Virus record (IMG/VR): IMGVR_UViG_3300009161_000002
DNA: 64,000 nt
Direction: 5' to 3' (one strand)
Source: an uncultured virus (IMG/VR IMGVR_UViG_3300009161_000002)
Lineage: Duplodnaviria; Heunggongvirae; Uroviricota; Caudoviricetes
Of this stretch, positions 1-64,000 are shown one piece after another; positions within the stretch are counted from its first letter, which is position 1; every line of letters begins with the position of its first letter. The translations under genes were made by a program, and so were the position numbers. The notes under the pieces were generated by a model. It was not told the origin of the DNA. It did no database searches and was given only the letters and a program-made list of their open reading frames with translations.

Positions 1-3000
1 TCCTGTTCCAGTTACTCCTTGGAATCCTAAGATACCTTGAATACCCTGAATGCCTCTTAACCCTTGAACACCTTGTATCCCTTGTATTCCTTGAGCACCA
101 ATACCTCCAGTACTTCCTATAGAACCTTGAGTTCCGGTAGCCCCTTGTGTTCCAATTCCACCTGTAGTACCTTGATTTCCAGTAGCTCCAATTGTACCTT
201 GAGTTCCAATACTTCCTTGAGAACCTTGAGAACCAACGGCACCCTGAGAACCTATAGCTCCTATAGCACCTTGCAATCCTGTAAGTCCCTGTAATCCAGT
301 ACTACCTTGTGCACCTGTTCCACCTGCTGAACCTATAGCACCTTGAGAACCAATAAAACCTTGTGTCCCTTGAGATCCTGTAGAACCTGTTGTACCTATA
401 GTACCTTGACTTCCCTGAGCACCGGTTGCACCAGTTGTTCCTGTTGTACCCTGTAAACCAGTGGTACCTGTAGCACCCTGACTACCAGTAGTACCTGTAG
501 TTCCGGTAGTACCCTGAGTACCAACTGCACCCTGGCTACCTGTAGATCCAACAGAACCTTGAGATCCCGTAGTTCCTGTAGTTCCCTGAGTACCAGTTCC
601 TCCAGTGTTACCAATAAAACCTTGGATTCCTTGTGTTCCTATAACTCCTTGCTGTCCTTGAATACCCTGTATTCCTTGTAAACCCTGAGCACCTTGAGTA
701 CCAGTTGTTCCTACTGTTCCTTGAGCTCCTTGTGAACCATTAGATCCAATAGTGCCTTGTAAACCTTGAGTACCTTGAGATCCAATTTGTCCTTGAGAAC
801 CTATTGTGCCCTGTGTACCCTGTATGCCCTGAATTCCTTGTGTTCCTTGTGTTCCAGTAGCACCTTGACTACCAGTAAATCCTTGAATTCCTTGAGTTCC
901 AAAAGTTCCCTGGCTTCCTGTAGTACCTTGTGTACCAAATGTACCTTGACTTCCAGTTAAACCTTGTAAGCCAACACTTCCCTGCAAACCTGTAAAACCT
1001 TGCACACCTTGTGATCCCGTAGTCCCAGTTGTACCAGTAGTTCCTTGTTGTCCAATAGCACCTTGAGTTCCTGTTGTTCCAGTAGTTCCTTGGAAACCAA
1101 ATATACCTTGGCTCCCTTGACTTCCTACTGCACCTTGACTACCTTGTGATCCAACTGCACCTTGAGCTCCTGTATTTCCTAATAGACCTTGTGTTCCCTG
1201 AGAACCTTGAGCACCACTAGTTCCTGTAGATCCAGTAAATCCTTGAATACCTTGACTACCTTGACTACCTACAGCTCCTTGAGAACCTGTATTTCCAACA
1301 GTTCCTTGAAAACCTGTAATACCTTGCATACCTTGAATACCCTGTATACCTTGTAAACCCTGAGTTCCTTGAGAACCAGATGTTCCCGTAGTACCTGTTG
1401 TACCTTGGGATCCTGTGGTTCCTACACTTCCTTGTGTACCAGTTGCACCCTGAGAACCTGTTGTTCCAACTGAACCTTGAAGTCCTGTTAAACCCTGTAA
1501 ACCAGTAGTTCCTTGTATGCCTTGTATGCCCTGAGTACCTTGTGTTCCAATTAATCCTTGAGTTCCTGTATTACCTTGTATTCCTTGACTACCAACAAAA
1601 CCCTGTATACCTTGTGTGCCTGTATTTCCTTGTGCACCAATATTACCAGTAAAACCTTGAATACCTTGAATTCCTAATAGACCTTGTATTCCTTGTATAC
1701 CCTGGAGACCAATAAGACCTTGAAGACCAGTTGTACCTGTAGTTCCCTGAGATCCTACTGTACCCTGTGCACCAGTAGATCCTAAAGTACCTTGTGCCCC
1801 TTGACTTCCTGTACTACCTGTATTACCAATAATTCCCTGAATTCCTTGTGTGCCTTGACTTCCATTTATACCAGCAGTACCTTGAGAACCAATTGTTCCT
1901 TGTGTTCCAGTTGTTCCTTGTGTACCAATATTACCTTGTGATCCAGTTGCTCCTTGTGATCCCGTAGCCCCAGTTGTACCTATAGTTCCTTGAGAACCAA
2001 TAGCACCTTGAGTTCCAGTATTACCAATAGATCCCTGAGAACCTGTAGTACCAGTAGTACCTTGGAATCCAGTAGTGCCCTGTGCACCAGTTCCTCCAGT
2101 AGATCCAATTGCACCTTGACTTCCAATTGCTCCTTGAGAACCTGTATTTCCTGTTGTACCTGTGGTTCCTTGAAGTCCTTGAGTACCCTGAACACCTTGA
2201 AGTCCTTGAGTTCCTTGAGATCCAGTAGTTCCCTGAAGACCTTGGATGCCTTGGGAACCAGTAGTACCTTGTAAACCCTGAAGACCTTGCAGACCCTGAA
2301 GACCTTGTGAACCAGTAGTGCCTTGAGATCCAGTTGTGCCCTGAAGACCTTGTAGACCCTGAGTGCCTTGAGTCCCTGTGGTTCCTTGAATACCCTGTAT
2401 TCCCTGAGTCCCAGTAGTGCCTTGAGACCCTGTGGTTCCCTGAAGCCCTTGAGTACCTTGTAATCCTTGAGTTCCTTGAGTTCCTTGATTTCCTTGGATA
2501 CCTTGAACACCCTGAACACCCTGGAGTCCCTGGAGACCTTGAGTTCCTGTTCCTCCAACAGCACCCTGAGTACCTATTGCACCCTGAGACCCTGTAGTAC
2601 CTATTGTACCTTGTGATCCAGTTGCTCCTTGACTACCTATTCCTCCAGTTGTTCCTGTAGTACCTTGTGAACCAATACTACCTTGAGTACCAGTTGTTCC
2701 AGTAAAACCCTGACTTCCTGTTGTTCCTGTTGCTCCTTGGGATCCAATAAATCCTTGGCTACCAACTGTTCCCTGAGTCCCTGTTGTTCCAGTAGATCCA
2801 ATAGCTCCCTGTGAACCAATTGTTCCTTGGGTTCCGGTTGTTCCTGTGCTACCTTGAGTTCCTGTTGTACCAGTAGAACCTTGTGATCCATTTATACCAG
2901 CAGAACCTTGACTACCAGTAGTTCCCTGTGAGCCATTTAAACCTTGAGTACCATTAGCACCCTGAGTACCAACAGAACCTTGAGAACCAACGGCACCCTG

Positions 3001-5808
3001 AGTTCCAGTAGTGCCCTGGCTACCTACTGTACCTTGGATTCCTTGTAGACCTAAAATACCTTGAGTACCTTGTGTACCAGTTGTTCCCTGACTGCCAGTT
3101 GTTCCTTGTGTACCTACAGTTCCTTGAACACCTTGTGTTCCTTGAGTACCTTGTGAGCCTTGAATACCTTGAATTCCCTGTAATCCTTGTAGACCAGTTA
3201 ATCCTTGTATACCCAAAAGTCCTTGAGTACCTTGTATACCAAGTAAACCTTGAATACCTTGTAAACCTGTTAAACCTTGCGCACCTGTAATACCTTGTAA
3301 GCCTGTGATACCTTGTAAGCCAAGAATACCCTGAATTCCCTGTACACCTTGGATGCCTTGACTGCCGGTCTGACCTTGAGATCCGGTTGTACCTTGAGTA
3401 CCATTAATACCTGCTGTACCTTGTGTGCCTATGACACCTTGAAGACCAACAGCTCCTTGAACACCTAATAATCCTTGTGTCCCTTGGATTCCTTGTGTCC
3501 CTTGAGCTCCAGTATTTCCAAGTAAACCTTGAATACCCTGAATTCCTTGCAATCCTTGTAAACCTGTAAGCCCTTGAGTTCCTGTTAAACCTTGAGTTCC
3601 AGTAACACCTTGTAATCCAATTGTTCCCTGTACACCTTGAAGTCCTTGACTTCCTACGGCACCAGTTGTACCCTGAAATCCAACAGCCCCTTGACTACCA
3701 GTTGATCCAGTAGTTCCTTGGCTACCAGTAGCACCAACAGTTCCTTGGGAACCAACTGTACCTTGTGCTCCTGTATCACCTATTATTCCTTGGAAACCAG
3801 TTTCTCCTTGAATACCAGTTTCACCTTGAATACCAGCACCACCAATTATACCTTGATTACCTTGAACACCTTGTAAACCAGTTGTTCCTTGTCTGCCTTG
3901 AATTCCTTGACTACCAGTTTGACCTTGAACTCCTAATGTTCCCTGTGTACCTTGACTACCAGTGGTTCCCTGTGAACCATTTATTCCACTTGTTCCTTGT
4001 AAACCCAAAGTCCCTTGAGTACCTTGAGCTCCTGTTAAACCTGTAGTACCTTGAAGTCCTGTAGTTCCTTGCGCACCTGTGCTACCAGCAGTACCTTGAC
4101 TACCCGTATTACCAAAAATACCCTGAGTACCTTGTAATCCTGTTAATCCTTGAGTTCCAAAGGTACCTTGTGCACCTGTCTGACCTTGACTTCCTGTATT
4201 ACCCTGAGAACCAAAAGTACCTTGGCTACCGGTAATTCCTTGTGTACCCTGAATACCTTGTAATCCCTGAAGTCCTACTGTTCCTTGAGTACCAATTGCA
4301 CCTTGCAGTCCAGTTGTACCTTGCAGTCCAGTAGCTCCTGTAGCACCTTGAGTTCCAGTTGTACCTTGAGACCCAGTAGTTCCAGTAGAACCCTGACTTC
4401 CAGTATTTCCTAATATACCTTGAATACCTTGAGTACCTTGTGCACCTACTAATCCATTAGTACCTTGAACACCTTGTATCCCTTGTGTTCCAGTTATTCC
4501 TTGTAGACCTAAAATACCTTGTGTTCCTTGAGTCCCTTGCAATCCTATACTACCTTGAGAACCTGTATTTCCAGTGGTACCTTGGGTACCTTGAGAACCA
4601 ACAACACCAAGTATACCTTGTAATCCTTGTATTCCTTGGCTGCCAGTAGTACCTTGATTTCCTAATTCCCCCTGAGTTCCTTGACTACCTTGTAGTCCAG
4701 TTAATCCTGTAGTTCCTTGTGTTCCTACAGCTCCTTGACTACCTGTACTTCCGGTTGTACCTTGACTACCAGTTGTACCTAAAATTCCTTGTGTCCCTTG
4801 TGTACCCTGAGTACCTACTTGTCCTTGTACTCCGTTAGTTCCTTGAGTTCCTGTTAATCCTTGTAAGCCTGTAGTACCTTGAGTACCTATAGAACCTTGT
4901 GTACCAGTTGTACCAAGTATACCTTGAGTTCCTTGTATACCTTGCACTCCTTGAATCCCTAATGTACCTTGAGTACCTTGGGAACCGGTTAAACCCTGTG
5001 ATCCTGTAGCTCCGACAGCACCTTGTGTTCCTGTAACTCCCTGAGAACCAGTACTACCTGTGGTACCTTGGCTTCCTGTATTTCCTGTAAAACCTTGTAT
5101 ACCAACAGCTCCTTGAGAGCCAGTGCTTCCTGTTGTTCCTTGAGAGCCAGTATTACCTAAAGTACCCTGAGTTCCTTGTATGCCTTGTGTTCCTTGTACT
5201 CCTACTGAACCTTGTGAACCTACAGTACCTTGATTTCCAGTTGTACCTTGATTACCAAGTATACCCTGTGTACCCTGTGTACCTTGATTTCCAGTTGTTC
5301 CAGTCTGTCCTTGTGTTCCGGTTATACCTTGTGAACCAGTAGAGCCTGTTGTTCCTTGGGAACCCGTATTTCCATCTAATCCTTGAGCACCTGTAGTTCC
5401 TTGAACCCCTGTAGAACCAGTTGTTCCTTGACTACCATTTGCTCCAATACTACCTTGAGTTCCAGTTTCACCTTGAATACCAACTCCACCAGTAAATCCT
5501 TGTAAACCTTGAAAACCTTGAATACCTTGATATCCTTGGATACCTATTCCAACAAATCCTTGTATTCCTGTAGGTCCTTGAAAACCTTGAATACCTGGAT
5601 ATCCTTGAACACCTATTCCAATAAAACCTTGAATTCCTTGTGGACCATCAAAACCTTGGATTCCCTGGATGCCTTGTATTCCTATAGGTCCTTGAATACC
5701 TACATTACCTTGTATACCAGTGGTTCCTTGTACACCTTGTCCTGCAAATGCACCTGAAATACCTTGAATACCTTGGACACCTTGAATACCTTGGATACCT
5801 ACATTTCC
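1..5808 (-). repeat. Degenerate 9-nt tandem repeat encoding Gly-X-Y (GTQ, GSQ, GIQ, GLQ, GTT, GAQ)
   Basis: Plus strand shows recurrent nCC (Gly codons) every 9 nt and CCTTG/CCCTG (Gln-Gly) throughout. Confidence 0.95.
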
Positions 5809-6084
5809 TTCATTACAAAGCCAATTAACTATTTCATTTAAACCTTGTGCTACCGTAGTATCTTGTGCAATTATGGTAGCACCTTGACATACAATATCAG
5901 CACCTGTATATACAATACAATCTGCATCAAATGATTCAGCACACTTCTCCTCATCACCACAAGCTTCTGTTGTGCATGGAGGGGGTGTAGTTAATCCAGA
6001 TGTACATACGTTACACTTTCCACAGTTATTGCATCCTGATGTAGGAAATACTCCCTCTATAGAACTAGATTTTTTAGGTATCAT
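1..6084 (-). CDS. Giant collagen-like fibre protein (3'-partial, >=2028 aa): Cys-rich 92-aa N-terminus, then ~645 Gly-X-Y triplets
   Basis: Manual translation from ATG 6084 gives MIPKKSSSIEGVFPTSGCNNCGKCNVC...WLCNEGNVGIQGIQGVQG. The 9-nt periodicity runs to base 1 in the same frame (...GFQGVTGTG). It is absent from the ORF track, presumably because no stop lies in the window. Confidence 0.93.
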   Translation of the reverse strand, partial: MIPKKSSSIEGVFPTSGCNNCGKCNVCTSGLTTPPPCTTEACGDEEKCAESFDADCIVYTGADIVCQGATIIAQDTTVAQGLNEIVNWLCNEGNVGIQGIQGVQGIQGISGAFAGQGVQGTTGIQGNVGIQGPIGIQGIQGIQGFDGPQGIQGFIGIGVQGYPGIQGFQGPTGIQGFVGIGIQGYQGIQGFQGLQGFTGGVGIQGETGTQGSIGANGSQGTTGSTGVQGTTGAQGLDGNTGSQGTTGSTGSQGITGTQGQTGTTGNQGTQGTQGILGNQGTTGNQGTVGSQGSVGVQGTQGIQGTQGTLGNTGSQGTTGSTGSQGAVGIQGFTGNTGSQGTTGSTGSQGVTGTQGAVGATGSQGLTGSQGTQGTLGIQGVQGIQGTQGILGTTGTQGSIGTQGTTGLQGLTGTQGTNGVQGQVGTQGTQGTQGILGTTGSQGTTGSTGSQGAVGTQGTTGLTGLQGSQGTQGELGNQGTTGSQGIQGLQGILGVVGSQGTQGTTGNTGSQGSIGLQGTQGTQGILGLQGITGTQGIQGVQGTNGLVGAQGTQGIQGILGNTGSQGSTGTTGSQGTTGTQGATGATGLQGTTGLQGAIGTQGTVGLQGLQGIQGTQGITGSQGTFGSQGNTGSQGQTGAQGTFGTQGLTGLQGTQGIFGNTGSQGTAGSTGAQGTTGLQGTTGLTGAQGTQGTLGLQGTSGINGSQGTTGSQGTQGTLGVQGQTGSQGIQGRQGTTGLQGVQGNQGIIGGAGIQGETGIQGETGFQGIIGDTGAQGTVGSQGTVGATGSQGTTGSTGSQGAVGFQGTTGAVGSQGLQGVQGTIGLQGVTGTQGLTGTQGLTGLQGLQGIQGIQGLLGNTGAQGTQGIQGTQGLLGVQGAVGLQGVIGTQGTAGINGTQGTTGSQGQTGSQGIQGVQGIQGILGLQGITGLQGITGAQGLTGLQGIQGLLGIQGTQGLLGIQGLTGLQGLQGIQGIQGSQGTQGTQGVQGTVGTQGTTGSQGTTGTQGTQGILGLQGIQGTVGSQGTTGTQGAVGSQGSVGTQGANGTQGLNGSQGTTGSQGSAGINGSQGSTGTTGTQGSTGTTGTQGTIGSQGAIGSTGTTGTQGTVGSQGFIGSQGATGTTGSQGFTGTTGTQGSIGSQGTTGTTGGIGSQGATGSQGTIGTTGSQGAIGTQGAVGGTGTQGLQGLQGVQGVQGIQGNQGTQGTQGLQGTQGLQGTTGSQGTTGTQGIQGIQGTTGTQGTQGLQGLQGTTGSQGTTGSQGLQGLQGLQGLQGTTGSQGIQGLQGTTGSQGTQGLQGVQGTQGLQGTTGTTGNTGSQGAIGSQGAIGSTGGTGAQGTTGFQGTTGTTGSQGSIGNTGTQGAIGSQGTIGTTGATGSQGATGSQGNIGTQGTTGTQGTIGSQGTAGINGSQGTQGIQGIIGNTGSTGSQGAQGTLGSTGAQGTVGSQGTTGTTGLQGLIGLQGIQGIQGLLGIQGIQGFTGNIGAQGNTGTQGIQGFVGSQGIQGNTGTQGLIGTQGTQGIQGIQGTTGLQGLTGLQGSVGTTGSQGATGTQGSVGTTGSQGTTGTTGTSGSQGTQGLQGIQGIQGMQGITGFQGTVGNTGSQGAVGSQGSQGIQGFTGSTGTSGAQGSQGTQGLLGNTGAQGAVGSQGSQGAVGSQGSQGIFGFQGTTGTTGTQGAIGQQGTTGTTGTTGSQGVQGFTGLQGSVGLQGLTGSQGTFGTQGTTGSQGTFGTQGIQGFTGSQGATGTQGTQGIQGIQGTQGTIGSQGQIGSQGTQGLQGTIGSNGSQGAQGTVGTTGTQGAQGLQGIQGIQGQQGVIGTQGIQGFIGNTGGTGTQGTTGTTGSQGSVGSTGSQGAVGTQGTTGTTGTTGSQGATGTTGLQGTTGTTGATGAQGSQGTIGTTGSTGSQGTQGFIGSQGAIGSAGGTGAQGSTGLQGLTGLQGAIGAIGSQGAVGSQGSQGSIGTQGTIGATGNQGTTGGIGTQGATGTQGSIGSTGGIGAQGIQGIQGVQGLRGIQGIQGILGFQGVTGTG

Positions 6085-6154
6085 CTGAATCTTCTAAATT
6101 TAATGTCCCAAAAATATTTTAATAAATATCTTGGTAAATATCTTAACAGGTCTG

Positions 6155-6592
6155 TTATACTGTATAAGTAATTAATAATTCAGCTCCTGCTGTAGTTGTA
6201 CTATAAAAAAATGCTCCACTAGCAAAAGTATTATTTAATGCACCTGCATCAAAGTTAATTGTTTCTCCTGGTTTAATAATTACTGTATTAACAGTAGCAT
6301 TACCAGTTCCTACATTAGAGAAAGATATACTATATATTGCTGCAGCAATTGAACCATTTGAACCAGATACCCGTAAAATTCCAGGTGTTCTTGATATTGG
6401 AGATAATAAACTAGTAGCAGCTTGTGTATTTATTTCTACATCAACAAGAGTTGCTTCGGTAGCAAGTCCTGTAGTGTTAATTACAACTTCTGTTAGTTGA
6501 TCACAAGCACACTGTAGTCCTTGTAATGATTTTAACTGATATGGAAAGTTATTTCCTTTATTTCCATATTCTTTAGTATTTCCAATTGACAT
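6155..6592 (-). CDS. Hypothetical virion/fibre-associated protein (beta-rich C-terminus)
   Basis: 145-aa ORF rich in T/G/A/S, directly upstream of the collagen gene. Confidence 0.6.
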   Translation of the reverse strand: MSIGNTKEYGNKGNNFPYQLKSLQGLQCACDQLTEVVINTTGLATEATLVDVEINTQAATSLLSPISRTPGILRVSGSNGSIAAAIYSISFSNVGTGNATVNTVIIKPGETINFDAGALNNTFASGAFFYSTTTAGAELLITYTV

Positions 6593-6630
6593 ATCTATAT
6601 AATTTAATGAGAATGATACACACTATATAT

Positions 6631-6646
6631 TATAATATACTAAAAA
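6631..6646 (-). promoter_or_regulatory. Candidate late promoter motif TTTTTAGTATATTATA
   Basis: The same GTATATTATA core occurs upstream of the next gene (7219-7234), and GTATATTA occurs at 21038-21045 on the plus strand. Confidence 0.4.
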
Positions 6647-6708
6647 TAATTGGTATAACCAAAAAACCCCAGATGTTTCTTCCAGGGTTTTAAATAATTT
6701 AATAGTTG

Positions 6709-7194
6709 TTATACTATGATAAGGTAGTGAATTTTAACTACATTGTTTAAATTATCTACACTAGAACTATTACTAAGAACTAATCTAAATGAACCATTTA
6801 CAATATTAGTTACTGATGCTACAGGAATACCAGAACTTCCTGGAGCATTTGCATCACTATACTCAACTGATACTAAAATCTTAGATCCAGTAACTACATT
6901 TGGGTTATTTACTGTAAAACCAGTTACATTATCAGCTACTAAAGTAGAGGAAACTGTAGTAATAATACCATTAAGGGCATTAACAGTTACTGCTGTTGAA
7001 ATAGTTCCAGTCTGAGTTACATTAGCTGTATTGTACAGTGTTTGTAATGGTGCAGCATTAACTGCAAGTGGTAAATAACTATCATCACGTGTAGGATCTT
7101 TTGCTCCTACAGCAAGTAAGTTAGACACATCGGTTGGTAAAGTAGCACGGTACTGACCGTTCTTAATCCAAGAAATAAAATTTAAAATATCCAT
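6709..7194 (-). CDS. Putative virion structural protein (starts MDILNFISWIK)
   Basis: ATG at 7194 after an A-rich leader; V/T/N/S-rich beta-strand C-terminal domain. Confidence 0.6.
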   Translation of the reverse strand: MDILNFISWIKNGQYRATLPTDVSNLLAVGAKDPTRDDSYLPLAVNAAPLQTLYNTANVTQTGTISTAVTVNALNGIITTVSSTLVADNVTGFTVNNPNVVTGSKILVSVEYSDANAPGSSGIPVASVTNIVNGSFRLVLSNSSSVDNLNNVVKIHYLIIV

Positions 7195-7218
7195 AGCTAT
7201 AGTTTTTTTTGTATACAG

Positions 7219-7234
7219 TATAATATACAAAAAA
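7219..7234 (-). promoter_or_regulatory. Candidate late promoter motif TTTTTTGTATATTATA
   Basis: Matches 6631-6646 and lies ~25 nt upstream of ATG 7194. Confidence 0.4.
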
Positions 7235-7302
7235 TATATGATATAAAAAAATCTCTAGCTTATTTTTTAGAGATTTTATATATTCTATTAAATAATATTA
7301 AA

Positions 7303-7509
7303 CTAACCACATAAATAACCTACAACAAATGATATTAAAATTATCAAAGCAATGGCTATATTACTAATTAATCTAGCTTGTGGATCTTCTTCCCAGACAT
7401 GATGTGTATGGTTGTAGTAAGGTTTAGTTATATTAATTGACCATAACCAAAGAAATGCTACAAAAATTGTGACTATCCCCCAACCTATTGCTTTTAAAAC
7501 TAGTATCAT
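7303..7509 (-). CDS. Small membrane protein with two TM helices
   Basis: Two hydrophobic stretches; start overlaps the upstream stop. Confidence 0.65.
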   Translation of the reverse strand: MILVLKAIGWGIVTIFVAFLWLWSINITKPYYNHTHHVWEEDPQARLISNIAIALIILISFVVGYLCG

Positions 7510-7802
7510 AACAAGTCAATTCGTTTCTGTAAATATACTAAAGCTTTTTGTAAATCTTCTTTTTCAGTAAATTTATTTTTCTTCCCAGCTCTAGCAACAT
7601 ACTTAACAACATTACCAAGATAAAAGTCTTTGTCTAATCCCCAAGCTTCAAGTACATTGAAGACTTCAAAAGGATTATCCTTACCACCATAGTGCTCAGG
7701 TCTTAATGCAGCTGGGTCAGTTAATTCTACAATACGATGCTTGTAATCCTTACACAACATTCCTGTTGTGCTAGTTGCTGTATATTCAATTGGCTCTTCC
7801 AT
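7506..7802 (-). CDS. DUF3310-family phage protein
   Basis: Signature PEHYGG...FYLGNVVKYVARAGKK...EDLQKALVYL. Confidence 0.8.
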   Translation of the reverse strand: MEEPIEYTATSTTGMLCKDYKHRIVELTDPAALRPEHYGGKDNPFEVFNVLEAWGLDKDFYLGNVVKYVARAGKKNKFTEKEDLQKALVYLQKRIDLL

Positions 7803-7804
7803 GA

Positions 7805-8098
7805 CTACCAAACAATTACAACATCCCCTTCATTAAGCACAAATTTAACTGAACCACCAACTTCAACTCTTTCTACAACTTCCAAGTTCAATGCAGATGT
7901 ACGGATATAAACCTGGTCTCCAGCTTTTACATCTTCTACTTTGTCTCCAACTGCATACACAGTTAACTTGTTCCACAGCTTCATAGCTTCAGCCATGATG
8001 TGTTCTTCATCTTTCTCAGATAACTTTATACCTGATTCTTTTTTTTGAGGTATCTCTACTAAAATAGCACGGCCTCTTAACAATTTAAATTCTTTCAT
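7805..8098 (-). CDS. groES: GroES/Cpn10-like co-chaperonin
   Basis: KLLRGRAILVE...ESGIKL...VYAVGDKVEDVKAGDQVY...VLNEGDVVIV; 97 aa. Confidence 0.75.
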   Translation of the reverse strand: MKEFKLLRGRAILVEIPQKKESGIKLSEKDEEHIMAEAMKLWNKLTVYAVGDKVEDVKAGDQVYIRTSALNLEVVERVEVGGSVKFVLNEGDVVIVW

Positions 8099-8376
8099 TA
8101 CTTATTTTTAAACGTGATTACTTTTTCTATTGCCATTTGTGCATTCACCAGTTCTCCAACTGCATGATCAAACAGTAAACTTTTAATTGGAGACTTATCT
8201 CCTTTTTGATACTCATCTAATAATAAATTAGTAAGATCAGCCATTGTTTTTTTTATTTGGTATACAGATCCTTCTTCTTCTATAGAGGAGTCTATGTTTA
8301 TTAATAGTTCTCCAAAAGATAAAATCTTTGTTTCTTTAAAAACTATTTCTGGTTCTTGATTTTTTATTTCTTCCAT
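8098..8376 (-). CDS. Helical-hairpin protein resembling Acb2/Tad1-type anti-defence sponge proteins
   Basis: SFGE...IKKTMADL...AVGELVNAQMAIEKVITFK, recognised by eye; 92 aa. Confidence 0.45.
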   Translation of the reverse strand: MEEIKNQEPEIVFKETKILSFGELLINIDSSIEEEGSVYQIKKTMADLTNLLLDEYQKGDKSPIKSLLFDHAVGELVNAQMAIEKVITFKNK

Positions 8377-8408
8377 TATTCTGTTATTTTGTAAGTTAAT
8401 TAAAAAGA

Positions 8409-8609
8409 TTAGGCATCGTATTGACTCAAATCTTTAGTAGGATTATCAACTTCATTTCTGTGATTACTCAACAAATCAAATTTAATTTGTTCAAGGAGTC
8501 CGATCAAAGTTATTGCAGGCATATTTGCTTTCTGACTATTGATCTCAATTTCTATTCCATCATTCTCGTGTACGTGAACCGCAAGAACTGTAATTTTATT
8601 TTCTGACAT
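8409..8609 (-). CDS. Hypothetical protein
   Basis: 66-aa ORF with a TAnnTTTG box upstream. Confidence 0.65.
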   Translation of the reverse strand: MSENKITVLAVHVHENDGIEIEINSQKANMPAITLIGLLEQIKFDLLSNHRNEVDNPTKDLSQYDA

Positions 8610-8625
8610 AAGACTTTGGTTTTTA

Positions 8626-8633
8626 CAAATATA
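8626..8633 (-). promoter_or_regulatory. Bacteroidota-type -7 promoter box TATATTTG
   Basis: Fits the TAnnTTTG consensus, intergenic, 16 nt upstream of ATG 8609. Confidence 0.6.
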
Positions 8634-8660
8634 AAAACTTTTTTTGTTTAAACTAAAAAC

Positions 8661-9212
8661 CTATAAAAAATCTTTTTCTAAATTTAATAATTTTTGAGAT
8701 CTTTGCTTTATAACTTTTGCAGGAGAACCAAACAGTACAGAAAAAGGTTTGAAACTTTTTGTAATAAGACAGTTGGCTCCAGCAGCTACTCCTTCATGTA
8801 ACGTCACCCCCGGTAATATTACACTACTAGCCCCAATAATTACATGCTTTTCTAAAGTAACAGGTTTAGATATGACATTTCTATACTCGATAGGTGTAGT
8901 AGGGTTGGTTAAATAATTTCCGGAATAATCATCAGTAGATGAATATATAGAAACTCTAGATGATAGACCAGAAAAGTCTTTCATAATAATTTTTTCTACA
9001 CCTATCAATAAACAATAGCAGGCAATGTGTACATAGTTTCCTATTACTATTCCTTTTTCACCAGCAGATAAAATACAAAAATCATCTATTCTGACGTTGT
9101 TACCTATTTCAATATTGCTTGGATTATATAGACTAGTCTTCTTCGATAGAAGGACATTGGTACCAAAGGACTTGAGTCCTAACTTCCCTAATTCAGAAAC
9201 ACTATAGTACAT
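8661..9212 (-). CDS. vioB: Left-handed beta-helix NDP-4-amino-4,6-dideoxyhexose N-acyltransferase (VioB/AntD-like)
   Basis: Hexapeptide repeats IGNNVRIDDFCILSAG, IGNYVHIA, SSRVSIYSSTDDYSG, KHVIIGASSVILPGV, GSPAK; closely resembles VioB/AntD as recalled. Confidence 0.85.
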   Translation of the reverse strand: MYYSVSELGKLGLKSFGTNVLLSKKTSLYNPSNIEIGNNVRIDDFCILSAGEKGIVIGNYVHIACYCLLIGVEKIIMKDFSGLSSRVSIYSSTDDYSGNYLTNPTTPIEYRNVISKPVTLEKHVIIGASSVILPGVTLHEGVAAGANCLITKSFKPFSVLFGSPAKVIKQRSQKLLNLEKDFL

Positions 9213-9825
9213 ACACAGGATATTTTGATAGATCAGGATAACACAACTCTATATCTACATTATCTTTCTTACTACCATCTTGATTATAAAATTGAGCCAT
9301 TTGTTGAATACCTCTAGCAGCTAGTTCTGGTATCATGTAAAAGTTCCAGCCTAACATTGTAAATTCATCATCATGATAAGAGCATTCATTTCTTCCACTA
9401 AATCTAGCTCTTTTAAACCACGCATATGCTACAGGATCATCAGTAAGTATTGCTCCTCCTTTAGATAACTTAAGATGTTTATGAGCTCCGGTAAAAGATA
9501 AACACATATATGTTCCCGGCATATACATATCTGCAGTAAATCTTAAAGCTGAATCCCAAACTTTTGTTGGCTTCAATTGATATGCTCCTTTGAATCCACC
9601 TTCTATAAATTTTACTTTTCCACCGGCATGAATAATCTCACAGGGAACAGAAGGATATGTTTTTGATGGTATAGAAACTTCTATGTCTTTAATACCCTCA
9701 TACATTAATCCTAAAAATAAAGCATTGCTCAAGCTATCTACACAAATCACATATGGAGCTCCAGTATATTCTGAAAGTATTTTTTCAAAGTCCTTGGTTA
9801 TTGAATGAGGATTTACTAAACTCAT
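9202..9825 (-). CDS. DegT/DnrJ/EryC1/StrS-family PLP sugar aminotransferase (short form, 207 aa)
   Basis: FEKILSEYTGAPY, DSA, LSFTGAHKHL...GGAILTDD (catalytic Lys region), GWNFYMIPELAARG. Confidence 0.85.
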   Translation of the reverse strand: MSLVNPHSITKDFEKILSEYTGAPYVICVDSLSNALFLGLMYEGIKDIEVSIPSKTYPSVPCEIIHAGGKVKFIEGGFKGAYQLKPTKVWDSALRFTADMYMPGTYMCLSFTGAHKHLKLSKGGAILTDDPVAYAWFKRARFSGRNECSYHDDEFTMLGWNFYMIPELAARGIQQMAQFYNQDGSKKDNVDIELCYPDLSKYPVYVL

Positions 9826-10469
9826 AGTAGCTTAACTAATCTGAAGGTACTTTCTTCATAATACAATTTTGTTAACTTTTCAGTTTCAAATTCTGGAAAT
9901 GAATAATGTTCTAAGAAGTCCTTTAAACTATAATATCTTTTAAGATAATGATACATAGTAAAATGATATCTATTAAATCTTGTTCCTTCTGGTGGAAATG
10001 CAACGTGTGCTCCTCCAATATAATTCATTTCTCCTACAGATTTTCTAAACATTAAAGGCTTACAATACCATGGATGAAATGAACCATGGGTAAAATCTCT
10101 AGGATCAGGGCTATCTGTAGCCACCATGTTATAACCTTTAACTTTAACAACATCATAATCTTCTAATGAAGGCAAGTCAGCTAAACTAATATTTATCAGT
10201 TCATCCTGGTCAACCATAATAATCCATTCAGCTTCTGAATCTTTCCAACAATTATTTCTAATATAAGTTACCGAATCACCTTTAGGTTCTTCACCAATAT
10301 AATCAATAACATTACAGCCTCTACTCCTACAGTAGTCTCCAGTCTCATCAGTAGAATTATCATTATAAATATTGATAGTACATCCTGGAAACCTTTCCTG
10401 ATAATGATCTAGGAAAAGTGGGAGTATATGCATTCCATTATATGCCGGTACAAATATTTCTACTTTCAT
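9822..10469 (-). CDS. Family-2-like (GT-A) glycosyltransferase
   Basis: IFVPAYNG...FLDHY...YNDNSTDET...WIIMVDQDE (DxD); ATG 10469 lies downstream of a TATATTTG box. Confidence 0.85.
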   Translation of the reverse strand: MKVEIFVPAYNGMHILPLFLDHYQERFPGCTINIYNDNSTDETGDYCRSRGCNVIDYIGEEPKGDSVTYIRNNCWKDSEAEWIIMVDQDELINISLADLPSLEDYDVVKVKGYNMVATDSPDPRDFTHGSFHPWYCKPLMFRKSVGEMNYIGGAHVAFPPEGTRFNRYHFTMYHYLKRYYSLKDFLEHYSFPEFETEKLTKLYYEESTFRLVKLL

Positions 10470-10483
10470 AGTTATTATTCTGA

Positions 10484-10491
10484 CAAATATA
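10484..10491 (-). promoter_or_regulatory. Bacteroidota-type -7 promoter box TATATTTG for the glycosylation operon
   Basis: TAnnTTTG 14 nt upstream of ATG 10469. Confidence 0.6.
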
Positions 10492-10575
10492 AACAATAAA
10501 CCCCAGTACTCTCATACCAGGGCTCATTGATAATCATTTAGAAAAACATCATCTTCACATAAAGCAAATATGAAC
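10491..10575 (-). ncRNA. Candidate ~85-nt small RNA
   Basis: TATATTTG box at 10580-10587, 5' hairpin TTCATAT/ATGTGAA, terminator-like CCCTGGTA/TACTGGGG plus TTTATTGTTT; no plausible ORF. Confidence 0.4.
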
Positions 10576-10770
10576 AGTACAAATATAAAAAATTTTTTTA
10601 TATAAAAATAATCCATGTAACAGTTTGTGGTGACTCCTTACTGAAAGGACCCCCCGTCCATCCAGCTGCGGTGGTACCCCCCTTGCTTTCTGACAGGAAT
10701 CTTTCAGGTCTGCTAGGAAAAAAACTATTTCCTCCTACGTCAGAAACTGTTTTTGTCTATGCAGACAGGG

Positions 10771-10779
10771 GCTAACCCT
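10771..10779 (+). promoter_or_regulatory. Early repeated motif copy 1 (GCTAACCCT core only)
   Basis: ~30 nt upstream of ATG 10809. Confidence 0.55.
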
Positions 10780-10808
10780 CAACTGCATACTAAATAAAAC
10801 TATTTACT

Positions 10809-11048
10809 ATGAAAGATCTTGTAACCAAATCTGCTCTCGTGAGCATCTTTAATTCCAAACAGCATGACTTCCTTTACATTATAAAGCAAGTCAATACAGA
10901 ACTCTTCTTACCAAGAGTTCCGAAGGCTGTTGTAAAAGATATGATAAAGTCCGATGGACTATATAATATCTCTTACAGAATCTATACTAATGAAAAAGGA
11001 TATGAATCCATTTACATTAGTAAAGCTTCAAAGATTGTGACCAAATAG
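10809..11048 (+). CDS. Hypothetical early protein
   Basis: 79-aa ORF preceded by the repeated motif. Confidence 0.7.
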   Translation: MKDLVTKSALVSIFNSKQHDFLYIIKQVNTELFLPRVPKAVVKDMIKSDGLYNISYRIYTNEKGYESIYISKASKIVTK

Positions 11049-11066
11049 GTCATAATCTTTTTTCTT

Positions 11067-11085
11067 CCCTCTTCTTGCTAACCCT
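11067..11085 (+). promoter_or_regulatory. Early repeated motif copy 2 CCCTCTTCTTGCTAACCCT
   Basis: Intergenic, ~29 nt upstream of ATG 11114. Confidence 0.65.
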
Positions 11086-11113
11086 AAATTTAACTTAAAT
11101 TAAAATTTAAGTT

Positions 11114-11440
11114 ATGGCAAAATACATCAACATTGAAGGCAATCAGGTTATAGATCTTACACCTGATTATAACCGTCCACTTGCATTAGTGGACATTACA
11201 GTTCTTAACAAGTTAACAGAGTTACTGCCGAAGGGAGACTTCAACAGTATCAGACACAACTTCAGAGAACAAATTATGAAGACCATTAACTTGGAAGAAC
11301 TTGTTCAAACTTCAGAAGACTTCATCACTTTCCACCGATCAGTAAATCTCATTAGAGAAATATGTCAAGGTGAAATACATGAGGTAGATGTAGACAAGTT
11401 ACGAAGAGGTATTGGTAAATTTGAGATGGAAGATTTATAA
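11114..11440 (+). CDS. Hypothetical early protein
   Basis: 108-aa ORF between the motif and a terminator. Confidence 0.75.
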   Translation: MAKYINIEGNQVIDLTPDYNRPLALVDITVLNKLTELLPKGDFNSIRHNFREQIMKTINLEELVQTSEDFITFHRSVNLIREICQGEIHEVDVDKLRRGIGKFEMEDL

Positions 11441-11466
11441 CATCTCATTATAACTATTTTAAACAA

Positions 11467-11500
11467 GAAAGAGTATCAGGCATTAGTCTGATACTTTTTC
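11467..11500 (+). terminator. Intrinsic terminator
   Basis: GAAAGAGTATCAGG/TCTGATACTTTTTC hairpin. Confidence 0.65.
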
Positions 11501-11506
11501 ATATTT

Positions 11507-11526
11507 CCCTCTTTTTTGCTAACCCT
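11507..11526 (+). promoter_or_regulatory. Early repeated motif copy 3 CCCTCTTTTTTGCTAACCCT
   Basis: Directly after the terminator, upstream of ATG 11574. Confidence 0.65.
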
Positions 11527-11573
11527 TAACTTATTTTGATAAATTTTTATTCATTAATTAATAATTAAACATT

Positions 11574-12005
11574 ATGAAAGCTATCTATAGCAGCAATTAC
11601 CTTCGTAAAGAAGGTGATCAAAAAGGAAAAACTTTTCACATTTACACCATTAAGGGTACAGTAGAAGAGTTGAAAGCATACATGAGTACTCCTCAATTTA
11701 AGAAGTATCCACGTAAATCTCCTACAGGAGAACCACAAATGCATACAATGTATATGGATGCATTACGTGATGAACTTCCATTGTATCTTAAACAAGACGG
11801 GAATTATACATTGGATCAGTCTGAAACACGTAAAGATACTGCAAGATTGGAAATGCTTGAACAAAGTTCAAGTGCACTTGCAACTGCATTTGCAAACAGA
11901 CTTGCAGATAAAGTATTTGGTGCAGGTAAAGTATCTAATGCAAATGCATTCATACAGGAACCTGTTGCAACGGGTGCTGATGCTGCATTGAATGATGATA
12001 TGTAA
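11574..12005 (+). CDS. Hypothetical early protein
   Basis: 143-aa ORF with an acidic tail. Confidence 0.8.
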   Translation: MKAIYSSNYLRKEGDQKGKTFHIYTIKGTVEELKAYMSTPQFKKYPRKSPTGEPQMHTMYMDALRDELPLYLKQDGNYTLDQSETRKDTARLEMLEQSSSALATAFANRLADKVFGAGKVSNANAFIQEPVATGADAALNDDM

Positions 12006-12021
12006 ACATCATTAGATGATT

Positions 12022-12053
12022 GAGTAGGACTTATGTCCTACTCTTCATTTTTT
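12022..12053 (+). terminator. Intrinsic terminator
   Basis: GAGTAGGAC-TTAT-GTCCTACTC plus a T-rich tail. Confidence 0.7.
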
Positions 12054-12066
12054 AGTAATTAATAAA

Positions 12067-12086
12067 CCCTCTTCTTTGCTAACCCT
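12067..12086 (+). promoter_or_regulatory. Early repeated motif copy 4 CCCTCTTCTTTGCTAACCCT
   Basis: Directly after the terminator. Confidence 0.65.
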
Positions 12087-12455
12087 TCACTTGCATTGAG
12101 AAATAATGCTACCGCATTATTTTGTTTTTTTTAGTAATCAGTAATTACAGTATGTAGTATGTGTGCATTTACATATATACTCAATACTCAATACTTATTA
12201 CTAGAATTATATTACTATTTGGTAGTATGTTGTGATACTTCTGTAGGAAGAATAGTTTGTCTCCACCGTGTGGAACAAGTAGACTCACTCATTGATAATC
12301 AGGTAGTTATAAAAACAGATAAATGCAGATGTGTGAGTTAAAATGTTGTTGAGTATTAAACTCTACCACATAAACTACACATAAGTACATACTCAAAACC
12401 CTTGTAATCACTTAATAACAATATATTTTATATAGCTAAACTAAAAACTAAACTT

Positions 12456-12569
12456 ATGAATGAGAAAGAAAAAAGAAATGACAACATTGTAATTGGTATT
12501 ATAATAGGAGCAGTACTATGCTCTATAATACAATACATATTAATTCATGTATTACATGTACCTGTATGA
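12456..12569 (+). CDS. Small single-TM peptide (37 aa)
   Basis: Manual translation MNEKEKRNDNIVIGIIIGAVLCSIIQYILIHVLHVPV after an A-rich leader. Confidence 0.5.
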   Translation: MNEKEKRNDNIVIGIIIGAVLCSIIQYILIHVLHVPV

Positions 12570-12619
12570 TAGAGATATCTTCCGGGATTTATGATTTTAA
12601 ACTTATAAAACAATCTAAT

Positions 12620-12823
12620 ATGAATTCAACTATGATTAAGACTGCAGAAGCAGTAAAGAATGAGCTTGTTAAATTTGCTCAACAGTTCTATGGTACAGAG
12701 TTAAAACAAAGTACAATTAATGAACTACTATTATTACCTATTGATGACCAAGTATGGTTACTCAATCAATACAAAGAAGAAATTAGTACAACAGTACAAC
12801 CTGATTTAGCTGATATATACTAA
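12620..12823 (+). CDS. Hypothetical protein
   Basis: Probable start MNSTMIK within the called ORF 12518-12823. Confidence 0.6.
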   Translation: MNSTMIKTAEAVKNELVKFAQQFYGTELKQSTINELLLLPIDDQVWLLNQYKEEISTTVQPDLADIY

Positions 12824-13035
12824 TGTATAGTATAATCTTCCGGTTGTATATATTACTAGGGATAGTAAGACCACAAGACGATGTGGATGGTAGAACTATA
12901 TATACCATCCACACTAAGTCTACTCATATTGAGTATGCTTATAAAGCAGAAGTACTCCAGTATTTAAAAACTGGAGTCTTTGTTTATGATGAAACTATAG
13001 ATGATCCTGTGGATACATCTATATTTATAAAATAA
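12823..13035 (+). CDS. Hypothetical protein
   Basis: 70 aa; TAATG-coupled to the upstream gene. Confidence 0.65.
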   Translation: MYSIIFRLYILLGIVRPQDDVDGRTIYTIHTKSTHIEYAYKAEVLQYLKTGVFVYDETIDDPVDTSIFIK

Positions 13036-13036
13036 T

Positions 13037-13130
13037 ACATCAACTGTAAATAACCGAGGGGGAGTTTTTCAAACTTTGCACTCTATGCGGTTTACATACA
13101 AGTAGAAATACTTGAGGGGGTTGTTGATGT
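13037..13130 (+). ncRNA. Unidentified multi-stem structured RNA
   Basis: ACATCAAC/GTTGATGT closing stem, TGTAAA/TTTACA, CCG/CGG, and a CAAGTA-GAAA-TACTTG GNRA hairpin. Confidence 0.5.
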
Positions 13131-13140
13131 CTGAGCAAAG

Positions 13141-13283
13141 TAGTAATGTACCATTCCTGATTCCCAAGGTCAGGCAGTTGTAGTAATAGTTTCTTTATGG
13201 CAAATAAAAACTTAGTGTCATCTTAGAATGCGTAAAAGGCCTGAAATACTAGTTCTACTATTACAACTGAGTACAGAGGGCTA
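13141..13283 (+). ncRNA. Twister self-cleaving ribozyme (type P1) with enlarged P5
   Basis: P1 TAG/CTA; L1 UAA; P2 UGUA/UACA; P4 CCUGA/UCAGG; L4 UUCCCAAGG; 3' GAGGG; pseudoknot pairings CCC/GGG and CC/GG are available. Confidence 0.8.
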
Positions 13284-13386
13284 AGTAGTGTAGTACTTGA
13301 ACTACACATAGGTGAAAACCCTTGAAGATGTAACCAGACATTGGCACTATGGATACTAATGTGCGAAACCCCAAAGTATTAAAACT

Positions 13387-13476
13387 AATAGTAATGACTC
13401 TTGCGTGATGGAAAAGAGTCCGAAGGATTTAACACCCCGAAAATGTAGAATAATAAAGGGTTCTACCATTACTATT
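13387..13476 (+). ncRNA. Unidentified multi-stem structured RNA
   Basis: Perfect 10-bp AATAGTAATG/CATTACTATT enclosing ACTCTT/AAGAGT and GTAGAA/TTCTAC stems. Confidence 0.5.
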
Positions 13477-13508
13477 TTTATAATGTATAAACTTAAAACC
13501 TAGAAATT

Positions 13509-13976
13509 ATGGGAAGTGTATTAGATTATATAGAATGTCCAAATTGTAAAAGTGAAGCAAACAGTGATTACTATTACAAAACAGGTGAAGAATATATTAA
13601 TTGTGGTAACTGTGGTTATCATCGTTCAGTAACTATTGTTAATAGAGATAAGAAATTATCTGAATTAACAGATGATGATTGGAAAGTTGAAGAGCTTAAA
13701 AACCCTTATGGTGCTTATAGATTAAAAGTATACCATAGTCCTATTAGACAATGTGGTTCATTAGAAAATGAAGAACAGTATAATAACTTTAAAACAGCTA
13801 ATGAAGTTGATGTGGAGATAGAATATTGTTCTGTATCAAGACTAATTGATGGTGAAATTGTTACTGAAGTTATTATTGATAATGGACCTGAAGTAGATTC
13901 AGCTGGATATACAGCAGAAGATAGAAAAAATGAGAATGACCTGAATGCATTAGAAAATTCAGGTACAGAGTATTAA
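13509..13976 (+). CDS. Zn-ribbon protein
   Basis: CPNC...CGNC at the N-terminus. Confidence 0.8.
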   Translation: MGSVLDYIECPNCKSEANSDYYYKTGEEYINCGNCGYHRSVTIVNRDKKLSELTDDDWKVEELKNPYGAYRLKVYHSPIRQCGSLENEEQYNNFKTANEVDVEIEYCSVSRLIDGEIVTEVIIDNGPEVDSAGYTAEDRKNENDLNALENSGTEY

Positions 13977-14039
13977 AAAACATAGCAGGTGAAAGTCCTG
14001 CATTTAAATCAATTTAAAAATAAACTTAAAACAGAACTT

Positions 14040-14948
14040 ATGAGAAATTTAGCAGCAAAAGGTTTGAGTATGTCTCAAGCACAAAGTATTTCTAATCTGT
14101 GCAATCAAAATGCACAGGAGATACAAAGAGAAATTGAATCTTACAACAACTGTAGTAAGATGATTAGCATTAGTGGTCAATCTTACTTAATGCAAGAAGG
14201 ATTAGTTATACCAGGAGATATCTTAGATAAACTTAAGACTAAAGGTGATTTACATGCTACTCAGGCATTCCTTATGGAAGCTATTAAGAGTAAGGAGTCT
14301 GAATTAGGAAGAATCCGGAATATGGTTCCTGATTTATCTCATTTAATAGAACCTGAAAGAATATATGCTCCTGATTATGAAATACAATATAATGTAGAAG
14401 AATCATGGGGTTGGTCACAGCTTACAGATTCTGAATACTCACAGTATTTACAAGAAGAAGCATTAGCATCTCATCTTGGTCAGTTTATCCATAAACATGG
14501 TAAGTTAACTGAATTAAGAAAAGAACTTCCAAATATAGCTACTATTGAATGGTTTGAAGTTGAAGATGGTAAAAAGACTCCGGTTAAAGTTACCAAGCAT
14601 CATCACCCTAGTTCATTAATGGAACTACATGAGGAAGTTGCAGAACTTCATAGAAAACATGAGCAAAAAGTAAACTACTTCAAAGCTAAGGTTAAGAACT
14701 TAGTAAGTGATGAGAATGCACGTATTCAGAAAGAGAATGCAAACAAAGCAGCTGAATTCTTGAAGCTTGAGAAAGAACTCAACCAGAATTATCAGTTAGC
14801 AATGGATGCATACAATGGTGAAGTTCTTAAACAAACCATGGACTTTAATAGTGGACGTGAGTTACTTATTAAAGCAACAGCAGCATTAAGAATTAATGTT
14901 GATCCTCGTTTTCAGCATGTAATAGATTTATTTATTACTGCTGAGTAG
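14040..14948 (+). CDS. Long coiled-coil protein (302 aa from MRNLAAKGLSMSQAQ)
   Basis: Helical E/K/L/Q-rich sequence; ATG 14040 follows a TAAACTTAAAA leader. Confidence 0.85.
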   Translation: MRNLAAKGLSMSQAQSISNLCNQNAQEIQREIESYNNCSKMISISGQSYLMQEGLVIPGDILDKLKTKGDLHATQAFLMEAIKSKESELGRIRNMVPDLSHLIEPERIYAPDYEIQYNVEESWGWSQLTDSEYSQYLQEEALASHLGQFIHKHGKLTELRKELPNIATIEWFEVEDGKKTPVKVTKHHHPSSLMELHEEVAELHRKHEQKVNYFKAKVKNLVSDENARIQKENANKAAEFLKLEKELNQNYQLAMDAYNGEVLKQTMDFNSGRELLIKATAALRINVDPRFQHVIDLFITAE

Positions 14949-14954
14949 TATTAA

Positions 14955-15260
14955 TATTAGGTGAGTAAGAGATAGGCACAAGCTGATTCTCTTACTCTTC
15001 ATACCTAGTGACAGGAATTCATATATACTTCGTGGCATTGACCACATCTAAAAAATGTAATGTTATACATAAACTTAAAAAACCGCTTCTCTTCAACTTT
15101 ACTGAGATAGAACTCATCATCAGACAGGTTACTCCATCTAGCGGAGATAACTGGCTGATACAATTGAGACTATATTTTTGTATTTGCCTTTGTGGAAGAG
15201 AAGGTCTTTGAATTTGTATTTGCATTTGATTTTAGCTATATATTCCTGTCACTTGGTGAC
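14955..15260 (+). ncRNA. ~300-nt structured RNA with phased TTTGNN hexamers
   Basis: Stems 14963-72/14988-97, 15007-18/15242-53 and 15086-94/15195-203; seven TTTGNN units in 6-nt phase at 15177-15230. Confidence 0.65.
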
Positions 15261-15276
15261 TATAAAAACTTGTATT

Positions 15277-15600
15277 ATGAAAAAAATGACATTTAATAAA
15301 GAAGATAAAAAATGGTATATCTTCCTACCTCAGTGGGAAGGTGATAAATCTGATTTAGAGATGGTTTCCGGTGCTGATAGAATGCTTGATTATTTATCAA
15401 ATAACACAGACACTGTTACTGTTGATGTTTCAGAAGAACCAATAGAAAATGCAGTCAAACTTAAAAAGCTACATCATTTATATGGTGGTGCTGATTATAA
15501 GGTTGAGAATTGTCCAGATGTAGACAGAGCATGGTTATGTAAAGTAACCAAGTTTGTTTATGGAGGATACATGCCTAATCTTTTATACATCAAAGCATGA
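15277..15600 (+). CDS. DUF6717-like phage protein
   Basis: WYIFLPQWEGDKSDLEMVSGADRMLD...WLCKVTKFVYGGYMP. Confidence 0.65.
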   Translation: MKKMTFNKEDKKWYIFLPQWEGDKSDLEMVSGADRMLDYLSNNTDTVTVDVSEEPIENAVKLKKLHHLYGGADYKVENCPDVDRAWLCKVTKFVYGGYMPNLLYIKA

Positions 15601-15673
15601 AAGAATTAATCATTACGGCTTTACTAATGGTGTTAGTATGGTCACAGAATTACTTAAATCAAAAAAAATAATT

Positions 15674-15838
15674 ATGAAATATATGAATTTTTTATTTACA
15701 GGAATTGCAATAATCACTATGACTTGTTGTTTAGTCTTAATGTGGACTGAACCACAGCATGTTATGTTTGCAACATACGTGTTTTTATTAGCAGGTGTAT
15801 TGGGTACAGTATCAATACTTAATATTCGTACAAAATAG
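15674..15838 (+). CDS. Small 2-TM membrane protein
   Basis: MKYMNFLFTGIAII...; hydrophobic. Confidence 0.6.
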   Translation: MKYMNFLFTGIAIITMTCCLVLMWTEPQHVMFATYVFLLAGVLGTVSILNIRTK

Positions 15839-15857
15839 TTTACTTATATAATATAAA

Positions 15858-16118
15858 ATGGAAAAGATTATTACAGAATTAAAAGAAAAAAGAGACTATC
15901 ATATTGAAGAACTAGAAGATCTTCATAGATATGAACCAGCTGAAGAGTATTACAAACTCAGAAGAAATGAACTTGAATATCAAATAGCATGTTTAGAAAT
16001 GGCTATTGATGAGTTAATGACTCAAAGTTCTTTGAAGAAAAATCAAACTAAAAGATTAATGGCTACTGTATTACTAGTAGCCATTGTATCATCAATTATT
16101 TATTTACTTTTATTTTAA
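15858..16118 (+). CDS. Hypothetical protein with a C-terminal TM anchor
   Basis: Helical N-terminus plus hydrophobic tail. Confidence 0.7.
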   Translation: MEKIITELKEKRDYHIEELEDLHRYEPAEEYYKLRRNELEYQIACLEMAIDELMTQSSLKKNQTKRLMATVLLVAIVSSIIYLLLF

Positions 16119-16126
16119 AGTATTTA

Positions 16127-16200
16127 GATTCCATAGCTCAACTGGATAGAGCACTACCCTTCTAAGGTATAGGTTATAGGTTCGACTCCTATTGGAATCA
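16127..16200 (+). tRNA. trnR: tRNA-Arg (anticodon TCT), CCA not encoded
   Basis: Acceptor GATTCCA/TGGAATC, D-arm GCTC/GAGC, anticodon loop CT-TCT-AA, T-arm ATAGG-TTCGACT-CCTAT. Confidence 0.95.
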
Positions 16201-16223
16201 CTATTTATTGTTAAACTTAAAAT

Positions 16224-16550
16224 ATGATTATGAAATTATTTAAAAAGTTATTTAAAAAGAAAACGAATGGTCAAAGTAACCATAAACTATTAATTATTAA
16301 TGATAATGCTAATCAAATAGATGAAGTATTTGGTATTAGTGAGCAACGATCAGATGAGTTATTAGACATATGCATTCATGCTTATCATAAAAACCATCAA
16401 CTACATGAATGTCTTGTAGAAGTTGTTGATCAATGTAAACATACAAATGAAGTTGTATTTGCCACTATGATTATGCATAGAGTTATTGATAAATATAATT
16501 CTAAGCATGTATTGTCTGGTTTTCTTAAAAACATGTTTGGTAATGGATAA
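16224..16550 (+). CDS. Hypothetical protein
   Basis: 108-aa ORF. Confidence 0.7.
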   Translation: MIMKLFKKLFKKKTNGQSNHKLLIINDNANQIDEVFGISEQRSDELLDICIHAYHKNHQLHECLVEVVDQCKHTNEVVFATMIMHRVIDKYNSKHVLSGFLKNMFGNG

Positions 16551-16758
16551 GAATATTATTTATTCTGTATTAGGATTTGATCTTGATGCAGAGATTACAG
16601 ATAATGAAGGAAATGTTATAGCTTCAGGAACTACTTGTAATTACATACCTAAAGAAACACCTCATTATTCTTGTAATGTAGATTATTATAATAAATGGAC
16701 AAACTTTAATACAGATCTTTTATCTAAAATAAGAGATTATAAAAGACGAAACACATGA
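16543..16758 (+). CDS. Hypothetical protein
   Basis: Probable start MDKNII, overlapping both neighbours. Confidence 0.6.
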   Translation: MDKNIIYSVLGFDLDAEITDNEGNVIASGTTCNYIPKETPHYSCNVDYYNKWTNFNTDLLSKIRDYKRRNT

Positions 16759-17174
16759 GAATATCTGTAACATATGATGAGACTGATGTAGCAAAAGCAT
16801 TAGAGTCTATCATTAAGCATCCTAATAATACAGAATTTGTAAAACTACTAACTCCAATGTTATGTCAAAGTAGTAATGCAAGTACTTGGTTTTTTAAACT
16901 TATGCTTGGTAATAAACTAACTAATGTTATTCCAACAGGTACTCTTTGTAAAATTAAAGTAGAACATTTAGGTTATGGTAGTAATAAAGATGCTATTAAG
17001 GACAAATATGGTGATGAAAATGGAAATGTTGTTGTGACTGTAGGAGAATTTAAGGGTTATCATGATTATACTAATTATCAAGTTTTTTATACTAATGTAG
17101 ATGATCAAGGTAATGATAAAAAAGACTACACACATGTGCAAGCTGAACAGTTAGAAATAATTGAAGAGCTTTAA
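16755..17174 (+). CDS. Hypothetical protein
   Basis: 139 aa; ATGA overlap. Confidence 0.75.
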   Translation: MRISVTYDETDVAKALESIIKHPNNTEFVKLLTPMLCQSSNASTWFFKLMLGNKLTNVIPTGTLCKIKVEHLGYGSNKDAIKDKYGDENGNVVVTVGEFKGYHDYTNYQVFYTNVDDQGNDKKDYTHVQAEQLEIIEEL

Positions 17175-17216
17175 AGATAGTATATCTGTAATATACTTTT
17201 CCAAAATAAATGATAT

Positions 17217-17242
17217 AGGGGGGAGATTTATCTCTCCCTTTT
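17217..17242 (+). terminator. Intrinsic terminator
   Basis: GGGGGAGA/TCTCTCCC plus TTTT. Confidence 0.6.
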
Positions 17243-17338
17243 CATTGTTAGCTATATATTACTGATTTTTATTACTGTATGTATTATGCATTCATTTAAA
17301 TGTTTTAAATTTATCAGCATATTTATATATGCATTTAA

Positions 17339-17608
17339 ATGTTATATCAGTTACCAAACGGAAAAGTAATACATCTATCTATTGAGGAATATCTTGATCT
17401 AACTGATGAAGATATACAGTATATGATGTCACTTGACTTTGGTGAACACATTCATAATCCTTTTACAGGATCAGCTGTTGATAAAAATGTCAAAGAAAAA
17501 TTTTATGACTTCGAATTCCTTGCAGAAGATGACGAAGAAATAAATAATATAATATCAGATGATATTCCATTTGATGATATTATAGATTTATCAGATAACA
17601 CAGAGTAA
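17339..17608 (+). CDS. Acidic hypothetical protein
   Basis: 89 aa, very D/E-rich. Confidence 0.75.
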   Translation: MLYQLPNGKVIHLSIEEYLDLTDEDIQYMMSLDFGEHIHNPFTGSAVDKNVKEKFYDFEFLAEDDEEINNIISDDIPFDDIIDLSDNTE

Positions 17609-17723
17609 ATATATTATATTACTTTTCGTAGTATAAACCACTTATTACAGTTTGAGTAGCTGTATTATAGTATCCACTCAAAAAAATCTAATTATTTATT
17701 TATTAATTTTTAAAACTGAGATT

Positions 17724-18203
17724 ATGAACTCAAAAGTAATTGTATTAGCAGAAGAAACAACAGGAGCTGTAGTAAATGTTTCTCAAAACAATTCTGATTT
17801 CGGGTACATCCGTGTACAACAAGTAAGAACAATGATTGATGATAATGGTTTCTTACGTAGAAAACCAGTATCAGCATTAATCCCTGGATCTGTTTCTGAA
17901 TTACAAGAAACTGGATTCTTTGCAGGACAACAATTAGATGGTAAAATTGTGGTTGAAGAATCATTAGAACCATTTAATGACAAAACACCAGAACGTGATC
18001 TTAAGATTGCAGGTGAAACAGGTGTAGTATGTACATTAGGAGGATTACCTATCTTTCGTAGAACTAAATTTAGTTTTGATTCTAATGGAGCAGATACATT
18101 AATTAAACATGATAATATACAGCAATTACGTGCAGCTTACTCAGCACAAAATGCTAAGTCTGCAGCTTTGGAACCAAATGATGATTTTTCAATTGGTGGC
18201 TAA
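17724..18203 (+). CDS. Hypothetical beta-rich protein (possible OB-fold ssDNA-binding)
   Basis: Start MNSKVIVL; beta-rich with an acidic/aromatic tail; function is a guess. Confidence 0.55.
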   Translation: MNSKVIVLAEETTGAVVNVSQNNSDFGYIRVQQVRTMIDDNGFLRRKPVSALIPGSVSELQETGFFAGQQLDGKIVVEESLEPFNDKTPERDLKIAGETGVVCTLGGLPIFRRTKFSFDSNGADTLIKHDNIQQLRAAYSAQNAKSAALEPNDDFSIGG

Positions 18204-18224
18204 AAAAAATAGTTAAAAAAGATT

Positions 18225-18254
18225 GAGGGGAGGCATATGAGTCTCCCCTTTTTT
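18225..18254 (+). terminator. Intrinsic terminator
   Basis: GAGGGGAGGC/GTCTCCCCTT plus TTTT. Confidence 0.75.
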
Positions 18255-18258
18255 ATTT

Positions 18259-18765
18259 ATGAATTCAAATTGTATGATTAAGATGGAAAAGTTAAAACAA
18301 GATGTAAGTCATTACCAATTGCATGCAGGTAAAACCTATATGCAGTATGAACAAGATAAATATTCTATTTATCAAAATTATTTGTATAAAAGAGCAATCT
18401 ATGGATTAGGGTCTCTTTCAGAACAAGAACTTGCTACAATATGTAGTAAGAAAAAACAAAGAATAAACAATGTGTACAAACGTGCACAAACTGTATTAAA
18501 TACATTGAAACAGAAACTTACTATTAAATATAGTAATGATATATTTCAATGTTTGTTTCCTAATTCTAAAATGACACAGGATATATTGAATTATTCAGAC
18601 ATTGATGAAAAGTATAAAAATACTTTAACTTTTAAAGATTTAAAGGTCTCAAAAGATGATATTATTCGTATATTTATAGCTGAAGGTATACTTCCTAAAA
18701 ACTTTTTAAGTTTAGAGAATGCACCTATTAGTTTACCAAGTCTAAAGAATGAAAGTAAAGCTTAA
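18259..18765 (+). CDS. Hypothetical protein
   Basis: 168-aa ORF. Confidence 0.75.
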   Translation: MNSNCMIKMEKLKQDVSHYQLHAGKTYMQYEQDKYSIYQNYLYKRAIYGLGSLSEQELATICSKKKQRINNVYKRAQTVLNTLKQKLTIKYSNDIFQCLFPNSKMTQDILNYSDIDEKYKNTLTFKDLKVSKDDIIRIFIAEGILPKNFLSLENAPISLPSLKNESKA

Positions 18766-19162
18766 AGAATGTGATGGATGTAATAAACCATCGGTTATTT
18801 GGAAGAACCATGAGGGGTTCAAGTATTGCAAGTATTGTTGGAGTTGCCGTAAGTCCATTGATACAGATAATATTATACAGAAACCAACTGATTATAAAAT
18901 CCCTCTGGTTTCTTCTAAAAAGAAAAAGAAAGATGTTGAGTATCTTAAGTTGAGAGAAAGATTTCTTACTCAAAATCCAATATGTCAGGTCTCTGTAGCT
19001 GGTTGTATGAATGGTAGTACTGATGTACACCACACATATGCTGGCTCTAACAGAGATGCTTTCTATTTGGTACAGTCTACATGGAAAGCAGCATGTAGGA
19101 ATTGTCATGATTGGATTCATGCACATCCTACAGATGCTAGAATATTAGGCTGGTTAAAATAA
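18749..19162 (+). CDS. HNH-family endonuclease with an N-terminal Zn finger
   Basis: CDGC...CKYC; PICQV...C...DVHH...ACRNCHDWIH. Confidence 0.8.
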   Translation: MKVKLKECDGCNKPSVIWKNHEGFKYCKYCWSCRKSIDTDNIIQKPTDYKIPLVSSKKKKKDVEYLKLRERFLTQNPICQVSVAGCMNGSTDVHHTYAGSNRDAFYLVQSTWKAACRNCHDWIHAHPTDARILGWLK

Positions 19163-19183
19163 TTTATTTATGATTTAAAACTT

Positions 19184-19930
19184 ATGATTATGAAAATGAT
19201 TGGAAAAGAACTTAAAATTAAATACACAACTAGTTACTCAACGTTTGCGGTATTACCTATGAACAGAGGTATTGACAGTAAACATGTACAAAAAATGATT
19301 GCTAGTCTTAGAATACAAGGCTGTCTTAGAGTAGTAATATGTTGTAAAACAAACATTATTGAAGGAGAATGGAAAACATATATTATTGATGGTCAACATA
19401 TGGCTACTGCATTAGAGAGAGAAGGTCAACCGATTCCATATATTGAAATTGGTATTGATTCTGAAGAAGATTTAATTAAAAAGATGGCTTATCTTAATAA
19501 CTCTTCTAAATCATGGGATATGATGAACTTTATCAATGCTTGGAAAATGATTCGTCCAGACTATATGAAGTTATTCAGATGGAAGAACATGTATGATATT
19601 GAAGTAACTATGTTAGCTATCATTGGTGTAAACAATGGTGCTATTAGACATAGTACAGGTGCTCTTAAGACTGGTAACTTTAAAATTACCAATCCAAAAG
19701 CAGAAGATATGTGCAAAGCTTTCAATGATATCTTTTTAAAGATTGGTAAAAGTGATAGAGCTGTTAAGTTTCAGTTCTTAAATGCATTTTTACAAGCATA
19801 TACTCCCAAGTATGATCATACTAAAACTATGGTTGCAATTGAAAGACATTTAAAAACTGTTAAGTTAATGGCTATTGGTGAGGAGACTGGTGCATTTATT
19901 AGAAAACAAATATTTAAACTTCCAAAATAA
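19184..19930 (+). CDS. ParB/Srx-like N-terminal domain protein
   Basis: PMNRGID...HVQKM...YIIDGQHMATAL. Confidence 0.65.
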   Translation: MIMKMIGKELKIKYTTSYSTFAVLPMNRGIDSKHVQKMIASLRIQGCLRVVICCKTNIIEGEWKTYIIDGQHMATALEREGQPIPYIEIGIDSEEDLIKKMAYLNNSSKSWDMMNFINAWKMIRPDYMKLFRWKNMYDIEVTMLAIIGVNNGAIRHSTGALKTGNFKITNPKAEDMCKAFNDIFLKIGKSDRAVKFQFLNAFLQAYTPKYDHTKTMVAIERHLKTVKLMAIGEETGAFIRKQIFKLPK

Positions 19931-21024
19931 TGGATAGACAAGAAATACAATCTGAAGCATTAGCTGCTACAGATAGTAAACAAAGAAGTTCAATTTGTTT
20001 AGGCACAGGGGTCGGTAAGACCCTTGTTGGCCTAAACTATATTGAAAGAAATAGTACACCACTAATGAAAATATTAGTTGTTGCTCCTAAAAAAGCAATA
20101 TTTCAGTCATGGAAAGATGATGCAGAGAAATTTAATATGCAACACTTATTAGATAGAATAGTATTTAGTACTTACTTAAGTCTAAATAAGAAAGATCCAA
20201 AAGACTTTGATATTGTATGTTTAGATGAATGTCATTCATTACTTGATAGTCACCGGGGGTTCTTACAATTATATAAAGGTAAAGTATTAGGTTTAAGTGG
20301 TACTCCACCTAGATATAGAGACTCAGAAAAAGGTAGATTAGTACAAGAGTTCTGTCCTGTAGTTTATACTTTTAAAGCAGATCAAGCAATAGAAAATGGT
20401 ATCTTAAATGATTATCAAATTGTGGTACATCAGATTAATTTATCTACAGAAAAAGATTATTTGGTTAAAATGTCAAATAAGCAATTTATGACTGATGAAG
20501 ATTCTAACTATGTGTATTGGTCAAGAAGAATTGATGTAGGGTCTGGTAATATGCACATGCTCAGAGTAATGAGAATGAAGGCTATGATGGAGTATCCAAG
20601 CAAAGAGAAGTATGCTAAAAAGTTAATGGATAGCATTGATAACAAATGTATTTTGTTTGCTAATACTCAAGCTCAAGCTGATAAATTGTGTGTACACAGT
20701 TATCATAGTAATAATAAAGACTCTGAAGAAAATCTTCAGATGTTTAAGGATGGTGAGATTACAAAGTTATCTACTGTATTGCAGTTAAATGAAGGTGTAA
20801 ACATTCCTAATCTTAAACAAGGTATAATCATGCATGCTTATGGAAATGAAAGAAAAGCAAGTCAAAGAATTGGAAGGTTACTCCGTCTTAATCCTGATGA
20901 TAAAGCTATTGTACATATACTTTGTTATGTAGGCACTGTAGATGAAAAATGGGTTACTGATGCTTTAGAAGGATTTGATCAAAGTAAAGTAGTATGGAAA
21001 GATTTTGGAGTTAATCTAGATTAA
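19930..21024 (+). CDS. Superfamily 2 (DExH) helicase
   Basis: GTGVGKT, LDECH, LSGTP, EGVNIP, QRIGRLLR. Confidence 0.92.
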   Translation: MDRQEIQSEALAATDSKQRSSICLGTGVGKTLVGLNYIERNSTPLMKILVVAPKKAIFQSWKDDAEKFNMQHLLDRIVFSTYLSLNKKDPKDFDIVCLDECHSLLDSHRGFLQLYKGKVLGLSGTPPRYRDSEKGRLVQEFCPVVYTFKADQAIENGILNDYQIVVHQINLSTEKDYLVKMSNKQFMTDEDSNYVYWSRRIDVGSGNMHMLRVMRMKAMMEYPSKEKYAKKLMDSIDNKCILFANTQAQADKLCVHSYHSNNKDSEENLQMFKDGEITKLSTVLQLNEGVNIPNLKQGIIMHAYGNERKASQRIGRLLRLNPDDKAIVHILCYVGTVDEKWVTDALEGFDQSKVVWKDFGVNLD

Positions 21025-21052
21025 TCCTAAAATTTCTGTATATTAGAGTATT

Positions 21053-21307
21053 ATGGAAAACACAAAAACACATAAATTAGTTTTGTATAATGATTCTGTC
21101 AATAACTATGGTTATATCATGGCATGCTTAATTAGATTCTGTAAACATGATCCAATACAAGCTGAACAATGTGCTATAATTGCTAACAATGTTGGTCAAT
21201 GTTCTGTAAAATCTGGTGATTTTTTAGAAATGTTAGAAATAAAATCTACTTTTGAAGAATTACAGATTAAATCAGAAATAGAAGTTTATGAAAGTCATAT
21301 GCATTGA
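21053..21307 (+). CDS. clpS: ClpS-like protease adaptor
   Basis: KLVLYNDSVN...IMACLIRFCKHDPIQAEQCAII...GQCSVKSG, the Bacteroidota-type ClpS pattern. Confidence 0.8.
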   Translation: MENTKTHKLVLYNDSVNNYGYIMACLIRFCKHDPIQAEQCAIIANNVGQCSVKSGDFLEMLEIKSTFEELQIKSEIEVYESHMH

Positions 21308-21560
21308 TGCAACTAAAAAACCAAATAGAATATCTCCAGATGAATGGATAAAAGAAGGTGTAGTTTACACTGTTATAAATGCCATGAAAATGGGTCTACA
21401 AGCTGGAAAAATTGGTTTAGAACTCAAAGAAGTTAAATTAACTGAAAGATCATTTCCTTATGAATACTATGATGCAAGCAGATTTCTTCCTATAGAAGGA
21501 TTAATGGCTGATGCAAAAGTAAAAGAGGAAGAGATGGAATTAGAATTAGATATTATTTAA
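21288..21560 (+). CDS. Hypothetical protein
   Basis: MKVICID...YTV...YDASRF; 90 aa. Confidence 0.75.
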   Translation: MKVICIDATKKPNRISPDEWIKEGVVYTVINAMKMGLQAGKIGLELKEVKLTERSFPYEYYDASRFLPIEGLMADAKVKEEEMELELDII

Positions 21561-21561
21561 T

Positions 21562-21996
21562 ATGGAAGATTACACTAAAGAAGATGTTATCAATCAACTA
21601 CTTCTTTTAGATCGTGATTCTCGTAAAAGACATCTTGTTGATCAAAGAAGTTATCTTATAGCAATATTAGCATATAAGTTTATGTTATCTGAACATAAAA
21701 TTGCTAGTATTATTAACTACAAGAGAGATAAAATAAATTATAATAAAAAACTAGCTCTTCAGTATCATCGTGATAAGTCTTATATGCAAAACATATATGT
21801 TTATTCAGTTATGTTTCCTTTTGAGCTTGATGTCATTGATGTAATGAGAATAAACAGATCACAAAGAATTGAGTTAGATTTAGATCGTAAGTTTTATTTA
21901 AAACTTAGAGCAGCTGGAGCTATACTAGGTCATAAAGATGTAAGAGTTACTATCAAATTGTTTCTTGAAAAAAGTTTAAAATTATGGGACGAATGA
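21562..21996 (+). CDS. Putative HTH DNA-binding protein
   Basis: SRKRHLVDQR...LSEHKIASIINYKRDKI resembles a DnaA C-terminal-like HTH. Confidence 0.5.
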   Translation: MEDYTKEDVINQLLLLDRDSRKRHLVDQRSYLIAILAYKFMLSEHKIASIINYKRDKINYNKKLALQYHRDKSYMQNIYVYSVMFPFELDVIDVMRINRSQRIELDLDRKFYLKLRAAGAILGHKDVRVTIKLFLEKSLKLWDE

Positions 21997-22244
21997 AAGA
22001 AGTCTGTATTCAAATTATGAATGCAAATGATGGCATACCAGAAGGTATGACTATAGAAGATGTAGTTAGAATGAAAGAATTAGAAATTTACAATTGGCGT
22101 GAGTATGAAAGAGAAAAGGACAAACAGAGACTTAAATTCATTGAATCAGAAAATTCAAGAGAGACTGGCAAAGTTAAAAAAGTCTTCAAAAAATTCTCCT
22201 CGGTCAATGGAAAAACAAGAAAAGAAAAAAGGAACAAACAATGA
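21984..22244 (+). CDS. Hypothetical protein
   Basis: 86 aa; overlaps neighbours. Confidence 0.65.
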   Translation: MGRMKEVCIQIMNANDGIPEGMTIEDVVRMKELEIYNWREYEREKDKQRLKFIESENSRETGKVKKVFKKFSSVNGKTRKEKRNKQ

Positions 22245-22453
22245 AGAAGGAGATTAACTTTCTTATGTTCTATCTATTTACTGTACTTGTTGCAACAATT
22301 ATTGCTATTACGGTAGAGAATGAAAGGAGCAGATCCTCTTCTACTGCAGTTGTTAAAGCTGTTTTTAATAAGCTTGATACTGATTGGACTAATATTCATA
22401 ATCCAAGAAAGAAAGCATATTTAGAACATCTGTATTACACAAAGAAAAAATAA
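22241..22453 (+). CDS. Small membrane-anchored protein
   Basis: N-terminal TM segment. Confidence 0.65.
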   Translation: MKKEINFLMFYLFTVLVATIIAITVENERSRSSSTAVVKAVFNKLDTDWTNIHNPRKKAYLEHLYYTKKK

Positions 22454-22482
22454 ATGAGTATTAATTAAATAAATAAAAAAAT

Positions 22483-23031
22483 ATGTTTACCATACCAAAT
22501 CCAACAAAAACAATTACAATTGACTTTTCAATTGAACAAGTAATGAAAAGTATACCAAGAGTTCAAGTTGCTTCAGATAATAAATATAAATTAACAGAAG
22601 TTAATCCAATATTTAATCAAGTGATATTAGAATGTTTAGAATTCTTATCTTTAGGTGTATTTATTGATTTTAACTTAGTAAAGAAATCAGATACTTCCAC
22701 AATAATTACAATGGAAATAAGAAGAAAAATAGGTTCTTTTGATACAGATGTAGAAGTACAAAATGCAAATTATCATTTTAAAGATTTAATAGAGCATTTA
22801 TCTCAAGTTATAGTATTATCTGATGTTGATTTTAATAAAAAATACAGTGCCATTATAGAGAATATTAGTAAAGCTAAAGAAGAAGATGATAAACCTTGGT
22901 ATGCAAAAAAGCATGTTGCTACAGCATATATAATTTTAGGTGTTGTTACACTACCATTTTTAATAGGTTTTCTTATTTTACCTCTTGGTATTTATGCAAG
23001 AAACAAAAACAAACAATATTTAAATAGTTAA
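22483..23031 (+). CDS. Membrane protein with a C-terminal TM hairpin
   Basis: 182 aa; hydrophobic C-terminus. Confidence 0.75.
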   Translation: MFTIPNPTKTITIDFSIEQVMKSIPRVQVASDNKYKLTEVNPIFNQVILECLEFLSLGVFIDFNLVKKSDTSTIITMEIRRKIGSFDTDVEVQNANYHFKDLIEHLSQVIVLSDVDFNKKYSAIIENISKAKEEDDKPWYAKKHVATAYIILGVVTLPFLIGFLILPLGIYARNKNKQYLNS

Positions 23032-23032
23032 A

Positions 23033-23227
23033 GTGAAACATTTCACAAAATATCTATTGGTATGGATAAGCCAAAACTTGTCCATACCTTTTTGGATGGT
23101 AGGTCATGTACATCTTTCAATGAATGTATATGCTGACATCCACGAGATACTTATGTCCTTTGGTATGAATATCATTGTGGCAGTGGGATTTATTATTGAT
23201 TACATAGATACAAGAAAAAATGAATAA
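23033..23227 (+). CDS. Small membrane protein
   Basis: 64 aa, GTG start, hydrophobic. Confidence 0.65.
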   Translation: MKHFTKYLLVWISQNLSIPFWMVGHVHLSMNVYADIHEILMSFGMNIIVAVGFIIDYIDTRKNE

Positions 23228-23627
23228 GTATTTTAATTTTAGAGACAAAAAACTAAAAACCTTAATTAATGATATATGTCATGAACATTGGGATGTTTCT
23301 AAATCAGAAGACAATAATATGGGTTATTTATGGTATATGTATGCTGCAGGTCATAAGAAAGGAGATTTTAAACCTTTTATTTTCCTATCAGAGTTAAACT
23401 TACTTGTTAAAACAAATTATGTTACTGAAGAAGAAAAACAAAACATGCTTGGCATGTTATTAAGTGAGGATGATGATAATGCTCATCTTACTGGATATTC
23501 TATACTTACACTTAGAAAGAAAAGAATAGATGATATGGGTCTTTGGACACTTGATAATAAGAAGTATGAAAAATTAAATTATACTTCTGATATTATAAAC
23601 CCTGAATTTTTTACTAACCAATTATAA
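23220..23627 (+). CDS. Hypothetical protein
   Basis: 135 aa; contains MLLSEDDDNAHL. Confidence 0.75.
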   Translation: MNKYFNFRDKKLKTLINDICHEHWDVSKSEDNNMGYLWYMYAAGHKKGDFKPFIFLSELNLLVKTNYVTEEEKQNMLGMLLSEDDDNAHLTGYSILTLRKKRIDDMGLWTLDNKKYEKLNYTSDIINPEFFTNQL

Positions 23628-23642
23628 TTAAATAAAAATGAT

Positions 23643-24584
23643 ATGGAAAATAAATCCTACTTAAATGCAGACTTAATAGGTTCTGATGAACAATTTGAAA
23701 AATCTATAACTAATGACTTTATAGGCAATGACTTTGAAGAACAATTAGAATGGTCTATGCTAATGATACAGAGTAAATTTAAGCAAACAAGGTTAAGTAA
23801 TGATGCTAATATAACAGCAAATACTTTTGATAAAGCTTATTTAATGTCTGCATCACTAAATGATGATGTAAAATATCTTAAACCTTTTGGTGAGTTACAA
23901 GCTACACCAGAAATATTTCCAAATCTAAACATAAAGTTTATGATTGTATCAGATACTATTAGCCTTCAAAAACATAAAGAGTTATCAATAATAGAAAAAA
24001 GAAATTTGTCTATAAAAAGTAAGTATGCTTATGAGAAATCAATTGCTTTTTATAATAAAGATACAGAGTCTTTTTATACATCAAAAGAAGGTTATGAAGT
24101 AAATCCTACTTTTTTTAATGGTATTAATAATTTAAATGATTTACCTAAACCAATATCTTTAAACCCAAATTACAGCACCAATAAAAACATTTTGGAATTT
24201 GGTGTTGATTCTGCAACAGATATTATAAATGGAATAAGTATGTCTTATCAAGTAGCATTATCATTGTATTATGAATGGTCTATATACATCAAAGAATATG
24301 ATAATATTGGTTTAGTAATACCTATAAATCCTGAAATATTATCAGAAATTTATAAAACTTCTTTGCTAGAATTTGAAAATAAAAAAAGGATGATTCATTT
24401 TGTTAAAAATCATTACCGTAGAAAAAAGGCAGATGTAAATCAAGATTATTCTATTTTTATACAAAGATATTTAAGAGGAGAAAATAAATTTAATTATAAA
24501 GGATTTAAAGCTGAAATAATTCCTCCTAAATATGATTTAAATAGAGTAAAAACAAGAAAAACTTTTATTAATACATTAGAATAA
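23643..24584 (+). CDS. Hypothetical protein
   Basis: 313 aa; C-terminal HFVKNHYRR...FIQRYLRG. Confidence 0.8.
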   Translation: MENKSYLNADLIGSDEQFEKSITNDFIGNDFEEQLEWSMLMIQSKFKQTRLSNDANITANTFDKAYLMSASLNDDVKYLKPFGELQATPEIFPNLNIKFMIVSDTISLQKHKELSIIEKRNLSIKSKYAYEKSIAFYNKDTESFYTSKEGYEVNPTFFNGINNLNDLPKPISLNPNYSTNKNILEFGVDSATDIINGISMSYQVALSLYYEWSIYIKEYDNIGLVIPINPEILSEIYKTSLLEFENKKRMIHFVKNHYRRKKADVNQDYSIFIQRYLRGENKFNYKGFKAEIIPPKYDLNRVKTRKTFINTLE

Positions 24585-24585
24585 G

Positions 24586-24804
24586 ATGAAACAAACAGCA
24601 GTAGAATGGTTAGTTGAACAACTAATGCCAAAATTATTAACAGCAGAACAATATTATCATATTGAAAAAGCTAAAGAGATGGAGAAGGAGCAGATGAAGC
24701 GTGCTTGTATTAGAACTGAATATGAAGATAAAGCTTGGCAAAATTTAATGGAAAAGCAATTTGAACAATACTACAACGAAACCTTTAAACAACAAGAACA
24801 ATGA
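24586..24804 (+). CDS. Small phage protein (MKQTAVEWL type)
   Basis: MKQTAVEWL...AKEMEKEQ...EQYYNETF. Confidence 0.75.
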   Translation: MKQTAVEWLVEQLMPKLLTAEQYYHIEKAKEMEKEQMKRACIRTEYEDKAWQNLMEKQFEQYYNETFKQQEQ

Positions 24805-24887
24805 AAGAGTATCCACAATGGTTAAATAATCTTATTTACTTTCTTGCTGGAATTGGCTTTTATGGAATTTTAATTTATTTTTTATAA
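24801..24887 (+). CDS. Small single-TM peptide (28 aa)
   Basis: Manual translation MKEYPQWLNNLIYFLAGIGFYGILIYFL; ATGA overlap; fills the gap. Confidence 0.5.
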   Translation: MKEYPQWLNNLIYFLAGIGFYGILIYFL

Positions 24888-24889
24888 TC

Positions 24890-25153
24890 ATGACAGAAAA
24901 TCAACTAATTGAACATGGATTTAAAAAAGAAATGTGTTCTGATTTAGAGAGTAATAATGGTTATGATTATTACTACTATATTTTAGAACTTTGTGAAGGT
25001 ATTTGTCTTGTCTCTACAGACAGTGATACTATTAAAGATGACCACTGGAAAGTTGTCTCTTTTGATATACCTGCATTAAAAATTGAAACAGAAGAAAATT
25101 TAATTAGTTTTCTTCAAGTAATGGAAAAATTAATAAGCTGTGAAGATGTTTAG
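24890..25153 (+). CDS. Hypothetical protein
   Basis: 87 aa. Confidence 0.7.
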   Translation: MTENQLIEHGFKKEMCSDLESNNGYDYYYYILELCEGICLVSTDSDTIKDDHWKVVSFDIPALKIETEENLISFLQVMEKLISCEDV

Positions 25154-25499
25154 TGGTAAATTCATAAAAACTAATGGAAAGTTAGTTTATGCTCATCCTA
25201 AAGATAAACTGGCATATGAGATTTTCCTAGAGAAGATTCCAGAGGGTCAGAAAATAGAAATGTATTTAGATCTAGCTGATGCAGATCACACTAAAGCACA
25301 ACTTGCAAAAGTACATGCTTGTATTAGAGAAATGGCAAAAGAATCTGGATACACCTTTGATGAAATGAAATGTGTCATTAAAGATGCATCTGGTATTGCA
25401 GATAAGTCCTTTGCTGATTGTAGTAAAGATGAATTGATGTTAGCTATTGAAGCTTGTATACAAATAGGAAGAGAAAATTGGAATATTAACCTAACTTAG
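25140..25499 (+). CDS. NinB/Orf-like protein
   Basis: HTKAQLAKVHACIREMAKESGYTFDEMK...SFADCSKDEL resembles the NinB-type pattern. Confidence 0.5.
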   Translation: MKMFSGKFIKTNGKLVYAHPKDKLAYEIFLEKIPEGQKIEMYLDLADADHTKAQLAKVHACIREMAKESGYTFDEMKCVIKDASGIADKSFADCSKDELMLAIEACIQIGRENWNINLT

Positions 25500-25797
25500 G
25501 ATCAACGTAACCTTCTTCTCCTGGTTCAGGAATTTCCTTTTCTGTATATAATTTATTTTTAGTAGCTTGATTTTCTATTTCAGCAAGAAGTAGTGCTATA
25601 GTATAAAAAGCTCTTTGTTGCTCATCAAGAGAATTGTATTCTTTACTCATGATATCTTTAAAGTATGCATCTCCTTTTTCAGGAATGTCCATACCTTGCA
25701 AAATTACAAATGAAGCAGCTTTAGTCATTAAATAAAAATTTTTATTTACTTCTATTGTTATAATAGCATCATCTTTTAGTTCTTTTACCTTTATCAT
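25486..25797 (-). CDS. Hypothetical protein, lone antisense gene (starts MIKVKELK)
   Basis: Fills a gap between plus-strand genes; TATTTTTG box at 25813-25820. Confidence 0.75.
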   Translation of the reverse strand: MIKVKELKDDAIITIEVNKNFYLMTKAASFVILQGMDIPEKGDAYFKDIMSKEYNSLDEQQRAFYTIALLLAEIENQATKNKLYTEKEIPEPGEEGYVDPKLG

Positions 25798-25828
25798 AAT
25801 TATAATTTTTATCAAAAATAACAAAAAA

Positions 25829-26521
25829 ATGGATTTAAAAGAAATTAAACAAAAAATGTTTGAGAAATTAAAACCAAACGGATGGGATAAAATTCTTAAA
25901 TCTTTTATATTTAGTTCTGAATTTGATGATATACTCACCAAACTTTGGACTTTAAGTGAATCAGATAAAAGATTTACACCACCTCTTAAACAAGTATTTA
26001 GAGCATTTGAAGAATGTCCATATCATGAACTTAAAATAGTTATGATAGGTCAAGACCCATATCCACAGTTAGGTGTTGCTGATGGAATTGCATTTAGTTG
26101 TGGAAACACTTTAACAGAGCAACCTTCATTAAGATTTTTATTTAATGGAGTAGAGGAGGGTTATCCTCATAGGTATGAAAGAAATTGTGATTTGACTAGA
26201 TGGTCAAATCAAGGTATTTTAATGTTAAACACTGCACTTACTACTGAAGTAGGTCAAATAGGTGGACATTATGATATTTGGAAACCGTTTACTGCATATC
26301 TGTTAGATACTTTAAATAATCATAATAACGGATTAATATATGTGTACATGGGTAAAAAAGCTGAAGATTGGTCTAATCTTACCAACGATAATAATTATAG
26401 GTTTTATGTTAAACATCCTGCTTCTGCTGCTTATAACGGCTCTAAATGGGATTGTGATGATATATTTAATAAAATATCTGTTTTAGTAAGAGAGAATTAC
26501 AACCAAACTATAACATGGTGA
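25829..26521 (+). CDS. ung: Uracil-DNA glycosylase (family 1)
   Basis: IGQDPYP, ADGIAFS, QPSL, QGILMLN, HPASA. Confidence 0.93.
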   Translation: MDLKEIKQKMFEKLKPNGWDKILKSFIFSSEFDDILTKLWTLSESDKRFTPPLKQVFRAFEECPYHELKIVMIGQDPYPQLGVADGIAFSCGNTLTEQPSLRFLFNGVEEGYPHRYERNCDLTRWSNQGILMLNTALTTEVGQIGGHYDIWKPFTAYLLDTLNNHNNGLIYVYMGKKAEDWSNLTNDNNYRFYVKHPASAAYNGSKWDCDDIFNKISVLVRENYNQTITW

Positions 26522-26522
26522 T

Positions 26523-27110
26523 ATGAAAGAAATCTTTAAAAAACTTGCTGATATGGGAATAACTCCTAATGCATTTTACATATTAGATTGTGTAAAAGAA
26601 GGAATTGTTCCAAACACTTATGTTAAGGCCAGTCTTGAAGTAACTAGATTAATTAGAGATAATTGGTTGACACAAGATTTGGAATTAACAGATAAAAGTG
26701 TTATTTTTACAACTGAAATAGATGGTTATTTCAAAAGATCTAAGAAAAAAACTTCTATAGATTTACTAGGGCATAATTTTATGCAAAACATAGAGGCATA
26801 TGTACATATATTTCCTAATAAGAAGTTATCTTCTGGAAAATATGCAAGAGTACCTGCCAAAAACTTAGAAAGTGGATTTAGATGGTTTTTTGAAACTTAT
26901 GATTACGATTGGGAAACTATTTTTCAAGCAACACAAAAATATGTTGGAGAATATGAATCTAAAAACTATGAATACATGAGAACTGCTCAATATTTTTTGA
27001 GAAAGCAAAATGTAGACAAGAGTTGGGATTCTGATTTAGCAACTTATTGTGAATATTTAAAAGACAGTCCTGATGATGAACAAGTATATTTTAGTGAGTT
27101 AATTGTATAA
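26523..27110 (+). CDS. Putative replication protein (initiator/helicase-loader-like)
   Basis: Directly upstream of DnaB; IFP...YMRTAQYFL pattern. Confidence 0.55.
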   Translation: MKEIFKKLADMGITPNAFYILDCVKEGIVPNTYVKASLEVTRLIRDNWLTQDLELTDKSVIFTTEIDGYFKRSKKKTSIDLLGHNFMQNIEAYVHIFPNKKLSSGKYARVPAKNLESGFRWFFETYDYDWETIFQATQKYVGEYESKNYEYMRTAQYFLRKQNVDKSWDSDLATYCEYLKDSPDDEQVYFSELIV

Positions 27111-27128
27111 TTTAAATTTTAAAAATCT

Positions 27129-28136
27129 ATGGCTAATTTATTTAATGGTGCCCGTCACTTATTACCAGTTAGTGAAAGAGACAGTTTAGAAAAGGGTCTT
27201 ATTAAAATGAAAGCTAGAAGAGAAGGTAAATTACCATCTCTTGTTAGTGCATGGCCCAAATTTAATGATGCCTTTTGTGATGGATTAGAATGGAAAACTA
27301 TTACTGTAGTTGGTGCTCGACCCGGAACTGGAAAAACTCTTTTTATGGAACAATTGATATCTGATATCATTGATCTAAATAAAAATGAAGACTTCCGTGT
27401 TCTTAAATTCCAAATGGAAATGGTTGATGAAACAAGTGCAATAAGAAAGTTTGGTCTGAAAACAGGTGCTGATTACAATACATTAATGAGTAAAGACGGA
27501 AAATTAGTTGACAAAAGAATATTTCAGAGGTGCGTTGATTTTTATCATGAAAGTGCATCATCTGATATTATAAATGTTGTCTATGATGTATGTACTGTCA
27601 ACGAAATGTGTTCTACTGTTCATCATGAATTAGAAAGACACAGAAGAGAAGATGGTTCATATAGAAACATGCTTGTTGCAATAGATCATTCTGCTCTATT
27701 TAAAAATGATGTAGGACAAAAGGATAAATTTGAAATGCTGGGATCATTGGGTGAAGCCTTGACTCAAATGAAGAAAAAATATCCAGTTGCATTTATAGTC
27801 TTAAGTCAATTAAATAGAAACATTGATGATATTAAAAGACAAGTAGAAGGTAATTACGGTAATTATGTATTAGATTCTGATATATATGGTTCTGATGCTT
27901 TGTTACAGCATGCAGATGTAGTAATGGGTATAAATAAACCTTCTATAAGAAGAATTAAACAATATGGTCCTGAGAAGTTTCTGATTGAAGACCCGGATAC
28001 ATTAGTGTTTCATTTTTTGAAGTCCAGGAATGGCACAACACGAATAAGTTTCTTTAAACTTGATAGGGTAACTATGAGAATAATAGAAATGAATACCCCT
28101 GCTAGAGCTGTAGCACAAAAAATCCAAGTAAATTAA
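27129..28136 (+). CDS. dnaB: DnaB-like replicative helicase
   Basis: GARPGTGKT, FQMEM, IDH, LSQLNR, SDIYGSDALLQHAD, KSRNG. Confidence 0.95.
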   Translation: MANLFNGARHLLPVSERDSLEKGLIKMKARREGKLPSLVSAWPKFNDAFCDGLEWKTITVVGARPGTGKTLFMEQLISDIIDLNKNEDFRVLKFQMEMVDETSAIRKFGLKTGADYNTLMSKDGKLVDKRIFQRCVDFYHESASSDIINVVYDVCTVNEMCSTVHHELERHRREDGSYRNMLVAIDHSALFKNDVGQKDKFEMLGSLGEALTQMKKKYPVAFIVLSQLNRNIDDIKRQVEGNYGNYVLDSDIYGSDALLQHADVVMGINKPSIRRIKQYGPEKFLIEDPDTLVFHFLKSRNGTTRISFFKLDRVTMRIIEMNTPARAVAQKIQVN

Positions 28137-28141
28137 TAAAT

Positions 28142-28744
28142 ATGAGTAGTAATTTAAGAAAAGAAAAAGAAAGAGAGTTCTATATGCAACATATGGATGC
28201 TTTCAAAGCAATTGGTATTGCTGATCCATTTTTCACAATTAAAACTGCATTTTTCAAAAAAGGAAAATTTGGAAGACAATGTCAGTTTTTTGAGTGGGAA
28301 TTGAAGAAAGGTGAAGATATCTATATGGAGTTTTATGACAATGCCTATGATGGTAATGGTAAAACTATTGATATTATACCAATGAATGAAGACAGATCAT
28401 TGTTTAAACTCAAGTACAATCCCTATTTCCAAGAGGAATATGATGTAATTGAAGGAGTAGACAGTGAAGGAAAACCAGATAGAAAATATCTTATTCCTGT
28501 AAATGAAATGATGGTTGTATTATCTAGTGGTCAAGAGATTAGTCATTCTCTTTATGAAAAAAGAAAAGAAGATGCTAAAAATGATTTGCCAGAATTACAA
28601 AAATCATTAAGTTTGTTTCCCGATTTTGAAAAAGAATATTCTCCTAAAGTAGAGGAGGTTTTTTTGAATAATGAAGATGAATCTGTTTCTGATATTTTAA
28701 TGAGAATAAGTGTAGAATTTCAAAAATTAGCAAAAAAGTTATGA
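28142..28744 (+). CDS. Hypothetical protein (replication module)
   Basis: 200 aa. Confidence 0.8.
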   Translation: MSSNLRKEKEREFYMQHMDAFKAIGIADPFFTIKTAFFKKGKFGRQCQFFEWELKKGEDIYMEFYDNAYDGNGKTIDIIPMNEDRSLFKLKYNPYFQEEYDVIEGVDSEGKPDRKYLIPVNEMMVVLSSGQEISHSLYEKRKEDAKNDLPELQKSLSLFPDFEKEYSPKVEEVFLNNEDESVSDILMRISVEFQKLAKKL

Positions 28745-29463
28745 GTATAGTACTTCCAACAAAGAAAGAAAAACCGACAAGATTTAATCCTAAAAGATTA
28801 ATTATTTATTCTAAACCAAAGACTGGTAAAACCAGTGCATTTGCAGGATTAGATGATAATCTTATTATAGATTTAGAAAACGGTGCTGATTATGTAGAAG
28901 CTTTAAAAATTAAAATAGACTCCCTACAAGAGTTATTAGAAGCAGGTAAAGCTATCAAAGATGCTGGTAAACCATACAAATATGTTACAATAGATACTGT
29001 AACTGCATTAGAAGATATGGTTATGCCTCTTGCAATCAAGTTATATAGACAAACTAGCATGGGTAAAAATTATGATGGAGACAATGTCTTGTCATTACCT
29101 AATGGTGCTGGTTATTTATATTTAAGACAAGCTTTCTTTCAAGTTTTAGATTTTATTGATACTTTAGCACCCCATATTATTTTATCTGGTCATATTAAAG
29201 ACAAACAGGTAGATGATAAAGGTGAGATGGTATTAGCTGCAAACATTGATTTGACAGGTAAAATCAAATCTTTAATCTGTGCAAATGCAGATGCAATTGG
29301 TTATATGTTTAGAAAAGGTAATAAAACTATTCTATCATTTAAAACCAGTGAAGAAGTGACTTGTGGTGCAAGACCAGAGCACTTAAGAAATGAAGAAATA
29401 GTAGTTTCTGAGATGAATGAAAAAGGTGAACTAGAGTTTCACTGGGATAAAATTTATGTGTAA
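28741..29463 (+). CDS. AAA_24/Sak4-like ATPase (recombination)
   Basis: YSKPKTGKTS, IIDLENG, TIDTVTALED, ADAIGY. Confidence 0.85.
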   Translation: MSIVLPTKKEKPTRFNPKRLIIYSKPKTGKTSAFAGLDDNLIIDLENGADYVEALKIKIDSLQELLEAGKAIKDAGKPYKYVTIDTVTALEDMVMPLAIKLYRQTSMGKNYDGDNVLSLPNGAGYLYLRQAFFQVLDFIDTLAPHIILSGHIKDKQVDDKGEMVLAANIDLTGKIKSLICANADAIGYMFRKGNKTILSFKTSEEVTCGARPEHLRNEEIVVSEMNEKGELEFHWDKIYV

Positions 29464-29483
29464 CAAATAAAAATAAAAATAAA

Positions 29484-30164
29484 ATGGCGTTAAGTACAGA
29501 TGATTTAGGTACCGGTGGATCCGGTTTACCAAAAACGATTAGTCCAGGAAACAAAGTGTTGAAAATCAACAATGTTGAGTTAGAACAATTTAAATTTATT
29601 GACAATGCATTTCATTTGATATTGCATGTTGAAACTGAACCTATTGAAGGTTTTGAAGGATTTATGCTTGATAAAGATGATGAGTCAAAAGGACACTTCA
29701 AAGGTCAAATTGGTAGAGTTAAAGCAAGTCAATATGCATTTGCAGATGGTGAGACCAAAACTGGTATCAAAATACAAAGAGATAGATCAATTTTAATGTT
29801 CTTACAGAATCTTTGTAAAACAATGGGAATCAATGATTGGATGGTATCACAGCATAACAAACATGATACTATTGAAGCTTTTGTTGAAGAATTTAATAAA
29901 ACTGCACCGATTAAAGATAGATATCTTGAATTTTGTGTTGCAGGTAAAGAATATGTTGGTAGAACTGGCTATACCAATTATGATTTATGGTTACCTAAAT
30001 CAGAAAAAGGTAAGTATGCATTTGGTGAAGTTGAAGAAGGTAAAGTTATTAGATATGATGAATCTAAACATTTGAAAAAACTTGAAATAAACAATATTGA
30101 AAGTTTTGGAGATGATGATTTAAACATACCAAATAAGCCTTCTACTGATTTCTCTTTAGACTAA
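29484..30164 (+). CDS. Putative ssDNA-binding protein
   Basis: Lies between the Sak4-like ATPase and primase; acidic C-terminal tail. Confidence 0.5.
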   Translation: MALSTDDLGTGGSGLPKTISPGNKVLKINNVELEQFKFIDNAFHLILHVETEPIEGFEGFMLDKDDESKGHFKGQIGRVKASQYAFADGETKTGIKIQRDRSILMFLQNLCKTMGINDWMVSQHNKHDTIEAFVEEFNKTAPIKDRYLEFCVAGKEYVGRTGYTNYDLWLPKSEKGKYAFGEVEEGKVIRYDESKHLKKLEINNIESFGDDDLNIPNKPSTDFSLD

Positions 30165-30171
30165 TAAAGTC

Positions 30172-30201
30172 AGGGGGAGTCAGTGATTCCCCCTAATTTT
30201 T
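30172..30201 (+). terminator. Intrinsic terminator
   Basis: AGGGGGAGTC/GATTCCCCCT plus a T-rich tail. Confidence 0.65.
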
Positions 30202-30213
30202 AAATTTTAGTAT

Positions 30214-31191
30214 ATGATTTCTACAAAAACAATAATTTCTGATTTAAATGAAGTACCTAGAGAATGGGTATTTGAGTATTATTTAAACCTTACTGAAAGA
30301 CTTTGTGGTCAAAGTTTAAAAATAAAATCTGCATTTAATCCTACTGATAAAGTTCCTTCTATGTGTATATACACAGACAATAAAGGATTTTATAAGTTCA
30401 AGGATTTTTCATCTGGATTTGGTGGTGATGGTTTAAACCTGGTTATGCATTTATATAATCTAGATGGAAGAGGTAAAGCTTCTTTTAGAATTATGTCAGA
30501 TTATGATGTTTATATTTCTGACAATACATATGTTCCATTAACTTATCTTCCACAAAGTAAATACACGGTCTCTGATTTTGAAATCAGACACTGGAATACT
30601 TTAGATCAGTCATATTGGAAAGGTTTTAGATTATGTTCTAATATATTAGAACATTATAATGTACATCCTTTAGAGTTTTACAATATGATTAAGGAAGACG
30701 ATGGTCATATTCTTGATACTGTTAATATAAAAACTAATTTTATTTATGGCTTCTTTAGAGAAGATGGTAGTTTGTATAAGATATACACACCAAAAGTAAA
30801 AGATAACAAATTTATTAAAGTAAAAGATTATATCCAGGGCTCTGATCAGCTTGAGTTTAAATCTAAATATTTGATTATTACTTCTTCTTTAAAAGACTTA
30901 ATGTGTTTTAAGAAATTAGGTATAAGTGGAATTGAAAGCATTGCTCCAGACAGTGAGAACAGTGTTATCCCAGAAAATTTCATGAAACCTCTCCTAAGTA
31001 AGTATCAAAAGATACTTGTACTATTTGATAATGATGAACCTGGTCTTAAATCAGCTAAAAGATATAAAGAAAAGTATGGTTTTAACTATATAGTTCTTGA
31101 CATGTCTAAAGATTTATCTGATTCTGTTAGAGATCATGGTGTTGAAGCTGTGAGAGATGCATTGTTTCCTTTAATAAAACAAGCATTATGA
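30214..31191 (+). CDS. DNA primase (Toprim)
   Basis: DKVPSM, FKDFSSG-GGD, ITSSLKDLM, APDSE, LFDNDEPG, KDLSD. Confidence 0.88.
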   Translation: MISTKTIISDLNEVPREWVFEYYLNLTERLCGQSLKIKSAFNPTDKVPSMCIYTDNKGFYKFKDFSSGFGGDGLNLVMHLYNLDGRGKASFRIMSDYDVYISDNTYVPLTYLPQSKYTVSDFEIRHWNTLDQSYWKGFRLCSNILEHYNVHPLEFYNMIKEDDGHILDTVNIKTNFIYGFFREDGSLYKIYTPKVKDNKFIKVKDYIQGSDQLEFKSKYLIITSSLKDLMCFKKLGISGIESIAPDSENSVIPENFMKPLLSKYQKILVLFDNDEPGLKSAKRYKEKYGFNYIVLDMSKDLSDSVRDHGVEAVRDALFPLIKQAL

Positions 31192-31613
31192 GTTGGAGAT
31201 ATAAAAGTAAAGAGTTTGATGAATTATGCATTCCAGAAGGAGCAATAGGATTTATTTACTCTATGACAGCTATTCTTGATGGTAAATCTGTTGCATATAT
31301 TGGTAAGAAGAACTTCTTTGCTAATATAAAGAAACCTATGGGTAAGAAAGCTTTAGCTATGTCTACAGACAAAAGGTTAAAGAAATACACCCGGGAGCTC
31401 AAACCTGACTTTATGAGATATTACAGTAGTAATAAAACTCTTAAAGATGCTCACAAAGCAGGTGTTGTAATTAAAAGGGAAATTCTAATGATTTGCTATT
31501 CAGCAATGGAATTAACTTATCAAGAAGTAAAGCACCAGTTTAAATATGAAGTGCTTGAGAAAGAAGAATATTTAAATGCCAATATTCTTGGCAGATTTTA
31601 CAAAACAAAATAA
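31188..31613 (+). CDS. GIY-YIG-like endonuclease
   Basis: GFIY...YIGKK...YYSS...REIL...E...YLNANILG. Confidence 0.75.
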   Translation: MSWRYKSKEFDELCIPEGAIGFIYSMTAILDGKSVAYIGKKNFFANIKKPMGKKALAMSTDKRLKKYTRELKPDFMRYYSSNKTLKDAHKAGVVIKREILMICYSAMELTYQEVKHQFKYEVLEKEEYLNANILGRFYKTK

Positions 31614-31614
31614 T

Positions 31615-32019
31615 ATGACAGAAAATGAAATGACAGGCCTTCTATTAAAGTTGGCTGACCTTGGTGTTACGGGAATTAAAATATTCTACTCAGGTGGAGG
31701 AGATTCAGGAGATATTGATGATGTTTTATATACTACAACTAAAGAAGCTAGTTTTAATGATATTATGAATTTAAGTACTTATGGAGAAGATATTCTTTAT
31801 TTAGCAGATCTTGATGGTTATCTTAGAGATGATTTAATAGACTTTGCAAATGAAAAAATTCTAAATGATTTAGAAGATTGGTGGAATAATGATGGTGGTT
31901 ATGGAGTAATGCTCATTAAAATTCCTTCAGGTGAATATGAAATAAATAATACTATTTATGTTACTGATACTGAAGAATTTGCACATGAAGGAGATTTAAT
32001 TAGTAAAAGTTTAGAATAA
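31615..32019 (+). CDS. DUF6878-like protein
   Basis: LGVTGIKIFYSGGGDSGDI...DWWNNDGGYG. Confidence 0.7.
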   Translation: MTENEMTGLLLKLADLGVTGIKIFYSGGGDSGDIDDVLYTTTKEASFNDIMNLSTYGEDILYLADLDGYLRDDLIDFANEKILNDLEDWWNNDGGYGVMLIKIPSGEYEINNTIYVTDTEEFAHEGDLISKSLE

Positions 32020-32366
32020 TGGCACATCCAATGCAACATTGCAAATCCTCAGTTAGAAAATGGGGTGGTCAGTTATCTGATTACCAACCTATTCATGATT
32101 GGTTTGATGAAACTAAGGCTTGGATAGGACACAGTAAGCATAGAATGTTTAGACATCATAGTGAAGGTATATTTGAATGTGAAAAAGTATTTGGTAATTC
32201 ATTTATAAATTCAGATGGTAAAACTGTATACACTAGATATGTTGGAGAACAGCATGTAAAAGAAGATTGTAATAATTACATTCCTACTGCTAAAGAATGG
32301 GTTGATATGATATCATCAGGTAAACCTAAAGAATGGGCAATAAAAACTTTAAAAATAGAAGACTAA
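32019..32366 (+). CDS. DUF6915-like His-rich protein
   Basis: MAHPMQHCKSSVRKWGG...IHDWFDETK...HRMFRHHSEGI...EQHVKEDC. Confidence 0.75.
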   Translation: MAHPMQHCKSSVRKWGGQLSDYQPIHDWFDETKAWIGHSKHRMFRHHSEGIFECEKVFGNSFINSDGKTVYTRYVGEQHVKEDCNNYIPTAKEWVDMISSGKPKEWAIKTLKIED

Positions 32367-32488
32367 TGACAGAAGAAGAATTATATAAGTGGATATACAA
32401 TTTAAAATTGCAAACACTTACAGATGAACTTAAAGATACTATAGTTGAAAAAATTCAAGATGTAGTTTGGACTTTAACAAATAAATAA
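32366..32488 (+). CDS. Small protein (40 aa)
   Basis: Manual translation MTEEELYKWIYNLK...; TAATG-coupled; fills the gap. Confidence 0.5.
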   Translation: MTEEELYKWIYNLKLQTLTDELKDTIVEKIQDVVWTLTNK

Positions 32489-32489
32489 T

Positions 32490-32912
32490 ATGATTTTTGA
32501 CAAAAAAGAAACAAAGAACTTGTTGAGCATGCTACGTTCAACAGATGATGAAAATGCAACAGTAGCATTTCAAGCCCTTGAGGGTGTTGATGTAAAAAAG
32601 TATTCGGGAGAATTAATTGTATTATACAAGTTTGGTAAAAGAAATATGGGAATTTGGGAGAAACAAGCTCCTAAATGTCATAAGCATATTGCTAAAGTAT
32701 TAAATCCATTTGCTAAAGATGGGGGTAGTGAGTTAAGTACAGGATCATGTTTGTCTGCAATGACTGCAAACAATACAAGTAATCAAGCTATTGAACTCTT
32801 TATGGAGTTATTTACAGATAGTATGATAAGCTTCCTAGGTCAGATGGGATATCCAGCTGATAAATTTGAAATTAATATAAAACTAAAGGATGGACAAGGC
32901 ACAGAGTCTTAG
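32490..32912 (+). CDS. Hypothetical helical protein
   Basis: 140 aa; LLSMLRSTDDENATVA. Confidence 0.75.
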   Translation: MIFDKKETKNLLSMLRSTDDENATVAFQALEGVDVKKYSGELIVLYKFGKRNMGIWEKQAPKCHKHIAKVLNPFAKDGGSELSTGSCLSAMTANNTSNQAIELFMELFTDSMISFLGQMGYPADKFEINIKLKDGQGTES

Positions 32913-34200
32913 TAAAACAGCCAAAGATTTAATGTTGAAAGAGCCCTATTATGGGTTCTTTCTTATTATGTTGAATAAGCTGTGGAATAAAAAAGTACCT
33001 ACTGCAGGTGTTAGTAAGAATGGTATCAATTATCAATTAGTGATAAATGAAGAGTTCTGGACAAGTTTAACTGAATTAGAAAGATTAGGTTTACTTAAAC
33101 ATGAATTATTACATATTGCATTTGGACATCTTACAACTGTATTTAAGTTCAGTGATAGAAGATTAGCTAATGTGGCTATGGATATGGAAATTAATCAGTA
33201 TATTGATGCTTCCTGGCTTCCAGGTGGTGAATTAAGTTCTGATGAATTCAAACAACTTAAAGAGTCTGTTAAAGCTGAATTAGAAACAGCTAAAGAAAAT
33301 GGTGCTACTCAAGAAGATCTTCTTGCTATTAGTAAGAAACTTCCTTCAAGAGGTATCATGATTGATGATTATGTTGAACTTAATTTAGATAGAAAAGCAG
33401 GTGCCAGATACTATTATGATAAACTTAAAGAAGCAAAAGATAAGAAAGACCAAACTGGTACAAGTGGTTCTGAAGCCTTTGATAATCTTTGTGATCAAAT
33501 GGATGCTGGTGACGGTGATGATTTGCCTGACCATAGTACTTGGGATGAGTTTGAAAATCTTAGTGAGGCTGAACAAAAATTAATTAATAAACAATTACAA
33601 AAAGTTTTATCAGATGCCAAGGAACAGACTGTTAAGAAAAGAGGCAATGTACCTGGTGAGATTGATGGAGTTATTGTAATAGAGGAAATAGTGCCACCTA
33701 AGTTTGATTGGCGTGGATATATTAGAAGATTTACAGGAGTTAGTACTAAAGTCTATACTAAAAAGATTAGACGAAAAGAAAATAAAAGATTTGATGCAAA
33801 TCCAGGTCTAAAAGTAAAAATGAGACAACATATGTTGTTGGGTATTGATACTTCAGGTTCTGTAAGTGATTCTGAATTAAAGGAGTTTATGGTAGAAATG
33901 CATCATATTTATAAATGTGGTGTAGATATTACCATTATTCAGTGTGACACAATGATTAGATCTATTGAACCTTATAAAGGTAAACATGAACTAAGTGTAC
34001 AAGGCAGAGGAGGCACAGAATTTGATCCTGTCTTAGAATATTTTAATGCTCATTTGGGTAAATATACTAGTTTGGTATATTTTACTGATGGAGAATGTTA
34101 TACAGATGTAAAACCTAGAGGTAACGTTCTATGGGTTTTGTCAGAAAGATCGTGTATGAATGATAGTTTGCCTGGAAAGGTCATTAAATTAGAATTATAA
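32890..34200 (+). CDS. DUF2201-type metallopeptidase fused to a vWA domain
   Basis: HELLH...NVAMDMEIN; MIDAS DTSGS, QCDT, GRGGTEFDP, YFTDG. Confidence 0.9.
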   Translation: MDKAQSLSKTAKDLMLKEPYYGFFLIMLNKLWNKKVPTAGVSKNGINYQLVINEEFWTSLTELERLGLLKHELLHIAFGHLTTVFKFSDRRLANVAMDMEINQYIDASWLPGGELSSDEFKQLKESVKAELETAKENGATQEDLLAISKKLPSRGIMIDDYVELNLDRKAGARYYYDKLKEAKDKKDQTGTSGSEAFDNLCDQMDAGDGDDLPDHSTWDEFENLSEAEQKLINKQLQKVLSDAKEQTVKKRGNVPGEIDGVIVIEEIVPPKFDWRGYIRRFTGVSTKVYTKKIRRKENKRFDANPGLKVKMRQHMLLGIDTSGSVSDSELKEFMVEMHHIYKCGVDITIIQCDTMIRSIEPYKGKHELSVQGRGGTEFDPVLEYFNAHLGKYTSLVYFTDGECYTDVKPRGNVLWVLSERSCMNDSLPGKVIKLEL

Positions 34201-34211
34201 AAATTAAAGTT

Positions 34212-35381
34212 ATGAGTCAAGTTCAATTAAATGTAGAAGAATTAAAAGGATTTATTAAACACATGGTTGGAAATAACCAACACATTCAGTCTGAAGGAAA
34301 AGTTCCTGTGGCTATTAATATTGAGGGTGATGCTGGTCTTGGTAAGACTTCTGCTATTATGCAATTGGGTAAAGAGATGAATATGCAAGTTGTAAAACTT
34401 AATTTATCTCAGTTAGAAGAATTAGGTGACCTAGTAGGTTTTCCTGTAAAAGAATTTCAGATTGCAAATGCTGAAGGTAAGACTACTTGGATTAATGAAT
34501 CTCAGATATCTGCAGCAAGTGCAAAAGGTTATAAAGTTGTAGATAAGAGAATGTCACATGCTGCTCCTGAATGGATTCAGGGTAAAGGAGAGGGTGGATT
34601 CTTAATCTTAGATGATTACACTCGTGCTGATCAAAGATTTATGCAAGCAACTATGGAGATCTTAGATAGACAAGAATATGTTTCTTGGAAGTTACCTAAG
34701 AACTGGCATGTTATCTTGACTACTAATCCAGACAATGGTGATTATAATGTCACAAGTCTAGATGTAGCTCAGAAGACTAGATTTATCTCTGTTGAGTTAA
34801 AGTATGATTCTGAAGTATGGGCTAAGTGGGCAGAGAGTGCAAACATTGACGGTAGATGTATTAATTTTATGTTGATGCATCCAGAATTAGTAACTCAAAG
34901 AATTAATCCAAGAGCTATTACTACATTCTTTAATGCTATCAGTTCTATTCCTAAGTTTGAAAGTGACTTACCTCTAATTCAGATGATTGGTGAGGGTTCA
35001 GTTGGTCCAGACTTTAGTTCTATGTTTACTATGTTTATTAACAACAAACTAGATAGAATTATTAGTCCTGCAGATATCTTAACTAAAGATGAAATATATG
35101 TTTTAGGGTCTTTGACTTCTGCAGTAGGGGAAGGTGATGATTTCCGTGCTGATATTTCCAGTGTAATTGCAACCAGGATTATAAATTATTCTCTTGCTTT
35201 AGCTGATAAAACAAGCATTGGTAAACCTATCATTGATAGAATTGCTAAGTTAACTACAGATTGTAAAGCATTCACTGATGATTTAAGATATTACATGGTG
35301 AAGGAGATAGTTAACGGTAATAAAACTAAGTTCTCACAATTGATGATGAATCAGAACGTGGTGAAGATGGCTGTAAAATAA
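34212..35381 (+). CDS. MoxR-like AAA+ ATPase
   Basis: GDAGLGKT, GDLVGFP, ILDDYTRA, LTTNP, TRF, NPR. Confidence 0.88.
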   Translation: MSQVQLNVEELKGFIKHMVGNNQHIQSEGKVPVAINIEGDAGLGKTSAIMQLGKEMNMQVVKLNLSQLEELGDLVGFPVKEFQIANAEGKTTWINESQISAASAKGYKVVDKRMSHAAPEWIQGKGEGGFLILDDYTRADQRFMQATMEILDRQEYVSWKLPKNWHVILTTNPDNGDYNVTSLDVAQKTRFISVELKYDSEVWAKWAESANIDGRCINFMLMHPELVTQRINPRAITTFFNAISSIPKFESDLPLIQMIGEGSVGPDFSSMFTMFINNKLDRIISPADILTKDEIYVLGSLTSAVGEGDDFRADISSVIATRIINYSLALADKTSIGKPIIDRIAKLTTDCKAFTDDLRYYMVKEIVNGNKTKFSQLMMNQNVVKMAVK

Positions 35382-35438
35382 ATCTAACGTAGAAGATTTC
35401 CACTTTAAAAACCCATTATTTTAATTAAATACAAACAT

Positions 35439-35464
35439 AGGGAGAGGTAATACTCTCCCTTTTT
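35439..35464 (+). terminator. Intrinsic terminator
   Basis: AGGGAGAG/CTCTCCCT plus TTTT. Confidence 0.7.
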
Positions 35465-35477
35465 AAATATTTTAAAT

Positions 35478-36752
35478 ATGAATATTCTAAAAATAACATG
35501 CGATGTAGCTAGATATAGTGTAAACTATGATCGTTTTCCTGATGGAACATTTGAAATCAATATGATAACAGGAGATTTTAATACAGAAATTACTGATTTA
35601 TTTAACTTAGTTAAAACACCATATAACCCTAGTAAAGGAGATAAAATCTATTTTTTACCGGGTGTAAATGTACCTAGAGTAAAATTTAAAAATGTATGTG
35701 TAGAATATGGCATTAGAACTATACGAGATATAGAACAAGCAACTGTTATATTTGCTTCTAAGAAAAGTTTAAGTGATATTACAACATCTCATTGGTCATA
35801 CAAATGTAAGACTGAAGATTTCAAAGCTTTTATTGAACTATACAAATCTGATATAGATGATCACAATCTTGATAAAATAGAAACTGCATTGGAGTATTAT
35901 GATAAAGAGCTTATTGCAATAGACTATAACTTAAAGGACTGGATTTCAAACAAAATTCCTCAAGATGCTGCTTTTCCATACAGTGAAAGATTATCTATGA
36001 TTAAAGATGAGTATGCTGATTTATATAATTCAATTCTAGGTAAAGAACTTTTAGATGAATCATGTGTAATGAATGTATTAAATGGTGAAGATGCTACTGA
36101 AATTGATAAAGATATGTTTGAACATCTTTCAGAAATGTTTGAAAGTTCAGATAATGATAATCACGTTCTTGCTATGGAAATCATGGCTAATTCTAAGTAT
36201 GTAGAAAGTTTGATTTATTTAGAACTTTTGTTTTATAAATATGCTGGTAAGATATCTGATAGACATACTAGAAATCATGTTAATTTCAAATCTTTAATTG
36301 GTTATCTAGGTAAAGATAAAAGTTATCTTAGTACTAATATTGATGATATTGCTAAAAGTTTAGAGAATAAAGATCAGTTTACTACAGATAAATTAGAAAT
36401 TATCATGGAGTATTTAAGTAATGATATCCAACGCACTGGAGACAGTGAATACTTTACTGTAAAAACTATTACTGTTCATCCTGATCATATTGCAAAATTA
36501 AATTCAAATTATACTTATGAGACACAAAAAGATTATGTCCCTACATTAGTAGAAAAGCCTATAACTGAAGAAGAAATAGAAGAAATTCCAATTCAAATAG
36601 AAGCAGTTATTGAAGAACAAGAATCTGAGATTACAGTAGAAGATATTCTAGAAGAAGAAGTTGTAACAAATTTAGACAACATTTGTGACAAACCTGAATC
36701 AAATAACAATCAAATAAAAACAAATGACACCAATGACTTTGACTGGTTCTGA
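35478..36752 (+). CDS. Hypothetical protein (possible BRCT-like segment, acidic tail)
   Basis: 424 aa; KIYFLPGVNVPRVKF...IRDIEQATVIF. Confidence 0.75.
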   Translation: MNILKITCDVARYSVNYDRFPDGTFEINMITGDFNTEITDLFNLVKTPYNPSKGDKIYFLPGVNVPRVKFKNVCVEYGIRTIRDIEQATVIFASKKSLSDITTSHWSYKCKTEDFKAFIELYKSDIDDHNLDKIETALEYYDKELIAIDYNLKDWISNKIPQDAAFPYSERLSMIKDEYADLYNSILGKELLDESCVMNVLNGEDATEIDKDMFEHLSEMFESSDNDNHVLAMEIMANSKYVESLIYLELLFYKYAGKISDRHTRNHVNFKSLIGYLGKDKSYLSTNIDDIAKSLENKDQFTTDKLEIIMEYLSNDIQRTGDSEYFTVKTITVHPDHIAKLNSNYTYETQKDYVPTLVEKPITEEEIEEIPIQIEAVIEEQESEITVEDILEEEVVTNLDNICDKPESNNNQIKTNDTNDFDWF

Positions 36753-37731
36753 TGAACTTGAACTTTTTTACAAAAAAAAGTTTTACTTTAGTTACAGTGG
36801 GATTAATAAGTTATTGTTCTCACCTGTAATGTTTTACAATCATTATGTGCTCAACCAAAGAGAAGACAGTACAGACACGCACCTGGTAGCAGGTCGTGTC
36901 TTACACTGCCTTCTACTGGAGGAGGACAATTTTGATAAACAATTTGTAACTTTACCTGGTAAGATCCCAACAGATAGCCAGAAAAAAATTATAGATAATA
37001 TTTTCAAATATCACTTGTCATTAGGAAATAATACCTTAAATTTGTCTGATTACTCACAAGAAATACTTACACAACTCCTTACAGTTAACTTATATCAAGC
37101 TCTTAAAACTGATCAACAAAGAATTGACAAGATTTTAACTCAAGAGAACATTGATTATTTTGAATTCCTCAAAACTTGTTTAGATAAAACAGTAGTTGAT
37201 GAGCCAACATTAGCAGCATGTAAAATGTCTGTAGATGTTCTTAAAGCTAATCAGGAAGTAAGAGCACTGTTACAAATAAACAAAGATGAAGATGACAAAA
37301 CTATTGAGGTTTACAATGAGTTATTTATTAAAGCCGAACCAAGTGAACAGACATTTGGCTTTCATGGAATGCTTGACAATATTGTTATAGATCACAATAC
37401 AAAAACTATCTTTATTAATGACTTAAAGACTCTTGGTAAGTCCATACAAGATTTCCCAGATTCTGTGGAGTATTATAGATATTGGATTCAAGCCATTATT
37501 TATATACAGTTAGCAAAATATCATTTCACAGAATTTGCAGATTATAATTTTCAGATTACATTTATTGTAATTGACAAGTATAATCAGGTATATCCTTATC
37601 AAGTATCTTCAGAAACACTAATTAAATGGAAATCTGATTTTGATACTGTAATTTCCAAAGTTGCTTGGCATTATGATAACAAAAAATATGATCTTCCATA
37701 TGAATTAGCATTAGGAAATGTAAAACTATAA
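36724..37731 (+). CDS. PD-(D/E)XK exonuclease (RecE/ExoVIII-like)
   Basis: FSYSGI, GRVLHCLLLE, GMLDNIVID...INDLKT, YRYWIQAIIY. Confidence 0.85.
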   Translation: MTPMTLTGSDELELFYKKKFYFSYSGINKLLFSPVMFYNHYVLNQREDSTDTHLVAGRVLHCLLLEEDNFDKQFVTLPGKIPTDSQKKIIDNIFKYHLSLGNNTLNLSDYSQEILTQLLTVNLYQALKTDQQRIDKILTQENIDYFEFLKTCLDKTVVDEPTLAACKMSVDVLKANQEVRALLQINKDEDDKTIEVYNELFIKAEPSEQTFGFHGMLDNIVIDHNTKTIFINDLKTLGKSIQDFPDSVEYYRYWIQAIIYIQLAKYHFTEFADYNFQITFIVIDKYNQVYPYQVSSETLIKWKSDFDTVISKVAWHYDNKKYDLPYELALGNVKL

Positions 37732-37736
37732 AGATT

Positions 37737-38318
37737 ATGGCTTTAAATTCTGTTTATAAGAAGTATTTTCAAAAATCCAAGGTGTTTTTATATCCGCTAC
37801 TTGGAATAAAAAGAGGTGTAAGTGTTATTCCAGTTGAAACTTATTTTGGTTGGGATGGCTATTACAACTCTGAGGATATGAAATTAATATGTGTATATGA
37901 TATAAGAACAGATGATGAGTATATTTTATTTGAGAAAAATATTTTGTTAAAACACAATAGACTTTGTGATTATATAAAAGTAAACTCTCAAGCTATATTA
38001 ACATTTGATTTTTCCGATATGGAAAATGATTGGTTCCATTTAATTAATGGAAGATATAGTAAAATAAGTTTAGAATTAAAGCAAAAAATCCTTGGCTTTT
38101 TTGATAAATACAGTGGCAATTATGCATACATACATAGTTATTTAATACCAGAAAAGTATTTTAATAATTATGCTGAACTTTTAGATGTTGAGCCTGAGAT
38201 GTTGATAAAAGTTGGAGAATTATGCAGCAAACCAGATACTGCTAAAGAAACTTTAGTAATTGAAATAGCAGATTTGGATAATATAAATGAAAAATTGTTA
38301 AATTTGTCAAAACCATAA
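37737..38318 (+). CDS. Hypothetical protein
   Basis: 193 aa; GRYSKIS. Confidence 0.8.
   Translation: MALNSVYKKYFQKSKVFLYPLLGIKRGVSVIPVETYFGWDGYYNSEDMKLICVYDIRTDDEYILFEKNILLKHNRLCDYIKVNSQAILTFDFSDMENDWFHLINGRYSKISLELKQKILGFFDKYSGNYAYIHSYLIPEKYFNNYAELLDVEPEMLIKVGELCSKPDTAKETLVIEIADLDNINEKLLNLSKP
38299..38306 (+). promoter_or_regulatory. Bacteroidota-type -7 box TAAATTTG
   Basis: 16 nt upstream of ATG 38323. Confidence 0.45.
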
Positions 38319-38322
38319 AAAA

Positions 38323-38679
38323 ATGAATAAATCAATGATGCTTGTACAAGCAACTTGGCAAGAAAGCCAAACTTTTAGAATGATTCCTACTAGCACAGAC
38401 TGTCCATATGTAGAATGTATCTTTGACCCTACTAGTAATGTATTTGTAGTGATCTCTAATATTAAAAAAACAACATTACATATGTTGCCAAAATTAGATG
38501 AATACGGTCAACCACTTACAGGAAGTAAAGGAATGAAACAAGAAAGACATAAGTTGGAAGTTTTTCAAGAATTTTATGTTGAAGATAAAAAAGCAACAGA
38601 AGAATTAATTCAAGCATTTGCAGTTAATGCAGAGAGTTTTGATTACAAAAAGTTTATGAAAGAAGCTAAAAAAGCATAA
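38323..38679 (+). CDS. Hypothetical protein
   Basis: 118 aa. Confidence 0.8.
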   Translation: MNKSMMLVQATWQESQTFRMIPTSTDCPYVECIFDPTSNVFVVISNIKKTTLHMLPKLDEYGQPLTGSKGMKQERHKLEVFQEFYVEDKKATEELIQAFAVNAESFDYKKFMKEAKKA

Positions 38680-38696
38680 ATTTACTATCACTTGAG

Positions 38697-38725
38697 AAGG
38701 GTGGGTATATGCTCACCCTTTTTTT
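38697..38725 (+). terminator. Intrinsic terminator
   Basis: AAGGGTGGGT/GCTCACCCTT plus TTTTT. Confidence 0.75.
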
Positions 38726-38765
38726 ATTTACTAAAAGGGGAAACAGCTTAACTGAATAATAGCCT

Positions 38766-40670
38766 ATGAGAACACATTGGGTAATGGACTATGAAACTCT
38801 TAAAAATTGTTTCATAGGGGTATTTGAAGATGTAAAATCTGAATACCGAGAAATATTTGTATGTCACAAGTCTAAAAATGATATTGTAGACTTAATACAC
38901 TTTCTAAAAAGAAATCAAAGTTTAAATGAATGGCATATATCCTTTAATGGATTAGCATTTGACAGTCAAATAACTGAGCACATTCTTAGGAATGAAGATC
39001 AGTTAGTTTATGGTTATGGGGATGGTGAAGAAATTGCAAGATGGATTTATCAGAAAGCACAAGAGTCTATCCAGAAAAGTAATGACAGAGAGTTTGCTAC
39101 GTTTAGTCCTAAAGATTTAAGTATTAGACAAATTGATGTCTTTAAACTTAATCATTGGGATAATCCAGCTAAGAGAAGTTCATTAAAATGGATTCAGTAT
39201 ACAATGGATTGGAAGAACATAATGGACATGCCAATACATCATACTACTGAAGTAGAAGATTATCAGATTCCCGAAATCATCAAGTATTGTATTAATGATG
39301 TTAAGTCTACTAAGAAGATCATGCACTTAAGTAAAGAGCAAATTAATCTTAGAAAAGCATTAACAGAAGAATATGATATAGATTTGTTTTCAGCTTCTGA
39401 GCCTCGTATTTCTAAAGAATTGTTTTTACATTTCTTAAGTAAATCTACAGGTATCAAAAAATATGATTTGAAACAATTAAGAACACAACGTGATCAAATT
39501 GTCTTTAAAGATATTATATTACCTTATATTGAATTCAAGACAGCTACGTTTCAAAATCTCCTAAAGAAGTTTCAAGAAGTGGTTTTATATCCCGGAGAAA
39601 CTAAAGGAGGTTTTAAATATTCTGTGCAGTATAAAGGTGTAAAGACTGATTATGGTCTTGGTGGTATTCACGGTGCAAGACCTAGTAAAGTTTACAACTC
39701 AAATGATGATATGATTATTATGAGTTCTGATGTTGTAAGTTTTTATCCAAATTTAGCAATTAGAAACAATTGGGCACCAGCACATTTACCTAAAGAAGAA
39801 TTTTCTCAACTATATGAGTGGTTCTTTGAAGAAAGAAAGAAGATTCCAAAATCAGATCCTAAAAATTATGTATACAAGATTATCTTAAATTCAACCTATG
39901 GATTGAGCAATGATGAGAATAGTTTTCTGTATGATCCTCAATTTACAATGAGTATTACTATAAATGGTCAGCTAAGTCTTAGCATGCTCTATGAGATGAT
40001 TTGTGAAGAGATTCCAGGTGCTGCTCCAATAATGCAGAATACAGATGGTCTTGAGACATTAATCCCAAGAGAGTATGAAGCACAGTATATGGAGATTTGT
40101 GCAAGATGGGAAAAGATGACTAATCTTTTATTAGAACATGATAAGTATTCTAAGATTGTTCTGGGTGATGTAAATAATTACATTGCAGTAAATGAAGCTG
40201 GTAAATCTAAATGTAAAGGTAGATTTGAGTATAAAGATTTAGCTCTTCATAAAAATAAAAGTTTTCTAGTAATACCTAAAGCATTGCATGCATATTTTGT
40301 AGATGGTGTTAAACCTGAAAAGTTTATAAATGAAAATTTAAACATTTTTGATTTTTGTGGTGGTGTAAAAATTAAAGGAGACTGGAAGTTTACAGAACAC
40401 AAAGTAGTAGATGGTCTTTATAAAGAAGAACCTTTACAACACACAATAAGATATTATGTCTCTAAAACAGGGTCTAAAATTATTAAAAAGAATAACTCAG
40501 ACAATAGAGAAATCCAGGTAGAAGCTGGGAAATGGATGCAAAGTCTAATGATTGACTATGTAGATAAACCATTTGAAGAATACAATATTAACTATGATTA
40601 CTATCTAGAGAAGATAAGAAAAGAAATAAATTCTCTAGAACCATTTTCAAACCAATTAAGTTTATTTTAA
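38766..40670 (+). CDS. polB: Family B DNA polymerase with a 3'-5' exonuclease domain
   Basis: DYE, FNGLAFD, YCINDV; SDVVSFYPN, KIILNSTYG, QNTDG, DVNNY, KCKG. Confidence 0.95.
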   Translation: MRTHWVMDYETLKNCFIGVFEDVKSEYREIFVCHKSKNDIVDLIHFLKRNQSLNEWHISFNGLAFDSQITEHILRNEDQLVYGYGDGEEIARWIYQKAQESIQKSNDREFATFSPKDLSIRQIDVFKLNHWDNPAKRSSLKWIQYTMDWKNIMDMPIHHTTEVEDYQIPEIIKYCINDVKSTKKIMHLSKEQINLRKALTEEYDIDLFSASEPRISKELFLHFLSKSTGIKKYDLKQLRTQRDQIVFKDIILPYIEFKTATFQNLLKKFQEVVLYPGETKGGFKYSVQYKGVKTDYGLGGIHGARPSKVYNSNDDMIIMSSDVVSFYPNLAIRNNWAPAHLPKEEFSQLYEWFFEERKKIPKSDPKNYVYKIILNSTYGLSNDENSFLYDPQFTMSITINGQLSLSMLYEMICEEIPGAAPIMQNTDGLETLIPREYEAQYMEICARWEKMTNLLLEHDKYSKIVLGDVNNYIAVNEAGKSKCKGRFEYKDLALHKNKSFLVIPKALHAYFVDGVKPEKFINENLNIFDFCGGVKIKGDWKFTEHKVVDGLYKEEPLQHTIRYYVSKTGSKIIKKNNSDNREIQVEAGKWMQSLMIDYVDKPFEEYNINYDYYLEKIRKEINSLEPFSNQLSLF

Positions 40671-40672
40671 TT

Positions 40673-41902
40673 ATGCCAAAGAAAATTCAACACACAACAA
40701 AAGCAAATTTGTTATCAATAGATTTGCCACAACATGGAGCTAGTTACACTGTAATTAGTCATGAGTTTATTATTAATTATGCACACCAAGCCCTGTCTGC
40801 TGCAGGGTTTATAGTTTTAGAAGAGGAGTACAGATGTACTGCTGATGGGCAGATTGCTCAAGGAGTTTATAAACTAAACTACAATAATGATCCTGAATTA
40901 GCTATGATGTTTGCTTGGACAAATAGTTATAATAAACAAGTAAAGTTTAAATGTGTAATCGGTGCTTATGTAAATAAGACTGGTTCAGTTATGATTTCAG
41001 GAGATATAGGTAGTTGGGTTAGAAAACATACAGGAACTGCAGATACAGAAACACAAGAGACAATAGATTCTTACATTTCTAATGCACACATGTACTACAA
41101 TCAATTATGTAGTGACAAAGCTTCTATGGAAACAATCTCCCTAAATAAGAGAAAACAATCACAGCTATTGGGTGTACTATTTGCAGAGTATGAAATTCTA
41201 ACAACTGAGCAAGCTAGTATGGTAAGAGATCAAATGAAGAAACCTTATCATGTATTTACTAATACAGATAGTTTATGGGCCTTTTATAACTATGTTACTA
41301 TTGCTCTTCAGACATCACATCCTAAAACATGGATGGAGGATCAAAGAATATTACACTACTTTATTTCTAGTATTAATAACTTTGCACAGGCTCCAGCAGT
41401 TGTTGTTGTTCCTGTAGTAGAAGAGGTAGTTGTACCGGTGGTCTATTCAGATCCTAATCAAACAAACTTGTTAGATCAGATTGCCGATATGGAGGCTGAT
41501 ATAATAGATGAAGATATCAGATATGCTGCAAATGATGAAGAAGAAAGAGTATTAACTGAAAATGAATTAGCTCATCAGTTATATGGTGTAGATAATGACA
41601 TAGAAGTCTCTATTGCTGCGCTAGAAAATGAAGAGTTAAATGATGAAGAAGAAGTTATAGATGAATTAGAAGTAGAAGAACTAGCTTTAGAGCAACCTGA
41701 AGAATCTATATTGCAATATACCGATAAAGATGGTAATACATTTGAGTCTATAGAATTTCATAATGCAGCTGTAGAAACTTCAGTAACAGAAAAAGAAATT
41801 ATTGAAGACACTAAAGATGAATTTGCATTAGCAGATAATTTTGAGCTAGACTTCAATGAAGAAACTAATGAAGATCCAGATTCACTTCCGGACTTCTTTT
41901 AG
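40673..41902 (+). CDS. DUF932-like protein with a long acidic tail
   Basis: SYTVISH, NSYNK, RKHTG, SLWAFYNYVT; the C-terminal ~150 aa are E/D-rich. Confidence 0.7.
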   Translation: MPKKIQHTTKANLLSIDLPQHGASYTVISHEFIINYAHQALSAAGFIVLEEEYRCTADGQIAQGVYKLNYNNDPELAMMFAWTNSYNKQVKFKCVIGAYVNKTGSVMISGDIGSWVRKHTGTADTETQETIDSYISNAHMYYNQLCSDKASMETISLNKRKQSQLLGVLFAEYEILTTEQASMVRDQMKKPYHVFTNTDSLWAFYNYVTIALQTSHPKTWMEDQRILHYFISSINNFAQAPAVVVVPVVEEVVVPVVYSDPNQTNLLDQIADMEADIIDEDIRYAANDEEERVLTENELAHQLYGVDNDIEVSIAALENEELNDEEEVIDELEVEELALEQPEESILQYTDKDGNTFESIEFHNAAVETSVTEKEIIEDTKDEFALADNFELDFNEETNEDPDSLPDFF

Positions 41903-41922
41903 TGATGAATAAATTATCAATT

Positions 41923-41953
41923 AAGGGGTGGTGAAAACTATCCCTTTTTTTTT
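41923..41953 (+). terminator. Intrinsic terminator
   Basis: AAGGGGTGGT-GAAA-ACTATCCCTT plus a T run. Confidence 0.75.
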
Positions 41954-41960
41954 ACCTTTG
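41953..41960 (+). promoter_or_regulatory. Bacteroidota-type -7 box TACCTTTG
   Basis: TAnnTTTG 4 nt before ATG 41965. Confidence 0.55.
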
Positions 41961-41964
41961 TAAT

Positions 41965-42351
41965 ATGAAAAAACAACTAGAAGCCGTAGAAAAGTTCCAT
42001 AATGCATTTGGACAAAACAATGGTAAATATCCAAGACCATTAACTGAAGATGAATATGAACTTAGACACTCTCTTATGCAAGAAGAGAATGATGAATACT
42101 TAGATGCATGTGATGAAAATTCATTAGTAGAAATTGCTGATGCTTTAGGGGATCAGTTGTATATCTTATGTGGTACAATTCTTAGACACGGTATGCAGCA
42201 TATCATAGAAGATGTATTTGATGAAATTCAAGCAAGTAATATGAGTAAGTTAGGTGATGATGGAAAACCAGTGCTTAGAGAAGATGGAAAAATCTTAAAG
42301 GGCCCTGGATTCTTTAAACCAGAACTTAATAAATTTATTAAACAAGAATAA
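41965..42351 (+). CDS. MazG/PRA-PH-like NTP pyrophosphohydrolase
   Basis: FHNAFG, LMQEENDEY, EIADALGDQLY, SNMSK, REDGKILKGPGFF. Confidence 0.9.
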   Translation: MKKQLEAVEKFHNAFGQNNGKYPRPLTEDEYELRHSLMQEENDEYLDACDENSLVEIADALGDQLYILCGTILRHGMQHIIEDVFDEIQASNMSKLGDDGKPVLREDGKILKGPGFFKPELNKFIKQE

Positions 42352-42353
42352 GT

Positions 42354-42965
42354 ATGTTTCAAATTAACTCAAATCTTAACAAAAGATTTTTTGTAGTAGA
42401 TGACTTCTATGAAGATCCTATGGCAGTAAGAGAGCATGCATTAGCTCAGACATACTTTCCAGGAGAAGGAGCTGTAGGTGAAAGAACCCGTGATCAGTTT
42501 TTATTTGAAGGATTAAAAGAAAAGTTTGAAGAGATCATGCAAGTTAAAATTGCTGATATAACTGAAGATGGATTTGGTTGGTATAATGTAGGTATTAATG
42601 GTAGATTTCAATCTTGTATAGGAGGAGTACCACAAGTTTTTCATTGTGATGCACAGAAGTGGGCAGGTGTATTATTCTTGACTCCAGATGCTCCACCTCA
42701 ATCAGGTACAAGTTTTTATAGAAATAAACAGTCTAAAGTTTATCATAATGAGCAGATAGACTGGTCTGTTGGTGAGAATGGTAATGCATTCAGTAAAGAT
42801 ACATTTCTAGATCCAACTCCATTTGAAAGACAGGATACAGTAGGAAATGTATTTAATAGACTTGTCCTTTTTGATGGAGGCCTGATTCATTCAGGTAATG
42901 ATTACTTTGGTCACAATAGAGAAACTGGAAGACTATTTCAAATATTCTTTTTTAACGAAGCATAA
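42354..42965 (+). CDS. 2OG-Fe(II) oxygenase (DUF6445-like)
   Basis: VVDDFYEDP, HCD, WAGVLFLTP, GTSFY, FNRLVLF...H, RLFQIFFF. Confidence 0.85.
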   Translation: MFQINSNLNKRFFVVDDFYEDPMAVREHALAQTYFPGEGAVGERTRDQFLFEGLKEKFEEIMQVKIADITEDGFGWYNVGINGRFQSCIGGVPQVFHCDAQKWAGVLFLTPDAPPQSGTSFYRNKQSKVYHNEQIDWSVGENGNAFSKDTFLDPTPFERQDTVGNVFNRLVLFDGGLIHSGNDYFGHNRETGRLFQIFFFNEA

Positions 42966-43043
42966 TGGAAGATGATATAGAAGCATCATTAACAAGACAA
43001 GGTGTTGATTTATCTAAATATAAACTAGTAGCAATAAAAGAAG

Positions 43044-43226
43044 ATGAACAAAGTAATGATTAAAAAGCTTCTTATTGAAGCTTATCTTTCTGGTGCAGAA
43101 GCTATGTACTGTGGATGTTATGCTATGCCTACAAAAGCTGAGGCTAGGGATTGGTATGATCAAGAATATGGTATACAAGACACAGAAACCACAGAAGATT
43201 GTGATTGTTGTGAAGAAAAAGATTAA
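43044..43226 (+). CDS. Small Cys-containing protein
   Basis: 60 aa; last plus-strand gene before the terminator. Confidence 0.55.
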   Translation: MNKVMIKKLLIEAYLSGAEAMYCGCYAMPTKAEARDWYDQEYGIQDTETTEDCDCCEEKD

Positions 43227-43228
43227 AT

Positions 43229-43258
43229 AAAGGGGACTTAACGGTTCCCTTTTTTTTT
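43229..43258. terminator. Terminator at the convergent junction
   Basis: AAAGGGGAC/GTTCCCTTT plus a T run, between convergent blocks. Confidence 0.75.
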
Positions 43259-43263
43259 CCTTG

Positions 43264-43407
43264 TTACTTTCCTTGAGAATTATATCTTTTTTTATAATTC
43301 TTTGAACTCTTAAGTTTAGATGATTTAGTTTTTGAATGTATCCCAGGACGTGATACCTTTACTTTATCATGCTTTTTTATTAATCCTGTTGTTATTTTTT
43401 TTGCCAT
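43264..43407 (-). CDS. Small highly basic protein (47 aa)
   Basis: Manual translation MAKKITTGLIKKHDKVKVSRPGIHSKTKSSKLKSSKNYKKRYNSQGK; starts 2 nt after the upstream stop. Confidence 0.7.
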   Translation of the reverse strand: MAKKITTGLIKKHDKVKVSRPGIHSKTKSSKLKSSKNYKKRYNSQGK

Positions 43408-43409
43408 TT

Positions 43410-46400
43410 TTAACTTCCTCTTTTAGAACTGTTTTTAACCATATTTTCAAATTGTGTAACTGGATCCCCAGTACCTCCGGATAAACCAAATATCTTACCT
43501 AATTTACTCCAAATCTTTAGTTCCCCTTCTTGTTTCCAAGAATAAGGTCCAGTATCTCTTTTATATCTATCCATTTCTGAAAATGTTACAAAGTCTAACA
43601 CGTCTCCAAATATATCAATATAAAGTACAACAGTGTTATACCATGATGTTGTTGTTTGTGTGATCATTTTTACATAGTCATCTGACCCAAAGTTTATTCC
43701 TTTTATATTAGGTAATGGAACAAATGCACTAGACTCTGCTTGAACACCCATTGCTAATAGTAACATGTGGTTTGCTAAGAACCCATAAGTATTAAAACTA
43801 TCTTCATTAATTGCACCAGACTTAGCTCTTAATTTTTTCCATTTATCATCATCCTCTGGATCAAATCCAAACAACATTAATGATAATAGAGCAAGACCAA
43901 TTGCAAAGAATCCTTCTCCGGCCATTTTTCTTACAGCACTTTTTTCTTGTTCTGTTAAATAACTATAGTTTTTAAAACCAGATTTCATAGTTTTAAGCAT
44001 TGTTTGAAATGCTGTTATGTAAAAACCTTTACCGTAAGATGTTGTAGCCCAGTCATATCTCTCACCACCACCGGTCCATGAAATAGTTTTAGTATCAAAA
44101 CCAACTCTATTCATTAACATAGGTGTAAACCATTTTCTCATAAAGAAAAACATTCTGTAGAGTAATAACTTATTACCTTCAGGTTGTCCCATTTCATCAT
44201 ATGTACCAAATAGTTTTCTTGAAGTACCTTGAATTCTATTCTTAAGTCCCATAAATAACTCTGACTTAGCAGTAATAAGTTCTTGACCATCTTCAAGCTG
44301 TACTTCAGATTTAATCCTGTTCTTAGCTTTAAGCTCATCAACACTTATGTAATACTTTTTAGCAATTTCTGCTAAAGTTTCACCTTTAACATACTCATGA
44401 TAAACAGAAAGATTATTCCATCCTGGGTGTACTCCTTTTTTTAACCTAATAATACCATCATCATCTTTTTCCCAAGCTTCAATGTATCTCATTGATTTTT
44501 TAGTACCGTCACCAAGAATTTGATCTATTTTTTGTCCATACATAAAAGCACCAAATAATGAAACTGCAACTTGCATCTCACCAAATTTTCTGTGCATGTA
44601 CATCCACTCCATATTAACTAGATCTTTTACTAATGATCTCTCTATCTCTCTACCGAATTGGTCTTTAGATTTAAAGGTAGGATCAAAGATCTGAATTAAC
44701 TGTGTAGATATAGCTCCAGGTCCTGTTTGATAGATGCCTTTTGTTGACCATTCTAACATAGCTCTTTCTGCCCAAGGTCGTGCTAATGCAATATCTTTAA
44801 GATTAATAAACTCAGCACCTGCACCTTCAATGATCAACTGTACATAAGCACCGTATTTGTTTTTTAAATCAGAAGGAATATTGACAGCTAATGAACCCAT
44901 AGCAGATAAACTTTGAAGTTGATTTATCCATTTACCAAATCCAGGGTGAGTTTCCTCAATACCCTCAACCATCTTACCGTAGTATTCTCTTTCAATTAAA
45001 GATTTTACTTGACCAAGTCTATTATTAGTTGCAAACTTTTTCTTTGCATTTGTAAGGGTCCCTTTTAAACTATAGATATTCTTATCAAACTTCTCTAATT
45101 CTTTAGGAGCATTATCAGGATCCTCTAAAGTGTCTAAGATACTTTGTACAAGAGGTAAACTTTCTAGAAGTTTTCCTTGTGTTTGTACAGACAATGCATA
45201 TCTAAATAATCCTTGGAAAACATCAGCATCTTGTACAGCAATGTCTAAATTATAGATACCAGATACTGGTACGTATGATATTTGATTTCCATCAAGATCA
45301 GTATTTACTAAGTTGTTTTCAGGATTATAGTTTAAGTCATTCTCAGCATCCATTACAGATTTACCTAATGCTTGATTATACCACTCCTTTACATTTGCCC
45401 CTAATTCAGAAAACCTCTGACCATAAGCACCTTTTTGCATTGCTTGGTATATGTCTCCTTTTTTAAGAGCATATCTAGGCATGTCAAGATATAACTTACT
45501 ATAACTACTTTGTCCTTTTTGATTTTCTAAATGATATTCTTTAATTGCTTCAAGTAACTTAAACTCATTACTATTAGCAGCTTGCATTTGAAAATACTTT
45601 TCATTCATGAATCTTTTGTCACGAGCACTGTATTTTGAAGTTGGATCATAAAGTCTTGGTAACCATTGATTTTTATTATCAATATACTTACCTACATAAT
45701 CTGATTTTGCTTCACCAAATGGGATAGTTCTGTATGCATCTTTAACCTGATATCTAGAATGTCTTGCATTAGGTACACCCATAAGAACAACTTCTTCTCC
45801 ATTTCTATCTAAAATTTTAGTAAACTTGATGTTACTTTCATCTTTAGGTATAGAAACAGTATTAGCTTTTGTTCTTTTGTATCTAGCAATGTATGCTCTA
45901 GTTGGTTTATCATACTTTTGAATCACATAATGATTTGTGTTAAACCAACTTTTGAATGCCTCATCAGCTTCTAACATTTCTTCAAACTCTTCAGTATTGA
46001 TAAAGTCATCAATCTCATCAATCTCTAACTCTTTAATATTTTGTTTAGACAAATTGTAATTTAATGTCTCTACGTAATATGTAGTAGGCATGTTTACAGA
46101 TAAGTCAGATAACTCAGAGAAGATATCTTGAATTCTAGCTGAATCTTCAGGACTAATTCCTTGTGCATTTAGTAAGTCTAATAGATACATGTATCTTTTA
46201 GATTCTGCAGACCCAGCTTGTAGTAATCCTTTTCTAGCTTTTTCTGATAGTTCTCTTAACTCTTCGGAGTCTTCTTTAGAGAGGCCCGTGGAAGAATCAA
46301 ATCTAAATTTAAAATCTACAATATATTGTTCTAAATCTCTGATTCTTTCAAGTCTTGTTTGACCCATAGCATTGCTATCAGGTTCCCCTTGCTCATCCCT

Positions 46401-49349
46401 GTAACTATAAATAAGATCATTAATAGTTTGGAATGCTTCAGCTACATCAAATTTAGATTTAGTAGCTTCATTCATTCTAGTTTGTAGTTCTCTAAGTTCT
46501 GTTACTAATGCATTTCTACTTTCCCAGTAACTAGGATCATACTCCATCCTAAGATTTTGTCTTCTCCATTTCTCTAACTCAGCTTTAAAGTCTGCTGAAC
46601 CAGGATAGATTTCTTTAGTTTCTAATAAATCTGCAAACTCATTGTATGCACTTTGTAGTAATCCTTCAATAGGTCTCCACTCATAGAAACCTTTTGTAGC
46701 AGCTCTATGTTCTTGTAAAACTTCAGCAATACTTAAGTCATAGATTCCATTCTCTGGATCATCTACTTTAGAAGTACCATCTTCATAAGTAAGAGAATAT
46801 AATTGTTGGAATTCTCTAAATGCAGCTTGAATAGTAGAGTATTTTTCAAATCTCTCATACTCATTCTCCATACTGTTTAGTAAGTTGTTGTAAGCTTGCA
46901 GCTTTTGCTTTCTAACAAAGTATGCTAATTTACCTACCTCAGACTTTTTAAAGATATCATCTTTCTCATAGAACTCTGGCACATACTCTTGCCACATGAA
47001 ATCTCTTTTAAACTGCTCAAACTCCATAAGTGCATCAGCAAGTTTTGTTTGATCTTCAGTTTTCTTTGCTTCTTCTATGTTCCACTCTAATAAATCATAG
47101 TGGTATCTATAGTCTTTGTATTTATCTAGATAAGCGTAAACTTCTTTTTCAATAGGTTTACCGGTTTCTTTATCAAAATAAAGTATCTTATCTTTGAATG
47201 CAAGCTTGTCTCTTAACTGAATAGAGTTTAGTTTACTAAATCCTACTTTAGGTAAAAGCTCTTCTAGTTTCTTTCTGAATTTCATGGATTGTTCCCAAAC
47301 AACATTTTGTACCTGGGTTCTTTCATTCTGAATAAACATTGCTAATGGTCCTACTATAACATCATTACTTGAACTATAGCTTTCTAACCATCTATTAAAC
47401 CAACTAACATCTTGAGCTCCTCCTGTAAGAGCTGCTCTAATCTTATCTTCATCAACAACTAAATCCTTGTATTCCTTGAGAAATCCTTTTAAAACATCCG
47501 CAGGAATACCTTTCTGTACTAATGCATCCACATCAGCATCAGTAAGAGTTTGTTGAACAACTTTGTTATATAAGTCATCAACTTCTTTCTCTAACTGATC
47601 TGCAGAGAAAGTTTGTTTTAATGCAATACCAAGGTTACCTTTAAGTCTATCTTGAATATACTTAGACATGTATCCAGTAATTTCTACATAGAACTGTATG
47701 TTATTGTTCTTAAGGATATTTGCAATATTGGTATTGATTCTTGTAATGTTTAATACTATCTCATTCAAGGTTTGATAGAAAGGATTATTACTTTCAATCA
47801 ACTGACCATTTGGTGAAAGAGAATCATCAATTGCTTGAATCATTTTCAACCATGCTTTTGAATTTTGTTTGTATAACATCAACAAAGCAATAGTACTTCT
47901 ATTGTTTATATTGGTATTGCTGATTCTTGAAACATCAAGTAACATGTTTTGGGTCATGCTGTTGATATTATCTAATGTATTTACCAATGCTACTGCTCTT
48001 TGAAGGTCTACATCTAGGGCCCCTTTAGCAGCATCTAATGCATTTTGAATCATTTCATCTTCTGTAAAACTTTCAGTGTCTACATTAAGATTGTCTTTTA
48101 GTGTACTAACAACTTCACGTAAGTATCTATTTGTTCCCTTTTCAAATAATGACTCCTTTAAGAATTTTTTTGAAGCTTTGTCTCCTTTAAAGTTCTCAGC
48201 TTCTGTAAGAATTCTTCTATTGGTTTCATATATTTCCCTGACTACTTTGAGTTGTGACTCTGCATTAGAAAACTTATTTAGTTCTTTTGCTCGGTCAACA
48301 ACATTCCGTGAGAACATAACCAGATCCTCTTCAGTAATATTATCAGTTTTAAACTCAAAGTCTTTATCTAAGAGCATATCTGATAACTCCTCTAATGTAG
48401 TATCCACATCTAGTTTTGCCACGTTTACCTTTGCTCCAAACAAGCCTCTCAACAACTGTTTAATAGCAGCCAATAACTTGTTCATGAAACTTTGGTAACC
48501 TTCTGTCTCTAGTTCATTATTGATTCTATTCAATGCTCTTAACTGCATAGCATATGCAAGAACTTCTTCCTTAAATAAATCAGAGTTCTCTTCTAGTTCA
48601 GGATAGTTATTTAGTACATAGTACTTAATACCTTGACCTTCTTCTGTAGCTAATGCTTGATCATATAGTTTCTGAAATAGGATGTTGTTTGTTTTTCTCA
48701 GTCCCTGTAATATCGGGTGAGAGAATTCGTGAAGCACCGTTCTTACATTTACATTGTCACCTACTATATATACAGTGCCAGCATAATAGAATGCTGCTTC
48801 TCCATTGTATTTAACGGCTCTGTTTTTTAAAATGTTAGCAGCCTCTTCTTGTGTAATGTTTTCAAATTGTGCACCAATACCTTTAGATAGTCTTTGTGCA
48901 AGTACTTCAGCAATTTCTTGTGATCTTTGACTTTGTAATTCATCAAGTTTAACATCCATAAATAATACACCATTGATCTTTTGTAAAGATTGATCTACTT
49001 TAGGATTATCTAAAGCATTTGGCATATCTTTAATCATCATTGCATCATCTGGTCTTGCATTATACAAGTCCTGTAATCTCTCAAAAAGTTTTACGTTAGG
49101 TTCAGCTCTAAGTATTCTAACCTTAGCATCTCTGTAGTAGGTAGATCTTTGTGGATCCACATGCTCAGACATGTTCATACTAAATAACTTAGTACCATCA
49201 GTTTTTAAACCATACTTTGTTTCAGCTAATGCTGTTATCTGATCATTTAACTTATCAAAAAGATCTTCATTGATGATTCTTCTAACATCATTTGTAGCTC
49301 CTTTATCTTGTAAAAACTTAATTGAATTTAATTGTACCTGGCATACCAT
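43410..49349 (-). CDS. Giant virion cargo/ejection protein (1979 aa) with zincin HExxH, LysM and C-terminal TM segments
   Basis: VLHEFSHP; VKGETLAEIAKKYYISVDELKAKNRI; GFFAIGLALLSLMLFGF; adjacent to the vRNAP. Confidence 0.85.
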   Translation of the reverse strand: MVCQVQLNSIKFLQDKGATNDVRRIINEDLFDKLNDQITALAETKYGLKTDGTKLFSMNMSEHVDPQRSTYYRDAKVRILRAEPNVKLFERLQDLYNARPDDAMMIKDMPNALDNPKVDQSLQKINGVLFMDVKLDELQSQRSQEIAEVLAQRLSKGIGAQFENITQEEAANILKNRAVKYNGEAAFYYAGTVYIVGDNVNVRTVLHEFSHPILQGLRKTNNILFQKLYDQALATEEGQGIKYYVLNNYPELEENSDLFKEEVLAYAMQLRALNRINNELETEGYQSFMNKLLAAIKQLLRGLFGAKVNVAKLDVDTTLEELSDMLLDKDFEFKTDNITEEDLVMFSRNVVDRAKELNKFSNAESQLKVVREIYETNRRILTEAENFKGDKASKKFLKESLFEKGTNRYLREVVSTLKDNLNVDTESFTEDEMIQNALDAAKGALDVDLQRAVALVNTLDNINSMTQNMLLDVSRISNTNINNRSTIALLMLYKQNSKAWLKMIQAIDDSLSPNGQLIESNNPFYQTLNEIVLNITRINTNIANILKNNNIQFYVEITGYMSKYIQDRLKGNLGIALKQTFSADQLEKEVDDLYNKVVQQTLTDADVDALVQKGIPADVLKGFLKEYKDLVVDEDKIRAALTGGAQDVSWFNRWLESYSSSNDVIVGPLAMFIQNERTQVQNVVWEQSMKFRKKLEELLPKVGFSKLNSIQLRDKLAFKDKILYFDKETGKPIEKEVYAYLDKYKDYRYHYDLLEWNIEEAKKTEDQTKLADALMEFEQFKRDFMWQEYVPEFYEKDDIFKKSEVGKLAYFVRKQKLQAYNNLLNSMENEYERFEKYSTIQAAFREFQQLYSLTYEDGTSKVDDPENGIYDLSIAEVLQEHRAATKGFYEWRPIEGLLQSAYNEFADLLETKEIYPGSADFKAELEKWRRQNLRMEYDPSYWESRNALVTELRELQTRMNEATKSKFDVAEAFQTINDLIYSYRDEQGEPDSNAMGQTRLERIRDLEQYIVDFKFRFDSSTGLSKEDSEELRELSEKARKGLLQAGSAESKRYMYLLDLLNAQGISPEDSARIQDIFSELSDLSVNMPTTYYVETLNYNLSKQNIKELEIDEIDDFINTEEFEEMLEADEAFKSWFNTNHYVIQKYDKPTRAYIARYKRTKANTVSIPKDESNIKFTKILDRNGEEVVLMGVPNARHSRYQVKDAYRTIPFGEAKSDYVGKYIDNKNQWLPRLYDPTSKYSARDKRFMNEKYFQMQAANSNEFKLLEAIKEYHLENQKGQSSYSKLYLDMPRYALKKGDIYQAMQKGAYGQRFSELGANVKEWYNQALGKSVMDAENDLNYNPENNLVNTDLDGNQISYVPVSGIYNLDIAVQDADVFQGLFRYALSVQTQGKLLESLPLVQSILDTLEDPDNAPKELEKFDKNIYSLKGTLTNAKKKFATNNRLGQVKSLIEREYYGKMVEGIEETHPGFGKWINQLQSLSAMGSLAVNIPSDLKNKYGAYVQLIIEGAGAEFINLKDIALARPWAERAMLEWSTKGIYQTGPGAISTQLIQIFDPTFKSKDQFGREIERSLVKDLVNMEWMYMHRKFGEMQVAVSLFGAFMYGQKIDQILGDGTKKSMRYIEAWEKDDDGIIRLKKGVHPGWNNLSVYHEYVKGETLAEIAKKYYISVDELKAKNRIKSEVQLEDGQELITAKSELFMGLKNRIQGTSRKLFGTYDEMGQPEGNKLLLYRMFFFMRKWFTPMLMNRVGFDTKTISWTGGGERYDWATTSYGKGFYITAFQTMLKTMKSGFKNYSYLTEQEKSAVRKMAGEGFFAIGLALLSLMLFGFDPEDDDKWKKLRAKSGAINEDSFNTYGFLANHMLLLAMGVQAESSAFVPLPNIKGINFGSDDYVKMITQTTTSWYNTVVLYIDIFGDVLDFVTFSEMDRYKRDTGPYSWKQEGELKIWSKLGKIFGLSGGTGDPVTQFENMVKNSSKRGS

Positions 49350-49350
49350 A

Positions 49351-52300
49351 TTATGAACATTTAAACGGATCTTCTTCTAATTCCAATTGTATTAATATTT
49401 CAGCATCTGAAATTCCTTGACTTGCACTCACTAAGTCTCTCATTTGGTCATACTTAGTAGAACCTGGATTAACATATTGAAACTCTTCAAATAACCTCTT
49501 ACTTAAATATACAAATAATTCTTGAGGCATGATGTTAGGATCACCAAATCCATACTCTGGAAATGCAATTTTACCATCTTTATCTTGAATTTGTTTGATT
49601 ATATTAATTCTTTTTTCCCAAATATTTTTTAGTGTTTGGTATTGGTCAGGACTAAGCTCAACTTGTTTACCATTAACAACACTTGCAAATAAATTAGTTG
49701 GAAAATTAATAGACATGCTAGGTATTTCTGACATAAAGTTAGATGCACCACCTAGATTAGTACCTTTTGCAATTTGCTCAGGTTTAATTTCATACACACT
49801 TGTGTTGTGTATGAACACTACATCCGGGTTATTCTTACCTATGTTAGTGTAATAGTATATGTTTTTAGCATTGCTATCATTATACATAAATACTCCTTCT
49901 TTATCTGTAGATCTCAAACCAAGTCTTTTTACTTCAGCTGTAGTATCCATATTAGTAGAGTCTTCTTCAGCAGTTTGCTCACCTCTTTGCGGTGTAGGTG
50001 TAACTGTAGGACTAATTCTTTCAGGATTAGCATAATCCATACCTGATAAATAGTCTTTGAATCTATTTTTATTTAGATTAGTAACTGAGTTTTGTCTAAT
50101 AAACTGGTCATAGAAATTGTCTAATACAGTAAATCCTTTTTTATCTAATGCATCTGTGAATTTACCAACCTCATCTTCTACAATAGTTAAGAAGTCTGTG
50201 TAGTCAACAATGTTTGTAAAGCTTAATTTAGTTTTGTTAAGACCTGTTTGTAAGAAAGCAAATGTGCTTAAGTACTTAAACATGTCACTAATTCTAGCAT
50301 TTTCTTGTGGATCACTAACTTTTTGTACAGTTGGATCAGCCAATCTTTTAAGATCATTACTATAAAGATTTGACTTATCATTGTCAAAATCCTTATCAGC
50401 TAATAAGATATTGAATGCAGTCTCAGTTTTATCTGAATCAAGTTTTAATTTACTCAATACTGGGTAGTCTTTTGCAAGCTCAGGATTATTTTGTAACAAC
50501 TTAGACATTCTTACAGCAAAAGCATTGTCACTATCTTGGAATAAGTTGAAGAAGTTATATGAGTTATCTAAAGCTTTTATGGCCAATAGTTTTTCATATG
50601 TATATCTTACAGCTTTTTCATTAGATAAATCAGGTAAGAGTTCTTTTGTAGTTTTTAGTTCCTCTTGGAATTCTACTGATGTAGAGTAGTCCGTTGTAAG
50701 AGGGTATATTGATCTTAAGTATTCTCGTTCTGAAACAAATTTTTGATATTCACTAAAGTTTGTTTCTTCATTATTCATAAATGTTGATGGATGTAGTGGG
50801 TATAAGCCTCTATCTTCATAACTATTTTCTGAATCTGATCCTTCAATCCAAGCTTTTGCTTTAAATTCTTTTTGCAACTGTTTAACATCTACATATAAAG
50901 TACCACTTTTAACAAATGCACCTCTCTTAAGTTCTTTTACAAGTGCAGTAGGGATTTTAGTCTCCATGTTTAAAGACATAAATCCTTCTTCAGCTTTGTA
51001 TTTTCTAAGGGCATTCTGTAAAATGAAACTTACAATATCATTTCTGAAGACATTGCTAAACATTTCAATGTTCTTACCAGGGAAAGTTGTTTCAAGTTCA
51101 TTTTTAATCTGATTCTTTCTTGCAATTAAATAGTCACTAATCTGCTTGTGGTATCTTAATTTAAATAATGGTCTACTTACAGCTAAGGCCATAGGTCCGT
51201 TAAAGAAAGAACTAATGATAGAGTCATTCATCATACTATTCAAAATTTCTCTTGGAATTCTTGAATCAAACTCTAACTCTTCAATATTAGCCTCACTTTG
51301 CTCTACATCAGAAAGAGTAGACTTAGTAGCTGTATCTGGATTAGAACTCATTTTAAGTGCTGTGTATCCAGAAATTTGTTGCTCCAACTCAAGATAATGT
51401 AAGAACATAGCTTTTGCAATTGCACTATCTTTATCATTGCTGTTAATAAGATCTTCCATTTCCCTTTCAGTAAATGTTTTTTCTTTTCTGTTTTTAAAGT
51501 GATCATCCAATAACTCTTGTCCTTTCAAGTATCTAGCATCATTACTAGAGTTTTTAGCTAACTCAGCTTTATCAAAATGATTTCTAATAACTTCAGATGC
51601 AGCTTTGTATTTTACTAAACCTGGACTATCTGGTTTCTTATTAAGTACATCAGCAAAGGTAGACTTAGCAAGACGTTGTTCATCTACATACTCTCTTACC
51701 AATGGATTAGATACAAAATAGATTGCTTCTTGAACAGGTACACCAGCTTTAACTAAGTAAAGCAATGTTGGAGCCACCTCATAATTTCCTTGAATAAAGA
51801 AAATCCAAGCATCTTTTTCAACATCCACCCATCCATTCATCATTTGAGAAATAACATCTCCTATCTTATTAATACCATCAACATCATATAAATCTGACAT
51901 AGAGATGACTTCTTTGCCGTCTACTGTCATTTTATTGTTTCTTAATCTCATGTTACTTTTTCTCAACTCTTTCTTTAAAGTGTATTCATCTGGCATATAA
52001 GCACCAAGTGAATTCATAATAACATTGAAAGTGTTTTCAATAGCACCAAGACCTAGAGTTTTCTTACCTACAATATTAGATTCATGTTTGTATATGTTAT
52101 ACATTGCTTCTAATACTCTTGTAGGACTAATTTCTCCAGTATTTTCTGTCATTTTATTAGTCTTAGGATTGTACTCTGAAACTTTATCTGATAATTTTTC
52201 AGCAATACCCTTGAGAATAAATGTACCATTCGGCATAATTAGAGATGAATAGTTATCAGGAAGCTCAAGAATGTTTCTGATATCTTCTATGAGTTCATTT

Positions 52301-55300
52301 TCTAATGCAGCTTTTTGTTCTTTAACAGCTTTAGCAAAATTGTCAGTACCTCTAAGATTTTTTATTGCTTGATTGTCTTTATAATTACGTTTAATTACAT
52401 TACCATCCTCATCAAGTGTGTTCATGAAAATTGTAAGTTTATCAATATCAAAGTCACCCCCTGACTTAGCAACAATTTCTGCTGGTGGAATAATAATATT
52501 ACCAGCTTGTGGAGGTAAGAATTCAAACACCTCAGCAAACTCCATAGAGTTAAGACCTTGTACAGGAATACGTACACCTACAAGAGTAATTGCTTTTCTA
52601 ACAGCTCCTTCATTAGCATCTAACCAAGAGTCATCTTTAATTTTTTCATTTAGTCTTGCCAATGATTTGTCCATGTCAAGTGTACCATCTTCTAGATAAA
52701 CTCCTACAGTCTCGTCATTAGCATATTCTAAGTTAAATAAATTATAATATGATCCCTGCATTGCTATCATAACTTTTGCAGCAGCAGTATAACCATTTGC
52801 TTTTTTATGATATGTAGGTAATAAGTACGTTGTAGAGGCCCATTTTTTGATCTCATCTTTACTTGCTTTTCTTAAATCAGGCTCTGTAAATTGATTTGCA
52901 TACAAACCAACAGATACTTGTACCAGGGGTTCTCCTGTAACTTTCTGCTTGATTACTCTTTTGTTAATCATAGAAAGTAATAACTTCTCTATCTTAGCAG
53001 CTTCAGGATGGAAAGAAAGATCATGAATTAAATCCCCATTGTTGTCAAATACATCTATAAACTCAATAAGATCATCACTCAAAACTTCTTCTCTTTCAAG
53101 ATTAGTTCTGATCATGTTTACTAGTTTTGCAATACTTGATTTGTCTTTAGCTTTGTATTCTCCAGGTGTAGTTTCTTCATAACCCATCTCTTCAAGAAGC
53201 TCTATCTTTAATAGATTAGTATATTCTTCTACGTGGTTAATGTATTTCTTTACTCTTTCTTCTGTAATATCTTGATATTTTGTAGACTTGATTTTACCTT
53301 GTTGGTAAAGCCCTTCAAGAATTAATTTTCTTAACTGTGTTGAGAAGATTGACTTACCTTTAAAAGTTGCATTTACCTCGGTTTGATTTTTCAAAAACTC
53401 AGCATAAATAGTATTTACTGTAAATTTTGAGTTTTTATCAAATGTACCATCAGGATTTAATACAACATCACCTTTTCCAATATGACCTACTTTAGAACCA
53501 GATTCAAATAGAACATAGTCTATCTGATCTTTCATCATTTTTTCATGTAAGTCATACATCGGAGTACCCTCTTTTGCTACTCCAGGAATAATAGGAGCAA
53601 GTGAGAACTTATGGAAAGAGTTTACAGGAAGACCTGTTGATTCTATATTTCCAAAATACTGTAACTTATATGGAGGGAAAAATTCTACTACATCTTCTGC
53701 AGTAATATTTTCACCCATAGAAACTTTTCTATATAACAACTCTTGTGGATCACCCCAGTTACCTTCTAGATTTTTTAATCTTCTATAAGTCTCAAATGAT
53801 ACAATACCTTGACCATCAGCAATTTTCATCTGTGGTTTATCAGTAGAAAAATACTCAGCTGCTGCTTTGTCAGCATTTTCTTTTGCTAACTTTCTATTCT
53901 TAGTTCTTGCATAAATGGTTTCTTCAATTGAATCTCTGTACTCATTGTACATGACAGAATTGAATTGCATTTCTCTTATGATTGCTGTTTGTAAAGTACC
54001 ATCATAATTTCTTACGGCATAACCTCTTCTATCAGCATAATAGTTCTTCAAAGAACTAACATAAATCTGTGCTCTTTTATCTGCTCTAAACCCTTTACCA
54101 CCGGATGCAAGACCTGCATTACGTTTATGGAACTCTTCTTTAGCATGATTGTATTGTACTAAATCTCCATATGCAATGATAACAGTCTCCATCTTGTGAA
54201 TGAAAGAGTTATAGGTATAAGCTTTTACTAATGCAGTTTCTATATCTTTTTCAGTAAGTTCATCATTTGTAACACGGATTCTTTCTATTAATCCTTTATC
54301 TACATATTTAGCTTTTTGAAGTCTAGCATAATTAGCATCTGTATCAATATCAAAGTATTTTTCAACATCTTTTCTAATTAAATCTCTTAAGGTTGGGTTG
54401 TTATCCAACTCAGTCATTAAATTAAAATCAGATAATTTATTATCTGAAGCTGCATCAATTATAGAATACAATTCTTTTTGTGTAGTTTGTGAAAGGATGT
54501 CATCAAATGCAGTAAATGCTTGTCCAGCCATAACTGAAGTTTTCTTACCATCTTTTCTTTTTACTTTTCTATTGTATCCAGCATAATTTTCAAATTTGTC
54601 AAGATCCTGTTGGAATCTAAAAATTCTATTAGCTTCACCAGTTAGGTAACCTTCAATGATATCATATGACTTGATTGTACCATCAGCATAAGGTAAGAAA
54701 GACTCCATGTCTACATAAAGTTTAGAAGCTTTTTTACCATTATAAGTTTTGATATCACCATCAATAGACATACCCATTGCAGTGTTTTTAGAAGCATGTC
54801 TCATGAATTCTTCAACACCACTTAATAACATCGTATGAAACTCTTGTAAGTATTTACTAGTAGCATCCATTGATGCTGTAGAAGTACCTCCTTCATTTCT
54901 ACGACTTACCATCTGAGTACCAGCTACATTCTGTAATGTAATTTTTGAATCAGAAATCTTTTGTCCATATGTTGGAGACATAGGGTCTAAATCAAATATA
55001 GAAGTTAACAGTTTTGAAAATGGACTAAATGTATTGTTAGATTCATTTAACCATCTCATGTGTTTAAATCTTCCATTTGGATCAGCCTCAGCTGTTGTAA
55101 GTTGTTGCCAGTTGTCAGCATAATTAATAGCTGTAACTATTCTTGTAATAGTGTTATCAACCATGTGCTCCCACACTCTGTTTCCTTCAGGAGTTTGTAC
55201 ACTAAAGTTTGAATAACTATCAGAAAATGCATTTTGAATTCCTGCTAAAGCTCTGATTCTACCTCTTACTTCGTCACTTTGAGATTGATTGTCTCTAAGT

Positions 55301-58300
55301 GATTCAGGAAGACCATTAATTAAGTATGTAAGTGGATCTTTCTTAAACAAGAATGCATCTGCTGATGAACTTTTGTTTACTTTTTTAATCACCTCATACA
55401 TTCTATCAACACCAAATGTTGTACTGAATGGTGTAGTTCTGTTGTTAATCATTTCTTTGATTGCAGAACTAGACTGATCCAATACAATACCAATAGCTTG
55501 TAAGAACTCATTAGCTTTACGATAGTTAAATCTACCATCAGTACCAAAGTCTTTTACAATTTTAGCTGTGTTCAATATGTTATTACCATATTTATCTTTT
55601 GATACATATGGGTTAATTGTACTATCAGCATTCATAAAATTAGTCTTCCAATCCTGAATTACCTGGTATACATCAAAGTTAGCTTTTGCAACACGGGCTT
55701 CAAAAGATTTACTTACACCTTCCTCAGCTCTAGCTTCTTCTTTGTTTAAGTTAAGCTGTATATAAGGGATTCTTGGTTTCTTAAAGTCTTGCCAGAAATT
55801 AGTCTCAGAAGAAAATTCCATTGGAGTATACTGACCTAGAGCAGTTTTATCATTGAAAAAAGGATTTGGTAATAACTTTTGTAATTGTTCAAGCTCTGGA
55901 TAATTTTCAGAATTTTCAAAGATTCTTGAATACATATCCATTTCATCAAATGAACCTTCTAAAATTTTAGCAAGTTTATTCCAAGTAATGTTAATATCTT
56001 GTAATACAGGGAGGCCAAAAAGACCATCTCTACTGATTACAACCTCACCATTTTCTTTGGATACTTTAAAGATACTAGCTAATAACATCATAGTGTCTTC
56101 ACTAGCTAGTTCTTTAGATGAAATACTGTTACCACCATCATTTAACTTAAAAAGATTACTCCTTTCAAGATTACTTGGATCTTCAATCTCAATATATTCA
56201 TCTCTTAATACACGGAATCTAGACTTCTCAAGATGATATGCTATAACATTGTTTTTTTCTTTACCTTCCAAACTGTCTGTTAGATTACCAAAATTAGCTG
56301 TAATTTTATCTAACAATACCAACTCTTCAAAAAACTTAGGATCAGTAAGTAACTCATCATCTGCCTCTAAATCAGAAACATAAGCAATTCTTAATCTTTC
56401 AAATCTATCATATATATCTTTATAAAGATCTGTCTTATTCTCAGGATCTTTAAGAAGTTTTAATGCTGCAGCTGTTGTATTAAAGTCTCTATTATGAGCT
56501 TGGAATATAACAGACATCATGCTATCCATTGCATCAGAAATTTTCTTAGACTCTTCTAATGTAAAATTATCATTGATAATCTTGCTTCTGTTTAGTTTCC
56601 CAAACATAACATTATCCATAGAAGGTTTTAAATTTGATAGAATCTCTGGATTTTCTGAGGCTCTGTATAAATTATCAAACAATTCTTTTACTGATTCAAT
56701 ATCTTGTAAGTTTGTAGCAACTTCTTTTTTAGTAGTTTTTCCAAATATTTTTTGTAAAAATTTATATATTGTGTCAAAGATTTTAGCAAAAAAACCTTTT
56801 ACTTCTTTTTTACCCTTTGACTTAGCATATGATCTAAACTCTTCTGCTATGTCTTCTTCTATTTCCTCATAATCTTCCTGCTTAGAAAAAGTTTTTCCTT
56901 TATATTTAGGAAGTTTTGAAACCTTTTCATACAACTCAATCTTTTGATCTAATGTTAAAAATAATTGAGAGAAACCATGCCATGCTTCATGATAAACATC
57001 AACCATAGTACCACCATCAGCTTCGTATAGAGTAATACCATAACCAGACCATGTAGCAAATGCATCTGAGTTTACTACTTCAGTCATTCTTTCAAGACTA
57101 ATGAACTTACTTAAAGGAGAGTTCTTCCACCATGTTTCAGCTTTTTGTCTATCAGCTTTAGATGTAAATACTTTATCTAAAAACTTATCTCTAAGTTTAG
57201 ATCTATCTAATCCTTTCTTTTTATATAAAGCACTGTTAGATGAACCATTAATGATATCATCTAGTAAGCTTACTCTAGTTGCTGGATTATTTTGAATGTT
57301 TATTGCTTTAGCTTCAGTTTCTGTTTTAGGAGAAGTTTTTGTTGCAGTTACTTGTTTTGTTCTAGGTTGTTTTTTTGGAAAAGCTTTTGGTGCTTCTTTA
57401 TCAACTTTAGCTTTAGTAGTAGGTTGAGACTGAGTAGGTTTTGGTCTACCAACAGGAATAATTCCATCAAACTCAACAGTACCTTCAGGTATTGCATAAG
57501 TAAGATAAGCATTCATACCATTCTCATAAGCATTAGTCTCTGTTGTATAAGTAACTTTGACATATGGTTTAATAGCATCAAAATAATCCTTAGAAGATTC
57601 AGTTATCTTATCACCTTCAATAGTGTACTCTGTAAAAGTTTTACCTTTATACTTATTATTGTATTGCACATTAGCTGGCCAGAATTCATCTTTAACTTTG
57701 TCTTTTGGTCTAGCACTTAATAAGTGTTCTACAATAAGTTTTTTACCAGTTTCTGTAAAAAGAACATCTTGAGGTATTTCTTTACCATTAAGTTCTACAA
57801 AAAATGTTTTTTCATTATTTACAATAAGAACTTTTGCTCTAATTCTATCTCTGTTATATGGAAGATTTGTTTTGTATCCTGTTTTAGGATCCTTCATTAA
57901 AGCATTGTTTATGAAGATTTCAAAGTATGCTTTTCTTTCATCAGGTGTTAACTCTCTTCCTTTTAACTTTGCTGTAGTAGTTAATACTGTTGCAAGTTGT
58001 TCAGCCAAAGATTGATCAATATCTGATCTTTGTAAAAATACTTCTTGATCAACATTTAATCCTCCAGCTTTAGTTTTTTGAATGATAACATATTGTTTAC
58101 CACTATCTTTACCAGTTGTAATACCAGTATAGTTTTTAATATCCTCTTCAGTAAGACCTGCTTCTTCTAAAGTCATAGTCTTAACTGCAGTTCTCGGTAT
58201 ACCAAATGTTCCTCCTAATATTGGAAGAATGATTTGTAAATCTCCATTAGACTCTTCAATTAATTTTCTTAACTGATAGAGCTCATTCATTTCTCTATCT

Positions 58301-59319
58301 TGACGATCTTTAATAGACTTAACTAATTTTTGAAATTCAGCTTCTGTTACTTTTACTTTACCATTACTTTCTTGTTCAATTATGTCTGCTTGTCTTCTAG
58401 CAATAACTTCTGGTTGTACAAGATTATAATGACGATTACTTCTATTAGACAATAATAATTTACCGTCAACAAGATTTATTTTTCTAAGGTACTGATAAAC
58501 AATCTTACCCTCTGCAGGATTGTCTGTAATTGTACCATCCGGTTTAAAATATACAAGACTTCCTTTTGAATCTGTAATAACAGCAGCTATACCAGTATCA
58601 TTAGGATTCTTCTCTAGGAATGCCCTATCATCAGCAGTCAATAGTTCAGGAGAAATGTTTCTTGTTAACTGAGTAGTCAAAGCAAGTATTACTCCATTAT
58701 ATTCAATCTCTTCTGTGCCCGTTCTTTGTTTAGCTATTTCTACTATAGCTTTAACTACATCAGAAAATAATTTCTTTTCAGGATCTATGTTGTTCCTTTC
58801 TTCCTCAGATAAAGTTTCAGGATTTCCAGCAAATGCAATTTGAATAGATGTAGCCCAAGGAGTTGATACCTTAGCACCATTATCTTCATTGAATGACCAG
58901 AACTCTTTCTCGTCTACTTCAGGAACAAAGTCTTTTTTAGTTTTGTTTGTATTTTTAATTTCAGAATCAATCTGTTGTTTACCTTTTTTTTTAGTTGCAA
59001 TATCTTTCCCTACCTCAGTAAGATCAGCATATTTTTTTCTCATTTTTGCAAGAGCAGTAAAATCAAAACCATTATCTACTAGATAATCATTAGCTTCATT
59101 GTCTTGAGTAACTAAATGAAATACATCAGGAATAGCTTGTGCATATAACATAGCTTTAACTTGATCTCCTGTAGCTTCTTTTACAACATTGTATGTATCT
59201 TGAACAATTTTATTCAAGTCAATTGCAGGTAATTCAGAATCACCTAATCTATCAGATACTTCACCATAAAGTACTTCATATAAATCTAATACCTGTTCTC
59301 TATTTAAACTACATGCCAT
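49351..59319 (-). CDS. crAss-like virion-packaged single-subunit (two-barrel) RNA polymerase, 3322 aa, with a zincin-like N-terminal region
   Basis: ADGQG, PYK, HKFS, SKVG, GVRIPVQG, KSGGDFDIDKL, VDVEKD; YHEAWH. Confidence 0.93.
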   Translation of the reverse strand: MACSLNREQVLDLYEVLYGEVSDRLGDSELPAIDLNKIVQDTYNVVKEATGDQVKAMLYAQAIPDVFHLVTQDNEANDYLVDNGFDFTALAKMRKKYADLTEVGKDIATKKKGKQQIDSEIKNTNKTKKDFVPEVDEKEFWSFNEDNGAKVSTPWATSIQIAFAGNPETLSEEERNNIDPEKKLFSDVVKAIVEIAKQRTGTEEIEYNGVILALTTQLTRNISPELLTADDRAFLEKNPNDTGIAAVITDSKGSLVYFKPDGTITDNPAEGKIVYQYLRKINLVDGKLLLSNRSNRHYNLVQPEVIARRQADIIEQESNGKVKVTEAEFQKLVKSIKDRQDREMNELYQLRKLIEESNGDLQIILPILGGTFGIPRTAVKTMTLEEAGLTEEDIKNYTGITTGKDSGKQYVIIQKTKAGGLNVDQEVFLQRSDIDQSLAEQLATVLTTTAKLKGRELTPDERKAYFEIFINNALMKDPKTGYKTNLPYNRDRIRAKVLIVNNEKTFFVELNGKEIPQDVLFTETGKKLIVEHLLSARPKDKVKDEFWPANVQYNNKYKGKTFTEYTIEGDKITESSKDYFDAIKPYVKVTYTTETNAYENGMNAYLTYAIPEGTVEFDGIIPVGRPKPTQSQPTTKAKVDKEAPKAFPKKQPRTKQVTATKTSPKTETEAKAINIQNNPATRVSLLDDIINGSSNSALYKKKGLDRSKLRDKFLDKVFTSKADRQKAETWWKNSPLSKFISLERMTEVVNSDAFATWSGYGITLYEADGGTMVDVYHEAWHGFSQLFLTLDQKIELYEKVSKLPKYKGKTFSKQEDYEEIEEDIAEEFRSYAKSKGKKEVKGFFAKIFDTIYKFLQKIFGKTTKKEVATNLQDIESVKELFDNLYRASENPEILSNLKPSMDNVMFGKLNRSKIINDNFTLEESKKISDAMDSMMSVIFQAHNRDFNTTAAALKLLKDPENKTDLYKDIYDRFERLRIAYVSDLEADDELLTDPKFFEELVLLDKITANFGNLTDSLEGKEKNNVIAYHLEKSRFRVLRDEYIEIEDPSNLERSNLFKLNDGGNSISSKELASEDTMMLLASIFKVSKENGEVVISRDGLFGLPVLQDINITWNKLAKILEGSFDEMDMYSRIFENSENYPELEQLQKLLPNPFFNDKTALGQYTPMEFSSETNFWQDFKKPRIPYIQLNLNKEEARAEEGVSKSFEARVAKANFDVYQVIQDWKTNFMNADSTINPYVSKDKYGNNILNTAKIVKDFGTDGRFNYRKANEFLQAIGIVLDQSSSAIKEMINNRTTPFSTTFGVDRMYEVIKKVNKSSSADAFLFKKDPLTYLINGLPESLRDNQSQSDEVRGRIRALAGIQNAFSDSYSNFSVQTPEGNRVWEHMVDNTITRIVTAINYADNWQQLTTAEADPNGRFKHMRWLNESNNTFSPFSKLLTSIFDLDPMSPTYGQKISDSKITLQNVAGTQMVSRRNEGGTSTASMDATSKYLQEFHTMLLSGVEEFMRHASKNTAMGMSIDGDIKTYNGKKASKLYVDMESFLPYADGTIKSYDIIEGYLTGEANRIFRFQQDLDKFENYAGYNRKVKRKDGKKTSVMAGQAFTAFDDILSQTTQKELYSIIDAASDNKLSDFNLMTELDNNPTLRDLIRKDVEKYFDIDTDANYARLQKAKYVDKGLIERIRVTNDELTEKDIETALVKAYTYNSFIHKMETVIIAYGDLVQYNHAKEEFHKRNAGLASGGKGFRADKRAQIYVSSLKNYYADRRGYAVRNYDGTLQTAIIREMQFNSVMYNEYRDSIEETIYARTKNRKLAKENADKAAAEYFSTDKPQMKIADGQGIVSFETYRRLKNLEGNWGDPQELLYRKVSMGENITAEDVVEFFPPYKLQYFGNIESTGLPVNSFHKFSLAPIIPGVAKEGTPMYDLHEKMMKDQIDYVLFESGSKVGHIGKGDVVLNPDGTFDKNSKFTVNTIYAEFLKNQTEVNATFKGKSIFSTQLRKLILEGLYQQGKIKSTKYQDITEERVKKYINHVEEYTNLLKIELLEEMGYEETTPGEYKAKDKSSIAKLVNMIRTNLEREEVLSDDLIEFIDVFDNNGDLIHDLSFHPEAAKIEKLLLSMINKRVIKQKVTGEPLVQVSVGLYANQFTEPDLRKASKDEIKKWASTTYLLPTYHKKANGYTAAAKVMIAMQGSYYNLFNLEYANDETVGVYLEDGTLDMDKSLARLNEKIKDDSWLDANEGAVRKAITLVGVRIPVQGLNSMEFAEVFEFLPPQAGNIIIPPAEIVAKSGGDFDIDKLTIFMNTLDEDGNVIKRNYKDNQAIKNLRGTDNFAKAVKEQKAALENELIEDIRNILELPDNYSSLIMPNGTFILKGIAEKLSDKVSEYNPKTNKMTENTGEISPTRVLEAMYNIYKHESNIVGKKTLGLGAIENTFNVIMNSLGAYMPDEYTLKKELRKSNMRLRNNKMTVDGKEVISMSDLYDVDGINKIGDVISQMMNGWVDVEKDAWIFFIQGNYEVAPTLLYLVKAGVPVQEAIYFVSNPLVREYVDEQRLAKSTFADVLNKKPDSPGLVKYKAASEVIRNHFDKAELAKNSSNDARYLKGQELLDDHFKNRKEKTFTEREMEDLINSNDKDSAIAKAMFLHYLELEQQISGYTALKMSSNPDTATKSTLSDVEQSEANIEELEFDSRIPREILNSMMNDSIISSFFNGPMALAVSRPLFKLRYHKQISDYLIARKNQIKNELETTFPGKNIEMFSNVFRNDIVSFILQNALRKYKAEEGFMSLNMETKIPTALVKELKRGAFVKSGTLYVDVKQLQKEFKAKAWIEGSDSENSYEDRGLYPLHPSTFMNNEETNFSEYQKFVSEREYLRSIYPLTTDYSTSVEFQEELKTTKELLPDLSNEKAVRYTYEKLLAIKALDNSYNFFNLFQDSDNAFAVRMSKLLQNNPELAKDYPVLSKLKLDSDKTETAFNILLADKDFDNDKSNLYSNDLKRLADPTVQKVSDPQENARISDMFKYLSTFAFLQTGLNKTKLSFTNIVDYTDFLTIVEDEVGKFTDALDKKGFTVLDNFYDQFIRQNSVTNLNKNRFKDYLSGMDYANPERISPTVTPTPQRGEQTAEEDSTNMDTTAEVKRLGLRSTDKEGVFMYNDSNAKNIYYYTNIGKNNPDVVFIHNTSVYEIKPEQIAKGTNLGGASNFMSEIPSMSINFPTNLFASVVNGKQVELSPDQYQTLKNIWEKRINIIKQIQDKDGKIAFPEYGFGDPNIMPQELFVYLSKRLFEEFQYVNPGSTKYDQMRDLVSASQGISDAEILIQLELEEDPFKCS

Positions 59320-59320
59320 T

Positions 59321-62300
59321 TTAACAAGTTTTTGAATTATCAGCTAATTTATTTAATCTTGATTTTTTATCAGATGCTTTTGATTTTTCTTTTGCTTCAG
59401 CAAGTGCTGGTGCATCATTTTGAATATCTTTGATAGTATCTTTTGATTCATTAGAATCTTCAATATCTACAGGAGTTATTTCTACATTTGCTTCAGGTTG
59501 TGTTGCTTCCATAGTTATTTTTTCAAAATTTTCTATAAGTTCTGCTTCAGTAAAATCTCTTGATTCTTCAGTCTTAATATTTTTCAATTTAACGGAATCT
59601 TTATTCTTTTTTACCACTATAACTTCCTCACCAGAGAAGTCAGTAAAGATAGGATTTTTACTTATAAGATACTCATCAACAGCAATATTTTGAATAGAAA
59701 CAATTGTTTTTAATTCTTGTAATCTATTAAGATAAGCTTCCCTTATTGGAGTAGTATCTTCATTGTTTTTAACTGCATCTAAAAATGCTTGCTCATAGAC
59801 TTTTTCAATAGTATCTAGTGTAGCATTATTTATATCTTCAACAGAATCCAATTCTTCTTGAGCTTCTACAGGTTCTTCAAAAGTTTCACCTAAACTTTCT
59901 TCTCTTGCTTGTTTGACAAGGTCTTTAAGTTCCGTTGTTGTAGCTGGTCTAGAAACTCCTTCTGCTGGTTTTCTGCTAGACCTTTCATTCTCAGGTACAC
60001 TAGACCCTTTCTGTACTTCTGCTGATCCTGGCCCAAAGACTTGGTCGGCTGCTTCTTGTTTTTTGCTAATTCTTCCATTCTTAGTTAAATTAATTAATTG
60101 CATGTCATTAAGTAAATCATTCAATGCATTAATTTGATTAGTAATATCATCTACTATATCTCCACGATTAATTACAGTGTAACCTAATGACTCTAATTTT
60201 TGAATAGTGTCTTTAGCCCAGTTTGTAATAGTGTTTAGATCTGATTTCTTTAAGCCTTGAACTCCACTCTCTATCAAAGTATCTAATACATCTGGATATT
60301 CAGCACTTAATATTTCTGTTATTGCTGTACCAATAGTACGTGATAAAGATAAGTTATCTATTGCTTTTAAGTCTTGTGTTTCATTTGCTTTTGTAGTATC
60401 TCTAGTCAGTCTCTGGAAACTATTTGGTAATCTATTTAAAGCAAAAATGTAATCATCAGCATTCTCTCCATATACAAACATCTTTTTGTTTGATTCAGCA
60501 AGAGATACTCTTTTATTATTTAGTTGTTTAATTTGATCTTGTAGTTTAGCAATCCTAGTAATTAAAGCATCTCTTTTATCAGAGTCTATATCTTCTGTAG
60601 AGACAAAGTTACGTAGGTTTCCAATTTTTTGAGAAAGCCCACCAATCTGTTTATCAATTTTACTTATTGTTTCGTCATTAGACATGTAACTTAATACTGT
60701 TATAGTTCCAGTTTTGTCTCTTAATACATCATACCTTACACCATTAATGGTTGCAATAGTATCATCATTATTAGAGAATGCTGCATTAATAACTCGACCA
60801 TTTACAGTTGAAACTTGGCCAACATTTTCAGTTTGTATTACTAAACTTACACCAGCTTCATTCAAAGTTATTTCTCCATCATATACCTTTAAACTATCTT
60901 TTTGTAATGGATATACTTCAGTAAGTCCTTCTGCTGAATTAATTGCATCAGATATCTTTTTGATATCTTTCTCTAATGCTTGAAGTGTTTCTTCAGTACC
61001 GTATTTTTTTTCTACTGTTAAGTTAGCTTGTAAAGTATCTAATGTAAGTTGTAGTGTTGAAATATCATTATTTACAGTTACTTCAATACCAAAAGATCCA
61101 TCAGGCATTGTTACTAATTTACCAACTCTACCATTTAAAATAATTGGTTTATTTACATTATCAATAATTTTATTTTTAGTTGGATCAGATTCTTCAATAC
61201 CTGGATTTGTAGTAGCTTCTTTAGCAGTCTCTCTTTTAATAGGTGCTTTAATTTCAGGCGTTGTTTTAGTAATACCGTAGTTTTCAATTTCTGGTAAGTA
61301 TTCTAAATCAATTGTATCTTTTCCATCCTCTACAATAGAAGCAAGTTCAATATCATTAATATAACCATCAATAGTTACATCAATTTCAAATGGCATTAAC
61401 TTCAAGTCAGGTGTAATAGCTGTATTATTGTGGAACATGTACCCATATATAGACTGTTGAGCACGGAAATATGTAGACTTATCTTTAAGTGTACCTTTTC
61501 CAAATTCTTTCCATTTATCTTTACCTGCAGTTTTAATATCCACAATAGCAACTGAACCATCTTCTCTTACTAAAAGTAAGTCAAGCTCTCCTGTTACACC
61601 ATTACCGTCTCGTAGATTTTTATCAAATAGTTTTACGTTCTCTGATAAGATAGTATATGTACCATCAACTATTCCTAGTCTAAACTTAGTAACAATACCT
61701 CCTGGATTACTTGGTGTAACCGGTGCAAATAGTTTGTCAAAAACTTTTCTGGCCATTACATCTGATATCTTAACAGGTCTACCTTTTATCTCTACTTCAG
61801 AATCATAATCAAACTCTGAGAAATTAGATTTAGTTCCTGCATTAGGGGTGAGGAATACTCTGATTAGGTTATCCACCACATCTCCTGCATCTGCAAACTC
61901 TCTAAATGCTGTTCTTGAAACTATATTTTTTAAATTTTCATATGTAGGTCTATTACCTAATGCATCTTCAATAGTTTTTAATTTCTTTTCTGATCTAAAT
62001 ACTTTCCACCCACCTTGTGATTGATAAACTTTTCTTTTAAAAGCTTCCATAAATAATCTTACTCTATCTTCAAGTAAAATTTCTGGATCATTAAAGAATT
62101 GATTAAATAAATTCTCAAGTGGAGCAGCAGTAGCATTACCGTCAGCATCAACTCCAGGTTTTAATGGATTGTATATAAACGGATCTTTACCTAACATGTT
62201 AGTCTCAACTTCTTCAGCAACTTGAGTAGATCGTGCTGGCATAGGATCATTAGGACCTCTATCTCTAAAAGTTCTACCTATGACATTACCATCTTCATCA

Positions 62301-64000
62301 GTTACATCAACAAGTTCGTCTTGTTTGTTAATAATATATTCCTGTATGATATTAGTAGTTTGTTCTGCAATATTTCTGGGCTCAGATGCAGTTACTCTTG
62401 CATTAAGATATCCAGTTAAACCTTCTATATCATCTTTTATGTTTGAAATGTCTTCTGGAGTCAGCTGTATAAACTCACCTTTCTTTTTAGTATTAGGATA
62501 CTGGCCATCTTCTAAAAACTTTTGAAATCTTTTTACTATACTAGATATAGTATATGTAGTTGTTTGACCATTAATTTTTGTAGGAATAAATTTAAGAACA
62601 GGAGGTTGAGCCAATCTTTGAGCTTTATCTAAAGCATTTTGTTTAGACTGCTCATTAAATGATTCAATTAAAGAACCTTGTGTTTCTAACCAGTTACTTC
62701 TAAGTCTATCATATTCAATTGGATTATTCACTTTAATGTCTAATGTTTCCACTAAAACATTAACTAAATAATCATCAAATGCTTTTGTTATCTCATCTTG
62801 AAATTCTAAATCAAAATCCTCAAACTCAGTTTTAGTTGAGTAGGTATCAGGAGTATTTTCATCTACACCTTTCTTTCTGAAATCATTTTTTACTTCAGCA
62901 ATAAGATTGTCATACTTATCATTAATAGCATCTATTGCTTCTTGATAAGCTAAAAATTCTCTTGTTTTTGGTACATCAATTGTTGGAGCTGCAGGTTTTT
63001 TAGTTAACTCAGCATCAATTTGAGCAAGTCTTGTAGCAGCATATTCACCATAGATAACAGATTTAAGAGCAGCATCAATTCTTGTATTAAATGCTTCTTG
63101 TTGATCATCTATATCAGAAGTGTCATACTTTTGAGATAAATCAAAAATGTTTTTATTTTTTTGTTTATCATTCTTTTGTATCTCTTCCTGCTCACTAAAA
63201 AATTCTTGAGCATTAAGACCTTGTTTTTCTAAAACTTCTGTAGCAAGAACTTCAGAAGCAGCTTGAACATCTACATAATTATCAGAAGCTAATTTATCAA
63301 TAGCTTTTGTAACTAATTCTTTTTCCTGCTCAAGTGCTTTTCTTTCTTCATCTGTAAGTTCTTCACCAGCAAGACGTTCTGATTCTTGTTGTAAGTATTC
63401 TTCTTCAGTCAGACCGTATTTTTCTTTGAACCTATTATCATATTTAGATCTTTCAGCATTTAATAAATCACCTCTTTCATCCTCAAGTGTTTGAATTCTT
63501 TTATCAAGTACTTGCTTTTGTGTAAGTGGATCACCAGCTGGTTTTTTCTCAGAAAGTTCAGCAGCTTTTATAAATAATTCAATGTAATCTTCATAAACAA
63601 TAGAACCTTTATTAATCATTCTGTTATTTGTAACATCAATGAAGAACTCAGGTAAATATCTTGGATCTTTTGACCATTTAGAAAACTCCTCTAAATCAAC
63701 AAATATTCCTTGATCAGCTAATGTGTTTAATAAAGTATTTTTCTCAATAGCTGATATCTCTTGGTTTACAATATCTTTAACAATTTCTTCTCTATTATTA
63801 TAAAGATCCTTCATAAATTTGAAGTTTCTCATAATGTGCTCATAGAACTCTCTTGGATTAGATAGTAAATTTACATGTTCAGCAAGTCTTGCTGACTCAT
63901 TTCTTAATACATGTGTATCAAGCAAGCTATCAAATAATTCATCAATACCACCTAACTCTTGCAATTCTTGTTCTAATTGCATTCTTTTATCAAAACCACC
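59321..64000 (-). CDS. Giant virion cargo protein (5'-partial, >1559 aa) with an internal PD-(D/E)XK nuclease domain
   Basis: The frame stays open upstream of 63982 to the window edge; GVTGELDLLLVREDGSVAIVDIKT...YFRAQQSIY. Confidence 0.85.
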   Translation of the reverse strand, partial: GGFDKRMQLEQELQELGGIDELFDSLLDTHVLRNESARLAEHVNLLSNPREFYEHIMRNFKFMKDLYNNREEIVKDIVNQEISAIEKNTLLNTLADQGIFVDLEEFSKWSKDPRYLPEFFIDVTNNRMINKGSIVYEDYIELFIKAAELSEKKPAGDPLTQKQVLDKRIQTLEDERGDLLNAERSKYDNRFKEKYGLTEEEYLQQESERLAGEELTDEERKALEQEKELVTKAIDKLASDNYVDVQAASEVLATEVLEKQGLNAQEFFSEQEEIQKNDKQKNKNIFDLSQKYDTSDIDDQQEAFNTRIDAALKSVIYGEYAATRLAQIDAELTKKPAAPTIDVPKTREFLAYQEAIDAINDKYDNLIAEVKNDFRKKGVDENTPDTYSTKTEFEDFDLEFQDEITKAFDDYLVNVLVETLDIKVNNPIEYDRLRSNWLETQGSLIESFNEQSKQNALDKAQRLAQPPVLKFIPTKINGQTTTYTISSIVKRFQKFLEDGQYPNTKKKGEFIQLTPEDISNIKDDIEGLTGYLNARVTASEPRNIAEQTTNIIQEYIINKQDELVDVTDEDGNVIGRTFRDRGPNDPMPARSTQVAEEVETNMLGKDPFIYNPLKPGVDADGNATAAPLENLFNQFFNDPEILLEDRVRLFMEAFKRKVYQSQGGWKVFRSEKKLKTIEDALGNRPTYENLKNIVSRTAFREFADAGDVVDNLIRVFLTPNAGTKSNFSEFDYDSEVEIKGRPVKISDVMARKVFDKLFAPVTPSNPGGIVTKFRLGIVDGTYTILSENVKLFDKNLRDGNGVTGELDLLLVREDGSVAIVDIKTAGKDKWKEFGKGTLKDKSTYFRAQQSIYGYMFHNNTAITPDLKLMPFEIDVTIDGYINDIELASIVEDGKDTIDLEYLPEIENYGITKTTPEIKAPIKRETAKEATTNPGIEESDPTKNKIIDNVNKPIILNGRVGKLVTMPDGSFGIEVTVNNDISTLQLTLDTLQANLTVEKKYGTEETLQALEKDIKKISDAINSAEGLTEVYPLQKDSLKVYDGEITLNEAGVSLVIQTENVGQVSTVNGRVINAAFSNNDDTIATINGVRYDVLRDKTGTITVLSYMSNDETISKIDKQIGGLSQKIGNLRNFVSTEDIDSDKRDALITRIAKLQDQIKQLNNKRVSLAESNKKMFVYGENADDYIFALNRLPNSFQRLTRDTTKANETQDLKAIDNLSLSRTIGTAITEILSAEYPDVLDTLIESGVQGLKKSDLNTITNWAKDTIQKLESLGYTVINRGDIVDDITNQINALNDLLNDMQLINLTKNGRISKKQEAADQVFGPGSAEVQKGSSVPENERSSRKPAEGVSRPATTTELKDLVKQAREESLGETFEEPVEAQEELDSVEDINNATLDTIEKVYEQAFLDAVKNNEDTTPIREAYLNRLQELKTIVSIQNIAVDEYLISKNPIFTDFSGEEVIVVKKNKDSVKLKNIKTEESRDFTEAELIENFEKITMEATQPEANVEITPVDIEDSNESKDTIKDIQNDAPALAEAKEKSKASDKKSRLNKLADNSKTC

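What the first reader, a model, noticed from the sequence alone, without database searches (positions are those of the whole stretch)
13141..13283. Twister ribozyme with a ~95-nt structured domain in P5
Seen: UAG-UAA-UGUA-CC-AUU-CCUGA-UUCCCAAGG-UCAGG-[P5]-AG-UACA-GAGGG-CUA. This maps onto the twister consensus (as recalled for rice twister: UAA-CACU-GC...CCGG-UCCCAAGC-CCGG...AGUG-GAGGG), with compensatory changes in P2, P4 and the second pseudoknot (CC/GG). P5 is a 15-bp stem (13175-89/13255-69) enclosing further hairpins, and P1 is only 3 bp. Predicted cleavage is U13144/A13145. Inference: it processes the early polycistron, and the insert may be a regulatory or cargo domain.
Basis: partly seen in the sequence, partly recalled or inferred. 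Interest (0 to 1): 0.75.

Follow-up and report, generated by a model that had tools for sequence, protein, structure and literature searches.

The report
Phage twister ribozyme, variable P5 arm
This 153-base stretch between two small phage genes is very probably a working copy of a self-cutting "twister" RNA, of a phage subfamily that the standard RNA catalogue misses. Its long extra arm is a fast-changing add-on, not a conserved sensor or cargo.

Summary
A covariance model built from 25 other phage copies, not this one, finds window 13136-13288 at 85 bits, E 4e-21, once in 64 kb.

It belongs to a large family in lake-phage contigs, with 77 distinct copies collected. P4, the base of P5, P2 and P1 all covary. 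No Rfam twister model matches any copy, including natural copies with a 12-24 nt P5.

The P5 arm is 12-195 nt, median 86.5, and 95 nt here. Its interiors are almost all unrelated: 56 of 71 have no relative. This copy's interior folds no better than shuffles.

First, a conserved ~100-nt three-way-junction RNA (13037-13140) sits just upstream. In 17 loci that carry it, it is followed by this twister type (8) or by a bona fide Hatchet ribozyme (8), which is strong indirect support for cleavage. Second, a fifth P2 pair (C13151:G13271) covaries and competes with pseudoknot T2.

Cleavage itself is untested. The scan has met this family before on other DNA.

The parts
13136..13288 (+). Whole twister-type element as matched by covariance model R1
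   Evidence: 85.0 bits, E 4.2e-21, model positions 1-118 of 118
13141..13143 (+). P1, 5' strand (UAG); pairs with CUA 13281-13283
   Evidence: In the family P1 covaries at 6 of 6 positions, but only 61% of cells pair in a fixed register
13144..13145 (+). Predicted scissile U/A step (inferred, not shown)
   Evidence: Corresponds in position to U6/A7 of Osa-1-4. Among 76 aligned copies, column 9 is U in 70 and column 10 is A in 75
13147..13151 (+). P2, 5' strand UGUAC; pairs with GUACA 13271-13275. The fifth pair is C13151:G13271
   Evidence: P2 98.9% paired; pair 14:228 CG 52, UA 16, UG 3; pair 16:226 CG 60, UA 7, UG 3, other 1
13151..13152 (+). CC, 5' strand of candidate pseudoknot T2; complementary to G13169 and G13168
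   Evidence: CG 62, UG 10 and CG 73, UG 1; no change on both sides. C13151 is also claimed by the fifth P2 pair
13156..13174 (+). P4 hairpin CCUGA / UCAGG with loop L4 UUCCCAAGG (13161-13169)
   Evidence: 5 of 5 pairs changed on both sides, 99.5% of cells paired
13163..13165 (+). CCC of L4, candidate T1 partner of G13278-G13280
   Evidence: invariant C-G at all three pairs (partly forced by the search pattern)
13175..13269 (+). P5 arm, 95 nt. The 8-bp conserved base is CAGUUGUA/UACAACUG, extended here to 14 pairs plus one mismatch. The interior is not conserved
   Evidence: (P5 base 97.3% paired, 6 of 8 pairs covary)
13276..13280 (+). GAGGG: candidate catalytic G13276, A13277, and the T1 3' strand
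   Evidence: column 231 is G in 68 of 70 letters and column 232 is A in 69 of 71. A46 and G48 are essential in Osa-1-4
13281..13283 (+). P1, 3' strand (CUA)
13037..13140 (+). Conserved upstream RNA module: a three-way junction 13037-13130 (closing stem ACAUCAAC/GUUGAUGU) plus a tail ending AGCAAAG, 4 nt before the cut
   Evidence: 17 loci, 28 predicted pairs, 6 with compensatory change. Always beside a ribozyme
13284..13508 (+). Non-coding stretch between the ribozyme and the 155-aa ORF; would stay attached to the ribozyme after cutting
   Evidence: z -1.73; no Rfam family. Present in contigs of RNA libraries

Best explanation
Window 13136-13288 encodes a type-P1 twister-class self-cleaving ribozyme of a phage-specific subfamily. 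The subfamily has no P3, always has a P5 arm, and carries C-G where the rice twister has G13-C31 in T2.

Inferred mechanism: when the + strand early/replication transcript is made, L4 docks on GAGGG (T1) and on CC (T2), and the RNA cuts itself between U13144 and A13145.

The 5' product is the mRNA of the 70-aa gene. It would end in the ~100-nt three-way-junction module with a 2',3'-cyclic phosphate. The 3' product would start with a 5'-OH and carry the folded ribozyme, followed by 225 nt of leader and the 155-aa and 319-aa genes.

The likely role is to cut a long message into pieces with structured, protected ends. The 95-nt P5 arm is a tolerated and rapidly exchanged expansion, not a conserved functional domain.

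Shown here: the sequence, family membership, covariation of P1, P2, P4 and P5, and interchange with Hatchet. Inferred: cleavage, the exact site, the nature of the ends, and the effect on RNA stability.
For: 1; 85 bits, E 4e-21, against a model built without this copy.

2. One search, on 74 distinct rows: 90.5% of cells pair, against 77.2% in shuffles (0 of 500 shuffles as high) and 34-45% with partners slid by 1-3 columns. P4 changes on both sides at 5 of 5 pairs, P5 base at 6 of 8, P1 at 6 of 6, and one P2 pair.

3. Position mapping: the positions named in the papers for Osa-1-4 (U6, A7, C14, C25, C26, G30, A46, G48) fall on the same letters here. G13/C31 is swapped to C/G.

4; the upstream module occurs in 17 loci.
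   - 8 have this twister type downstream within 400 nt.
   - 1 has it just upstream.
   - The other 8 all have an Rfam Hatchet (79.8-82.7 bits, gathering 51) starting at the same junction.
[quoted passage not shown] So ...AGCAAAGUUC/A in L174 and ...AGCAAAGUAGU/A here give near-identical 5' products.

5; a homologue of the 70-aa gene precedes the module both in a Hatchet locus (L183) and in twister loci (L169, L173, L178).

6. (PMC11662667, section read): every tested natural twister with a P5/L5 cleaved above 0.80, so a P5 arm is tolerated.

7; among 61 copies with a callable downstream ORF, many lie about 30-36 nt upstream of a start codon. The element is therefore typically intergenic and on the sense strand.
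Against: - No cleavage assay exists for any member.
- No Rfam twister model (RF03160, RF03154, RF02684) reports any copy. This includes four copies with a P5 of 12-24 nt.
- T1 and T2 show complementarity but no compensatory change. Parts of them were fixed by my search patterns.
- C13151 covaries with G13271. In the rice twister the analogous extra pair (A40C) cut activity to 0.09.
- P1 is only 3 bp here, and the close relative L178 has none.
- The RNA contigs laid cannot show an end at 13145.
Confidence: 0.8

Rival explanations
1. A conserved twister-shaped RNA that no longer cuts, or cuts poorly. The fifth P2 pair (C13151:G13271) would hold the first T2 nucleotide, so the active double pseudoknot does not form. 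The element would then act as a structural block, for example a stability element or protein-binding site.
For: - Pair 16:226 covaries: CG 60, UA 7, UG 3, other 1.
- The analogous A40C change in Osa-1-4 lowers activity to 0.09.
- No Rfam match.
- T2 shows only C-to-U changes.
Against: - The catalytic-site letters are kept: A at the site in 75 of 75, G of GAGGG in 68 of 70.
- T1 and T2 complementarity is invariant.
- A true Hatchet ribozyme replaces the element at the same junction in 8 of 17 module loci. That is hard to explain unless cutting is the selected function.
Confidence: 0.1
2. A regulated (allosteric) twister. The P5 arm would be a ligand- or partner-binding domain, or the P2/T2 competition would be a switch, so that cutting happens only under some condition.
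For: - P5 is always present and often long, median 86.5 nt.
- P5 interiors fold somewhat better than shuffles on average: mean z -1.13 over 66 interiors.
- A few interior types recur with different cores.
- Two competing pairings exist for C13151.
Against: - 56 of 71 interiors have no relative in the sample.
- P5 can be as short as 12 nt.
- A genome 98.7-100% identical through the gene, the module and the 5' half of the ribozyme carries an unrelated interior.
- This copy's interior has z +0.87 and no Rfam match.
- An aptamer would be conserved.
Confidence: 0.07
3. Chance resemblance to the twister consensus in AT-rich intergenic DNA.
For: - No Rfam hit.
- The single-sequence fold is not significant, z -0.95.
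Against: - E 4e-21 against an independent family model.
- 77 distinct relatives with covarying stems.
Confidence: 0.01

Closest known systems
Twister self-cleaving ribozyme, type P1 (Roth et al. 2014 as described in PMC5408937 and PMC6154101; Rfam RF03160)
   Same: - Same order of elements: P1, U/A site, P2, T2 strand, P4 with L4, optional P5 on the 3' side of L2, then P2', G-A-GGG and P1'.
- The positions named for Osa-1-4 in the papers read carry the same letters.
- P1 is weak, as in env22.
   Different: - Not detected by any Rfam twister model.
- No P3, which is reported in 78% of known twisters.
- P5 is universal and long here. It is reported in about 1% of known twisters and as uncommon, mostly combined with P0 or P3.
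- The first T2 pair is C-G, not G-C.
- An extra covarying P2 pair uses that same C.
- L4 here is UUCCCAAGG. From memory, untested here, this is one U longer than the rice loop.
Hatchet self-cleaving ribozyme (Rfam RF02678; PMC4604424, PMC6561176)
   Same: - Occupies the same place behind the same upstream module in 8 of 17 loci.
- Cuts at its own 5' edge, so the upstream RNA is released nearly free of ribozyme sequence.
- About 90% of hatchets have a structured P0 on the 5' side of the cut. The module fits that role.
   Different: - Unrelated fold and sequence.
- The window itself has no Hatchet.
Self-cleaving ribozymes proposed to process bacterial and phage polycistronic mRNAs (review PMC6765202)
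   Same: - Intergenic, on the sense strand, near phage genes.
- Different ribozyme classes appear in the same contexts.
   Different: - Here the swap is at one defined nucleotide junction behind a conserved RNA module, not merely within a few kilobases.
- The function remains untested in both cases.

Membership tests
Twister ribozyme class | [quoted passage not shown] | tested here: met
   P4 99.5% paired with 5 of 5 pairs covarying; P2 98.9% paired; P1 covaries at 6 of 6 positions but pairs in only 61% of cells. In this copy P1 is 3 bp.
Twister ribozyme class | Scissile step with a conserved A on the 3' side and a less conserved U on the 5' side, in the junction next to P1 | tested here: met
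   U13144/A13145. In the family, U in 70 and A in 75 of 76 rows. Definition.
Twister ribozyme class | Pseudoknot T1 between L4 and L1 | tested here: inconclusive
   CCC 13163-65 is complementary to GGG 13278-80. The pairs are invariant in 67-70 rows, so there is no covariation, and CCC was fixed by the search pattern.
Twister ribozyme class | Pseudoknot T2 (two pairs) between L4 and L2 | tested here: inconclusive
   CC 13151-52 is complementary to GG 13168-69. Variants are only C-to-U: 10 and 1 rows, from scans 59, 61 and 62. The first C covaries instead with G13271.
Twister ribozyme class | About ten nucleotides over 97% conserved in L1 and L4 | tested here: inconclusive
   The full list is in a figure I could not see. 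Of the positions named in the text read (A7, G13, C14, C25, C26, G30, C31, A46, G48), seven carry the same letter and G13/C31 are swapped.
Twister ribozyme class | Site-specific self-cleavage giving a 2',3'-cyclic phosphate and a 5'-OH | not testable with these tools
   The only indirect support is replacement by Hatchet at the same junction.
Rfam twister families RF03160, RF03154, RF02684 | Score at or above the gathering threshold of the family model | tested here: not met
   No match even at E<=10 on 13000-13450. No match at E<=1 in 12 loci that include the four short-P5 copies. No match with RF03160 alone on 5 records (gathering score 67.2 bits).
Twister-sister (RF02681) | No pseudoknots; cleavage on the opposite strand of the internal loop | tested here: not met
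   No cmscan match. The element has the L4/L1 and L4/L2 complementarities of twister. Description.

The most novel reading that the evidence does not exclude
The functional unit may be a two-part cassette, not the ribozyme alone. Its first part is a conserved ~100-nt three-way-junction RNA of no catalogued family (13037-13140). Its 3' end must be made by a self-cleaving ribozyme, and any class will do: this twister variant or Hatchet. On this reading, crAss-like lake phages would use the cassette to form 3' ends without a terminator. The upstream message would be left with a folded, cyclic-phosphate-capped tail while transcription runs on. The conserved ribozyme core would also serve as the recombination joint at which downstream gene modules and P5 interiors are exchanged.
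Probability: 0.3. Interest if true: 0.7.

Novelty: new variant of a known kind. Interest (0 to 1): 0.45.

Why it matters
The biological role of twister and hatchet ribozymes is still open. Three things here bear on it.

- **A large uncatalogued subfamily.** Standard annotation misses all of them, so counts of ribozymes in phages are too low.
- **A natural swap experiment.** The same upstream RNA module is followed by either of two unrelated ribozyme classes that cut within a few bases of the same point. This says that the cut is what matters. It also gives a concrete, testable hypothesis: the cut makes the 3' end of a structured tail.
- **A variant core.** The covarying fifth P2 pair uses a T2 nucleotide, so the core differs from the solved structures. 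This is of interest to people who study or engineer twisters.

For this single copy the result is ordinary. It is a typical member, and its P5 arm is of typical length for the family.

Tried and rejected
**Rfam.** The whole window at gathering thresholds gave only a tRNA. At E<=10, 13000-13450 gave only a 16.6-bit pntA match and 13270-13560 only a 24.9-bit plastid 3'UTR match.

I could not run it, because I may not hand in an edited sequence and no Rfam models lie on the script machine. Natural short-P5 copies (L058, L059, L046, L115; P5 12-24 nt) served instead. They also give no twister match. The insert is therefore not the only reason Rfam misses the family.

**GenBank phages.** blastn of 13036-13508 found no match.

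**RNA runs.**
- Contigs of four metatranscriptome runs from three studies (X1, X2, X3, X6) were laid on 12800-13700.
- They cover 13163 onward and nothing upstream of 13141.
- I do not count this as evidence of cutting. These are contigs and cannot show ends. Their starts at 13163 and 13165 lie in the core that many copies share, where assembly graphs break. No DNA run was laid for comparison.

**P5 as a known RNA.**
- A T-arm-like GGUUCAAAUCC in the P5 of L012 was noticed and not pursued.
- The window's own P5 interior has no relative outside its own record and one identical locus (L113).

**Coremin lead.** GUCCGAAGGAUUUAAC lies in the stretch after the ribozyme, but it recurs in no locus other than the window's own record. 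My first two patterns for it had the wrong spacing. I left it as a lead.

**Stop-codon recoding.** Reading TAG through does not lengthen the large ORFs, although an amber-suppressor tRNA is present.

**Papers.** Roth et al. 2014 (PMC3867598) is not held, so the consensus figure and the list of conserved nucleotides were not seen. The supplements of PMC11662667, which hold descriptors and P5 lengths, were not opened and may bear on how unusual long P5 arms are.

Full report
**1. The observation**

- UAG 13141-43, then U13144/A13145 and A13146.
- UGUA 13147-50, CC 13151-52, AUU.
- CCUGA 13156-60, UUCCCAAGG 13161-69, UCAGG 13170-74.
- A long arm at 13175-13269.
- AG, UACA 13272-75, GAGGG 13276-80, CUA 13281-83.

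The outer P5 stem (13175-89 with 13255-69) has 14 pairs, one of them G.U, and one A.C mismatch. The element lies in a 473-nt gap between a 70-aa ORF (12823-13035) and a 155-aa ORF (13509-13976), both on the + strand.

Folded alone, the stretch is no more stable than shuffles (z -0.95). A single-sequence fold therefore says nothing either way.

**2. Rfam does not see it**

- cmscan of the whole window at gathering thresholds reports only a tRNA.
- At E<=10 on 13000-13450 there is no twister, twister-sister or other ribozyme match.
- The same holds for seven related loci.
- It also holds for twelve loci that include four natural copies with a P5 of only 12-24 nt.
- RF03160 run alone on five virus records gives nothing either (gathering score 67.2 bits).

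The natural short-P5 copies answer that question: the insert is not the only reason for the miss.

**3. It is one copy of a large phage family**

- Relatives of the 319-aa neighbour gene gave 23 loci. Several carry the same core upstream of that gene, with different P4 helices.
- Over all loci then held plus the window, 138 pattern hits were found. Of these, 87 had a matching P2 3' strand followed by GAGGG within 460 nt. They collapse to 77 distinct elements, one of which is two tandem copies read as one.
- The 51 hits without a 3' half include many that do not look like the family at all, for example coding sequence. They also include some family members cut by a contig end (L039, L090) or with no 3' half found (L045, L055, L092, L134, L140).

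**4. Covariation**

An alignment of the 25 shortest elements (A1) gives these figures:
- 90.6% of cells paired, against 74.9% in shuffles (0 of 500 as high) and 34-44% when partners are slid.
- P4: 5 of 5 pairs changed on both sides.
- P5 base: 7 of 8.
- P1: 6 of 6, but only 62% paired.
- P2: 1 of 4.

Model R1, built from A1 without the window's copy, finds the window element at 85.0 bits, E 4.2e-21. The next match in the 64 kb scores 11.2 bits, E 1.

R1 run over 100 sources gave 76 matches at E<=1e-5, aligned as A4. The 100 sources were the window, 7 related loci, L025-L104 and 12 variant loci. L105-L144 were left out for the cap. On 74 distinct rows:
- 90.5% paired, against 77.2% shuffled.
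- P4 99.5%, P5 base 97.3%, P2 98.9%, P1 61.0%.

A4 is fitted to the model, so it leans towards this structure. A1, made by MAFFT, gives the same picture.

**5. The pseudoknots and an unexpected pair**

T1 (CCC with the GGG of GAGGG) and T2 (CC with the GG of AAGG) are complementary in every true member, but they never change on both sides. Part of that invariance was forced by my patterns. I therefore scanned for copies that differ at single T2 positions.

- First C not C: 14 loci. Eleven are family members, and all eleven have U.
- Last G of L4 not G: 2 loci, neither family-like.
- Second C not C: 4 loci. One is a family member, with U.

Of the eleven U copies, eight also have A instead of G at the junction position just 5' of the P2 3' strand, and three keep G. 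In A4 this pair (columns 16:226, here C13151:G13271) reads CG 60, UA 7, UG 3, other 1. P2 therefore has a fifth, covarying pair whose C is also the first T2 nucleotide.

In the rice twister, the change that creates the analogous pair (A40C, pairing with G13) lowered activity to 0.09. The authors ascribed this to loss of T2. I cannot tell whether this family has a remodelled T2, a triple, or two alternating states.

**6. Mapping onto the known twister**

From the papers read:
- The rice Osa-1-4 ribozyme cuts between U6 and A7.
- T2 contains G13-C31 and C14-G30.
- C25 and C26 lie in T1.
- A46 and G48 are essential.
- P3 and P5 are lodged in L2.
- The class is defined by P1, P2 and P4, the optional P0, P3 and P5, two pseudoknots, and about ten conserved nucleotides in L1 and L4.

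Counting from the cut, every one of these positions falls on the corresponding letter here, except that G13-C31 is C-G. P0, P3 and P5 are reported in 21%, 78% and 1% of annotated twisters. In a test of over two thousand natural type-P1 twisters, P5/L5 was uncommon and mostly combined with P0 or P3, and every such ribozyme cleaved above 0.80. P1 is dispensable for cleavage. The layout is therefore twister. The combination of no P3 with an obligatory, long P5 is unusual.

**7. What P5 is**

- Over 76 distinct elements, P5 is 12-195 nt with a median of 86.5. The window's 95 nt is typical.
- Only the first 8 pairs are conserved.
- Of 71 interiors of 25 nt or more, BLAST groups them into 62 clusters, 56 of them single.
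- A few types recur with different P4 helices, for example L037, L095 and L102.
- Interiors fold slightly better than shuffles on average (mean z -1.13 over 66; 18% below -2). The window's does not (z +0.87).
- The window's interior has no relative outside its own record and one identical locus (L113).
- A contig that is 98.7% identical over the upstream gene region, 99% in the module and 100% in the 5' half of the ribozyme (L178) carries an unrelated interior and different DNA downstream.
- A contig from an RNA library joins 13186 to 13259 with 138 other letters between. Another has a loose end that nearly matches (one difference) the L178-type interior.

P5 is an exchangeable arm, and the ribozyme core looks like a recombination joint. 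It is not a conserved aptamer or cargo.

**8. The surroundings: a module and a ribozyme swap**

The 100 nt upstream (13037-13140) are conserved in other loci. They fold as a three-way junction closed by ACAUCAAC/GUUGAUGU (z -2.0). A pattern for the module found 17 viral loci. Their alignment gives 28 predicted pairs, 6 with compensatory change, and a common tail ending AGCAAAG.

- R1 finds the twister type in 9 of the 17 loci. In 8 it lies downstream of the module, 6 within about 60 nt and 2 about 165 nt away. In 1 it lies upstream.
- The other 8 all carry a Hatchet ribozyme at 79.8-82.7 bits (gathering 51), starting at the last bases of the module tail.
[quoted passage not shown] About 90% of hatchets have a structured P0 just 5' of the cut (listing, 92 passages).
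- In L174 the junction reads AGCAAAGUUC/AUUACUG. In the window it reads AGCAAAGUAGU/AAUG.
- A homologue of the 70-aa gene precedes the module in a Hatchet locus (L183) and in twister loci.

Two unrelated ribozyme classes that both cut at their own 5' edge are thus interchangeable at one junction. This is the best indirect evidence here that the twister-type element cuts, and that the cut serves to end the upstream RNA just behind the module.

Most twister copies in my sample lack the module. It was seen near only L028, L038, L040 and L046 besides the own record. The link therefore runs from module to ribozyme, not the reverse.

**9. Genome context**

- From about 6 kb on, the window is 27-34% G+C.
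- The + strand block 10.8-43 kb starts with small ORFs of unknown function and continues with a helicase, UDG, DnaB-like helicase, AAA_24 and a PD-(D/E)XK nuclease.
- The - strand holds ORFs of 1979, 3322 and 1553 aa and a collagen-like ORF of more than 2000 aa.
- This is a phage genome, and the ribozyme lies among the first + strand genes. That fits 'early polycistron', but no promoter is shown.
- In 185,579 species genomes the core pattern occurs 7 times, all in metagenome-assembled genomes. Two are labelled Sediminibacterium and Bacteroidia. The family is therefore essentially viral, and the host hint is weak.

**10. Verdict**

The element is a real, typical member of an uncatalogued phage subfamily of type-P1 twister ribozymes. 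It most likely cuts at U13144/A13145 (confidence 0.8). The 'structured regulatory or cargo domain' reading of P5 is not supported.

The scan has reported this family on other DNA many times.

I searched the paper library and saw no description of this subfamily, of the module, or of the swap. Most subscription papers, and the supplements of PMC11662667, were not seen.

Noticed in passing
window 13037-13140: Conserved ~100-nt three-way-junction RNA with no Rfam match. It has two G-rich single strands (GAGGGGGAG, GAGGGGGUUG) and a hairpin whose loop varies (GAAA, GCAA, UUUA, or insertions). In 17 viral loci it is always beside a self-cleaving ribozyme.
   Followed up: partly
L172, L174, L175, L177, L179, L180, L181, L183 (about 477-640 or 210-349); also L012 367-503, L020 404-566, L024 883-1041: Rfam Hatchet ribozymes at 80-83 bits in related phage contigs. 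Eight of them start exactly at the end of the upstream module, where the window has its twister.
   Followed up: yes
L150 2161-2555 (G005 6590-6984); twisters at G005 5930-6077, 6986-7067, 7150-7330: A GOLLD-like RNA (100.8 bits, E 2e-26, below the gathering score of 150) ends 2 nt before one twister copy. Another copy lies about 510 nt upstream of the matched part, so the large RNA appears bracketed by twisters.
   Followed up: partly
window 16127-16200: A tRNA with anticodon CUA (amber suppressor; ARAGORN labels it Pyl), also present in relatives (L012, L020). Reading TAG through does not lengthen the large ORFs of this window, so there is no sign of recoding here.
   Followed up: partly
window 13284-13480: The non-coding stretch after the ribozyme is present in contigs of four RNA libraries. 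In a relative's contig it differs at 2 places in 13263-13480, against 25 places in 13481-13657 inside the next ORF. It may be a conserved leader or ncRNA. It contains GUCCGAAGGAUUUAAC, which recalls the coremin motif of plant-virus exonuclease-resistant RNAs, but this recurs in no other locus.
   Followed up: partly
L074 442-788: Two twister copies in tandem. The first ends in GAGGA instead of GAGGG and runs directly into the cleavage site of the second.
   Followed up: no
L012 1893-2027: The P5 interior of this copy contains GGUUCAAAUCC flanked by complementary bases, like a tRNA T-arm.
   Followed up: no
window 1-6084, - strand: An open frame of more than 2000 aa at 44-46% G+C, in a phage otherwise 27-34% G+C, with collagen-like Gly-X-Y repeats. 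Probably a fibre protein.
   Followed up: no
L068 612-669, - strand: A weak Pistol ribozyme match (25.4 bits, gathering 34.5, E 0.25) about 130 nt from a twister copy.
   Followed up: no

Follow-up and report, generated by a model that had tools for sequence, protein, structure and literature searches.

Judged by folding, alignment and covariation, positions 14958–15262 (+ strand) of the window—the whole 64,000-nt stretch of uncultured-virus DNA analysed here—are a conserved structured RNA; one that is strictly coupled to the gene preceding it (gene A, Table 1), whose product is without known family or fold. Our preferred reading, advanced tentatively, is that gene A and the downstream RNA make up one two-part phage module, and that their products would come together as a ribonucleoprotein particle. 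To our knowledge, it is rare for a new family of structured RNAs this large to have strong covariation behind it, and rarer still for one to have an obligatory protein partner whose fold is not known.

Table 1. Positions in the window of gene A, the structured RNA with its component parts, and gene B
Feature	Position	Strand	Remarks
Gene A, 302-aa protein	14040..14948	+	Constant upstream partner of the structured RNA
Whole structured RNA, about 305 nt	14958..15262	+	Folding, alignment, covariation
Terminal helix P0	14958–60 with 15260–62	+	Closes the whole RNA
P1 hairpin	14963–72 with 14988–97 (14963..14997)	+	10 bp; inverted repeat I5, 100%
P2 long closing helix	15002..15018 with 15242..15258	+	Two-sided changes in 16/16 pairs; 88.3% of cells paired
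Variable A-rich region	15019..15079	+	Alignment columns 126–257; length and sequence differ among relatives
P3 inner helix, 9 bp	15086..15094 with 15195..15203	+	Strands CTTCTCTTC and GAAGAGAAG (inverted repeat I3); two-sided changes in 8/9 pairs; 93.7% of cells paired
P4 hairpin and near-invariant block ACUGAGAUAGAACUCA	15101..15116	+	TGAG 15103–06 with CTCA 15113–16
P5 hairpin (ATCAG...CTGAT), internal loops, variable tip	15119..15159	+	Two-sided changes in 6/11 pairs; 91.8% of cells paired
Hexamer tract 1, NNUUUG x3 (x4 in most relatives)	15175..15192	+	Ends in heptamer GCCUUUG, 15186–92
Hexamer tract 2, GUCUUUG then AAUUUG UAUUUG CAUUUG AUUUUA GC	15204..15236	+	Column conservation
Gene B, DUF6717 / phrog_24162	15277..15600	+	Downstream of the RNA

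Architecture and conservation of the RNA

Starting at the termini and moving inwards, we see that helix P0 holds an invariant pair, G14960–C15260 (51 of 51 distinct relatives), next to one that alternates between AU (36) and UA (11). Hairpin P1 has two-sided changes in all 10 of its stem pairs and is topped by an apical helix (14975–77 with 14982–84) and a conserved loop; the apical pair being A-U 19, G-U 16 and A-C 15 times. P2 contains a long-range 12-bp stem (AGTGACAGGAAT, 15007–18, with ATTCCTGTCACT, 15242–53), which widens to 21 nt at 86% (inverted repeat I1, 15003–23 with 15237–57). Further in, the A-rich region holds a small hairpin (15032–35 with 15042–45) and an invariant CGC (15084–86) precedes the 5' strand of P3, whose 3' strand is bordered on both sides by two G-Y-C-U-U-U-G heptamers. 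The P4 block, ACUGAGAUAGAACUCA, is invariant in 14 distinct sequences found via the protein alone; in the divergent relatives L157–L159 and L161 another small hairpin replaces P4, and the distal segment 15165–70 changes with it. The stop codon of gene A (TAG at 14946–14948, as read from the sequence), together with every hairpin, stem and hexamer listed in the initial annotation, was found in place by reading of the sequence and inverted-repeat detection.

Further pairings were considered and set aside. A pseudoknot joining GAGAC to GUCUU is possible on paper, but its variants GAGCC and GAGUC are uncompensated and it was therefore left out of the structure; pairing of the invariant GGU (14960–62) with 15003–05 shows no two-sided changes, the same bases covarying with 15255–58.

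Folding of the 330-nt spacer on the + strand gives z = −6.24, with 0 of 100 shuffles as good (− strand, z = −5.91), and RNAalifold reports compensatory changes in 35 of 43 pairs. Across the 51 distinct relatives, the 56-pair structure is paired in 91.0% of cells, versus 38.2–47.0% with slid partners; two-sided changes are found in 45 of its 56 pairs (22–26 when slid), and the covariation score of 0.458 (0.093–0.160 when slid) is reached by 0 of 500 shuffles. G-U cells outnumber A-C cells by 200 to 63 in the relatives' pairs, a bias that indicates an RNA of the + strand and argues against pairing as DNA. The proposal of a structured RNA downstream of gene A is thus borne out by folding, covariation and G-U bias alike, the 3' flanks of homologues keeping both the stems, with covariation, and the phased repeats (51 distinct relatives).

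A contrary reading would have no RNA here at all, and instead a small gene (15008–15211, + strand, or 15019–15225, − strand) or a functional DNA site, for instance an origin, an array of promoters or a miniature transposon bounded by 12-bp inverted repeats. It draws on the ORFs of 67 and 68 codons present in the window, on the arms, which are inverted repeats, and on the motif TTTG, which recalls Bacteroidota promoter boxes. We regard it as scarcely credible, and as already largely refuted. The longest open stretch at the RNA runs from 32 to 89 codons in changing frames (52 relatives), lengths of the RNA (297–338 nt, again in 52 relatives) differ by amounts that are not multiples of three, and the − strand ORF falls into a cluster in only 4 of 52 loci; with no conserved frame for either ORF among relatives, and G-U kept over A-C as above, the RNA reading stands. 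As for promoters, TAnnTTTG is seen 26 times against 22 expected, and so is not enriched, and sites resembling sigma-70 promoters occur less often than in shuffled sequence.

At gathering thresholds, the sole Rfam 15 match in the 64 kb is a tRNA (16127–16200), with no hit from the models of ROOL, GOLLD, HEARO, raiA, tmRNA, RNase P or group I introns; at E ≤ 10 within 14900–15320 the best is a snoRNA model with E 0.34 (23 bits versus a gathering threshold of 43), and blastn of 13500–16300 against GenBank phages matched the tRNA only. The statement that no named family has this layout agrees with the Rfam results at either stringency. A catalogue of candidate structured RNAs in viruses holds, in the part of the paper available, models of 29–151 nt only (PMC10690425), and pieces of the present RNA could be among them.

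Gene A and its coupling to the RNA

The gene A protein finds no match in Pfam, PHROG, NCBIfam, PADLOC or PDB sequences, nothing below E 0.5 in a PDB sequence-profile search, none in GenBank phages by tblastn and no usable one in the ESM Atlas; its sole match in BFVD is an uncharacterized homologue. Foldseek comparison of the AlphaFold model with the PDB gave no fold match (best E 0.028), the best Z of a wide VIA-align search (7.6) is within noise for helical models, and Pfam run on 20 distant family members returned sub-threshold coiled-coil noise only. Pfam and the fold searches thus found no known RNA-binding domain or fold and gave no indication of an OB-fold SSB, and neither Pfam nor PADLOC matched a ToxN-like or other defence family. 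No toxin of a known endoribonuclease family was recognised in A by PADLOC, Pfam, NCBIfam or the fold searches, a result that would be compatible with a nuclease of a new kind. The family itself comprises 795 representative clusters (50% identity) at E ≤ 1e-3, spanning lake phages and human-gut phage contigs of 58–294 kb, and is mildly acidic (pI 5.3–6.3 in 39 relatives; median 6.3 in 120 family representatives, 5 of them above 7.5).

Described at the outset as a coiled-coil protein, A is modelled (pLDDT 84.9, pTM 0.75) with helices at residues 190–246 and 255–281 but also with two beta-hairpins, so that the description is roughly right. Modelled as a symmetric homodimer, it scores 0.58, against 0.00 for the best of three controls; the three runs gave 0.58, 0.59 and 0.06, one of them thus being low, with agreement between runs in at least 8% of contacts and a partner pLDDT of at least 66. 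Of 30 solved homodimers, 20 attain the mark set for this score, as does 1 of 23 single chains, and the modelling suggests that A self-associates as a dimer.

All 70 loci from the RNA-pattern search carry A upstream. Conversely, the best 80 A loci include 78 with the RNA, 2 that are too short and 0 without it, so that no homologue lacking the element turned up among the 78 testable. The A cluster is present in 51 of 52 distinct loci, the next commonest neighbour in 20, and flanking genes vary from locus to locus; gene B, whose cluster (9) occurs in only 8 of the 52, is not a constant neighbour and probably lies outside the module. In most loci the RNA starts 8–28 nt past the A stop; in a few the two are set apart by other DNA, which amounts to about 150 nt in each of L024 and L070 and comprises two ORFs in L025.

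The same arrangement recurs in a second clade, found in gut phage contigs of 58–294 kb. Here, a gene whose protein is homologous to A (hhalign 97.1%, E 5e-11, 255 columns) precedes a ~280-nt RNA (z = −5.71) in which nhmmer detects no sequence likeness to the clade-1 RNA at E ≤ 10. The order of parts is the same: a hairpin, a closing helix of ~17 bp, a 9-bp inner helix, and phased hexamers, which now read GUUCUN, are G-phased and lie on both sides of the inner helix's 3' strand; a terminator-like hairpin with a U tract comes after. Covariation is thin in this clade (10 of 97 pairs, from 14 near-identical sequences). As far as sequence comparison can tell, the recurrence of the protein–RNA layout at such a distance supports the module. 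Searches for further members of the family were less productive: the distant member P0150, used alone as a query, found none in viral contigs, and the A4 alignment found one incomplete locus in viral contigs and none in metagenome contigs.

The short distance from the A stop is also what might be seen if the element were a cis-acting 3' untranslated part of the A message, protecting it from 3' exonucleases or feeding back on A synthesis without ever being a separate RNA. The clade-2 terminator-like hairpin, as expected of a 3' UTR, is in keeping with this, and so are RNA-library contigs running from A into the element. The element is present in the RNA libraries of three studies, lake samples included; in run X16, a contig of 14414–15266 bridges gene and RNA and ends at 15266. 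We nonetheless hold this reading to be rather improbable: some 305 nt, six helices and near-invariant single-stranded blocks exceed what protection of an end needs, and the element stays intact when other genes sit between it and A (L025). A further point comes from run X17, where a 264-nt contig on 14971–15235 has a depth of 130 and contigs on gene A one of 3.4–4, a ~30-fold difference that is a hint only of excess RNA, contig depths being unable to rank parts of a transcript, RNA libraries possibly containing DNA, and a conserved element perhaps gathering reads from several strains and so inflating its depth.

One or more tRNA genes lie within 2.5 kb at 31 of 52 clade-1 loci (0 of 3 in clade 2), often as an array ending just before A, a placing that hints at RNA or translation biology. 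It also brings to mind an RNA-only machine, that is, a ribozyme or a self-assembling ornate RNA of the ROOL/GOLLD kind that merely shares a transcript with A; a reading in keeping with the strong conservation of unpaired blocks and with a core of several helices, and one we consider decidedly unlikely. ROOL and GOLLD also lie near tRNAs and are likewise orphan ornate folds in phage DNA; this, though, is a shared habit and not proof of membership. At ~305 nt, the present RNA is about half the size of ROOL and GOLLD (roughly 600–800 nt), matches neither their Rfam models nor any other family at up to E ≤ 10, and shows no recognised catalytic motif. It also has an obligatory protein-gene partner, A never being found without it among the 78 testable loci, whereas ROOL and GOLLD assemble without protein, forming, like OLE, RNA-only homo-oligomers according to the available portion of PMC12286853.

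The RNA pattern had 0 matches in a scan of 185,579 prokaryotic genomes. This bears on the suggestion that gene and RNA are a toxin-antitoxin-like or anti-defence pair, for which one could cite that a non-coding RNA sits beside a protein-coding gene in an early part of the phage DNA that varies and, as in the type III systems (ToxIN, CptIN, TenpIN), the possibility of a defined complex between protein and structured RNA. Toxin-antitoxin systems, however, usually occur in prokaryotic genomes too; PADLOC has no match, the RNA lies downstream and not upstream of its gene (the opposite of the order in ToxIN), and where ToxIN has tandem 36-nt repeats, repeat detection shows no more than two copies of a 16-nt sequence at a spacing of 36 nt. 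With nothing pointing to such a role, it is very improbable. As to the phage itself, the window's DNA polymerase shares no more than about 35% identity with those of assorted phages, and for that reason we do not call the phage crAss-like.

Phased hexamers and their candidate binders

TTTG hexamers begin at 15177, 15183 and 15189, and again at 15207, 15213, 15219 and 15225, with TTTAGC following in phase at 15231. In tract 1, G is found in 45–51 of 51 relatives at columns 375, 381, 387 and 393 (49–51 at the last three), with C in 30 and U in 20 at column 388; in tract 2 it is found in 51, 51, 47 and 42 of the 51 at columns 412, 418, 424 and 430. Near-invariant UUU stands before each conserved hexamer G (51 distinct relatives). 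The six-base periodicity claimed in the initial annotation is therefore kept, as a G that recurs at six-base intervals behind UUU in both tracts; its claim of exact phase across the intervening stem strand holds for the window and 31 of the 51 relatives but not for the other 20, which carry an extra base (column 396). The heptamer GUCUUUG (15204–10) is invariant among the 51 aligned relatives, which were found via a pattern containing it; it is near-invariant in 30 distinct RNAs from the protein search in which that pattern is absent, and GGUCUUUG in tract 2 seldom varies in a set chosen without it. The other heptamer (15186–92) takes the form G(C/U)CUUUG.

A conserved periodicity, along with a new hexamer behind a distant homologue, is what would be expected of repeated protein sites; we infer that the hexamers may be such sites, and A their putative binder. 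In the mechanism that we propose, the RNA would be co-transcribed with gene A and persist as a compact folded molecule, P0 and P2 enclosing P3, the hairpins P4 and P5 and two single-stranded tracts. These tracts, of 4 and 4–5 NNUUUG hexamers and bordering the P3 3' strand, would offer successive docking positions to copies of a single-strand RNA-binding protein; most likely dimeric protein A itself, the outcome being a ribonucleoprotein particle. Both the binding of A to the tracts and the role of the particle are presumptive. Against the module stand the acidity of A, its want of a known RNA-binding fold, a model that is a dimer and not a ring or filament, and the one-base shift between tracts in 20 of 51 relatives.

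In another reading, the RNA would soak up or recruit a single-strand-binding protein of the host, perhaps one with a cold-shock domain, several copies of which would bind the hexamer tracts, A being a co-expressed helper or unrelated to binding; we judge this to be unlikely. The two most conserved single-stranded blocks are the G-Y-C-U-U-U-G heptamers, a repeat every six bases would suit a small domain that covers 6–7 bases, and A is acidic. On single-stranded DNA, the seven-base consensus of B. subtilis CspB is 5'-GTCTTTG/T-3', with C preferred at position 3 (PMC1904285, in the part available), which the heptamer at 15204–10 equals, but a seven-base match picked after the fact is weak. Moreover, the hexamer turns into GUUCUN in clade 2, the window's ORFs yielded neither a CSD nor an Hfq gene, and the strict coupling to A would be left unexplained.

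Returning to A as the likeliest binder, the initial annotation had envisaged an oligomer of the upstream protein working by TRAP-like logic; self-association is supported by the modelling, though as a dimer and not as a TRAP-like ring. TRAP is a beta-sandwich 11-mer, rings of the TrpBP family having 11–12 subunits, and its (G/U)AG repeats, 9–11 in number with spacers of 2–3 nt, lie in the Bacillus trp leader, which switches a terminator; HutP uses UAG repeats. What is alike is the use of evenly spaced short single-stranded repeats beside competing or defined helices, hinting at one site per subunit. The differences are several: NNUUUG or GUUCUN hexamers in place of triplets with short spacers, 4 + 4–5 repeats instead of 9–11, a helical dimer model with no TrpBP-family Pfam match, and an RNA that lies behind its gene and not in a leader. 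Nor was a terminator-like site, as attenuation would use, seen at the element in the window.

A possible wider class, and comparable RNAs

Extending the module beyond the window, one may picture a widespread, undescribed class of phage ribonucleoprotein, in which a dimeric protein of new fold would always be encoded with its own ~300-nt RNA, hexamer tracts would line up copies of the protein, and the hexamer would change together with the protein from clade to clade (lake phages having NNUUUG and the gut phage contigs GUUCUN). Located at the ends of phage tRNA arrays, such particles might influence translation or the metabolism of RNA, in host or phage, either directly or by capturing host cold-shock-type proteins. 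This broader picture is possible, albeit doubtful. If it holds, an RNA–protein machine so far unrecognised may be widespread among phages, the A family being large. How protein and RNA meet can be probed through the conserved six-base phasing, the tRNA neighbourhood and the cold-shock-site match supply two testable ideas on the target, and the module might lend itself, as a compact natural RNA–protein particle, to cryo-EM or crystallography.

With RNAs of the CsrB/RsmZ and 6S types, the element has in common that a stable non-coding transcript bearing numerous copies of a site could sequester a protein or deliver it. It differs from both in being phage-encoded, tied to one gene and without an Rfam match, and from CsrB/RsmZ in having no GGA motifs, its sites forming two linear tracts inside a closed fold and not lying in hairpin loops.

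The autoregulatory RNA of T4 gene 32 is a pseudoknot with an unstructured repeat tract, situated in the 5' leader, where it controls the start of translation. It is touched on in the available part of PMC10690425. The present element, by contrast, is 3' of its gene and far larger, and its partner A was identified as an OB-fold SSB by no search; what the two have in common is that a folded nucleation element adjoins a repetitive, U/A-rich stretch of single strand within the message of the gene itself.

The folded spacer behind gene A

Gene A and its downstream neighbour are separated by a 328-base spacer, within which all of the stems and TTTGNN hexamers listed in the initial annotation are present where it had placed them. 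Folding z-scores of the spacer are -6.24 (+ strand) and -5.91 (minus strand), with 0/100 shuffles as good on either. Searching IMG/VR proteins with protein A returns 21 loci, and all 14 distinct sequences from this search with enough downstream DNA carry the structured element, two of them beside an A of no more than 47-50% identity; a pattern of the RNA's two invariant blocks finds 70 loci, representing 52 distinct elements (the window's included). For an alignment of these 52, RNAalifold gives 43 pairs, 35 with compensatory changes; a structure that we enlarged to 56 pairs, in helices P0 to P5. Here, standard pairs occupy 91.0% of 2835 cells versus 38.2-47.0% with partners slid by 1-3 columns, two-sided changes are seen for 45 of the 56 pairs versus 22-26, and the covariation score is 0.458 versus 0.093-0.160; 0/500 shuffles match any of the observed pairing or covariation measures. 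P4 is invariant in this set, but is fixed by the search pattern. We consider this comparative evidence, drawn from sequence, to be decisive for a structured RNA.

G-U cells outnumber A-C cells (200 versus 63), arguing that the RNA is read from the + strand, as are the flanking genes. The relatives share no conserved reading frame: their longest open stretch spans 32-89 codons in a frame that shifts among them, element lengths (297-338 nt) differ by amounts that are not multiples of three, and a 68-codon minus-strand ORF clusters in only 4/52 loci. The initial annotation had named translation of the region, with a conserved ORF, as evidence against its RNA; the frames and the ORF cluster instead favour an RNA, and we hold it extremely improbable that the stretch is a coding or DNA element.

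Features of the element and its neighbours (window coordinates)
Feature	Position	Strand	Remarks
Gene A	14040-14948	+	302 residues
P0	14958-60 with 15260-62		closes the entire molecule
P1	14963-72 with 14988-97		apical helix and conserved loop
P2	15002-05 with 15255-58; 15007-18 with 15242-53
Variable A-rich stretch	between P2 5' strand and P3		with small hairpin
P3	15086-94 with 15195-203
P4	15103-06 with 15113-16		within block ACUGAGAUAGAACUCA
P5	15119-59
Two U-rich single-stranded tracts	one either side of P3 3' strand
Downstream gene	start 15277	+	DUF6717 / phrog_24162 protein, full-length
tRNA, anticodon CUA	16127-16201		amber-suppressor type; labelled tRNA-Pyl by ARAGORN

Working inwards from the ends of the molecule, the G14960-C15260 pair of P0 is invariant and the one adjoining it alternates between A-U and U-A. 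At four relatives' loci (L157-L159 and L161) a different small hairpin replaces P4, accompanied by a change in a distal segment (window 15165-70), which suggests that this segment can pair with the 3' strand of P4. An unbiased view of variation comes from 30 distinct RNAs, found through the search with A, that do not match the exact RNA pattern; in these, GGUCUUUG varies solely to GGCCUUUG, AGUCUUUG or GGUCUUUA.

No description of such an RNA was found in full-text literature on crAss-like non-coding RNAs, on GOLLD/ROOL and on candidate structured phage or microbiome RNAs; the large virus structured-RNA catalogue of PMC10690425 has models of only 29-151 nt.

Coupling to gene A and expression

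An A homologue (44-100% identity) lies just upstream in 70/70 loci found by the RNA pattern, three of which begin inside A. The junction tolerates insertions, both parts staying intact: in 3/70 loci extra DNA lies between them, given as 309 nt (by another count about 150 nt) in L024 and L070 and as 755 nt in L025, whose insert (oriented 1750-2340) holds a 102- and a 91-residue ORF. An alignment-based search with A gives 222 relatives, and among the best 80 of these the RNA is present in 78 (nhmmer, E 2e-15 to 6e-80), two end too early, and none has A without the RNA. A's own gene cluster is found in 51/52 loci, the 52nd beginning inside A; the commonest other neighbour cluster reaches 20/52, immediate neighbours being mostly singletons. 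Since A is near-constant beside the RNA whilst the surroundings are not conserved, the two form a two-part module within a variable region. Set beside this constant partnership, an RNA-only machine seems distinctly improbable. The RNA pattern has 0 matches in 185,579 prokaryotic genomes.

DNA runs from freshwater and sediment contain the element stretch, as do six RNA libraries, and contigs were examined from four RNA runs of three studies. In lake run X16, an 875-nt contig (depth 49.5) spans both gene A and the element (14414-15266), ending there with 23 unrelated letters beyond; in X15 a contig covers 14843-15235. X17 yields a 264-nt contig on 14971-15235 at a depth of 130.3 alongside three gene-A contigs at depths of 3.4-4, figures that cannot rank parts of the gene; RNA libraries can also contain DNA, and a conserved element can gather reads from several strains. 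These contigs hint at an RNA that is transcribed together with A and accumulates; that it serves as a cis-acting 3' UTR we think unlikely. The RNA-library contigs derive from a slightly different strain than the window; two differences in the variable region of the RNA, T>A at 15039 and the loss of one base at 15070, are common to all four lake contig sets.

Phased hexamers, protein A and a second clade

The six-nucleotide periodicity remarked on in the initial annotation is a conserved property. Across 51 distinct sequences G is retained at six-column intervals: in tract 1 at columns 375, 381, 387 and 393 (45/51, 49/51, 51/51 and 50/51), and in tract 2 at columns 412, 418, 424 and 430 (51/51, 51/51, 47/51 and 42/51), with A or G at column 436 thereafter. 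Each hexamer comprises three near-invariant U, then G, then two free positions. The phase, described initially as running on across the stem strand, holds within the tracts but is not strictly kept between them, one extra base preceding the P3 strand (column 396) in 20/51. The most conserved blocks are two heptamers, G(C/U)CUUUG at 15186-92 and GUCUUUG at 15204-10, that directly border the 3' strand of P3. The second is an exact match to the CspB consensus presented in PMC1904285; the tracts might thus act as a 'sponge' for host cold-shock-type proteins, although this seems doubtful to us.

We tentatively prefer a ribonucleoprotein of gene A's product and the RNA, a possible rather than a probable reading, in which the folded core would display the two single-stranded tracts, and their phased hexamers would bind several protein copies, most likely dimers of A. 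That the two are a toxin-antitoxin or anti-defence pair is in our view very improbable. Searches of Pfam, PHROGs, NCBIfam, PADLOC and PDB sequences return nothing for protein A. Its AlphaFold model is confident (pLDDT 84.9, pTM 0.75) and consists of two helix / beta-hairpin / long-helix units, with fold matches at background level only (Foldseek, VIA-align) and one uncharacterized homologue in BFVD. Two copies are predicted to form a symmetric dimer with a score of 0.58 (runs 0.58, 0.59 and 0.06; best of three controls 0.00), the runs sharing at least 8% of contacts with a partner pLDDT of at least 66; in calibration the mark was reached by 20/30 solved homodimers and 1/23 single chains, counts that are only a rough guide here as a custom alignment was used. 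The modelled interface takes in many invariant residues (140-149, 180-188). Saying this, the family is mildly acidic, which counts against a classical nucleic-acid binder.

The A family is large: a profile search gives 795 representative clusters at a cutoff of E<=1e-3, of 436 clusters at 1e-10 and of 140 at 1e-30; nearly all members are of ~300 residues, the distant ones residing on viral contigs of 194-294 kb and gut metagenome contigs of 12-294 kb. In a second clade, the protein has 298 residues, matches A across 255 columns (hhalign probability 97.1%, E 5e-11; 24% identity by BLASTP) and is followed by a ~280-nt non-coding stretch (folding z = -5.71) with no sequence likeness to the window RNA (nhmmer, E<=10, all filters off). 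Even so, its parts follow one another as in the window RNA: a hairpin right behind the stop, a ~17-bp closing helix, an internal 9-bp helix, and hexamers both 5' (GUUCUA GUUCAU GAUCUU) and 3' (GUUCUU GUUAUA GUUCUG GAUAUU) of the inner helix's 3' strand, with G every six bases in a single phase across it; a terminator-like hairpin with a U tract then follows. Diversity among the 14 aligned sequences is low (compensatory changes in 10/97 pairs), so this fold is less well proven than that of clade 1, the window's own. A layout kept while the hexamer itself differs would be expected of co-evolving protein sites.

Genomic setting

The phage genome is AT-rich (~30% G+C), with many short + strand genes spread over 10.8-43 kb that include a replication module (helicases, primase, Sak4-like protein, exonuclease and DNA polymerase); beyond these, the minus strand carries giant ORFs (1979, 3322 and at least 1553 residues). 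Collagen triple-helix repeats dominate an ORF of >2028 residues at 1-6084 (-) (Pfam E 2.7e-272), in a region of 44-46% G+C versus ~30% elsewhere, and an 84-residue ClpS-like adaptor is encoded at 21053-21304 (+) (Pfam PF02617, E 4.6e-10). In the short spacer directly 5' of gene A is a 5-bp G+C-rich hairpin (GCAGG...CCTGC, 13985-14001), which a terminator scan classes as terminator-like for the minus strand.

tRNA genes lie within 2.5 kb in 31/52 clade-1 loci and in 0/3 of clade 2, and in a more distant subclade A begins 30-90 nt past the last tRNA of the array (L026, L031, L052, L056, L060, L066). At L027 a tRNA-like gene with a four-base anticodon-loop reading (aaag; ARAGORN) directly follows the element (2666-2754). 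The CUA tRNA of the window looks like an Arg tRNA with an altered anticodon, as close relatives carry tRNA-Arg(UCU) in the matching place (e.g. L030 2498-2572, L044, L046, L059, L080) and its nearest blastn matches are phage tRNA-Arg genes; other relatives have UUA (L028, L060) or UCA (L066) anticodons. Gene A stops at TAG in the window (14946-14948) and in 24/46 relatives, at TAA in 22/46 and at TGA in 0/46; amber suppression of the window's TAG would lengthen the protein by a single residue, up to a TAA.
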